Assembly (NCBI GenBank): GCA_965227515.1
Contig: CBDDFZ010000001.1
Location: forward strand, 1,344,001-1,408,000
Direction of reading: 5' to 3'
Source: Alphaproteobacteria bacterium
GTDB taxonomy: Bacteria; Pseudomonadota; Alphaproteobacteria; CALKHQ01
DNA: 64,000 nucleotides
Shown here: one piece after another, positions 1-64,000 of the stretch
Position numbering within the stretch: the stretch's first letter is position 1
Layout: the number at the start of each line of letters is the position of its first letter
Translations under genes and position numbers: made by a program
The notes under the pieces: model-generated
Databases searched by the model: none
The model's input: only the letters and a program-made list of their open reading frames with translations
Told to the model about the DNA's origin: nothing

Positions 1-621
1 GCCTTCCCGGTCTTCGAGCGCCTGTTCCAGGAGTTCGGCCTGCCCGATGCGATGCGCTCCGACAACGGCCTGCCATTCGCCAGTCCGAACGGGCTCTACA
101 ACCTCTCCAGGCTCGCGGTCTGGTGGCTGAGGCTGGGGATCGCGATCGAGCGCATCAAACCCGGCCATCCGCAGCAGAACGGCCGCCATGAACGCATGCA
201 CCTGACCCTGAAGAAGGAGACCACCAAGCCGGCCGGCGCCAACATCCTACAGCAGCAGGCCCGCTTCGACGCCTTCGTCGCCGAGTTCAATACCGAGCGC
301 CCGCATGAGGCGCTCGCCATGAAGTGCCCGGCAGAGGTCTACACCCCCTCAGCCAAGCCCTATCGCGGCTTGACCGAGCTCGACTATCCGTTCCACGACC
401 GGGATGTCGTCGTCACCTCATGCGGGCGGCTGTGCCTGCACCGAAAGAAGATCAACATCTCAACCGTCATGGCCGGACAGCGCCTGGGAATCAAAGAGGT
501 CGACGAGGGCATATGGCTCGTCAGCTTCATGCACTACGATCTCGGATACATCGACCTGGAGCAGAAAACACTGCAGACACTCGACAGCCCGTTCGGCACG
601 AGGTTGTCACCCATGTCTTAG
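1..621 (+). CDS. IS481-family transposase, 5'-truncated by window edge
   Basis: RSDNG and PGHPQQNGRHER integrase-core motifs; same protein as the C-terminus of 19998-21206. Confidence 0.93.
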   Translation, partial: AFPVFERLFQEFGLPDAMRSDNGLPFASPNGLYNLSRLAVWWLRLGIAIERIKPGHPQQNGRHERMHLTLKKETTKPAGANILQQQARFDAFVAEFNTERPHEALAMKCPAEVYTPSAKPYRGLTELDYPFHDRDVVVTSCGRLCLHRKKINISTVMAGQRLGIKEVDEGIWLVSFMHYDLGYIDLEQKTLQTLDSPFGTRLSPMS

Positions 622-655
622 GTACAAACTGTTACCTATGTCTCCGGGTCGGACA
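1..655 (+). mobile_element. IS481-family insertion sequence, copy 1 (left part outside window)
   Basis: Appears identical to 20586-21240. Right end ...GTTACCTATGTCTCCGGGTCGGACA with repeated GTYACCYATGTC motifs. Confidence 0.92.
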
Positions 656-665
656 AAAGGCGAGT

Positions 666-739
666 TGGAGCGGGTGAGGGGAATCGAACCCCCGTCTTAA
701 GCTTGGGAAGCTCCTGCTCTACCATTGAGCTACACCCGC
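666..739 (-). tRNA. tRNA-Gly(CCC)
   Basis: Reverse complement GCGGGTGTAGCTCAATGGTAGAGC...TTCCCAA...GGTTCGATTCC...CCCGCTCCA: cloverleaf, anticodon CCC, encoded CCA. Confidence 0.97.
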
Positions 740-1393
740 GTCGCACCGGTCGGTCCGCGTCGCCCGAGGGCCGCCACCGGTCCGCCGATCGGGATTGATA
801 CCGACGTTGGTCCGGGCGCGGCCAAAGCGCGCTTTGCGTTTGCCGCCCGTGCGATGCGATAATGAGTTATGTCGCGCCTGTATTCAATCGTCGGGTCGGC
901 TGGCAGCGCATCCGCTTTGGGAATCGTATGCCGGTGTGGCGAACTACTTGCCACCCCTGTGAGTCGGCAGGCTGCGCAAAAGCAAAAACGGGCGCGCGAG
1001 GGCTCTGTGATCAAATTGCCGCACGGTGTTGCAAATTCATCGCAGTGGTTCGCGCAGGCCAATAACGCCATGGAAACAAAAGAGTTTTTGACAACGCACC
1101 GGCCTGTGGTGCATAGTCTGGGGGTGTTCGATTGCTTCTGGGCGGCCATTCGGCAGTCCGTCTGCTCAGGCGTTCGCTTGCAACCCGCAGCGATTTAGGT
1201 ACAAATTGCAGTCGCAAAGACCAGCGGTCGGCGTTTGAGCTGGCGTGTCGGTAACTGCCTGAATGGAGGCACGAAGTTAGTTTCGAGCGTTCGCATCATC
1301 AGGTTCGCGCCAGATGCCGGAGCTCGTGAAAATGACGAGGGTTGAAATCCTCACGATGAAGGAGGCGTTAGTTTCATGAGGAGTGTGACGGAA

Positions 1394-2215
1394 ATGACAC
1401 GAGGCGTTAAGGCTTGCGTCGCCGTTGGTGCCTTGGCGCTCGTTTCGGGTTGCGCCACGGGTTGGAACCTCGATGCATTGCAGTCGGCGGAGCGCGTTGG
1501 CGACCCGTTCACTGTGGCGCTGGCGAACGAATACCAGGCCCTGGCGGAATACGAAGCCAACACCATGCTCGACTGGACCGATGCGGATTACTTCGCAATC
1601 AAGGGTCTGGCCGCAGCGGGTGGCGAAGTGGTGCTGCCGGAAGACACGGCCAACTGGTACGTGCCGGAAGCTCACCTTGCCGAGCTGACCGATGCCCGCG
1701 CCCAGTTGCTGGCCGCGCTGGACAGTGGCGCTCGCGCCAACCAGCCGGAAGTGGCCGCGCGCTGTCAGGTTCTCTATGACTGCTGGATCGAGCAGGCTGA
1801 AGAGAACCATCAGCCGACCCACATCAGCGCTTGCCGCGACAACTTCTACGATTGCTTGGCCTCGCTTGGTCAGGTTGTCGTCGTTGCCGATAACTTCGTC
1901 ATCCTGTTCGACTTCGACAGCTCCGCGCTGACGGCAGCCGGCCAGGTGGTCGTGAACGAGGTTATCGCCGCGGCGTCCGCCGATCCGAGCCTGCCGGTGC
2001 AGTTGGTTGGTCACACCGACACCGTCGGTTCCCCGGCCTACAACCTGCGCCTGTCGCTGGCCCGTGCCGAGACCGTGCGTAATGCGCTGGTCACCGGTGG
2101 CGTGCAGCCGAACCGGATTTCCATCGAAGGTCGTGGTGAGACCGATCTCGCCGTTCCGACTGGCGATGGCGTCCGTAACCAGGCCAACCGTCGTGTGGTC
2201 GTGACCCTGTTCTAA
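1394..2215 (+). CDS. OmpA-family peptidoglycan-binding lipoprotein
   Basis: Lipobox LVSGC; C-terminal OmpA motifs ILFDFDSS, GHTD, YNLRLSLARA, NRRV. Confidence 0.9.
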   Translation: MTRGVKACVAVGALALVSGCATGWNLDALQSAERVGDPFTVALANEYQALAEYEANTMLDWTDADYFAIKGLAAAGGEVVLPEDTANWYVPEAHLAELTDARAQLLAALDSGARANQPEVAARCQVLYDCWIEQAEENHQPTHISACRDNFYDCLASLGQVVVVADNFVILFDFDSSALTAAGQVVVNEVIAAASADPSLPVQLVGHTDTVGSPAYNLRLSLARAETVRNALVTGGVQPNRISIEGRGETDLAVPTGDGVRNQANRRVVVTLF

Positions 2216-2239
2216 TCGACCTGACGGATCGTTACAGAG

Positions 2240-2272
2240 AGCGGCGCTGCTTCGGCAGCGCCGTTTTCTTTT
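2240..2272 (+). terminator. Rho-independent terminator
   Basis: CGGCGCTGC-TTCG-GCAGCGCCG stem-loop followed by a T-rich tract, just after the OmpA gene. Confidence 0.85.
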
Positions 2273-2544
2273 GGGGCATTGGCCAGCGGGCCGACGGAGC
2301 GCGGGGCCGTGCCCGGCACCCCTGATGGCGGCTACCGGAGTCGTCGGAACATCCGCCTTGCCCAATGGGCCCGCCACCTGCCACAACCGGAAAGCCGGCA
2401 CGTCACGCGCGGCCCGGGCGGTGACCGGCCATAAGGCCCATTGGACGTGACCGCTGCCAACCTCGCTCGGCCCCAACCAGGATTGCCTGACGTGCCGCGC
2501 GCGACCGTGCCGAACCAAGAACCGCCGCCAGGAAACGCCAGCCG

Positions 2545-3558
2545 ATGAAGCGCATTATCATTCCCGATCACCAGCCCGCCGAGGAGGATGTCGAGCGCGC
2601 CGCCGCCGGCGCCGACATCGCGCTCGATATCTATCGGGTCCAGCAAGGCGAGAAGATCGATGAAGACGTCTGGCGGCGCTGCGACGGGATCGTCGCCTGG
2701 CACGAGGCGCATATCGACCGGGATCGAATCGCCACCTTGGACTCGTGCCGCATCATCGTGCGCGGCGGTGTCGGTTACGACAATATCGCGCTGGAAGAGG
2801 CGGGCGCGCGGGGCATCGCGGTCTGCAACGTCCCCGACTATGGCACCACGGAGGTTGCCGACCATGCCATCGGCCTGATGCTGGCGCTGACCCGCAACCT
2901 GATCGGCTATTGGGACGATCTGCGCGCCGAGCCGGAGGCGCATTGGGCCTGGCACCGCGGACGGACGGTGCGGCGGCTACGCGATCTGGTGTTCGGTGTG
3001 GTCGGCCTGGGCCGCATCGGCACCGCGGCCGCCCGGCGGGCTGCCGCGTTCGACATGGATGTGGTGTTCTACGACCCTTACCTGCCGGACGGGCACGAGC
3101 TCGCGGTCGGTTATCGCCGCGCGCTCAGCCTGTCGCAATTGCTGACCGAGGCCGATGTTCTCAGCGTCCACACCCCGCTGACCGAGGAGACCCACAATCT
3201 CATCGACGCCGATGCGCTGCACGCCATGAAGCCCGATGCCGTGCTGATCAACACCGCGCGCGGCGGGGTGGTTGATCCGCAGGCGGTGCTGGAGGCACTG
3301 CTGGATGGCCGCCTTGGCGGTGCCGGGCTCGATGTGTTGCCGCAAGAGCCGCTGCCGTCGGCACACCCGCTGACCAAGGCCTGGATCGAGGATCATCCCG
3401 CCCTCAAGGGGCGCCTGATCGTCACGCCGCACGCGGCGTTCTACAGCCCGCAAGGGCTGCGCTTCCTGCGCCACAAGGCAGTGGCGACGGCAGCCGAGTT
3501 CCTGCGTACCGGCGTGCTGCGCAACTGCGTCAACCGGCAGTACCTGAAGCAGACCTAG
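2545..3558 (+). CDS. D-isomer-specific 2-hydroxyacid dehydrogenase (CtBP-like)
   Basis: GVVGLGRIG Rossmann motif, INTARG, LDV..EP, TPHAAFYS. Confidence 0.92.
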   Translation: MKRIIIPDHQPAEEDVERAAAGADIALDIYRVQQGEKIDEDVWRRCDGIVAWHEAHIDRDRIATLDSCRIIVRGGVGYDNIALEEAGARGIAVCNVPDYGTTEVADHAIGLMLALTRNLIGYWDDLRAEPEAHWAWHRGRTVRRLRDLVFGVVGLGRIGTAAARRAAAFDMDVVFYDPYLPDGHELAVGYRRALSLSQLLTEADVLSVHTPLTEETHNLIDADALHAMKPDAVLINTARGGVVDPQAVLEALLDGRLGGAGLDVLPQEPLPSAHPLTKAWIEDHPALKGRLIVTPHAAFYSPQGLRFLRHKAVATAAEFLRTGVLRNCVNRQYLKQT

Positions 3559-3575
3559 CTGGCCGGCCCGCCCAG

Positions 3576-4205
3576 ATGTACACGCCGAAGCTGTTCGCGC
3601 TGGACGACCGGGATGCCGCGCACGACATCATCCGCCGGCACGACTTCGCGCTTCTGGTCACCAGCCTGGACGGTGCCCCGGTCGCCACGCACCTGCCCTT
3701 CCTGTTGGACCCGGCGCGCGGGGAGCACGGCACGCTGATGGCCCACATGGCGCGGGCCAACCCGCAGTGGCGCGATTTCGAGGCGTTGCGCGGGCGCGGC
3801 GTCGACGTGCTGGTCGCCTTCACGGGACCGCATGCCTATGTGTCGCCGCGCTGGTACGGGCCCGGCGACGCCGTGCCGACATGGAACTACCTCGCGGTCC
3901 ATGCCTATGGACCGGCGCACGAATTGGACGATCCCGCTGCGGTTCGTGGCTACCTGGAGCGCCTGGTGGCGACTGCGGAAGCGGGCGCACCAACGCCCTG
4001 GTCCCTGGACGGCCAGTCCGAGCGATACATCGACGGGATGATGCGCGGCATCGTGGCGTTCGAGGTGCCGATCCGGCGCCTGGAAGCCAAGGCCAAGCTC
4101 AGCCAGAACAAGGATGAGGCCACCCGGGCCGCCGTTCGCGAGGAACTGGCCGCCTCTGAGGATCCGGCGGCCAGGTCCGTCGCTGAACGGATGCGCTCTA
4201 TCTGA
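3576..4205 (+). CDS. PaiB-like FMN-binding negative transcriptional regulator family protein
   Basis: MYTP start, HMARANPQW, VPTWNY, KLSQNK motifs. Confidence 0.9.
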   Translation: MYTPKLFALDDRDAAHDIIRRHDFALLVTSLDGAPVATHLPFLLDPARGEHGTLMAHMARANPQWRDFEALRGRGVDVLVAFTGPHAYVSPRWYGPGDAVPTWNYLAVHAYGPAHELDDPAAVRGYLERLVATAEAGAPTPWSLDGQSERYIDGMMRGIVAFEVPIRRLEAKAKLSQNKDEATRAAVREELAASEDPAARSVAERMRSI

Positions 4206-4628
4206 CTATCTGACGATTTCCATCAGCGCATCGGCGCGGTCACGCGCCAACTCGACACGACAGCCGTGACTGGCGATTCCGGTGCCGCTGCCGCCGCCAA
4301 ATGTGGTGCCGACGAACGCGCACTGCTGGTCGCGGTAGGCGATCCAGGCCGTCTGTGACGCTTCCAGGGCCGGCACCGCCATGCTGCGCCCGGTTGCGTC
4401 GTCGATCTCCGCGGCTGCATTCATCGCGAAGCCAAGCGCAAGCTCCATGGCCGCGTCCGCCGCGTCTTCGGCGGCGCCGACGCAATTGCCGATCTCGATC
4501 TGGCTGTTGAACTGGACGCTGCACTCCTCCACTGGGCCAGCTGTCGCGGGCAAGGCGGCGGCGAGGGTCGTGGCAACGGCGATGGCCGGCGCGCCGAGAG
4601 TGGCCATGAGATGGGTCATCGATATCAT
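4206..4628 (-). CDS. Secreted LprI/DUF1311-family protein
   Basis: AGGAG RBS, signal peptide, Cys pattern with SQTAWIAYRDQQC...GGSG...C. Confidence 0.8.
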   Translation of the reverse strand: MISMTHLMATLGAPAIAVATTLAAALPATAGPVEECSVQFNSQIEIGNCVGAAEDAADAAMELALGFAMNAAAEIDDATGRSMAVPALEASQTAWIAYRDQQCAFVGTTFGGGSGTGIASHGCRVELARDRADALMEIVR

Positions 4629-4929
4629 CGAGAGACTCCTTGTCTGCAAGATTGGATAGCTATGGATGCGTATTTGGGCAGGGACTTTGGGGGACACTGC
4701 CCATGTGTGTCGATACATCGCCGCGATGCTGCCTTGCAGCCTCAACCGCACGGATACTGCGCCTTCGCGCGACGCGTTTGCTTGCTCCGGCCCCAAGCAG
4801 TGTGTAGGCTGCCTTCACAAACCGGCCGGACAGGCCCGCGCTGCGCCACTCAGGGCGTCTGCTATGACTCAGCGGTGCGGGACTGAACCGGACGATGGAT
4901 AATCCTGGTCTGGCGACTTGGGGGAGGCG

Positions 4930-7388
<2,459 letters not shown>

Positions 7389-7508
7389 CACCAAACACGG
7401 AAGATCCTCGGCACCTCGCCCCGCTCCGGGGCTCGGGCCAAGGATGACAAAAGAGATGTGGGCGTCTGTCATCGTCGCCCCGTTATTGCAGCGAGCGCCG
7501 GCCCTAGT

Positions 7509-8963
7509 TCAGTACCGCAGCGCCCAGGCGGCGATGATGCTGCGCTCCAGCTCGCGGGCGCGGTTCAGCCAGGCCCGCGCCTCCGGCGGGATCGACGAAT
7601 CGCGCATGTTGAGCGAGGCGTCCATGGCCTGCCGCTTGGCGATGTCGGACACGAAGATCGCGAAGCCCAATGTGCGGCCGGACGCGGTGTCCAGGAAGCC
7701 CGCGAGGCCGACGGCATAGGCCATGGTGCCGGTCTTGGCCCGCACCGCGATGGTGGCCGCGCCGGGGTCCGCGTCCTGGTTCAGCCAGCTCCCCCACTGG
7801 ATCGACGGCAACAGGCCGTTCAGGTCGGGCGTATCCGGCCGGTTGGCATAGTTCAGGATTGCCGCCATCTGCGCCGGCGACACCCGTGTTTCGGAACTGA
7901 GGCCGGAGTGGTTGATCATGTCGTAGCCGGCCCAATTGACGTCCGTAATGCGGGTCTGCAGCCAGGCCGTGTTCAGCCGGGCGGCATGCTCCAGGCTGGC
8001 GACCGCGGAGCCGCTGTTGGTGCGCGCGGCGATCAGGCCGGTCAGTTCGGCGGCCAGATTGTTGCTGTGCTCGAGCACCCCGGCACAGATGGTCGCGAGC
8101 GGCTCGCCGGCATGGCTGACCAGCGTGCGCGCCGTTGCCGGGGTGATCCGCTGCACCGGGCGCGCGAGCTGGACGCCCTGGTCGGCCGCGACCGCGCGAA
8201 AGGCCATCGCGGCGTGGAAGGCGGCATTGCGCACCGGCAGCCAGACCCGGCCCTCGCCCTCCAGATTGCCGGTGTAGAGCCAGTGGTCGCCACCGTCGCC
8301 GCGCTCCTGGTAGTCCAGCACTGCGCCCAGCGCGCCGCCATTGGCGTAGCTGATCCAGTCCACCGGCACCACCGAGCGGTCGGCATAGGCCGCCAGGTCG
8401 AATTCCAGCCCGCCACCGCCCGGCTGCCAGCCCAGCGAGACCCGGTTGAAGTTGATCGACAGCGCGCTGACGCCGGGATTGTAGGACGCTACCTCCGGCT
8501 GCTGCGCGGTGATCTGGCGCACGTTCGGCAGCCAGGAAACGTCATAGTAGAAGGCGCCGGCCACCCGATCGACACCGGCCGCCTTCACCTGCTGGGCGAT
8601 GGCGATCAGCGAGTCGGTGTCCAGGAACGGGTCGCCATAACCGCGCAGGTAGAGGTCGCCCACCAGCACGCCGCCGGAGATCTCGCCATCGATCCAGACG
8701 TCGGTGCGCGGCTGGTAACCGGGCCCCAGGATGCCGAGGGCGGCAACCATGGTCGGCACCTTGGCGACCGATGCTGGGATGAAGCCCTGATCCGGGCGGC
8801 CGGCGGCCAGTCTCTCGCCGGTGGCCGGGTCGAACAGCACGTAGCCCACCTGCTCCAGCGGGAAGTTGCGGGCGCGGACCAGGCCGTCCTCGTCCACCTG
8901 CGCCCAGGCTGCCGGTGCCACAAGAACCCATGCCAGCGCGAATGCCAACAGCCGCCAATGCAT
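7509..8963 (-). CDS. dacB: D-alanyl-D-alanine carboxypeptidase/endopeptidase (PBP4, peptidase S13)
   Basis: PASVAK (SxxK), HSNN (SxN), KTGT, GYGDPFL, SGLS; signal peptide. Confidence 0.9.
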   Translation of the reverse strand: MHWRLLAFALAWVLVAPAAWAQVDEDGLVRARNFPLEQVGYVLFDPATGERLAAGRPDQGFIPASVAKVPTMVAALGILGPGYQPRTDVWIDGEISGGVLVGDLYLRGYGDPFLDTDSLIAIAQQVKAAGVDRVAGAFYYDVSWLPNVRQITAQQPEVASYNPGVSALSINFNRVSLGWQPGGGGLEFDLAAYADRSVVPVDWISYANGGALGAVLDYQERGDGGDHWLYTGNLEGEGRVWLPVRNAAFHAAMAFRAVAADQGVQLARPVQRITPATARTLVSHAGEPLATICAGVLEHSNNLAAELTGLIAARTNSGSAVASLEHAARLNTAWLQTRITDVNWAGYDMINHSGLSSETRVSPAQMAAILNYANRPDTPDLNGLLPSIQWGSWLNQDADPGAATIAVRAKTGTMAYAVGLAGFLDTASGRTLGFAIFVSDIAKRQAMDASLNMRDSSIPPEARAWLNRARELERSIIAAWALRY

Positions 8964-9092
8964 CGCGGTGCCACCGCCGTCTCTCGGTGCCATCATCGCC
9001 CACTCATTCCCGTCTATCCGATTCGGCGCATCAATAGCGCATTCGGGCCGGCGGCGGAAACGCCGCATCGCTCTGTTGCGGGCGCAACCCGA

Positions 9093-12032
9093 TCAATTCT
9101 GCGCGGCGCTGACGGTCAGGTTGACGTCGCCGAAGAAGACATAGCTCAGGAAGGTCGGGTCGCCGGTCTCCGCGAACTGGGCGCGCAGGTCGCGCAGCAC
9201 CGCGGCCGGATGCACGTCGCCGCCACCGGCCGCCGGCATGGCGGCATAGAAATCGGCCGCGAACCGGGCCGCACTCTCATCGAACACCGGCCACAGCCCG
9301 CCGATGAAGCCGAGCGCGCCGGCATCCAGCACCGCGGGCGCCCAGCCGTCGACGAAGTTGGCCACATACTGGGTCTGGGCGACGTCGCAGGCGTTGAAGA
9401 ACACCAGCACGTCGTCCAGCACGGCGCTGCCGATCATGCCGCGCCACGACATCAGGTCGAGTTCCGCATCTTCCAGCGCGATCGCGAAGTACGGCACCGT
9501 CTGGCCGTCGCCGCGCACGACGCCGTGGCCGGCGAAGTGGATGATGCCCGCCGGCGCGCCGGTCAGCAGGCTGAAGACGGCATTCAAGGTGCCCGGCACG
9601 TTGCGGTAGCCGGGCATGGCGCCGATCGCCGCCAGCTCCACGGTCTGGTAGGACAGCCGGTCGGTGGCGTCATAGCTGGGCGCGACCGCCGCGATGGTGT
9701 CCAGGTGCAATTCCTGCGACGGGCGCGGGCGCACGATCTCGTCGCCGCCGACATGCCAGCGCGCGATCTGGAACTCCGCGCCCATATAGTTGCGCGCGTC
9801 GCCACCGCCGGGCGGCACCGGGCGCATCAGCTCCCACGGCAAGATCGGGTTGTTGCTGTAGACCTGGATGGTGGAGAGGTCGACGTCAGGATTGTCGATC
9901 AACTCCCACAGCGCCTCTTTGAACAGCTCGGGCGCGAACTCCTGGTAGAGCCGTTGGCCGAACCCGTCCAGGCGCAGGCGTGCCAACTGCACCTCGCCGG
10001 CGTCGGCGGACCCGTTCTCGGTCGGATGGGTGGCGCCGCGCGCCTGCAGGTCGCGGTGGCGGGCATCGACGAAGCCGCGATACTGCTCGCGCAGCCAGTC
10101 GGTGGTGGACGGCGGCACCTCGAACTCGCCGATCAACAGGCCCTCCAGATAGGGCGAGGCGATAATCACCTGGCCGCTGCCGAGTGCGGCCGGGTCGTCA
10201 TAGTCGATCCGCACCGTCAGGTCGGGCTGAAGCGTGAGCGCGGTCGGCGCGATCTGATTGGCGTCGACGACGGCGATCTGCTGCCCGCCGCCGTCGGTCG
10301 GCCCGTTCTCCGCTGGCACGGCGATTACCCGCGCCACTTCCGCCAGGAAGCTGCCGTCGTGCCACAGGGTGGCGCTGATCCTGGCCGTGGACTGCTCGGC
10401 CAGCGCATCGGTGGCGCGCAGCATGAACAAGGCCCGCGTGCTGTCGCCCACCGTGGTCAGTTGCACCGTTGCCGCCGGATCGCCGCCTTCGAACGCGAAC
10501 CCCGGTGCGTGCACCACGACCGAGATGTCCCAGACCGGATTGTTCGGGTCGTCGACCGGCAGGTCGAAGGTGAGCAGACCATCGTCGCCCACGGAGGCTG
10601 CGCCCGCTGAGATTTCCAGCGGTTCCGCGAATGGTGCGGTGCTGAGCCAGACCATCACCGGCACCAGGTCTCCCGGAGCAGCGGTATCGGGTGTCTGGAG
10701 CGCCGGATAGCGCGAAACCTGCTCGGTCACGGGCGGTGGCGGTGGCATCGGCTCGGCCTGCACGTCGGGCAGCGGCTCGGTCATATCGACGAAGCCCAGA
10801 ACGATGATGTCCTCGTCGGCGGCCATCGGTTCGTCAGCCGGCTCGTTGGGCACATCGTCGGCGCTCACAACAACGGGTGGCGACTGTGACACGGCGCCGG
10901 GCTGGCCGGTCTCCGTCGCGTCGGCGTCAACGCCCGGTTCTTCGTAGACCTCGGGCACCGGTTCGGCGACGGGGTCGGAGACGGCAGGCTCCGGCACCGC
11001 CGGCGCGGTCTCTGGCATTGGCGGCACGCGGCCGGTATCGCCACCGTCACCCGCTTCCGCCAGCAGCCCCACAACCTCTTCGCGCGCGAGGGCTGCGAGC
11101 GGATGGTCGGGGAAGAGCGCAATCAGCTCCTCCAGGATCCATCGCCGTTGTTCGGGGTCGACGCTCATTTGGGCCTGCAGGTACAGGTCGATCGCGCCCG
11201 ATGTTGGCGAGGGCGGCTGCGGCGCGTCCGGCGCCTGGTTCAGTACGATGGCGCCGTCGCCGGGTGCCTGGGCAGCGAACAGGTTGCTCCATGGCTCCTG
11301 GGCACCGTTGGTGGCGGCGATAACGTCGCTTCGCACCAGTTCCAGCAGCATATCCAGACCGATGCCCGGTGTTGACAGGTTCCGGAGCAATGCATTGGCG
11401 AAGACCGAGCCAGCGCCGTCGCCATCGCCCGCGCCATCGAATGTCACCATGTCGGGCTGGGCGGCCATCAGCACCGCGACGTTCGACGGTGCGGCGATCT
11501 GTGCGAGCCCGCGCGGCGGCGGCGCGCGATCCGGCCAGTCGAATATCCTCGGCAGTCCGGTCACGTTGGCGTCGACAAGCAACACACCTGCCAGGTCCGG
11601 CCGGTCGAACACCCGCACGACAGTCTCAAGCTCGACCGCCGTTGCGACGAGATCGGCAGGGTCGTTCACGTCGGCGCCGATCGGCAACAGATAGTTGCGA
11701 CCCTCCAACTGCACCGCGTGACCGGCGTAGTAGACGAGGCCGATGTCGGCCTCGTTCAGATTGGCGGAAAACGCTTCGATCCGAGAGAGAAGCTGGTCGG
11801 CGTCGGCATCCAGGCTGAGATCGACCTCAAACCCCAGCTCCAGCAGCACCACCGCAACGTTGGTGGCGTCGTAGGCCGGGTCCCTCAGCGGCGGCAAGTT
11901 CCGATAGCCGGCGTTGCCTATGACCAGTGCTATCCGGCGCTCAGCCGCCGTTTCGGCACCGGACGAGCCGGGCCAGCCGGCCCAGGTCATCAGCGCCGCC
12001 GCGATCACGGCGAGAAAACCGAGCGCGACCAT
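9093..12032 (-). CDS. Exported protein with N-terminal caspase-like (C14) domain and C-terminal CHAT protease domain
   Basis: ALVIGNAGY/YYAGHA/NYLLP (C14); LPWEL, IIHFAGHG, FFNAC, FIGGLWPV (CHAT). Start may extend to 12134. Confidence 0.85.
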   Translation of the reverse strand: MVALGFLAVIAAALMTWAGWPGSSGAETAAERRIALVIGNAGYRNLPPLRDPAYDATNVAVVLLELGFEVDLSLDADADQLLSRIEAFSANLNEADIGLVYYAGHAVQLEGRNYLLPIGADVNDPADLVATAVELETVVRVFDRPDLAGVLLVDANVTGLPRIFDWPDRAPPPRGLAQIAAPSNVAVLMAAQPDMVTFDGAGDGDGAGSVFANALLRNLSTPGIGLDMLLELVRSDVIAATNGAQEPWSNLFAAQAPGDGAIVLNQAPDAPQPPSPTSGAIDLYLQAQMSVDPEQRRWILEELIALFPDHPLAALAREEVVGLLAEAGDGGDTGRVPPMPETAPAVPEPAVSDPVAEPVPEVYEEPGVDADATETGQPGAVSQSPPVVVSADDVPNEPADEPMAADEDIIVLGFVDMTEPLPDVQAEPMPPPPPVTEQVSRYPALQTPDTAAPGDLVPVMVWLSTAPFAEPLEISAGAASVGDDGLLTFDLPVDDPNNPVWDISVVVHAPGFAFEGGDPAATVQLTTVGDSTRALFMLRATDALAEQSTARISATLWHDGSFLAEVARVIAVPAENGPTDGGGQQIAVVDANQIAPTALTLQPDLTVRIDYDDPAALGSGQVIIASPYLEGLLIGEFEVPPSTTDWLREQYRGFVDARHRDLQARGATHPTENGSADAGEVQLARLRLDGFGQRLYQEFAPELFKEALWELIDNPDVDLSTIQVYSNNPILPWELMRPVPPGGGDARNYMGAEFQIARWHVGGDEIVRPRPSQELHLDTIAAVAPSYDATDRLSYQTVELAAIGAMPGYRNVPGTLNAVFSLLTGAPAGIIHFAGHGVVRGDGQTVPYFAIALEDAELDLMSWRGMIGSAVLDDVLVFFNACDVAQTQYVANFVDGWAPAVLDAGALGFIGGLWPVFDESAARFAADFYAAMPAAGGGDVHPAAVLRDLRAQFAETGDPTFLSYVFFGDVNLTVSAAQN

Positions 12033-12252
12033 GGCGCGGCGACGCGGTGCGGCGATCGGCGGTGCGATGAACACTCTTGCGCTCCCCAGGCAGTGGCGCG
12101 TGCGTTTGGAGCATATGATCGCACATCCGATCACACAAATGCGGCATCGCCGCGGCGCGCCTGCGGCCTGCTAGGCTCTTGCATCCTGACAGTAATGCTA
12201 TAGTTCCGGCGACGCACCAACGCGCCTGTCACCAGCTCATCGCGGAGGGGCC

Positions 12253-13632
12253 ATGGCCTCCTACGACTACGATCTCTTTGTCATTGGCGCCGGCTCCGGC
12301 GGCGTCCGCGCGGCCCGCATCTCGTCCGGCCACGGCGCGCGGGTCGCCATCGCCGAGGAATGGCGTGTCGGCGGCACCTGCGTGCTGCGCGGCTGCGTGC
12401 CGAAGAAGCTGCTGGTCTATGGCGCCCACGTTGCCGAGGAGTTGGAGACCGCCGCCGGCTATGGCTGGGACATCGAGGGCGCGCGCCACGACTGGGGACG
12501 GCTGATCGCCAACAAGGACACCGAGCTGGACCGGCTGAACACGGCCTACATCAACACGCTGGAGAACGCGGGCGTCGAGATCATCATGGGCCGGGCCACC
12601 GTCTCCGGCCCGCACGAGGTGACCATCGACGGCCGCACGATTACCGCCGGCATCATCCTGGTCGCCGTCGGCGGGGCGCCGTGGAAGCCGTCCTACGAGG
12701 GCATCGAGCACGCGATCACGTCCAACGAGGCGCTGGACCTGCCGCAACGGCCGGACTCCATCGTCATCGCCGGCGGCGGCTTCATCGCGGTCGAGTTCGC
12801 GGGCATCTTCAATGCGCTCGGCTCCGACGTCACCGTGGTCTACCGCCGCGACCAGATCCTGCGTGGCTTCGACGACGACGTGCGCGACTTCCTGGCCGAG
12901 GAACTGCGCAAGAAGGGCATCGCCATCCGCTATGGCGTGACCGGCGAGAAGATCGAGCAGGCCGGCGGACGCCTGCGCTATCACCTGAGCGACGGCACCG
13001 TGCTGGACGCCGACCGGGTGATGTACGCGACCGGGCGCCGGCCGAGCACCCAGGGGCTGGGCCTGGAATCTGCGGGCGTCACGCTGACCGAGGGCAACGG
13101 CGCGGTGGTGGTGGACGACGACAGCCGCTCGTCGGTGCCGTCGATCTTCGCCGTGGGCGACGTCACCGACCGCATCAACCTGACCCCGGTGGCGATTGCC
13201 GAGGGCCACGCCTTTGCCGACACCCAGTTCGGCAACCGGCCGCGCCAGGCCAACCACGCCAACGTGCCGTCGGCCGTGTTCAGCCAGCCGCCGGTGGGCA
13301 CGGTGGGGATGACCGAGGCCGAGGCGGGCAAGGCCGGCCACGCGGTCGATATCTATCGCTCCGAGTTCCGGCCCATGAAGCAGACGCTGGGCGGCGGTTC
13401 GGAACGCGCGATGATGAAGCTGGTGGTCGACCGCGAGACCGACCGGGTGCTGGGCGCCCACATGGTCGGCGCCGACGCGCCGGAAATCGTGCAGGGGGTG
13501 GCCATCGCCATCAAGTGCGGGGCGACCAAGGCGGACTTCGACGCCACCGTCGGCATTCACCCCACCGCGGCGGAGGAGTTCGTCACCATGCGCACCCCGG
13601 TACGTCGCGAGGACCGCAAGGCCGCCGAATAG
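12253..13632 (+). CDS. gor: Glutathione-disulfide reductase
   Basis: GAGSGG, GGTCVLRGCVPKK, IHPTAAEE. Confidence 0.96.
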   Translation: MASYDYDLFVIGAGSGGVRAARISSGHGARVAIAEEWRVGGTCVLRGCVPKKLLVYGAHVAEELETAAGYGWDIEGARHDWGRLIANKDTELDRLNTAYINTLENAGVEIIMGRATVSGPHEVTIDGRTITAGIILVAVGGAPWKPSYEGIEHAITSNEALDLPQRPDSIVIAGGGFIAVEFAGIFNALGSDVTVVYRRDQILRGFDDDVRDFLAEELRKKGIAIRYGVTGEKIEQAGGRLRYHLSDGTVLDADRVMYATGRRPSTQGLGLESAGVTLTEGNGAVVVDDDSRSSVPSIFAVGDVTDRINLTPVAIAEGHAFADTQFGNRPRQANHANVPSAVFSQPPVGTVGMTEAEAGKAGHAVDIYRSEFRPMKQTLGGGSERAMMKLVVDRETDRVLGAHMVGADAPEIVQGVAIAIKCGATKADFDATVGIHPTAAEEFVTMRTPVRREDRKAAE

Positions 13633-13735
13633 CCGCCGCTGTTACCTGCCGTTACACATCGTCACACGGCGCTGTCCGGTATCCGCCGCGCTTGGATACA
13701 ATTCGCGCGGGTTTTGACGAAAATGCCAATTACCT

Positions 13736-13751
13736 TTATTACAATATTAAC
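13736..13751. promoter_or_regulatory. Near-consensus CtrA box
   Basis: TTAT-N7-TTAAC next to TTGACG at 13714. Confidence 0.4.
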
Positions 13752-13919
13752 CTTTTTCGCACCCCGCGCGTTCGCTAGCCTGTTTCCCGACGGTGATCGG
13801 TTGAGTGGCGGTTTCGGGGCGCGCTCTTATCGCAGCCCCGCTTCAGGTAGCGTCGCTCTTGCATGGTCGATCGGGGGACATGACCATGCGCCGGGGCCGT
13901 CAACCGCTGGGGGGCGGCG

Positions 13920-13959
13920 GCGGGAGGGGGCTGAATTGCCCCCTCCCGCACGTTTCTTT
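13920..13959 (+). terminator. Strong hairpin / probable terminator
   Basis: 12-bp perfect stem GCGGGAGGGGGC/GCCCCCTCCCGC followed by ACGTTTCTTT. Confidence 0.55.
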
Positions 13960-13986
13960 GACCCGATGAAAGTCTCACGACATTCG

Positions 13987-14002
13987 TTAACGAAAGATTA
14001 AC
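13987..14002. promoter_or_regulatory. CtrA-binding box
   Basis: Exact TTAA-N7-TTAAC in a GC-rich genome that encodes cckA and chpT. Confidence 0.65.
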
Positions 14003-14170
14003 GGGCCGGCCAAGTGGCCTCGGCCCTGGATTCTTTCCGCACTTCGGCGTATATCAGCCGCCCGCACCCGCGCGGGAACGGCGGTTTTGCGCGCGGAAAC
14101 GATGAACGAACCTGATTGGGGGGAGGTGCAGCAGCACTAGGCGCTGCACCGAGTTTGAGGAGACAAGGTC

Positions 14171-15544
14171 ATGGCTGCACAATGGACGCCTCAGTCCTGG
14201 CGCGAAAAACAGGCGCTGCAGCAGCCCAACTATCCGGACGCTGCGGCCGTGGCGCGCGCGGAAGAAGAGCTGCGCAGCTTTCCGCCGCTGGTGTTCGCCG
14301 GTGAGGCACGCGCGCTGATAGGCGAGTTGGCCGAGGTGGCCGACGGCAAGGCGGTGCTGCTGCAAGGCGGCGATTGCGCCGAGAGCTTCGCCGAGTTCCG
14401 GGCCAACGACATTCGCGACACCCTGCGCGTGCTGCTGCAGATGACGGTCGCGCTGATGTGGGGCACCGGCATGCCGGTGGTGAAGGTCGGCCGGTTGGCG
14501 GGCCAGTTCGCCAAGCCGCGCTCCGCCGACACCGAGACGGTGGACGGCGCCGAGTTGCCCAGCTACCGCGGCGACATCATCAACGGCATCGAGTTCGAAG
14601 CGGCGGCGCGGGTGCCCGATCCGGAACGGATGATCCACGCCTACAACCAGTCGGCCGCCACGCTCAACCTGCTGCGCGCGTTCACACGCGGCGGCTATGC
14701 CGATCTGCATCAGGTCCACGCCTGGACCATGGACTCCCTCGACGGCTCGCCGGCGGCGGAACGCTTCGGCGAGGTCGCCGACCGCATTGCCGAGGCGCTG
14801 GACTTCATGCGCGCCTGCGGCATCGACCAGTCCGTCCCGCAGGTTTCCCAGGCCGATTTCTACACCTCGCACGAGGCGCTGCTGCTGCCGTACGAAGAGG
14901 CGCTGACCCGTCAGGACAGCCTGACCGGGCGCTGGTACTCGACCTCCGCGCACATGGTGTGGATCGGCGAGCGTACCCGCCAGTTGGACGGCGCCCACGT
15001 CGAATACGCGCGCGGCATCGGCAACCCGATCGGGCTGAAGTGCGGCCCGACCATCACGCCGGATGAGCTGCTGGCGCTGATCGACGCGCTGAACCCGGAC
15101 AACACGCCCGGCAAGCTGACGCTGATCGTGCGCATGGGCGCCGGCCGGCTGGAAGACCGGCTGCCGCAATTGCTCCGTGCCGTCGAGCGCGAGGGGCGCA
15201 AGGTGGTGTGGTCGTGCGATCCGATGCACGGCAACACGCTGAAGTCGAGCACCGGCTACAAGACCCGGCCGTTCGAGCGCATTCTGGCCGAGGTGCGCGA
15301 GTTCTTCGACGTGCACTACGCCGAGGGCACCCACCCGGGCGGCGTGCACTTCGAGATGACGGGCCGCGACGTGACCGAGTGCCTGGGCGGCGCCCAGGCG
15401 ATCACCGAGGAGCAGCTCGCCGATCGGTATCACACTCACTGCGACCCGCGGCTGAATGGCAGCCAGGCCCTGGAGCTGGCTTTCCTGATCGCCGAGCAAC
15501 GCAAGCGCGAGCGCAACGACGAGCGGCTGCGGCGCGCCTCGTAG
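14171..15544 (+). CDS. Class II 3-deoxy-7-phosphoheptulonate (DAHP) synthase
   Basis: [41 protein letters not shown]. Confidence 0.96.
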
Positions 15545-15601
15545 GCACGCCGCCCGATCCGCCGCGGCCGCGCCGCGACCCCACGCACGGAGGGCCTTGC
15601 G

Positions 15602-16753
15602 ATGCCCGACGACCAAGTTGCCGGCCCGCCGGTCAGCCTGTCGGACGATGACGTCCGGCGCCGCACCGACCAGTATTTCAATCGCACCAAGGAAACGATC
15701 GCCCGCCACGGCGACACCCAGGTGACCTACGCCATCTTCATGCGGCGCCCGGTGGTCTCCGCCTTGCGGCTGGCAATTGCGTTCCTGGAGGCGACGGCGA
15801 AGTCGCGCGGCACGTCGTTCGAGATCGAGCGCTGCCAGGACGAGAGCAAGTGGGTCGGCGCCGGCGAGCCGCTGATGTACCTGACCGGCTCGTTCTATCA
15901 CCTGGTCGATTTGGAGACGATCTACCTGCAGAAGATCGGCCCGCCGTGCGTTGCCGCCTACAACGCCTATACCATGTGCTCCGAATTGCCGAACGTGGCG
16001 TTCCTGGCCATGGACGCGCGCCACTGCGCCGGCCGCGAGATGGCCGACATGATGGCCTATGCCGCGTCGGTCGGCAGCGCGCGGGCGCAGCGCAAGCACG
16101 GCGCCAAGGGGTTCGTCGCCAATGCCAACGACGAGACCGCGCACTATTTCGGCCTGGAGCGCGGGCGGGGCACCATGCCCCACGCGCTGATCGGTTATGC
16201 CGGCTCCACGGTGCGGGCGGCCGAGATGTATCGCGAGACCTATCCCGACGAGGACATGGTGGTGCTGGTCGACTATTTCGGCCGCGAGGTCTCCGACAGC
16301 ATCGAGGTGGCGAAGCGGTTTCGCGACCTGGCCGACAGCGGCCGGCTTTCGGTGCGGCTCGATACCGGCGGTGGCCGGTTCTGCGAGGGCCTGGATACCC
16401 AGGAGTCCTATGCGGTGCTGGAGCGCAACGTGCCGGAGGCGATCCGCGGCTACCGCAGCGACGACGACCTGCGGCACCTGATCGGCACCGGCGTGTCGGC
16501 GGCGGCGATCTGGCACATGCGCGAGCAGCTCGACGCGGCCGGCTTCGGCCAGGTGAAGATCGTCGCCAGCTCCGGCTTCGGCCCGGCCAAGTGCCGGGTG
16601 ATGGCGATCGCCAATGCGCCCATCGATGTGGTGGGCACCGGCTCCTACCTGCCGGAGAAGTGGTCGGAGACGTATGCGACCGCGGATATCATCGAGTATG
16701 GCGGCACGCCACGGGTCAAGGTCGGGCGCGAGTTCCTGTTCCGGCGCGCCTGA
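15602..16753 (+). CDS. Nicotinate phosphoribosyltransferase-like protein
   Basis: TDQYF, GTMPHALI, VRLDT, VASSG, GTGS motifs. Confidence 0.85.
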   Translation: MPDDQVAGPPVSLSDDDVRRRTDQYFNRTKETIARHGDTQVTYAIFMRRPVVSALRLAIAFLEATAKSRGTSFEIERCQDESKWVGAGEPLMYLTGSFYHLVDLETIYLQKIGPPCVAAYNAYTMCSELPNVAFLAMDARHCAGREMADMMAYAASVGSARAQRKHGAKGFVANANDETAHYFGLERGRGTMPHALIGYAGSTVRAAEMYRETYPDEDMVVLVDYFGREVSDSIEVAKRFRDLADSGRLSVRLDTGGGRFCEGLDTQESYAVLERNVPEAIRGYRSDDDLRHLIGTGVSAAAIWHMREQLDAAGFGQVKIVASSGFGPAKCRVMAIANAPIDVVGTGSYLPEKWSETYATADIIEYGGTPRVKVGREFLFRRA

Positions 16754-16758
16754 GCGCA

Positions 16759-16800
16759 GGCACATGAACCCGGGCACGTGAACCCGGACACTTAACCCGG
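16759..16800 (+). repeat. Short imperfect tandem repeat (3 units of ~14 bp)
   Basis: GGCACATGAACCCG / GGCACGTGAACCCG / GACACTTAACCCG. Confidence 0.6.
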
Positions 16801-16867
16801 TCTGGGGTCGCGCCGGCCTCGAGTTGCTGGCAAGCTGTGCCGGTCACCACGAAGCGAGGGGCCGGCC

Positions 16868-17086
16868 ATGCCGCTGATCGACATCCATGTGCTTGAGGGC
16901 GTTTTCACCCCTGAAGAGAAACACCAGCTGATCACCGAGAGCGCCAAGGTATTCGGCAAGGTTGCCGGCAAGCCGATGCAGGATGCCACCTCGGTGCGCA
17001 TCCACGAGGTGCCGAGCGGGTGCTGGGGCGGCGCTGATGCGGTGTGGACAACCGAACGCGCCCTGGCGCTGAAGGCCGGCACCTAG
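16868..17086 (+). CDS. 4-oxalocrotonate tautomerase family protein
   Basis: 72 aa, catalytic Pro1 (MPLIDIH), V.I.EV....WGG; GAGGG RBS. Confidence 0.88.
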   Translation: MPLIDIHVLEGVFTPEEKHQLITESAKVFGKVAGKPMQDATSVRIHEVPSGCWGGADAVWTTERALALKAGT

Positions 17087-18133
17087 AGCGGGATCGTTTT
17101 ATGCGGAAGCGTATCCTGCATTGACGATGTAGTTGTTGCATTCGTGTGGCTGGAACGCGTCGAGTAGTTTTCCGATACGCCGCCATGTGTCGTCGATGGT
17201 GCGCTCTGCGGCGCGCCTGAGCAGGTGCTTGAGCTTGGCGAACACCTGCTCGATGGGATTGAGGTCGGGGCTGTAGGGCGGCAGGAAGAGCAGCCTTGCG
17301 CCGGCTTGGCGCAGGGCGGCCCGTACGGCCTTGCCCTTGTGGCTGCCCAGGTTGTCCATGATGACGATGTCGCCGGGTTTGAGCGTCGGCACCAGGATTT
17401 GCTCGACATAGGCGAGGAAGGCCTGACCGTTAATCGGGCCGTCGAAGACGCACGGTGCGGTGAGCTGGTCGCAGCGCAGAGCAGCGAGGAAGGTCAGGGT
17501 GCGCCAGCGGCCGTGCGGTGCCTTGCCGACGAGGCGCCGGCCGCGCCGGCTCCAGCCCCGCAACGGCGCCATGTTGGTCTTGGCCCAGGTCTCGTCAATG
17601 AAGACCAGGCGGGCGGGATCAAGTTTCGCCTGATGACGCTTCCAGCGCGCGCGGCGCCGCGCCACGTCGGGACGATCCTGCTCGCTGGCGAACGCGGTTT
17701 TTTTTGAAGCTCAATCCCTCGGCATGCACAAAGCGCCAGATCGCGCCGTAGCTCACCCGGATGCCGCGATCGGCCAACTCGCGCTGCAAGGAGCGCAAGG
17801 GAAGGTGCGGCTCGGCAGCCAAACGAGCCTGCACGAAGTCGCGATGCGGCGCCAATATGATCCGCTTGTGGCCACCGACCTTGCCCGGCGCAACGCTCCC
17901 GGTGCGCCGATATCGCTGCGACCACTTCACAACCGCAGACACGCTCACATCGAACGCGGATGCCACAGAGCGAACCGTCTCACCGGCCATCACCCGGGCA
18001 ACAGCACGCTCACGAAGATCATTCGAATAGGGTCGACCCATCGCGCCAGCCTCCTCTCAAGACCAACACGTTGAATCAGATTGCCACCCGAGTCGGGAAT
18101 CCCCTTTCGATTCTTCCAAAAAAGACCCCGCTC
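17086..18133 (-). mobile_element. IS630-family insertion sequence
   Basis: Inverted ends GAGCGGG.../...CCCGCTC flanked by TA at 17084-17085 and 18134-18135. Confidence 0.9.
17099..18041 (-). CDS. IS630 transposase in two ORFs (17619-18041 HTH; 17099-17665 DDE), probable programmed frameshift
   Basis: YSNDLRER HTH; FIDET, MDNL, LPPYSPDLNPIE; A8 slippery run near 17698-17705 on the minus strand. Confidence 0.9.
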
Positions 18134-18135
18134 TA

Positions 18136-18956
18136 AGGCCTGTTGAGATTCAGGATTCCTCTCCGTGCTTGGTTGTGATTCAAGCTTCGGATGGAACGAT
18201 TCGTACTGAGTGACGCCCAATGGGCGAAGATGGAACCCCATTGCTTGGGCAAGCCGAGCGATCCGGGCCGCAGTGGCGCTGACAACCGGCGCTTTGTCGA
18301 AGCCGTGCTGTGGGTGGTGCGTACGGGCAGCCCGTGGCGTGATCTCCCGACATCTTTTGGCCCTTGGAACACGGTCTTTAAGCGATACCGCGACTGGGTC
18401 AAAGCAGACGTCTTCGTGCGGCTGTTCGAGGCCTGCTTGGACGAGCCGGACATGGAATACGCCATGGTTGATGCCACCATTGTCAAGGTGCACCGCCACG
18501 GCCAGGGCGCAAAAGGGGGACTCAAAGCCAGGCCATCGGCCGCTCCAAGGGCGGGATGACGACGAAGATCCTCGCGCTGTGTGATGCGCTTGGCAATCTG
18601 GTGCGTTTCGTGCTCCTGCCCGGCCATCGCTACGATACGGTTGGCGTGCCGCCGCTCATCGACGGACTCTCCTTCAAGGCGATGATCGCGGACAAAGCGT
18701 TCGACACCAGCGCCATCGTTGCTGACCTCAACGAGCGCGGTGCCAAGATCGTCATATCCCAGCATCCGCGCCGCGCCAGCCCGCTGCAAATCGACGCCGA
18801 GATGTACAAATGGCGTCATCTGATCGAAAACTTCTTCTGCAAACTCAAAGAGTTCAAGCGAATCGCCATGCGTGCAGACAAAACCGACACAAGCTTCAAC
18901 GCCATCATCCATCTCGCAGCAGCTGTCATAAACTCGCGATGAATCTCAACAGGCCC
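18136..18956 (+). mobile_element. IS5-family insertion sequence (IS427-like)
   Basis: Perfect 16-bp TIR GGCCTGTTGAGATTCA/TGAATCTCAACAGGCC, flanked by TA. Confidence 0.92.
18191..18942 (+). CDS. IS5 transposase in two ORFs (18191-18559; 18556-18942), probable programmed frameshift
   Basis: LSDAQW, RTGSPWRDLP, DAT, ADKAFD, YKWRHLIENFF; AAAAAGGGGG slippery site near 18511-18520. Confidence 0.9.
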
Positions 18957-18993
18957 TAGTCGGGCGGATGGCGCCGGAGACCGTCGAGCGCGC

Positions 18994-19725
18994 CTATGCC
19001 TGCTTCGTCAGAAAGACACTGATCTCGTCGCACAACAGCGTCGGGAACCGCTTCTTGAGCCCAAGCCTGCCGCCCACCGGGACAACCCTGTCGACGCGCA
19101 GCGCGTTCAGGCCGGCAATGCGCTCGATCGACTCCAAGGTGAAGTAGTGCAGGTGGTTGCCATCCCATTCGCGCTTGTCCCACCAGTCCAGCGACGAGGT
19201 GACCGGCAGCCTGCCGCGCAGGACGCGCATCCGGTTCTTGATGCCGGTGATCAATGGCAGGTTCACGATGGCAACCGACCTGTCGTGCATGACTTTGTGG
19301 AGTTGTTCGAACGAATGAAAGGGATCGAACAGGTGCTCGAAAATCATGAGCGCCACGATCAGATCGAATTTTTGATCGATGTCCCAATCATGATCTAGGT
19401 CGCGGTGCACCAATTCAACGTTATCAAATCTATTCATGCCGAGCGATCTATCGACAATATCGATGCCGAGATACGTTTTGGCATATTTTGAGTAGATCTT
19501 GAAATATTGTGGACCGCCATAGCCGACTTCAAAAACAGAAAATTCTCCCTGGTGTGATCGAAGAAAGTCATAGACGGGATAGTAACGGTCTCCCGGGGAG
19601 ATTTCGGCCTCCTCGACAAATGTTACAGCCGAATCCTCGGCCTGCAGCCAGTTTTCATGAGACCGGGCGTAAAATTTCTCTGACGGTCCGGTTGTCTGCA
19701 TAAGACCGGCATCCCCAGTTGCCAC
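18994..19725 (-). CDS. Class I SAM-dependent methyltransferase (low GC)
   Basis: VFEVGYGG motif I, GIDI, FEHLFDP, HLHYFT. Start uncertain. Confidence 0.8.
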   Translation of the reverse strand: MATGDAGLMQTTGPSEKFYARSHENWLQAEDSAVTFVEEAEISPGDRYYPVYDFLRSHQGEFSVFEVGYGGPQYFKIYSKYAKTYLGIDIVDRSLGMNRFDNVELVHRDLDHDWDIDQKFDLIVALMIFEHLFDPFHSFEQLHKVMHDRSVAIVNLPLITGIKNRMRVLRGRLPVTSSLDWWDKREWDGNHLHYFTLESIERIAGLNALRVDRVVPVGGRLGLKKRFPTLLCDEISVFLTKQA

Positions 19726-19944
19726 AAATTTGAAACTTGAAGACGGACATAAATTGGCAGTTAACGCGCTCGACTATTCTGAATCCCCGTCGTGAGTTAT
19801 GCAACCAATAATAGATATGGTCTCCGCGCATCGGTGACGGCAGGCCGGTTTGCATCCGGGGTTTGCATCGGGGCGGCATTCGCGGTCCCGGTGCGCATGT
19901 CACCGGGGTCGACGGACCGAGATCGGATCGGAAATTTTTTTTTT

Positions 19945-21240
19945 TGAGCGGTCGGAGAGATAGGTGACGGATCGTACCGGAGACATGGGTAACACTTTTG
20001 GCCTTTTGGCCGGGGGTGTTGATGCCGTGGAGACGGAGTACGGTTATGGAGGAACGCCTGCGGTTTGTGGCCCGTTTGCTGGAAGGCGAGAGCATGAGCG
20101 CGGTTTGTCGGTCTTTCGGGATATCCCGGAAGACCGGCTACAAGATTTTCAAGCGGTATCAGGCGGAGGGTGTGCATGCGCTGAGCGACCGGTCTCGCCG
20201 CCCGGTGCGCTACGCCAACCAGCTGCCGGCCGCGGTCGAGCGGCTGATCGTCGCGACGAAGAAAGAGAAGCCGCACTGGGGCGCACGCAAGATCCGGGAG
20301 GTGTTGGTGCGCCGTCTTGCCGGCGACGTGCGCATTCCCGCCAGGAGCACGGTGCATGCGGTGCTCGACCGCCACGGCCTGGTCCAGCGCGCCCGGCGCC
20401 GGCGCCACAAGGCGGCGGGCACGCCGCTGTCGACGGCCCATGTCCCCAATGCGCTGTGGTGCACCGACTTCAAGGGCGAGTTCAAGCTCGGCACCGGCCG
20501 CTATTGTTACCCCCTGACGGTGACCGACCAGGCCTCGCGCTTCATCCTGGGCTGCGAAGCCCTTGAGACGACCAAGGAGGCGCATGCCTTCCCGGTCTTC
20601 GAGCGCCTGTTCCAGGAGTTCGGCCTGCCCGATGCGATGCGCTCCGACAACGGCCTGCCATTCGCCAGTCCGAACGGGCTCTACAACCTCTCCAGGCTCG
20701 CGGTCTGGTGGCTGAGGCTGGGGATCGCGATCGAGCGCATCAAACCCGGCCATCCGCAGCAGAACGGCCGCCATGAACGCATGCACCTGACCCTGAAGAA
20801 GGAGACCACCAAGCCGGCCGGCGCCAACATCCTACAGCAGCAGGCCCGCTTCGACGCCTTCGTCGCCGAGTTCAATACCGAGCGCCCGCATGAGGCGCTC
20901 GCCATGAAGTGCCCGGCAGAGGTCTACACCCCCTCAGCCAAGCCCTATCGCGGCTTGACCGAGCTCGACTATCCGTTCCACGACCGGGATGTCGTCGTCA
21001 CCTCATGCGGGCGGCTGTGCCTGCACCGAAAGAAGATCAACATCTCAACCGTCATGGCCGGACAGCGCCTGGGAATCAAAGAGGTCGACGAGGGCATATG
21101 GCTCGTCAGCTTCATGCACTACGATCTCGGATACATCGACCTGGAGCAGAAAACACTGCAGACACTCGACAGCCCGTTCGGCACGAGGTTGTCACCCATG
21201 TCTTAGGTACAAACTGTTACCTATGTCTCCGGGTCGGACA
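19945..21240 (+). mobile_element. IS481-family insertion sequence, copy 2 (complete)
   Basis: Left end TGAGCGGTCGGAGAGATAGGTGAC is imperfectly inverted to right end GTTACCTATGTCTCCGGGTCGGACA; internal repeated GACATRGGTRAC motifs. Confidence 0.9.
19998..21206 (+). CDS. IS481-family transposase
   Basis: MPW...MEERLRFV HTH, WGARKI, WCTDFKG, RSDNG, NGRHER. Likely start at MPW, about 20022. Confidence 0.95.
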   Translation: MAFWPGVLMPWRRSTVMEERLRFVARLLEGESMSAVCRSFGISRKTGYKIFKRYQAEGVHALSDRSRRPVRYANQLPAAVERLIVATKKEKPHWGARKIREVLVRRLAGDVRIPARSTVHAVLDRHGLVQRARRRRHKAAGTPLSTAHVPNALWCTDFKGEFKLGTGRYCYPLTVTDQASRFILGCEALETTKEAHAFPVFERLFQEFGLPDAMRSDNGLPFASPNGLYNLSRLAVWWLRLGIAIERIKPGHPQQNGRHERMHLTLKKETTKPAGANILQQQARFDAFVAEFNTERPHEALAMKCPAEVYTPSAKPYRGLTELDYPFHDRDVVVTSCGRLCLHRKKINISTVMAGQRLGIKEVDEGIWLVSFMHYDLGYIDLEQKTLQTLDSPFGTRLSPMS

Positions 21241-21249
21241 TTTGGAGGG

Positions 21250-21325
21250 TGGTGCCGATGGAGGGACTCGAACCCCCGACCCACGCATTACGAATGCGTT
21301 GCTCTACCGGCTGAGCTACATCGGC
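21250..21325 (-). tRNA. tRNA-Thr(CGT)
   Basis: Reverse complement GCCGATGTAGCTCAGCCGGTAGAGC...TTCGTAA...GGTTCGAGTCC...ATCGGCACCA. Confidence 0.97.
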
Positions 21326-21459
21326 AGTATCCGGTGGCAAATATCCGGCGCGAACGCCCGAAAATCGCGCGGACCATAGCCGATATGGGGCTGGAGCGGC
21401 AAAACAAAAGTCCCGCGCAAGCGGGTGGCACGCTAATTCATCCTTGCCCATTGATCATC

Positions 21460-21636
21460 GTCGTCCTCGCCCTTGTGGCGAGGACCCATCGTTGTCCAGG
21501 GCTCCAACCGATGCCGCGTGCAATATGGTTCGGATGGCCATCGCACGAAAGGCATAACGGCACGTCGTTCGAGCGCAGCGACGCGCGAACTGAGCCACGC
21601 ACTGGAATGGGCCCTCGCCACAAGGGCGAGGGCGAC
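21460..21636. repeat. Family A REP doublet (inverted pair)
   Basis: GTCGTCCTCGCCCTTGTGGCGAGGACCCAT ... ATGGGCCCTCGCCACAAGGGCGAGGGCGAC. Confidence 0.85.
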
Positions 21637-21693
21637 GAGCGTTTTTTGTCTGCGAAGGGCAAGGCCGGCTGGAAGTGCTGGTGTCCCGCGCGC

Positions 21694-23340
21694 TCAGTCG
21701 ATCTGCGCTTCCAGGGTTTCAAGGCGGTCGGCCTCGGCCGCCGGTTTGTCCCAGCGGATGCGGTGGACGCGCGGGAAGCGCATGGCGACGCCCGACTTGT
21801 GGCGGTTGGAGCGCTGCACCGCGTCGAACGCCACCTCCAGCACCAGGGACTGGGTCACCTCGCGTACCGGGCCGAAGCGGTTGGTGGTGTTGTTGCGCAC
21901 GAAGCGGTCGAGCTGGCCGAGTTCCTCGTCGGTGAAGCCGAAATAGGCCTTGCCCACCGGCACCAGTTCGTCGGTGCCGTCCTGGGTCTCGCGCCAGCAG
22001 CCGAAGGTGAAGTCGGAGTAGAAAGACGAGCGCTTGCCGTGGCCGCGCTGGGCGTACATCAGCACGGTATCGACCAGCAGCGGGTCGCGCTTCCACTTGA
22101 ACCACGGCCCTTTCGGCCGGCCGGCGAGATAGGGCGCGTCGCGGCGTTTGAGCATCAGGCCCTCGATGCCGGCCTCCCGCGCGCCGTCGCGGATCGTGGC
22201 CAGCCCGGCCCAGTCGTCGAACGCCACCAGGTCGGAGAGGTCGAAACGCGGCCACGGGCGCCGCTCCAGCCAAGCCGCCAGCCGGGCGCGGCGGTCCACC
22301 AGCGGCAGGGCGCGGATGTCCTCCGGCCCGTCGAACAGCATGTCGTAGAGGCGCACGAAGGCCGGTGCGTCGCGCAGCATCTTCGCGGTCACCGTCTTGC
22401 GGTTCAGCCGCTGCTGCAGGTCGTTGAACGAGCCCACGTGCCAGCCCTCGTCCTGGTCGAAGCGGCCGACCAGCAGTTCGCCGTCGACGACCACGTCCTC
22501 GTCCAAGGTGTCGGTGACGTCGGGGAAGGCGGTCGAGATATCGTCGCCGGTGCGCGAGTAGAGCCGCGCCGCGCCGCCGCGCCGGGCAAGCTGCACCCGG
22601 ATGCCGTCCCACTTCCATTCGGCGAGGTAGTCTGCCGGGTCGAGCTTCGGCAGGTCGGCCTCCACATCGATGGGATTGGCCAGCATCAGCGGCCGGAACA
22701 CGTCGGTCTGCGAGATGTCGGGGCGGTCGGTGTCGCCAGCCAGCCAGTCGAACACGTCGCGGTAGGGCGGCGCGAAGGCGTGCCACACTTCCTCCACGGT
22801 ATCGGCGGACTGGCCGAATGCTTGGCCCAGCGCGGTCTTGGCGAGCCGTGCCGACACGCCGATGCGCAGCGCGCCGGTGATCAGCTTCAACAGCGCCCAG
22901 CGGCCGGTGGCGTCCATGCCGTCCAGCCAGCCGGCGACGATATCGGGCACCTCGCCACGCTTGGCCATGGACAGGGTGTCGACCACGTGGGTCAGCGAAG
23001 GCGCCAGCCGTTCCGGCGGCATGTCCGGATCGGTGCCGCCGACCGCCGCGCGGTTGCCGTCGGGCCAGATCAGGGCGGCGGTCTCGGCCAGGTCGCCGAC
23101 GAAATCGTACGACCAGCCGAACAGCACCGGGTCGACGCGTGCGTTCACCAGGTCCCGGATCATCGCCGGCTTGGCCTGCTTGATGCTGAGCGCGCCGGTG
23201 AAGGCGGCCATCGCCCAGCCGCGGTCGGCGCGCAGTGCCGGGTCGCGCGCCTCGCCCAGATAATCGGCCAGCAGCGCGAGCTTGGCATTGCGCGATGCGG
23301 TGTAGGACAGGGCGTCCAGCAGGTCGGCGAACGGCTTCAT
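21694..23340 (-). CDS. ATP-dependent DNA ligase (DNA damage response type)
   Basis: EWKWDGIR, DGEL, EGLMLK, WFKWK, RFPR. Confidence 0.95.
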   Translation of the reverse strand: MKPFADLLDALSYTASRNAKLALLADYLGEARDPALRADRGWAMAAFTGALSIKQAKPAMIRDLVNARVDPVLFGWSYDFVGDLAETAALIWPDGNRAAVGGTDPDMPPERLAPSLTHVVDTLSMAKRGEVPDIVAGWLDGMDATGRWALLKLITGALRIGVSARLAKTALGQAFGQSADTVEEVWHAFAPPYRDVFDWLAGDTDRPDISQTDVFRPLMLANPIDVEADLPKLDPADYLAEWKWDGIRVQLARRGGAARLYSRTGDDISTAFPDVTDTLDEDVVVDGELLVGRFDQDEGWHVGSFNDLQQRLNRKTVTAKMLRDAPAFVRLYDMLFDGPEDIRALPLVDRRARLAAWLERRPWPRFDLSDLVAFDDWAGLATIRDGAREAGIEGLMLKRRDAPYLAGRPKGPWFKWKRDPLLVDTVLMYAQRGHGKRSSFYSDFTFGCWRETQDGTDELVPVGKAYFGFTDEELGQLDRFVRNNTTNRFGPVREVTQSLVLEVAFDAVQRSNRHKSGVAMRFPRVHRIRWDKPAAEADRLETLEAQID

Positions 23341-23405
23341 GCCGAACAGGTGGCCGCAGCCCTGCCCGCGGTCAACAGTTTGGTGCAGTCAATCGCGTGA
23401 GGGGA

Positions 23406-23735
23406 TCAGCTGGTGAACTGGCAGCGTTCCCAGATCTCGCCCTCGTTGTCGGTGCTGTCGACGTGCACGCGGATCGTCTGCTCGTTCAGCTGAAACATCA
23501 GGATGCGCTCGCCCGCGACCGGTTCGCCGTCTGGAATGTCATAGGCGAAAGCATGCCGGGTGTAGTCGCCGGTCAGGGTCAGCCCCGTCGGGGTCACGAT
23601 CTCCGGCCCACGGATCGACATCCGCTGCTCGCCGTTGCACCAGTTGCCATCGATGGCATCGGCCAGGGCCGTGCCGGTGGTCAGTGCGAAGGCCGCCGCC
23701 ACAACCGCGGCCCCCAGTAGCGCGTGCCGTTTCAT
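23406..23735 (-). CDS. Small secreted hypothetical protein
   Basis: Signal peptide MKRHALL...ALA, IDGNWC...WERC; GGGAGG RBS. Confidence 0.75.
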   Translation of the reverse strand: MKRHALLGAAVVAAAFALTTGTALADAIDGNWCNGEQRMSIRGPEIVTPTGLTLTGDYTRHAFAYDIPDGEPVAGERILMFQLNEQTIRVHVDSTDNEGEIWERCQFTS

Positions 23736-23776
23736 TGCCTGCCTCCCTGCCGGTTGGATCATCTTTCGCTTACACT

Positions 23777-23869
23777 GAATCGGTGCCGGCCCGCACCCCC
23801 ACCCGGCCACCCAGACAGGATACTATCGTTGGGCGGTCGGGTGGGGGGGTGCGGGCTGGTGCCGACTTC
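23777..23869 (-). repeat. Family B ~90-bp palindromic repeat
   Basis: Reverse complement closely matches 60100-60188 and 54946-55072. Confidence 0.8.
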
Positions 23870-23950
23870 GCGTACGCGACAAGCAAACAAGCCCAGCAAT
23901 ACAGCCGAACGGGCCGGCAGGGAAATCACAGGCTGGCTATGTGCGCGGGC

Positions 23951-24343
23951 TCAGCTCTCGCGCGGTGCATAGGTCATCAGGCTGACCGCGGCACCGCCCG
24001 GGTCGGCAATCGTCGCCATGCGGCCGACGCCGGGAATGTCGAAGGCCGGCACGATCACGGTGCCGCCTGCCGCCTGGGCCTTGGCCACCCGGTCGTCGAC
24101 ATTGTCGACGGTGACATAACCCATCCAATGGTCGGGGACCCCGGCCATCTCCGGCGTCTTCGGCATGATGCCGCCGACCGGCGTGTCGCCCACCTTCAGC
24201 ACGGTGTAGGTGAAGGCCTGCATGTCCATGTCCTCGGCCGTCCAGCCGATCACGTCGGTGTAGAACGCCTTCACCTTGTCGGCGTCGCTGGTGCGCAGTT
24301 CGGCCCAACTGAAAGCGCCATGGGTCTGAAACGGATCACTCAT
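23951..24343 (-). CDS. VOC/glyoxalase family protein
   Basis: FSWAEL, FYTDVIGW, WMGYVTV, ADPGGA. Confidence 0.9.
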   Translation of the reverse strand: MSDPFQTHGAFSWAELRTSDADKVKAFYTDVIGWTAEDMDMQAFTYTVLKVGDTPVGGIMPKTPEMAGVPDHWMGYVTVDNVDDRVAKAQAAGGTVIVPAFDIPGVGRMATIADPGGAAVSLMTYAPRES

Positions 24344-24479
24344 TGGTATTGCTCCCTGTTAATCTGCTTGATGGTGAAAGCGCACAGTAAGCGATTGCTT
24401 ACATACGTGCGACCGAATACTAGCCCATCGGCGATGACGTTTCGGTGACGCGCCGCGCCGGGGGATGCGGGAGGAAGAC

Positions 24480-24818
24480 ATGAGCGTGAGCGACTGGCTG
24501 GTCGGCATGGACGACATCATGGCGCGGCTGGAAGCGGACCCGGAGAACAGCCGCGTGCACTATCCGATCCGCCACGGCAGCATGCGGGTCGGCATCTACG
24601 CGCCGCGCGGCGAGGACCCGCAAAGCCCCCACACCCAGGACGAGCTCTACATCGTGGCCAGCGGCACCGGCGTGTTCATGCGCGACGGCGAGCGCCGGCC
24701 GTTCAAGCCGGGCGACCTGATCTTCGTGCCCGCCGCCGCCGAGCACAGGTTCGAGGACTTCAGTGACGACTTCTCGGCCTGGGTCGTGTTCTGGGGACCG
24801 CATGGCGGCGAGCGATAG
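24480..24818 (+). CDS. Cupin domain protein
   Basis: QSPHTQDELY, GDLIFVPA..EHRF. Confidence 0.88.
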   Translation: MSVSDWLVGMDDIMARLEADPENSRVHYPIRHGSMRVGIYAPRGEDPQSPHTQDELYIVASGTGVFMRDGERRPFKPGDLIFVPAAAEHRFEDFSDDFSAWVVFWGPHGGER

Positions 24819-24920
24819 CGGCAAGGTCTCTCCCCATACGACAATTGGCCCGAATTTCGCATTTGTTTGGCTTCGGAATTGCTGACACTCTTGTGCCGGG
24901 AAACAGGGGGAGCCGGGCGC

Positions 24921-26180
24921 ATGCTCGACACGATCATCAGGGGCTGCAATCTGCAGGACGGGCGCACGGGCATCGACATCGGCGTGAAGGATGGCGCGAT
25001 TGCCGAGGTCGGCCACGCCCTTGACGCCGAGGCCAATGAGGAGATCGATGCCACCGGCCGGCTGGTGGTGCCGCCCTTCGTCGACTGCCACTTGCATCTC
25101 GATGCGGTGCTGACCCACGGCAACCCGCGCATCAACGAGAGTGGCGAGCTTTACGAGGGCATCGACCTGTGGGCCGACCTGAAGGCGACCCTGACGCCCG
25201 ACGACTACAAGCGCCGCGCCATCGACTACTGCCACTGGGCCATCGCCCAGGGCACGCTGGCGATCCGCGCCCACGTCGATACGTGCGATCCCCGGCTGGC
25301 GCAGGTGGAGGCACTGATCGAGGCGCGCGACGAGATGCGCCCGTACATCGACCTCCAGCTCGTCGCCTTTCCGCAGGACGGCTACTACCGTTACGAGGGC
25401 GGGGTGGAGCTGTTGCGCCGGGCCATCGACATGGGCCTGGACGCGGTCGGCGGCATCCCCGACTTCGAGCTGACGGCGGGGCTGGGCAACGAGTCCGTGC
25501 GCGAACTGGCGGAACTGGCGGTCGACAAGGGCCTGCTGGTGGACATGCACACCGACCAGACGCTGGACCCGCAATCGCGCCAGATCGAGGCGCTGACCTG
25601 GGAGACCAAGCGGCTGAAGCTGGGGTCGCGGGCCAGCGCCAGCCATTGCACGTCGCTGACCACGTTCCACGACAACTACGCGATGAAGCTGATCGCGCAG
25701 ATCGCCGACGCCGGCCTCAACGTGATCGTCAGCCCGATGACCAGCGCCACCTGCCTGAAAACCATGACCCGCGTCTCCGAGCTGTGGGATGCCGGGGTTA
25801 ACATCGGCTTCGGCCAGGACTGCGTGATGGACCCGTGGTACGCTTTCGGCATGGAGGACATGCTGGATGTGGCCCACATGGCGATCCACTTCGGCCGCCT
25901 GCTCAGCGAGCAGCGCAAGGCGCAGGTGTTCAACGGCATCACCTATGGCGGGGCGCACGCCCTCAGCCTGGAGCGCTACGGCCTGGAGCCGGGTTGCCGC
26001 GCCGACATGATCCTGCTGCAGGCCTCCACCCCGATGGAGGCGGTGCGTACCAAGGCGGCGCGGCTGAAGGTGATCCGCGGAGGCCAGACCATCGCCGAGA
26101 CCGCGCCGCGCCAGTCGACGGTGACCCTTGGCAATACCAGCCGCACCGTCGATTTCTCGGCCGAGAGCGTGCGCCATTGA
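24921..26180 (+). CDS. Cytosine deaminase-like amidohydrolase (divergent paralogue)
   Basis: DCHLHLD, AFPQDG, HTDQ, SHC, GQDCVMDPWY. Confidence 0.88.
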   Translation: MLDTIIRGCNLQDGRTGIDIGVKDGAIAEVGHALDAEANEEIDATGRLVVPPFVDCHLHLDAVLTHGNPRINESGELYEGIDLWADLKATLTPDDYKRRAIDYCHWAIAQGTLAIRAHVDTCDPRLAQVEALIEARDEMRPYIDLQLVAFPQDGYYRYEGGVELLRRAIDMGLDAVGGIPDFELTAGLGNESVRELAELAVDKGLLVDMHTDQTLDPQSRQIEALTWETKRLKLGSRASASHCTSLTTFHDNYAMKLIAQIADAGLNVIVSPMTSATCLKTMTRVSELWDAGVNIGFGQDCVMDPWYAFGMEDMLDVAHMAIHFGRLLSEQRKAQVFNGITYGGAHALSLERYGLEPGCRADMILLQASTPMEAVRTKAARLKVIRGGQTIAETAPRQSTVTLGNTSRTVDFSAESVRH

Positions 26181-26262
26181 CCTGACGCTGCCGACTGGCG
26201 GCCCACCCCACAACGATTTCGAACCACACAAAGCCCGAACCACACAACGAGGGAGTTTGGTA

Positions 26263-27261
26263 ATGACAATGCGTTGGATGCTGACCGCCGCGACGGCGAC
26301 CGCGACCGCCGCGATGCTGGCCGCGTCGGCGGCAAGTGCCCAGGAACCGACCAGGGTTGCCGCGATCTACACCGTGCCGGTCGAGCAGCAGTGGGTGAGC
26401 CGCATCCACAAGGCGATGCTGGCCGCCCAGGAGCGTGGCGACATCACCTATGAGTGGGCGGAGAACGTCGCCCAGACCGACAACGACCGCGTGGTGCGCG
26501 AATATGCCGAGTCAGGCGTCGACCTGATCGTTGGCGAGGCGTTCTCTTGGGAGCGCGCCGCCCGCGACGTCGCTGCCGAGTATCCGGAGATCGCCTTCCT
26601 GATGGGCTCCAGCTTCGGCCCCAGCGGCGAGAACTTCGCGGTGTTCGACAACTGGATCCATGAGCCGTCGTACCTGACCGGCATTCTGGCCGGCACCCTG
26701 ACCGAGTCCAACAAGATCGGCATGGTCGGCGGCTACCCGATCCCCGAGGTGAACCGGCTGATGCACGCGTTCCTGGACGGCGCCTGCTCGGTGAACCCGG
26801 ACATCGAGTACGTGGTCACCTTCATCGGCAGCTGGTACGACCCGCCGAAGGCCAAGGAAGCGGCATTCGCGATGATCGATGCCGGCGCCGACCTGATGTA
26901 TGCCGAGCGTTACGGCGTGTCGGATGCCGCACAGGAGCGCGGCGTGCTCGCCATCGGCAACGTCATCGACACCGAGGCGGAATACCCCGGCACGGTGGCG
27001 GCCAGCGCCATCTGGCACTTCGAGCCGACCGCCGACCAGGCGATCGAGGCGGTTGCCGCCGACGTGTTCGAGGCCGCCGACTACGGCCAGTTCAGCTTCA
27101 TGGCCTATGGTGGCGGTTCGGTCGTCTATGACGAGGAGCTGGTGCCGGCCGACGCGGCGGAAGCGATGCAGGCGATCGAGGCCGACATCAACGCCGGCAT
27201 GTTCCGCGTCAACGTCAACGACAGCGAGCCGAAGTCGGGCACGTGCGCCGACCGCGGCTAG
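26263..27261 (+). CDS. BMP-family ABC substrate-binding protein (nucleobase/nucleoside)
   Basis: Signal peptide, KIGMVGGYPIPEV, WYDPPKAKEAA. Confidence 0.9.
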   Translation: MTMRWMLTAATATATAAMLAASAASAQEPTRVAAIYTVPVEQQWVSRIHKAMLAAQERGDITYEWAENVAQTDNDRVVREYAESGVDLIVGEAFSWERAARDVAAEYPEIAFLMGSSFGPSGENFAVFDNWIHEPSYLTGILAGTLTESNKIGMVGGYPIPEVNRLMHAFLDGACSVNPDIEYVVTFIGSWYDPPKAKEAAFAMIDAGADLMYAERYGVSDAAQERGVLAIGNVIDTEAEYPGTVAASAIWHFEPTADQAIEAVAADVFEAADYGQFSFMAYGGGSVVYDEELVPADAAEAMQAIEADINAGMFRVNVNDSEPKSGTCADRG

Positions 27262-27315
27262 TTCCGTTGCGGGGCGGCACCATGCCGCCCCGTCCGTCGA
27301 ACCGCATATACAATT

Positions 27316-27451
27316 GTCATCCTTGGCCGGCGCACCTTGAACTTGTTCGGGGCGCCGCGCCGAGGATCCATTTTCGATATCGCGCGATGCTGACCATGGG
27401 TCCTCGACGCGCCGCCCTGGGCAAGCCCGGTGGGCGGCGGTCAAGGACGAC
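27316..27451. repeat. Family A REP doublet with expanded loops
   Basis: GTCATCCTTGGC...GCCGAGGATCCAT and ATGGGTCCTCGAC...GTCAAGGACGAC. Confidence 0.75.
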
Positions 27452-27484
27452 AGAAGTCTTATCACTTCATTCGCCTGCTAGCCG

Positions 27485-29053
27485 ATGACCTCCAATCCGC
27501 CCAACCACACCGTCCTGTCGATCCGCGGGGTGACCAAGCGGTTCGGCGACCTTGTGGCCAACGAGGCCATCGACCTGGAGCTGGAGGCGGGCGAGATCCT
27601 GGCCCTGCTCGGCGAGAACGGCGCCGGCAAGACCACGCTGATGAACATCCTGTTCGGCCACTATGTCGCCGACGAGGGGCACATCGAGGTCGCCGACGAG
27701 GCGGGGCATCTGCGCCCGCTGCGCCCCGGCTCGCCGCAGGCGGCGCTGGCGGCCGGCATCGGCATGGTGCACCAGCACTTCACCCTGGCCGAGAACCTGA
27801 CCGCGCTCGACAATATCGTGCTCGGCACCGAACCGATGTGGCGGCCGTTCCAGCGCAAGCGCGCCGCCATCGCGCACCTGAAGGCGCTGATGGCACGCGC
27901 CGGGCTGAGCGTCGACCTGGAGGTCCCGGTGGCGCGCCTCTCGGTGGGCGAGCGCCAGCGGGTGGAGATCCTGAAGGCGCTCTATCGCGGCGCGCGCGTG
28001 CTGATCCTGGACGAGCCGACGGCGGTGCTGACGCCGCAGGAAAGCGACCAGTTGTTCGAGGTGCTGCGCCGGCTTGCCGCCGACGGCCTTGCCGTCGTCT
28101 TCATCTCCCACAAACTCGCCGAAGTGGTCGCGATCAGCCGCCGAGTGGTGGTGATGCGCGCCGGCCGCCTGGTCGCCACCACCGACACCGCCACCAGCGG
28201 CCCGGCCGAGCTTGCCGCCCTGATGGTCGGGCGCGAGGTCAGCCCGCCGAAGCGCGAGCCGCAGCCGGCCGGCGCGCACCTGCTGCGGATGTCGGCGGTA
28301 ACGGTGATCCGGCCGGACGGGCGCACCGGCCTCGACGCGGTCGACCTGGACGTGCGCCACGGCGAGATCGTCGGCATCGCCGGCGTCTCCGGCAACGGCC
28401 AGACCGCGCTGTCGGACGTGGTGGCCGGGCTGGCGGCCCCGCGATCCGGTCGGATCGAGATCGATGACGCAGACTACCCCGTGCTCAAGCCGCGCGCGCT
28501 GTTGGACGCAAGCGTCGGCCGGGTGCCGGAGGATCGCCACCACGACGCCGTGGTCGGCGACATGGCGGTGTGGGAGAACGCGATCCTGGAGGAGCACGCG
28601 ACGCCCCGTTTTGCCCGGCGCGGTTTCATCGCCCGTGGGGAGGCCATGAGCCACACGCGGCGCATCATCGAAGGTTACGACGTGCGCGGGCGTGGGCCGC
28701 ACACCCGCACCCGCCTGCTTTCCGGCGGCAACATGCAGAAACTCGTCCTGGGCCGGGTGATGGAGCGCTCGCCGTCGCTGATCCTGGCCAACCAGCCGAC
28801 GCGCGGGCTTGATGTCGGCGCGGTCAGCTACGTCCACGGCCAGTTGCTGGCGGCGCGGGGCCGGGGTGCCGGCGTGCTGCTGATCTCCGAGGATCTGGAC
28901 GAGCTGTTCGCGCTCGCCGACCGCATCGCCGTCATCTACGCCGGGCGCCTGTCGCCGCCTGAGCCGACGGAGGAACTGGACCGCGAGCGGGTCGGCCTGA
29001 TGATGGCGGGCCACGCTTCCGATACCGATTCGGGAGCACACCATGCGGCTTGA
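27485..29053 (+). CDS. ABC transporter ATP-binding protein (CUT2 type, double ATPase)
   Basis: GENGAGKT, LSVGERQR, LSGGNMQK, QPTRGLD. Confidence 0.95.
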   Translation: MTSNPPNHTVLSIRGVTKRFGDLVANEAIDLELEAGEILALLGENGAGKTTLMNILFGHYVADEGHIEVADEAGHLRPLRPGSPQAALAAGIGMVHQHFTLAENLTALDNIVLGTEPMWRPFQRKRAAIAHLKALMARAGLSVDLEVPVARLSVGERQRVEILKALYRGARVLILDEPTAVLTPQESDQLFEVLRRLAADGLAVVFISHKLAEVVAISRRVVVMRAGRLVATTDTATSGPAELAALMVGREVSPPKREPQPAGAHLLRMSAVTVIRPDGRTGLDAVDLDVRHGEIVGIAGVSGNGQTALSDVVAGLAAPRSGRIEIDDADYPVLKPRALLDASVGRVPEDRHHDAVVGDMAVWENAILEEHATPRFARRGFIARGEAMSHTRRIIEGYDVRGRGPHTRTRLLSGGNMQKLVLGRVMERSPSLILANQPTRGLDVGAVSYVHGQLLAARGRGAGVLLISEDLDELFALADRIAVIYAGRLSPPEPTEELDRERVGLMMAGHASDTDSGAHHAA

Positions 29054-30125
29054 GCCACGGGATTCGGTGCCGCTGTCGCTTTCCATCGGCGCGCCGATCT
29101 GTGCCGGTGTGGCGGCCCTCATCCTGTCGGCGATCCCGCTGCTGTGGGCGGAGGCGAGCATCGGCGAGGCCATCGGCCTGATGTTCGAGGGCGCGCTCGG
29201 CTCGCGGCTGGCGATCACCGAGACGCTGACCCGGGCGACCCCGCTGATCTTCACCGGGCTGGCCGCCGCCATCGCCTTCCGCGCCAAGCTGTGGAACATC
29301 GGCGCCGAGGGCCAGCTCTATATCGGGGCGCTGGCGGCGGTCGGCATCTCCATGTGGCTTGGGCCAGCGGACTCGTTCGCCTCGCCGGAGGGGCTTGCCG
29401 CCGAGCCGTGGCTGATGATCCCGCTGACCATGCTGGTGGGCGCGATCGCCGGCGCCGTCATGATGCTCGGCCCGACGCTGTTGAAGCTGTTCGCCGGCGT
29501 CGACGAGGTGGTCACCACGCTCTTGATGAACTTCATCATCCTGCTGTTCGTCGGCATGATGCTGGAAGGCGCGATGCAGGACCCGATGGGCATGGGCTGG
29601 CCGCAGACCCCGCCGGTCATGGAGTCCGCCGAGCTGCCGAAGCTGATCCCGCGCACCCGCCTGCACCTGGGCCTGGTGCTCGGCGTCATCGCGGCGTGTG
29701 TGCTGTGGGTGATGGTGCAGCGCTCGGTCTGGGGCTACCGGGTGCGCGCGGTCGGGCTGAACCCGCGCGCGGCGGCATTCGCCGGCATGCCGGTCACCCG
29801 GGTGATGCTGGGTGTCGGCGCGCTCTCCGGCGCGCTGGCCGGGCTCGCGGGCGTCAGCGAGGTCGCGGGCGTGAAGGGCTATGTCACCGAGGATCTGTCG
29901 CCCGGCTTCGGCTACAGCGGCATCGTCGTCGCCATGCTGGCGCAGCTCAATGCGCTCGGCGTCATCGCGGCGGCGATCTTCATCGCGGCGGTGTTCGTCG
30001 GCGCCGACTCCATGAGCCGCGCCATCGGTGTGTCCACCTATCTCGCCAACCTCGTCGTCGCGCTGTCGCTGCTGACGATGCTGCTGGCCGGGCTCGCGGT
30101 GCGCTACCGCATCCGCTGGCGGTAG
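29043..30125 (+). CDS. ABC transporter permease
   Basis: WNIGAEGQ, multiple TM helices, GYSGIVVAML. Confidence 0.93.
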   Translation: MRLEPRDSVPLSLSIGAPICAGVAALILSAIPLLWAEASIGEAIGLMFEGALGSRLAITETLTRATPLIFTGLAAAIAFRAKLWNIGAEGQLYIGALAAVGISMWLGPADSFASPEGLAAEPWLMIPLTMLVGAIAGAVMMLGPTLLKLFAGVDEVVTTLLMNFIILLFVGMMLEGAMQDPMGMGWPQTPPVMESAELPKLIPRTRLHLGLVLGVIAACVLWVMVQRSVWGYRVRAVGLNPRAAAFAGMPVTRVMLGVGALSGALAGLAGVSEVAGVKGYVTEDLSPGFGYSGIVVAMLAQLNALGVIAAAIFIAAVFVGADSMSRAIGVSTYLANLVVALSLLTMLLAGLAVRYRIRWR

Positions 30126-30135
30126 GTGCGGGACC

Positions 30136-31083
30136 ATGTTCGAGCAGGCCATCGAGATCTTGTGGACCGTGTCGTTCTGGGCGGCGGCGGTGCGCATCGC
30201 CACCCCGCTGATCTTCGGCACCCTGGGCGAGCTGATCTGCGAGCGCGCCGGCGTGCTGAACCTGGGCATCGAGGGTATTTTCACCGCCGGCGCCATGGTC
30301 GGCTGGCTCACCGTCTACCAAGGCGGCGGGCTGTGGGGCGGCGTCATCGCGGCCGCCGCCGTCGGCATGGTGTTCGGGCTGGTCCATGCGTCGCTGGTGG
30401 TGCCGCTGGGCCTGTCGCAGCATGTCTCCGGCATCGGCGTCACCCTGCTGGCGACCAGCCTGACCTATTTCACCTACCGCATGATCCTGCCCGATGTGGA
30501 CACCCCGCCGCGGATCGATCCGTTCCAGGAGCTGCCGATCCCGCTGTTGTCCGACATCCCGGTCATCGGCCCGGCGCTGTTCCAGCAGACCGCGCTCACC
30601 TACCTCGCGTTCATCTCGGTGGTGGTGGTCGCCTACGTGCTCTACCGCACGCCGCTGGGGCTCGCGGTGCGCACGGTGGGTGAGAACCCGGCCGCCGCCG
30701 AGGCCCAGGGTATCGACGTCTATCTGGTGCGCATGGGTGCGGTGATGGTGGGCAGCGCCTTCATGGCCATCGGCGGCGCGTTCCTCACCATGTCGGCGTT
30801 TAACGCGTTCTTCTTCGAGATGGTTGGCGGGCGCGGCTGGATATGCATCGCGCTGGTGGTGTTCGCGTCATGGAAGCCCGGCAAGGCGCTGCTCGGCGCA
30901 CTGCTGTTCGGCGCGTTCGATGCCTACCAGGTCCGCCTGCAGCAGATCGTCGGCGGCGACGTGCCCTACCAGCTCTTCCTGATGCTGCCCTACGTGCTGT
31001 CGATCCTGGCGCTGATCGTGATGTCGCGCCGCGCCGCCTACCCGCAGGCGCTGATGGTGCCGTACCGGAAGGGGGAGCGGTAG
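30136..31083 (+). CDS. ABC transporter permease
   Basis: ERAGVLNLGIEG, GENP.AA, GRGWICIALV. Confidence 0.93.
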   Translation: MFEQAIEILWTVSFWAAAVRIATPLIFGTLGELICERAGVLNLGIEGIFTAGAMVGWLTVYQGGGLWGGVIAAAAVGMVFGLVHASLVVPLGLSQHVSGIGVTLLATSLTYFTYRMILPDVDTPPRIDPFQELPIPLLSDIPVIGPALFQQTALTYLAFISVVVVAYVLYRTPLGLAVRTVGENPAAAEAQGIDVYLVRMGAVMVGSAFMAIGGAFLTMSAFNAFFFEMVGGRGWICIALVVFASWKPGKALLGALLFGAFDAYQVRLQQIVGGDVPYQLFLMLPYVLSILALIVMSRRAAYPQALMVPYRKGER

Positions 31084-31125
31084 TCTGCTGCCCAGACAAG
31101 GCGGCCAAGCCTGTTCCAAGACTCC

Positions 31126-31218
31126 GTCATGCTCGGGCTTGACCCGAGCATCCACGAGATGGCGGCAGCGCCGCCAAGAAGGAAGACGTGGATGCCCGCA
31201 ACAAGTGCGGGCATGACG
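31126..31218. repeat. Family A REP doublet
   Basis: GTCATGCTCGGGCTTGACCCGAGCATCCAC ... GTGGATGCCCGCAACAAGTGCGGGCATGAC. Confidence 0.85.
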
Positions 31219-31242
31219 AATAGGGAATTGGATGTCGACGAA

Positions 31243-32079
31243 CTACCGCTCGCCCACGCACACGATGTTGGGCACGTAGCGGTCGATGGCGGGACCGACG
31301 AACAGGTCAGTGTCGCGCAGGTAGAGGTGCGCGCTGGGCCCGCCGTCCAGGTTGATCGCGCGGTCGATCACCGCTCCATCCGGCAGGCGGAGGGCGGCAA
31401 GGAAGTCGGCGAAGTCCTTCAGCGACAGTGACGTGCGCTTTCCGGTGGGCAGGCCGAAGAGGATCGGCCCGGTGACCGCGATCAGCACGACGTCGCCCCG
31501 GTCGGTGATGGCGAACGCCACCCGGTCGTCGCGCGGGCCCTGGCTGACCAGCCCGTCGTTCTGGTTGTCGCGCACCAGGATCGGTTTGGACTGCACCGCC
31601 TCCTCGACGCCGTCGCGCGCATCGCCCTGCAGCTCATGCCAGTACAGAATCGAAGCGGCGCGTTCGCCGCCGACCACCAGCGCACCGCCGACCTGCCAGC
31701 CGACCCATGGCGCGGTCTCGGCGCCGGAGGCCATCGTCCAGCCCAACGGGTAGAACGCGCCGTCCTCGATGCCGAAATAGCCGCCGGTGATGGTCGCCGC
31801 CATGCCGCCGCACGGCCCATCCGCATAGAGCTGGCGGTTGTCCAGTGTCTCGGCGACGTGGACGACCCGCACGTCGAACACGTCGGCGGGGAAGGCGGCG
31901 ACGACGGCGGTCATCTCGACGCCTTGCAGCGGTGACGGCGCCGTCGATTCGCAAATGGTGGAACCGCCGCGGCCCGCCGCGCAGTCGAGATCGAGCAGCG
32001 GCGTCCACGGCGTCTCCTCGGCGAATGCGTGTGTCGCCAAACTCAATACCGCGACGACTGTGATTGCTCGAACCGTCAT
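31243..32079 (-). CDS. Secreted phosphodiester glycosidase (NAGPA)-like protein
   Basis: Signal peptide, ITGGYF, QSKPILV, RVAFA, AINLDGGPS. Confidence 0.75.
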   Translation of the reverse strand: MTVRAITVVAVLSLATHAFAEETPWTPLLDLDCAAGRGGSTICESTAPSPLQGVEMTAVVAAFPADVFDVRVVHVAETLDNRQLYADGPCGGMAATITGGYFGIEDGAFYPLGWTMASGAETAPWVGWQVGGALVVGGERAASILYWHELQGDARDGVEEAVQSKPILVRDNQNDGLVSQGPRDDRVAFAITDRGDVVLIAVTGPILFGLPTGKRTSLSLKDFADFLAALRLPDGAVIDRAINLDGGPSAHLYLRDTDLFVGPAIDRYVPNIVCVGER

Positions 32080-32109
32080 TTCAACTACCTCGCCATCACC
32101 CGACCATAC

Positions 32110-32195
32110 CGTCATGCCCGCACTTGTTGCGGGCATCCACGTCTTTGCAACAGGCGATGTAAGGCGTGGATGGCCGGATCAAGTCCGGCCATGAC
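32110..32195. repeat. Family A REP doublet
   Basis: GTCATGCCCGCACTTGTTGCGGGCATCCAC ... GTGGATGGCCGGATCAAGTCCGGCCATGAC. Confidence 0.85.
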
Positions 32196-32211
32196 GATTG
32201 TGTTTCTGAGC

Positions 32212-32646
32212 TCACATTTCGATCTCGCGTTTGGAGGCGAGCAGCGGGTTCGGATGATCGGCCTGCGGTCCGCCGCTTCCGTAGGGCCGGGTGATGATCT
32301 CCAGCAGGTGGCCGTTTGGGTCGTCGAAATAGACGCCGCGCCCATCGTCCCAATGGTTGATCGCACCGGGATTGTTGCGGAACGGATCGGCCCAATGGTC
32401 CATGCCGCGTTGCCTGATCTTGTTGAAAATGTCGTCAAATTCGTCCTCGGAGACCAGGAACGCGAAATGACGCTGCCTGATCTCGCCATCGTCGTCGACG
32501 AAATCTATAGACGTGTCGCCGACCTGGACCACCGCGAACGGCCCCATGGCGACCGGCGCCGGCAGTCCGAGCAGCTCGGCATAGAACCTCGCCGTCGCCT
32601 CCTTGTTGCGGGCGCTGGCGATGGTGTGGTTGAGCTGGATGGCCAT
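32212..32646 (-). CDS. VOC family protein
   Basis: LNHTI, HFAFLV, GRGVYFDDPNGHLLEI. Confidence 0.9.
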   Translation of the reverse strand: MAIQLNHTIASARNKEATARFYAELLGLPAPVAMGPFAVVQVGDTSIDFVDDDGEIRQRHFAFLVSEDEFDDIFNKIRQRGMDHWADPFRNNPGAINHWDDGRGVYFDDPNGHLLEIITRPYGSGGPQADHPNPLLASKREIEM

Positions 32647-32763
32647 GGCGCGATCCTCCCTCTTAGTTCGGCTGATCTAGGGCGCGGATGCCTGCACGCA
32701 ACATGCTATAGAGCCGGCGCCGACTTCAGCGTCGGCAGACGACGATCGGACAGTGGAGGGGAC

Positions 32764-34002
32764 ATGGACCTGATCATCCGCAACGCCAACCTGCCGGACG
32801 GGCGCTCCGGCATCGACATCGGCATCGAGGGTGGGCGCATCGCCGCGGTGGAAAAGGCGCTGGGCGCGACGGCGGGCGAGGAGATCGACGCCACCGGCAA
32901 TCTGGTCACGCCGCCGTTCATCGACCCGCATTTCCACATGGATGCGACGCTGAGCCTGGGGTTGCCGCGGATGAACCAGTCCGGCACGCTTCTGGAGGGC
33001 ATCGCGCTGTGGGGCGAGCTCAAGCCCGACCTGACCCAGGAGGCGGTGGCCGAGCGCGCCATCGACTACTGCCGCATGGCCATCGGCCAGGGCCTGCTCG
33101 CCGTGCGCACCCACGTCGACATTTGCGACGACCGCCTGCTGGCAGTGGAGGCGTTGCTCGACGTGAAGAAGCGGATGGCGCCCTACATCGACATCCAGCT
33201 CGTCGCCTTTCCGCAGGACGGCTATTACCGCTACGCCAAGTCCCACGAGAACCTGGTACGCGCGCTCGACATGGGCGTCGACGTGGTCGGCGGCATCCCG
33301 CACTTCGAGCGCACCATGGACGACGGGCGCCGCTCGGTGGCCGCCCTGTGCGAGATCGCGGCGGAGCGCGGGCTGCTGGTCGACATGCACTGCGACGAGA
33401 CCGACGACCCGAACTCGCGCCACATCGAGAGCCTGGCCTTCGAGACCCAGCGGCTGGGGCTGGAAGGGCGGGTCAACGGCTCGCACCTCACCTCCATGCA
33501 CTCCATGGACAACTACTACGTCTCCAAACTGATCCCGCTGATAGCCGAGGCCGAAGTGTCGGCCATCGCCAACCCGCTGATCAACATCACCATCCAGGGG
33601 CGCCACGACACCTACCCCAAGCGGCGCGGCATGACCCGGGTGCCGGAGCTGATGGCCGCTGGCATCACTTGCGCCTTCGGCCACGACTGCGTGATGGACC
33701 CCTGGTACTCCATGGGCAGCGCCGACATGCTGGAAGTGGCGCACATGGGCCTGCACGTGGCGCAGATGACGGCGCTGGACCAGATCGACGCCTGCTTCCA
33801 GGCGGTCACCGCCAACGCGGCCAAGATCCTGCATCTCGACGGCTATGGGCTGGCGCCCGGCTGCAACGCCGACCTTGTGGTGTTGCAGGCGGAGAACCCG
33901 TTCCACGCCATCCGGCTGAAGCCGAACCGGCTCTATGTGCTGCGCCGGGGCAAGGTGATCGCCAGCACCGCGCCCAAGACGGTGGAGCTTGCGCTCGACT
34001 GA
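32764..34002 (+). CDS. codA: Cytosine deaminase-family amidohydrolase
   Basis: DPHFHMD, AFPQDG, GGIPHFE, HCDE, SH, QGRHDTYPKRRG, GHDCVMDPWY; GGAGG RBS. Confidence 0.88.
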   Translation: MDLIIRNANLPDGRSGIDIGIEGGRIAAVEKALGATAGEEIDATGNLVTPPFIDPHFHMDATLSLGLPRMNQSGTLLEGIALWGELKPDLTQEAVAERAIDYCRMAIGQGLLAVRTHVDICDDRLLAVEALLDVKKRMAPYIDIQLVAFPQDGYYRYAKSHENLVRALDMGVDVVGGIPHFERTMDDGRRSVAALCEIAAERGLLVDMHCDETDDPNSRHIESLAFETQRLGLEGRVNGSHLTSMHSMDNYYVSKLIPLIAEAEVSAIANPLINITIQGRHDTYPKRRGMTRVPELMAAGITCAFGHDCVMDPWYSMGSADMLEVAHMGLHVAQMTALDQIDACFQAVTANAAKILHLDGYGLAPGCNADLVVLQAENPFHAIRLKPNRLYVLRRGKVIASTAPKTVELALD

Positions 34003-34021
34003 GCGTCAAATGGACTTCGTC

Positions 34022-34250
34022 GTCGTCCTCGCCCTTGTGGCGAGGACCCATGGGCGTGCCGGCTCGAAGCGAGCCTGACGTAGTCGATCCGCGCGACGCG
34101 ACGTGTGTTTGCCGACCGCCAACCATGCCGAGCTTCGCCTTTAAGTTGTTGAAATACTGGATATAAATGGATCCCCGGGACAAGCCCGAGGATGACGATG
34201 GCGTTATGGCGAGATGTGTCGTTCCAGAGGCGACAAGGGCGAGGACGACG
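34022..34250. repeat. Family A REP cluster (doublet plus partial arm)
   Basis: GTCGTCCTCGCCCTTGTGGCGAGGACCCAT; ATGGATCCCCGGGACAAGCCCGAGGATGAC; GACAAGGGCGAGGACGAC. Confidence 0.85.
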
Positions 34251-34264
34251 ATGGGGTGGTGACC

Positions 34265-34924
34265 CTAACCCTCCTCCGCCGGCAGGCCGTCGATCGTCAG
34301 ATCCATGCGGGTGTCGCCCGTGGTCAGGCCCACCGTCGCGCCGTGCATCGTGCACAACAGCTTGACGAAGCTGGCGCCGACCGTGCGCACCTCCGGCACC
34401 GTCTGGGTGGCCTGCGGGCTGAGCACCGCAATCACGCCCTCCGCCATCTTGATCGCGTCGCCGACCGCCGACACCGAGAGCTTGGCCTTGCCGGCCTGGG
34501 CGCTCTCGTCCAGCGATACCGCCACCTCGCCGCCGCGCGGAATGAATTCGGCGGCCAACGGCACCGCGTTCAGCACCACCTGGGCGGTGTCGATCGGCAG
34601 GGTGACGTAGGCCAGCCCCGGCGACACGGTCCATGCCAGCTTGACCCGCGCGGTTTCCACCACCGGGCGTAGCACCTCCAGCATCGCGTCGGGCGCCTGG
34701 CCCGAACCGCCCGAATAACCGTAGGCGACCCGGTAGTATTGCAGCCGGTCGCGCGCCGCCTGTGCCGAACTGCCGATCAGGTCGAAGGCCTCGTCGTCGG
34801 CCAGCCCGCCACCCTCGCTCGCCAGTTCCAGGCCGTTGTTGACGGCGGCGACGGGGCTGATCAGGTCGTGGCACAGGCGGGACGCCAACAGGCGGGTCAG
34901 GCGCAGCAGTTCGGTGTCGGTCAT
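34265..34924 (-). CDS. chpT: Histidine phosphotransferase ChpT
   Basis: LLASRLCHDLISPVAAVNNGLEL, LQYYRVAYG, IPRGG. Confidence 0.92.
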   Translation of the reverse strand: MTDTELLRLTRLLASRLCHDLISPVAAVNNGLELASEGGGLADDEAFDLIGSSAQAARDRLQYYRVAYGYSGGSGQAPDAMLEVLRPVVETARVKLAWTVSPGLAYVTLPIDTAQVVLNAVPLAAEFIPRGGEVAVSLDESAQAGKAKLSVSAVGDAIKMAEGVIAVLSPQATQTVPEVRTVGASFVKLLCTMHGATVGLTTGDTRMDLTIDGLPAEEG

Positions 34925-35173
34925 AGGGGGTTCCGATGGTCAGTCTTGGCTGGGCAGCGGGGGCGCCGCCATGCGGGGCCGACCGGCTTGCCGGGTGAGG
35001 CAAACAGGCGCATGTTGCGCCGGTCGGTTGCATCAGCATTGGCGATACGCGCTTGTGCCGGGTGCGTCAACCGTCGTGGAAGCAGGGGCTCGGCCTGGGT
35101 GGCGCAGACGCGCGCATTGGCCCGGACATCCCGCTCAATCCCCGCTCAAACCCCATATAACCAAGGACATGGC

Positions 35174-35356
35174 GTGTCATCCTTTCTGGTCCCCGGCGAT
35201 TTCGTGACCCATCCGCAGCGTCCGGAATGGGGCCAGGGCCAGGTGCAGTCGGTCATCGGCGACCGGGTGACGGTGAATTTCGAACACGCCGGCAAGCTTT
35301 TGATCAACACGGCCGTCGTTGACTTGACCCCGCTTGGCGACGACAAACAGGGGTGA
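35174..35356 (+). CDS. DUF3553 family small protein
   Basis: PGDFVTHP.RPEWGQGQVQS...VTVNFEHAGK. Confidence 0.8.
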   Translation: MSSFLVPGDFVTHPQRPEWGQGQVQSVIGDRVTVNFEHAGKLLINTAVVDLTPLGDDKQG

Positions 35357-35362
35357 TCGGTT

Positions 35363-37111
35363 TTGGAGCATGCCTTGAGTAACGACACACCCACGGCCGA
35401 AACGGTTCGCCGGCGTATCCACCCCGGCAGCGGTCGGCGCAACGCGGTGCCCCGGCCCAAGGGACGCGGCGTGTCGGACGCGGCGGTGGCCGAGGTTCAG
35501 GCCCTGATCGGCGACGGACCGCACGCCCGCGACCTGTTGATCGAGCACCTGCACAAGATCCAAGATGCCAACGGCTGCCTGTCGGCCCCGCACATGGCGG
35601 CGCTGGCGCACCTGATGGATCTGGCCCTGGTCGAGGTCTACGAGGTCGCCTCGTTCTACGCCCATTTCGACATCGTGCTGGATGGCGAGGCGCCGCCCGC
35701 GCCGCTGACGGTGCGGGTGTGCGACAGCCTGACCTGCGAGATGATGGGCGCGCAGAAGTTGCTGGCCGATCTGCCGGGGCGGCTGGGCGAAGGCGTGCGC
35801 GTGGTGCGTGCGCCCTGCATGGGGCGCTGCGAGCAGGCGCCGGTGTGCGAGGTCGGCCACAACCATGTCGGCCACGCGACGGCGGACGGCATCGCGGATG
35901 CGGTGGCCGGCGGCGCCACCCATCCGGTGAACCCGGACCACATCGGCCTGGACGCCTATCGCGCCGACGGCGGCTACGCGCTGCTGGAAGCGTGCCGGGA
36001 CGGCACCCGCTCGGTCGACGAGATCATCGAGGCGCTGGAGCATTCCGGCCTGCGCGGGCTGGGCGGTGCGGGCTTTCCCACCGGGCGCAAATGGCGGTTC
36101 GTGCGCCAGGAGCCTGCGCCCCGCCTGATGGCGATCAATGCCGACGAGGGCGAGCCCGGCACCTTCAAGGACCGGGTCTACATGGAGTCCGATCCGCACC
36201 GCTTCCTGGAAGGCACCCTGATCGGCGCCTGGGCGGTGGAGGCGGCGGACGTCTACATCTATTTGCGCGACGAATATCCGGGCCTGCACAAGCTCCTGGC
36301 CGACGAGATCGCGGCGCTGGAGGCGGCGGGGCTCGGCGGTGGGGTGAAGCTCCACCTGCGGCGCGGTGCCGGCGCCTATATCTGCGGCGAGGAATCGGCG
36401 ATGCTGGAGAGCCTGGAGGGCAAGCGCGGGCTGCCGCGTCACAAGCCGCCCTTCCCCAGCCAAGTCGGCCTGTTCGGCCTGCCGACGCTGATCAACAACG
36501 CCGAGACGGTCTATTGGGTGCGCGACATCGTGGAGCGCGGGCCGGACTGGTTCGGCAGCGAGGGCAGGCGGGGCCGCAAGGGCCTGCGCTCGTTCTCGGT
36601 CTCCGGCCGGGTGGCGGCGCCGGGCGTCAAGCTGGCCCCGGCGGGCATTTCGGTGCGCGAGCTGATCGAGGAATATTGCGGCGGCATGGCACCGGGGCAC
36701 AATTTCAAGGGCTACCTGCCAGGCGGCGCCTCCGGCGGCATCCTGCCGGCATCGATGGACGATGTGCCGCTCGACTTCGACACGTTGCAGGACCATGGCT
36801 GCCTGATCGGCTCGGCCGCTGTGGTGGTGCTGTCGGACCAGGACGACATCAAGGCGGTGGCGCTGAACCTGATGCGCTTTTTCGAGGACGAGAGTTGCGG
36901 CCAGTGCACGCCGTGCCGGGTCGGCACCGAGAAGGCGGTGCAGCTGATGGCGCGCCAGGACTGGGACGTGCCGCTGCTGGAGGAACTCTCCACCGCGATG
37001 ATGGACGCGTCGATCTGCGGCCTCGGCCAGGCCGCGCCGAACCCGCTGTTGTGCGCGTTGAAGTATTTCAAGGAGGACCTTGAGCGTAGCCCGGATGAAG
37101 CGTCAGCGTAA
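35363..37111 (+). CDS. NAD-dependent formate dehydrogenase beta subunit (NuoE-NuoF fusion)
   Basis: 2Fe-2S Cys motifs, GLRGLGGAGFPTG, NADEGEPGTFKDR, GAGAYICGEE, SCGQCTPCRVG. Confidence 0.92.
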   Translation: MEHALSNDTPTAETVRRRIHPGSGRRNAVPRPKGRGVSDAAVAEVQALIGDGPHARDLLIEHLHKIQDANGCLSAPHMAALAHLMDLALVEVYEVASFYAHFDIVLDGEAPPAPLTVRVCDSLTCEMMGAQKLLADLPGRLGEGVRVVRAPCMGRCEQAPVCEVGHNHVGHATADGIADAVAGGATHPVNPDHIGLDAYRADGGYALLEACRDGTRSVDEIIEALEHSGLRGLGGAGFPTGRKWRFVRQEPAPRLMAINADEGEPGTFKDRVYMESDPHRFLEGTLIGAWAVEAADVYIYLRDEYPGLHKLLADEIAALEAAGLGGGVKLHLRRGAGAYICGEESAMLESLEGKRGLPRHKPPFPSQVGLFGLPTLINNAETVYWVRDIVERGPDWFGSEGRRGRKGLRSFSVSGRVAAPGVKLAPAGISVRELIEEYCGGMAPGHNFKGYLPGGASGGILPASMDDVPLDFDTLQDHGCLIGSAAVVVLSDQDDIKAVALNLMRFFEDESCGQCTPCRVGTEKAVQLMARQDWDVPLLEELSTAMMDASICGLGQAAPNPLLCALKYFKEDLERSPDEASA

Positions 37112-37118
37112 TCCGGGG
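37086..37118 (+). repeat. GTAG-type REP, left of RAYT
   Basis: GTAG-CCCGGAT...ATCCGGG hairpin. Confidence 0.9.
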
Positions 37119-37146
37119 ACTTGGTCGCATGTGCTGACCTCAGCCG

Positions 37147-37647
37147 GTGGTCCGTTATCGCCGAAACCGTGTGCCGGGCGGCACCTACTTCTTCACGGTG
37201 ACGTTGAGTGATCGGCGGTCGGCGCTACTGGTCGAACGAATCAACGATCTACGGGCAGCTTTTCGCACGGCCAAGCGCGAGCGTCCCTTCATGCTAGATG
37301 CGATCGTCGTGCTGCCGGACCACTTGCACGCGGTCATGACAATGCCGCAGGACGACGCCGACTTCTCCGGGCGCTGGCGCCGCATCAAGGCGCTATTTGC
37401 ACGCAGCCTCGGTGTTTCGCCCTGGCAAAGCCGATTTTGGGAGCACACAATCCGCGACGAGGGCGACTTCGCGCGACACGTGGACTACATCCACTACAAC
37501 CCGGTGAAACACGGCTTGGTGCCGGCGGTTGTGGAGTGGCCCCACTCGTCGTTCCATCGTTATGTACGGGCCGGGATACTGTCCGCCGACTGGGGTGGAT
37601 CGACCGCCGCCGACGAGGGGCAATTCGGCGAGCCGTCGGACAAATAG
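37147..37647 (+). CDS. REP-associated tyrosine transposase (RAYT/TnpA-REP)
   Basis: GGTYFFTV, HUH motif PDHLH, WQSRFWEH, YIHYNPVKHG; flanked by inverted REPs. Confidence 0.95.
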   Translation: MVRYRRNRVPGGTYFFTVTLSDRRSALLVERINDLRAAFRTAKRERPFMLDAIVVLPDHLHAVMTMPQDDADFSGRWRRIKALFARSLGVSPWQSRFWEHTIRDEGDFARHVDYIHYNPVKHGLVPAVVEWPHSSFHRYVRAGILSADWGGSTAADEGQFGEPSDK

Positions 37648-37716
37648 CGATAAATCGTCCCTTGGACGAGTTGGCGCCGTGGTCTAGGACATAGGTAGGA
37701 CTAGGGACTGCTAGAC

Positions 37717-37748
37717 TCCCGGATTACGCTACGCTCCATCCGGGCTAC
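37717..37748 (-). repeat. GTAG-type REP, right of RAYT
   Basis: CCCGGATTACGCT...ATCCGGGCTAC, inverted relative to the left REP. Confidence 0.9.
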
Positions 37749-37789
37749 GCGACCGCGCAAGCTCGCGATGACGGCGAATGGGGAATGCC

Positions 37790-40558
37790 ATGACCGACCG
37801 CATCAGTTTCACCCTCGACGGCCGTGAGGTCGAGGCGGCCCCCGGCGAGACCATCTGGCAGGTGGCGAAGCGCGAGGGCACCGAGATCCCGCACCTGTGC
37901 TACCTGGACGCGCCCGGCTATCGCCCGGACGGCAATTGCCGCGCCTGCATGGTCGAGATCGAGGGCGAGCGCGTGCTCGCCGCCTCGTGCATCCGCAAGC
38001 CGGCCGACGGCATGAAGGTGAAGACCGCGACCGAGCGCGCCAGGACCGCGCGGCGGATGGTGATGGAACTGCTGCTGGCCGACCAGCCGGCGCGCGCGAC
38101 GTCGCATGACCCGGACTCCCGTCTCTGGCAGTGGGCGGACGCCACCGATATCGCCGACAGCCGGTTTCCGGCGCGCGCGACCCCCGCCGACGACATGAGC
38201 CACCCGGCGATGGCGGTGCAGCTCGACGCCTGCATCCACTGCAATCTGTGCGAGCGCGCCTGCCGCGAGGTGCAGGTCAACGACGTCATCGGCATGGCCC
38301 ATCGCGGCGCCCACGCCAAGATCGTGTTCGACTTCGACGACCCGATGGGCGACAGCACCTGCGTCGCCTGCGGCGAGTGCGTCCAGGCCTGCCCCACCGG
38401 CGCGCTGATGCCGAAGACGGTGCTGGACGAGCGTGGCCACAAGGCCCACACCGCCGACCGCACGGTGGACTCGCTCTGCCCCTATTGCGGTGTCGGCTGC
38501 CAGCTCACCTATCACATCAAGGACGACAAGTTGCTGTCGGTCAGCGGGCGCGACGGCCCGTCGAACATGGGCAAGCTCTGCGTGAAGGGGCGGTTCGGCT
38601 TCGACTACGTGCACCACCCACACCGCCTGACCGTGCCGCTGATCCGCAAGGACGGCGTGGCGAAGTCGGCGGAGGACAATGTCGACCCGGCCAACCCGTG
38701 GACCCATTTCCGCGAGGCGACGTGGGAGGAGGCGCTGGACCGCGCCGCCGCCGGGCTGGCGCGCATCCGCGACGAGCATGGCGGCAAGGGACTGGCCGGC
38801 TTCGGTTCGGCCAAGGGCTCCAACGAGGAGGCCTATCTGTTCCAGAAGCTGGTGCGCACCGGCTTCCACACCAACAATGTCGACCACTGCACGCGGCTCT
38901 GCCACGCCTCGTCGGTGGCGGCGCTGATGGAGACCATCGGCTCCGGTGCTGTGACCGCGCCGTTCTGGGAGTGCCTGAACAGCGACGTCATCATGGTGAT
39001 CGGCGCGAACCCGACCGTGAACCACCCGGTGGCCGCCACCTTCATCAAGCAGGCGGCGAAGCGGGGCGCCGAACTGATCGTCTGCGACCCGCGCGGCCAG
39101 GGGCTCAGCCGGCACGCCACCCATCGCCTGCAGTTCCGCGGCGGCACCGACGTCGCGCTCTTGAACGCCATCATGAACGTCATCGTCGCCGAGGGGCTGG
39201 TCGACCAGCAATATGTCGCCGGCTACACCGAGGACTTCGAGCGGCTGAAGGCGCATGTCGCCGCCTTCCCGCCGGAGGACATGGCGCCGATCTGCGGCAT
39301 TCCCGCCGACGAGATCCGCACCGTGGCGCGCAAGTTCGCCACCGCGAAGGCCGCCATCATCTTCTGGGGTATGGGCATCAGCCAGCACGTGCACGGCACC
39401 GACAACGCGCGCTGCCTGATCAGCCTTGCGCTGATGACCGGCCATGTCGGCCGGGCCGGCTCCGGCCTGCACCCGCTGCGTGGCCAGAACAACGTGCAGG
39501 GCGCGTCCGACGTCGGCCTGATCCCGATGGTGTTCCCCGACTACCAGTCGGTGGAGACCGACAGCATCCGCAAGCACTTCGAGGAGGTGTGGGGCGCGGA
39601 GCTGGACCCCAAGCGCGGGCTGACGGTGGTGGAGATCGTCAACGCCATCCTCGGCGATATCATCCGCGGCATGTACATCATGGGCGAGAACCCGGCGATG
39701 TCGGACCCCGACCAGCATCACGCCCGCTCAGCGCTCGCCAAGCTGGAGCACCTGGTGGTGCAGGACATCTTCCTGACCGAGACCGCGTTCCATGCCGACG
39801 TGGTGCTGCCGGCAAGCGCCTTCCCGGAGAAGGATGGCACCTTCACCAACACCAACCGCCAGGTGCAAATGGGCCGCCGCGCGCTGCCGATGCCGGGCCA
39901 GGCGCGCCAGGACTGGGAGCTGATCCAGGAGATCGCCCGGCGCATGGGCCTCGACTGGTCCTACACCCACCCGCGCGACGTGTTCGCCGAGATGCACCGG
40001 GTGATGCCCTCGATCAAGGGCATGAGCTGGGACCGGGTCGACCGCGAGGAGTCGGTGGTCTATCCGGTCGACAGCGAGGACGAGCCCGGCCACGAGGTGA
40101 TCTTCGGCGACGGTTTCCCCACCGCCAGCGGACGCGGCAAGTTCGTGCCGGCCGACGTGCTGCCGCCCGACGAGACCCCCGACGACGACTACCCGATCGT
40201 GCTGACCACAGGCCGCATCCTGGAGCACTGGCATACCGGGGCGATGACCCGGCGGGCCGAGGTGCTGGACGACATCGAGTCGTCGCCGCTGGTGCACATC
40301 CACCCGCGCGACCTGCGCGACATGGGGCTGGAGCCGGGTGCCACCGTGGAGGTCGCCACCCGGCGCGGCGAGATCGTGCTGCAGGCGCGCGCCGACCGCG
40401 ACGTGCCGCGCGGCATGGTGTTCATCCCGTTCTGCTACAACGAGGCGGCAGCCAACATCCTGACCAACCCGCAGCTCGACCCGTTCGGCAAGATCCCGGA
40501 GTTCAAGTATTGCGCGGCACGGGTGCGGCCGGTGCAGGCCGCCGCAGCGGCGGAGTAG
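37790..40558 (+). CDS. fdhF: Formate dehydrogenase alpha subunit (Mo/W-bis-MGD, Cys ligand)
   Basis: N-terminal Fe-S clusters, CPYCGVGC, CTRLCHA, LRGQNNVQG, PEFK. Confidence 0.94.
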   Translation: MTDRISFTLDGREVEAAPGETIWQVAKREGTEIPHLCYLDAPGYRPDGNCRACMVEIEGERVLAASCIRKPADGMKVKTATERARTARRMVMELLLADQPARATSHDPDSRLWQWADATDIADSRFPARATPADDMSHPAMAVQLDACIHCNLCERACREVQVNDVIGMAHRGAHAKIVFDFDDPMGDSTCVACGECVQACPTGALMPKTVLDERGHKAHTADRTVDSLCPYCGVGCQLTYHIKDDKLLSVSGRDGPSNMGKLCVKGRFGFDYVHHPHRLTVPLIRKDGVAKSAEDNVDPANPWTHFREATWEEALDRAAAGLARIRDEHGGKGLAGFGSAKGSNEEAYLFQKLVRTGFHTNNVDHCTRLCHASSVAALMETIGSGAVTAPFWECLNSDVIMVIGANPTVNHPVAATFIKQAAKRGAELIVCDPRGQGLSRHATHRLQFRGGTDVALLNAIMNVIVAEGLVDQQYVAGYTEDFERLKAHVAAFPPEDMAPICGIPADEIRTVARKFATAKAAIIFWGMGISQHVHGTDNARCLISLALMTGHVGRAGSGLHPLRGQNNVQGASDVGLIPMVFPDYQSVETDSIRKHFEEVWGAELDPKRGLTVVEIVNAILGDIIRGMYIMGENPAMSDPDQHHARSALAKLEHLVVQDIFLTETAFHADVVLPASAFPEKDGTFTNTNRQVQMGRRALPMPGQARQDWELIQEIARRMGLDWSYTHPRDVFAEMHRVMPSIKGMSWDRVDREESVVYPVDSEDEPGHEVIFGDGFPTASGRGKFVPADVLPPDETPDDDYPIVLTTGRILEHWHTGAMTRRAEVLDDIESSPLVHIHPRDLRDMGLEPGATVEVATRRGEIVLQARADRDVPRGMVFIPFCYNEAAANILTNPQLDPFGKIPEFKYCAARVRPVQAAAAAE

Positions 40559-40570
40559 CCAGGGCCGCTG

Positions 40571-41206
40571 CTACCGGCCCCACCGTGACCGCAGGGCCGC
40601 AATCGAAGTGAGTTCGGGGCCGATCACGAACGGCACCCCGGCGCCGGCTGACAGGTTGAAGATATCGCCGGGGACCGATTCCCTGACATTGCGGTGGAAG
40701 TCGGCATTGCTGAAACAGCGGTCGTAGATGGGTGTGCCGCCCTGGCTTGGGTCCACGGCCTGGCCGGAAAAATCGAAGCAGATATCGCCCGATGCCGTGT
40801 CGACCTGGTACGGGGTTGCGACCACGCCCGTGTTGCCGGGATACCAGAGGTAGGATCTGCCGTCGGCGCCGTAGTACTCCACCTGTGTGCCGTGCTGGGC
40901 GCTGTAGTGGAGCAGCGTGCGGCCCATGATCTGGGCCGCAGGGTTCGACTGGTTCGACTGGGCCAGAAACGCAGGCTCAGCCCGAGCTGCAATTGGTGCA
41001 ATGGATGGTTCGCTGGCCGCGGCCTGGACGAGCGGGCCGCAACCCAGCAACAGCAGCCAAGCAACCAGGATGTTCAGACGGGCCCGTCCCCTCGACCCCG
41101 CCGGCTTGCGACGGCGCTGGCACATTTGTGCCGAGAGGGCATGGGTGGCGTCGCGCATCTTGCGGCAAGTGCCCCCGGCACAGGGCCGAGGGCACCGAAT
41201 GGGCAA
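40571..41206 (-). CDS. Hypothetical exported protein (true start probably near 41080)
   Basis: Hydrophobic segment followed by an aromatic-rich domain HGTQVEYY...YLWYPGN...C...C. Confidence 0.6.
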   Translation of the reverse strand: MPIRCPRPCAGGTCRKMRDATHALSAQMCQRRRKPAGSRGRARLNILVAWLLLLGCGPLVQAAASEPSIAPIAARAEPAFLAQSNQSNPAAQIMGRTLLHYSAQHGTQVEYYGADGRSYLWYPGNTGVVATPYQVDTASGDICFDFSGQAVDPSQGGTPIYDRCFSNADFHRNVRESVPGDIFNLSAGAGVPFVIGPELTSIAALRSRWGR

Positions 41207-41209
41207 GGA

Positions 41210-41680
41210 CTACTGAACGGCCAGCGGCTTCACCACCGGGGCGTCGTTCTCCATCAGCGGCAGGTCGTTCTCGGTCGCGCCTGTCCTGAACTCGTAGACG
41301 CCGAGCTCGCCGCTGTCGCCGTGCAGCATGGCGATCACCGTGTCGCCGGACGCGACCGGGAACTCCAGCGGCACCACCACATCGGTGTGGCTGCCGGCCT
41401 CCAGGTACAGGTGTCCGATGGAATCCGGCGCGACGATGTCGCCGTTCTCGTCAGTGGCGTGGATCACCACGAAGCCGTCGACCGGCATGTCGACGCTGGC
41501 GACGGTGATGCTGTCGGTCGCGACCTGGTCGGCAACGGTCACCATCGCCATCTCGGGCGCGGTCATTTCGGTTTCCATCTCGGCATCGGCCGAGCCGGAC
41601 GACTGGCATGCCGACAGCAGGGCAGCCGCACCGGCGGCGGCAATGATGGACATGAACGTGCGATGGCTCTGGATCGGCAT
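41210..41680 (-). CDS. Acidic lipoprotein with beta-sandwich (DUF7282-like) domain
   Basis: Lipobox LLSAC; DGFVVIH...IG...AMLH.D; GGGAG RBS. Confidence 0.7.
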   Translation of the reverse strand: MPIQSHRTFMSIIAAAGAAALLSACQSSGSADAEMETEMTAPEMAMVTVADQVATDSITVASVDMPVDGFVVIHATDENGDIVAPDSIGHLYLEAGSHTDVVVPLEFPVASGDTVIAMLHGDSGELGVYEFRTGATENDLPLMENDAPVVKPLAVQ

Positions 41681-41852
41681 GCGAGATCTCCCCAAAAAAG
41701 GTATTGGGCCGGAATGGCCAGACGTGGCCAGGATCGGCCACGAATCATGATTTTCGACACTACAGTCGGGCCAGCGCGCCGGCCAGAGCGTTGCCGCAAG
41801 ATCACGTAGAATTTCTCGTAATGTTTCGTGTCGGGGGCAGGTCCGCGCGGAT

Positions 41853-64000: not shown

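What the first reader, a model, noticed from the sequence alone, without database searches (positions are those of the whole stretch)
601..739. IS481 that appears to target tRNA 3' flanks (site 1: tRNA-Gly)
Seen: the right end (...GTCGGACA, 655) stops 10 bp from the CCA of a convergent tRNA-Gly. The second copy ends 9 bp from the CCA of a different tRNA (Thr) in the same orientation, and the two spacers share no sequence. These are the only two IS481 copies and the only two tRNAs found in 64 kb, and both tRNAs stay intact. Known: integrative elements usually use tyrosine integrases that recombine within tRNA genes, while fixed-distance insertion beside a recognised landmark is typical of Tn7/TnsD and yeast Ty3. 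Inference: this single-gene DDE element has no targeting protein, so its transposase or a host factor may recognise tRNA genes (T-arm sequence, structure or transcription) and insert at a set offset. I do not know of this being characterised for IS481.
Basis: partly seen in the sequence, partly recalled or inferred. Interest (0 to 1): 0.8.

Follow-up and report, generated by a model that had tools for sequence, protein, structure and literature searches.

The report
IS element that targets tRNA tails
A small single-gene jumping element of the IS481 family lands, in one orientation and to within a base or two, about ten bases past the end of transfer-RNA genes, much as the tRNA-seeking mobile elements of yeast and amoebae do.

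Summary
The element is 1296 bp (TGAGCGG...GGACA) with one IS481-family DDE transposase gene and a 3-bp target duplication.

- **This genome:** all 4 identical copies, plus one 205-bp relic, end 9-10 bp from the CCA end of five different convergent tRNA genes. The right end always faces the tRNA.
- **Other genomes:** 54 of 71 evaluable relatives (74-81% identical; Alpha- and Betaproteobacteria) sit 9-11 bp from an intact tRNA, covering 23 anticodons. Most of the other 17 sit at tRNA 3' fragments or T-arm-like boxes at the same offset.
- **Other targets:** the same pattern appears in metagenome contigs, on plasmids (including the tRNA-Arg of S. meliloti pSymB) and at a tmRNA gene.
- **Limits of the trait:** sister clades (47-54% identity and below) and a second IS481-family element in the same genome are not at tRNAs.

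The mechanism is inferred. Most likely the transposase itself reads the double-stranded DNA of the T-arm box and CCA region and inserts 22-24 bp away. Clade-specific residues cluster in its C-terminal beta domain.

Eight literature searches found no description of this behaviour. ISfinder could not be consulted.

The parts
1..655 (+). Last 655 bp of IS copy A, cut by the window start. The full copy is G000:C1:1343360-1344655.
   Evidence: blastn of the IS against the genome; flanks printed; sequence.
1..621 (+). C-terminal 206 codons plus the TAG stop of the copy A transposase gene.
   Evidence: the ORF listing; identical to copy B.
606..655 (+). Right terminal inverted repeat (IRR) of copy A. 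It holds two subterminal ~13-bp repeats (GTCACCCATGTCT and GTTACCTATGTCT) and the tip ...GGACA.
   Evidence: Read; consensus of 79 right ends.
656..665 (.). 10-bp spacer between the IS end and the tRNA. Bases 656-658 (aaa) are the right copy of the 3-bp target duplication; the left copy lies outside the window.
666..739 (-). tRNA-Gly(CCC), intact, with encoded CCA.
   Evidence: ARAGORN; Rfam RF00005, 68.2 bits.
679..691 (-). T-arm box of tRNA-Gly, read on the plus strand as GGGAATCGAACCC. It begins 23 nt after the IS end.
   Evidence: offset distribution.
19942..19944 (.). Left copy of the 3-bp target duplication (ttt) of copy B.
19945..21240 (+). Complete IS copy B, 1296 bp, TGAGCGG...GTCGGACA.
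   Evidence: Limits set by the 4 identical genomic copies.
19945..19994 (+). Left terminal inverted repeat (IRL) with two subterminal repeats (GAGAGATAGGTGAC and GAGACATGGGTAAC).
   Evidence: consensus of 78 left ends.
20022..21206 (+). Transposase gene. The ATG at 20022 gives 394 aa and matches the MPW... start of most homologues. The 386-aa form from the ATG at 20046 was used for all searches and for residue numbering.
   Evidence: Translation; NCBIfam NF033577 IS481 transposase, 232.6 bits against a cut-off of 224; Pfam HTH_28/HTH_32, rve, rve_3; consensus start.
21191..21240 (+). Right terminal inverted repeat (IRR) of copy B. It overlaps the last codons of the transposase gene.
21241..21249 (.). 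9-bp spacer. Bases 21241-21243 (ttt) are the right copy of the target duplication.
21250..21325 (-). tRNA-Thr(CGT), intact, with encoded CCA.
   Evidence: ARAGORN; Rfam RF00005, 72.8 bits.
21263..21275 (-). T-arm box of tRNA-Thr, read on the plus strand as GGGACTCGAACCC. It begins 22 nt after the IS end.
   Evidence: offsets.

Best explanation
This is an active, site-specific clade of the IS481 family. Each element is about 1.3 kb, with ends TG...ACA and two ~13-bp subterminal repeats at each end. It carries one DDE transposase gene (386-394 aa) and makes a 3-bp target duplication.

**Shown**
- New copies go in 9-10 bp (rarely 11) downstream of the encoded CCA end of almost any tRNA gene, and of tmRNA.
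- The right end, which is the 3' end of the transposase gene, always faces the tRNA.
- The tRNA stays intact.

**Inferred**
- The transposase itself reads the double-stranded DNA of the 3' third of the tRNA gene. The conserved T-arm box GGRYTCGAACC, together with the CCA and flanking bases, begins 22-24 bp from the point of strand transfer.
- The transposase cuts the target with a 3-bp stagger at that fixed distance.
- The domain most likely to have acquired this reading is the C-terminal beta domain (aa ~314-373) and tail.
- The benefit to the element would be a harmless landing site that exists in every bacterium, which would fit its spread over Alpha- and Betaproteobacteria and their plasmids.
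For: **Pattern**
- 4 of 4 identical copies plus 1 relic in this genome lie at 9-10 bp.
- 54 of 71 evaluable loci of other genomes lie at 9-11 bp, all convergent, over 23 anticodons and 54 distinct sites.
- In metagenome contigs, 27 of 71 loci of this clade have an intact convergent tRNA 37-47 nt after the stop codon. Of the 56 with a usable flank, 37 have a strong T-arm box at offset 22-24 only, against 2 in a control window.
- Relatives found in related genomes sit at tRNAs, apart from the G012 copy.
- Of 10 plasmid loci examined, 4 lie at an intact tRNA, including the tRNA-Arg(ccg) of S. meliloti 1021 pSymB. Five more lie at a T-arm box 23-25 nt away.
- One locus lies at a tmRNA gene.

**True transposition**
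- An exact 3-bp duplication is present in 35 of 68 loci, against about 1 by chance.
- The four copies here are 100% identical, which points to recent movement.

**Sequence rather than function of the tRNA**
- Of the 17 loci without an ARAGORN tRNA, 6 carry a tRNA 3' fragment with TGG and a T-arm box at the usual offset.
- 6 more carry a degenerate T-arm box at offset 22-24 (single-site p from 2e-5 to 5e-3), five of them without CCA.
- In L119, L121 and L122 the box is kept but the acceptor/CCA part is not, and as I read the sequences the T-stem pairing is not kept either.

**Enough information in the DNA.** A 33-nt matrix running from CCA through the T-arm picks 37 tRNA/tmRNA sites and only 3 others in this 5.5-Mb genome.

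**No helper gene.** The element has one ORF.

**Clade limits**
- 0 of 9 loci of the sister clade (47-54% identical) are at tRNAs.
- The relatives of 36-47% identity examined are not at tRNAs either.
- Nor are the 5 copies of a 38%-identical IS481-family element in the same genome.

**Candidate domain**
- 10 of the 13 clade-specific residues lie in aa 319-385, where about 2 would be expected.
- This region forms an all-beta domain in a confident model with pLDDT 91.6.
- The whole fold matches TnsB, IstA, MuA and retroviral integrases.
Against: - Nothing was tested at the bench. Which molecule recognises the target is inferred.
- The 13-nt T-arm box alone cannot give the specificity. This genome has 672 non-tRNA matches at matrix score 8 or more, against 43 in tRNAs. 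More of the tRNA gene, or something else, must therefore be read.
- The tRNA fragments and relics do not prove that DNA sequence suffices. An island integrating into the tRNA, or decay, after the IS arrived would leave the same picture.
- Four loci keep only TGG plus acceptor-like sequence with no T-arm box (L038, L080, L090, L092). One has neither (L084).
- Loci that do not fit:
  - The G012 copy, with no tRNA and no duplication.
  - L116, at 18 bp.
  - L141 and L176, at about 13 bp.
  - About 15 metagenome loci without a strong box.
- 33 of 68 loci lack an exact duplication.
- Part of the clade-specific C-terminal tail (aa 376-385) is encoded by the right inverted repeat, so its conservation may reflect DNA constraints rather than protein function.
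Confidence: 0.65

Rival explanations
1. Targeting goes through a host factor or through transcription. The transposase is tethered to something that sits on every tRNA gene or nascent pre-tRNA, such as RNA polymerase at the 3' end, a processing enzyme or an R-loop. This would resemble Ty1, Ty3 and the Dictyostelium TRE elements, which use Pol III factors.
For: - All tRNA isoacceptors and a tmRNA gene are used, and these share heavy transcription and processing.
- The T-arm box alone is not specific enough as a DNA motif.
- Eukaryotic tRNA-targeting elements work this way (abstracts of PMC5006619 and PMC5911963 seen in the listing; the details are recalled).
Against: - Insertions at truncated tRNA pieces and at T-arm-box relics that cannot make a tRNA lie at the same offset.
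- Precision is 1-2 bp relative to the box.
- The same behaviour is seen in distant hosts (Alpha- and Betaproteobacteria) and on plasmids.
- A 33-nt DNA matrix is specific enough on its own.
Confidence: 0.2
2. The target is recognised as a structure or through RNA. Either the tRNA gene DNA extrudes a T-arm hairpin or cloverleaf, as single strand or cruciform, or a mature tRNA bound by the transposase pairs with its own gene and guides insertion.
For: - Strict orientation and fixed distance from a sequence that can fold.
- Other IS families use hairpins or guide RNAs (IS110/IS1111 seekRNA and bridge RNA: abstracts of PMC11187229 and PMC11208160 in the listing).
Against: - A 3-bp duplication and a TnsB/IstA/integrase-like fold point to a double-stranded target.
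- In the relic sites L119, L121 and L122 the box sequence is kept but, as I read them, the T-stem complementarity is not.
- Rfam finds nothing inside the element, which is weak evidence against an element-borne RNA.
- A tRNA guide would need full complementarity, which the relic sites lack.
Confidence: 0.08
3. There is no targeting. Either insertion is random and only copies beside tRNAs survive selection, or IS-mediated deletions stop at essential tRNAs, or the IS rides on tRNA-linked islands.
For: tRNA 3' flanks are gene-poor, so insertions there are tolerated. This is general knowledge and comes from no call.
Against: - Selection cannot give a 9-10 bp spacing in a single orientation at 54 distinct sites.
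- Target duplications are present in 35 of 68 loci.
- Left flanks are unrelated between copies.
- Other IS481-family elements in the same genome are not at tRNAs.
Confidence: 0.02

Closest known systems
IS481 family insertion sequences (IS481, IS1002, ISRme5)
   Same: - The transposase passes the NCBIfam IS481 model.
- There is a single ORF.
- The ends are of the TG.../...ACA type. Passages of PMC11406308 and of preprint 10.1101/2022.12.17.520857 say IS481-family ends begin TGT.
   Different: - ISRme5 duplicates 6 nt and uses many sites within a gene, with its own target motif (passages of PMC4803752).
- IS481 itself targeting NCTAGN is recalled, not seen in any call.
- This clade duplicates 3 bp and goes to tRNA gene 3' flanks.
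- A 38%-identical family member in the same genome does not go to tRNAs.
IS1202 family, ISAjo2/ISAba32 group (targets dif/pdif)
   Same: [quoted passage not shown]
- Its transposase is distantly related to those of IS481 and IS3 (passage of the preprint).
   Different: - The landmark is a recombination site bound by host XerC/D, not a tRNA gene.
- It belongs to a different IS family.
Tn7 and Tn7-like elements with TnsD/TniQ, and type V-K, I-B2 and I-D CASTs that use tRNA genes as attachment sites
   Same: - Insertion at a set distance beside a conserved gene, in one orientation, leaving the gene intact.
- tRNA genes are frequent attachment sites (passages of PMC11406308).
- The transposase fold resembles TnsB.
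   Different: - Those elements need a separate targeting protein (TnsD/TniQ) or a crRNA, together with TnsC. As I understand them, each recognises one particular gene.
- Here there is one protein, and at least 23 different tRNA species plus tmRNA are used.
Eukaryotic tRNA-gene-targeting elements: Ty3 and Ty1, Dictyostelium TRE5/TRE3 and DGLT-A, Dada DNA transposons
   Same: - Generic targeting of tRNA genes as safe sites in compact genomes (abstracts of PMC5006619, PMC3706591 and 10.1101/2021.07.27.453949).
- The box likely read here corresponds to the sequence of the eukaryotic B box, the T-arm. That correspondence is recalled.
   Different: - As recalled, the retroelements are tethered by Pol III factors and mostly insert upstream.
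- Dada elements insert inside the RNA genes.
- This element is bacterial, inserts 9-10 bp downstream, and probably reads DNA directly.
Tyrosine-integrase islands and prophages that integrate in tRNA 3' ends
   Same: They use the 3' part of tRNA genes as a landmark.
   Different: - Those elements recombine within the gene at a sequence identical to their own attP.
- Here there is no integrase and no shared core sequence. The element has a DDE transposase, a 3-bp duplication, and a site outside the gene.

Membership tests
IS481 family | DDE transposase matching the family model above its curated cut-off | tested here: met
   NF033577 scores 232.6 bits against a cut-off of 224, covering aa 4-294. 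The IS3 model scores 112.8, below its cut-off of 160.
IS481 family | Single transposase ORF without the programmed frameshift of IS3 (feature recalled) | tested here: met
   One open frame of 386-394 aa spans the element.
IS481 family | Terminal inverted repeats beginning TGT / ending ACA (passages) | tested here: inconclusive
   The right end finishes ...GGACA. The left end begins TGA in this element and TGA, TGC or TGT in relatives.
IS481 family | Target duplication of 4-15 bp, commonly 6 (range recalled from ISfinder; 6 nt for ISRme5 seen) | tested here: not met
   An exact 3-bp duplication occurs in 35 of 68 loci. A 4-bp match occurs in only 4 and a 6-bp match in none. The clade is therefore atypical on this point. 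I still file it in the family because of its transposase.
Tn7-like transposons | TnsB-type transposase together with a TnsC ATPase and a TniQ/TnsD target selector | tested here: not met
   The 1296-bp element has one gene only. The fold likeness to TnsB is a resemblance within the superfamily.
Tyrosine-recombinase integrative elements at tRNA genes | An integrase gene and an attachment core identical to part of the tRNA | tested here: not met
   There are no integrase domains. The spacers are unrelated, and a 3-bp duplication takes the place of a shared core.
IS110/IS1111 (RNA-guided) | DEDD transposase and a non-coding guide RNA | tested here: not met
   The domains are of the rve DDE type. 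No Rfam family matches inside the element.

The most novel reading that the evidence does not exclude
A single 390-aa DDE transposase, with no helper protein, guide RNA or host factor, reads the universally conserved T-arm box and CCA region of tRNA genes as double-stranded DNA. It integrates 22-24 bp from the box, in one orientation. That would make this the first bacterial insertion sequence known to target tRNA genes as a class, and a convergent counterpart of Ty3, TRE and Dada elements. It would also be a compact, host-independent safe-site integration enzyme whose specificity lies in a small C-terminal beta domain.
Probability: 0.5. Interest if true: 0.85.

Novelty: new variant of a known kind. 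Interest (0 to 1): 0.8.

Why it matters
**A gap in what is known of prokaryotes.** Generic targeting of tRNA genes is a textbook strategy of eukaryotic mobile elements. In bacteria, the known cases of insertion at a fixed distance beside a landmark need extra targeting proteins or guide RNAs (Tn7-like elements, CASTs), or use other landmarks (dif for the IS1202 group). A one-gene IS that finds the 3' flank of any tRNA gene to within a base or two would fill that gap.

**A tractable system.** It would give a simple way to study how an integrase-type transposase measures distance from a DNA motif.

**Genome interpretation.** It would explain why these IS copies and their relics mark tRNA loci in many Alpha- and Betaproteobacteria, including the essential tRNA-Arg on S. 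meliloti pSymB.

**Possible tool.** It could serve as a small tool for neutral-site insertion in many bacteria.

**Annotation.** A right-end relic next to a tRNA is a scar of this element, not part of a genomic island.

Tried and rejected
**1. Terminator as the target.** A crude hairpin-plus-T-run scan found a terminator-like site in 1 of 34 reconstructed empty sites and downstream of 3 of 49 tRNAs of this genome. Terminators are not the landmark. I could not say whether the IS separates tRNAs from terminators.

**2. 'Pseudo-end' idea.** The proposal was that the T-arm box mimics the conserved CGTACC box, which lies 29-35 bp from the tips of the IS's own ends.
- The in-register alignment ranks first or second of 31 offsets in four comparisons that are not independent.
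- The match is only CG.ACC.
- Sister clades that do not target tRNAs have the same end architecture.
- I keep it as a weak lead, at about 15%.

**3. Zinc site in the C-terminal domain.** C321 and C325 are invariant in the clade, but H327 and H358 are not. I dropped this idea.

**4. Empty site in close relatives.** The left flank of copy B has no match in G001-G003, so no direct before-and-after comparison was possible.

**5. Repeated hits on one site (pile-ups).**
- In this genome the left flank of copy D is a 61-bp, 74%-identical right-end relic.
- The left flank of copy A carries a 14-nt end-like piece. In both, the new copy starts 1 bp inside the old end.
- Among other genomes only 1 of 67 loci (L024) shows this clearly. 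Pile-ups are real but uncommon.

**6. Reads for circle junctions or empty sites.** The look-up of sequencing runs could not be reached in six tries.

**8. Tree errors.**
- In the tree, the rows labelled G239 and G000_paralog38b were the wrong ORFs of their loci and should be ignored.
- In one search the end of L119 was misplaced by the script. I used my reading instead.

**9. Literature.** Eight searches and passages of six papers found nothing on tRNA targeting by an IS481-family element.

Full report
**What is in the window**

At the left edge of the window an insertion sequence, cut by the window start, ends ...GTCGGACA at 655. Ten unrelated bases follow (656-665), then tRNA-Gly(CCC) on the minus strand at 666-739, with its encoded CCA read as TGG at 666-668.

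A complete second copy lies at 19945-21240. It is followed by nine bases (21241-21249) and tRNA-Thr(CGT) at 21250-21325.

ARAGORN also calls a tRNA-Ala at 51440-51514. Rfam confirms only the Gly and Thr genes in the whole window, and the 51440 stretch reads like coding sequence. I treat that call as false.

**The element**

Comparison of the genomic copies sets the limits at 1296 bp, TGAGCGG...GTCGGACA.
- It has one open frame. The ATG at 20022 gives 394 aa. I used the 386-aa form from 20046 for searches and numbering.
- The protein passes NCBI's IS481 transposase model with 232.6 bits against a cut-off of 224, over aa 4-294.
- It carries HTH_28/HTH_32, rve and rve_3 Pfam domains.
- Each end holds two ~13-bp subterminal repeats.
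- An AlphaFold model built on 72 sequences is confident, with pLDDT 91.6. It shows two N-terminal helical DNA-binding modules, an RNase-H-like core and an all-beta C-terminal domain (aa ~314-373).
- Its nearest solved folds are TnsB of type V-K CASTs, IstA of IS21, MuA and retroviral integrases, with E from 1e-14 to 1e-8.

**The whole genome**

The assembly has 5.52 Mb in 2 contigs and 49 ARAGORN tRNAs. It holds four full copies, 100% identical, and one 205-bp right-end relic.

All five right ends lie 9 or 10 bp from the CCA end of a convergent tRNA: Gly-ccc (10), Thr-cgt (9), Pro-ggg (10), Ser-gct (10) and Thr-tgt (10). No other tRNA flank resembles the IS end.

Each full copy is flanked by a 3-bp direct repeat: aaa, ttt, gat and aat.

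By my arithmetic, the chance of one random insertion falling in such a 3-bp window in the right orientation is about 1.3e-5.

The left flank of copy D is the decayed right end of an older related copy. Copy A has a 14-nt piece of the same kind. In both, the new copy begins 1 bp inside the old end, so the same tRNA was hit twice.

**Other genomes**

The search for related loci picks loci by protein similarity alone. It returned 80 loci at 74-81% identity from many Alphaproteobacteria and some Betaproteobacteria.
- Nine have less than 90 bp of right flank.
- Of the other 71, 54 have an intact convergent tRNA 9 bp (19), 10 bp (33) or 11 bp (2) from the IS end.
- These are 54 distinct sites covering 23 anticodons.
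- The spacer is not conserved. Only TGG and the T-arm box are, as in all tRNAs.
- An exact 3-bp duplication flanks 35 of the 68 loci with both ends, against about 1 by chance. Matches of 4 bp number only 4, and matches of 6 bp number none.

The 17 loci without an ARAGORN tRNA break down as follows.
- Six carry a tRNA 3' fragment with TGG and a strong T-arm box at the usual offset.
- Six carry a degenerate T-arm box at offset 22-24, with single-site p from 2e-5 to 5e-3. Five of these lack TGG.
- Four keep TGG and acceptor-like sequence only.
- One has neither.

**Further samples**

*Genomes of the same class.*
- Relatives of 58-80% identity sit at tRNAs.
  - G042 has 4 of 4 and G271 has 4 of 4, one of these at 18 bp.
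  - Some of these loci overlap the set above.
- Four C-terminal relics sit at a tRNA or a tRNA fragment.
- The TAG-broken copy in G012 has no tRNA and no duplication.

*Metagenome contigs.* Of 80 loci, 71 are nearest to this transposase, at 57-82% identity.
- 27 of the 71 have an intact convergent tRNA 37-47 nt after the stop codon. Many of the rest are cut by contig ends.
- 56 have a usable flank. Of these, 37 have a strong T-arm box at offsets 22 (20), 23 (14) or 24 (3) and nowhere else between 15 and 31. A control window gave 2.
- Of the 19 misses, at least 4 are errors of my end-finding. About 15 have no strong box.
- One locus lies at a tmRNA gene (Rfam 75.7 bits).

*Plasmids.* 81 records hold a relative, and I examined 10.
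- Four lie at an intact tRNA, among them the tRNA-Arg(ccg) of S. meliloti 1021 pSymB.
- Five lie at a T-arm box 23-25 nt away without a complete tRNA.
- One is rearranged by an IS110-family element.

**Limits of the trait**

The following are not at tRNAs.
- Five copies of a 38%-identical IS481-family element in the same genome.
- The 36-47% relatives in G088, G126 and G239.
- All 9 metagenome loci of the sister clade, which are 47-54% identical and have ends ...GGTTGCACA.

In a tree, the tRNA-associated elements form one tight clade on a long stem. Two rows of that tree were wrong ORFs and should be ignored.

ISRme5, a studied family member, duplicates 6 nt and has other targets (passages of PMC4803752).

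**How it most likely works**

*Shown.* Insertion is genuine transposition, site-specific, orientation-specific, independent of tRNA identity and recent.

*Inferred.* The transposase reads double-stranded DNA of the 3' third of the tRNA gene.

For this:
- The element has no other gene.
- Relic sites keep the box bases at the right distance but lack the acceptor/CCA part and, as I read them, the T-stem pairing.
- A 33-nt matrix from CCA through the T-arm is nearly unique to tRNA and tmRNA genes in this genome, with 37 such sites against 3 others.
- 10 of 13 residues that are at least 90% conserved in 29 clade members, and at most 10% present in 60 other relatives, lie in aa 319-385: T319, C321, R323, C325, M357, Y359, N376, P377, F378 and M385. 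About 2 would be expected there.

Against this:
- The 13-nt box alone is far too common, with 672 non-tRNA matches.
- The fragments could have arisen after insertion.
- Part of the C-terminal tail is encoded by the inverted repeat.
- No experiment exists.

A host-factor or transcription-coupled route (about 20%) and a structure- or RNA-based route (about 8%) remain open. Passive explanations are excluded by the spacing, the orientation and the duplications.

**Comparison and novelty**

The element is a member of the IS481 family by its transposase, but atypical in its 3-bp duplication. In behaviour it is closest to the following.
- The IS1202/ISAjo2 group, which sits 5 bp from the XerC site of dif.
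- Tn7-like elements and CASTs that use tRNA genes through TniQ or crRNAs.
- Eukaryotic tRNA-targeting elements.

It differs from all the bacterial cases in needing one gene only and in accepting tRNA genes as a class.

Eight full-text searches and passages read in six papers gave no description of this behaviour. That library holds only open-access papers and bioRxiv preprints, and I opened no supplementary files. ISfinder and TnPedia could not be consulted, so a curator's note there cannot be excluded.

I rate it a new variant of a known kind, with high interest.

Noticed in passing
window 51440-51514: ARAGORN calls a tRNA-Ala(tgc) here. Rfam finds no tRNA at gathering score, and the stretch reads like coding sequence, so it is a probable false positive.
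   Followed up: partly
G000:C1:385035-386117, 409939-411021, 877747-878832, 1657244-1658272, 2802634-2803719 (L013, L011, L015, L017, L016): Five copies of a second IS481-family element, 38% identical at protein level, lie in the same genome. None is within 1.5 kb of a tRNA. Its own target preference was not examined.
   Followed up: partly
L100 (G239:C5), L101 (G126:C54); L129, L131, L134, L145, L153, L167, L195: Sister clades of the transposase have the same two-repeat end architecture but tips ...GGTTGCTCA or ...GGTTGCACA, and they are not at tRNAs. The flanks of L100 and L101 both contain a G-rich ...GGGGGT..ACC stretch. Whether these clades have another specific target is unknown.
   Followed up: no
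L118 = NC_003078.1 1313806-1317912 (S. meliloti 1021 pSymB): A decayed copy, 68% identical and lacking the first 16 codons, sits 10 bp from the tRNA-Arg(ccg) gene of pSymB. A passage of PMC11837538 cites this tRNA-Arg, without naming its anticodon, as one of the essential genes that make pSymB a chromid. The PLSDB gene table shows no annotated feature here.
   Followed up: partly
L120 = NZ_CP099400.1 339573-341533: On a Rhizobium plasmid the IS sits 10 bp from a tRNA-like 3' fragment (TGG plus a perfect T-arm box). The fragment lies between an rtcB gene and a gene for an 'RNA-binding protein'. The Rfam tmRNA model scores only 17.8 bits. It may be the tRNA-like module of a Y-RNA-type gene; that idea is recalled and untested.
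   Followed up: partly
L176 1498-1655: A relative of the IS lies next to the 3' end of a tmRNA gene (Rfam 75.7 bits), with a spacer of about 13 nt.
   Followed up: partly
L038, L080, L084, L092 (Mesorhizobium and Bradyrhizobium): The right flank carries a recurring hairpin that starts like the 3' end of tRNA-Met (TGGTAGCGGGGG...CCGCTAC) but has no T-arm. It may be an attachment-site remnant or a repeat family.
   Followed up: no
G000:C1:407550-407641 (downstream of tRNA-Thr ggt): The flank holds motifs resembling the subterminal repeats of these IS ends (GTGACTATGT..., TGTACCTATGG) about 40-80 nt from the tRNA. The alignment score is only 10 of 60. It may be an old scar or chance.
   Followed up: no
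window 19931-19944: A run of 14 T (11 preceding the duplicated ttt) abuts the left end of copy B, after a GC-rich stretch. It may be the terminator tail of the upstream plus-strand gene.
   Followed up: no
L123 = NZ_CP104145.1 435149-437109: A copy on a Rhizobium sullae plasmid is flanked on both sides by IS110-family transposase genes, and its right end is replaced. This is a nest of insertion sequences.
   Followed up: no
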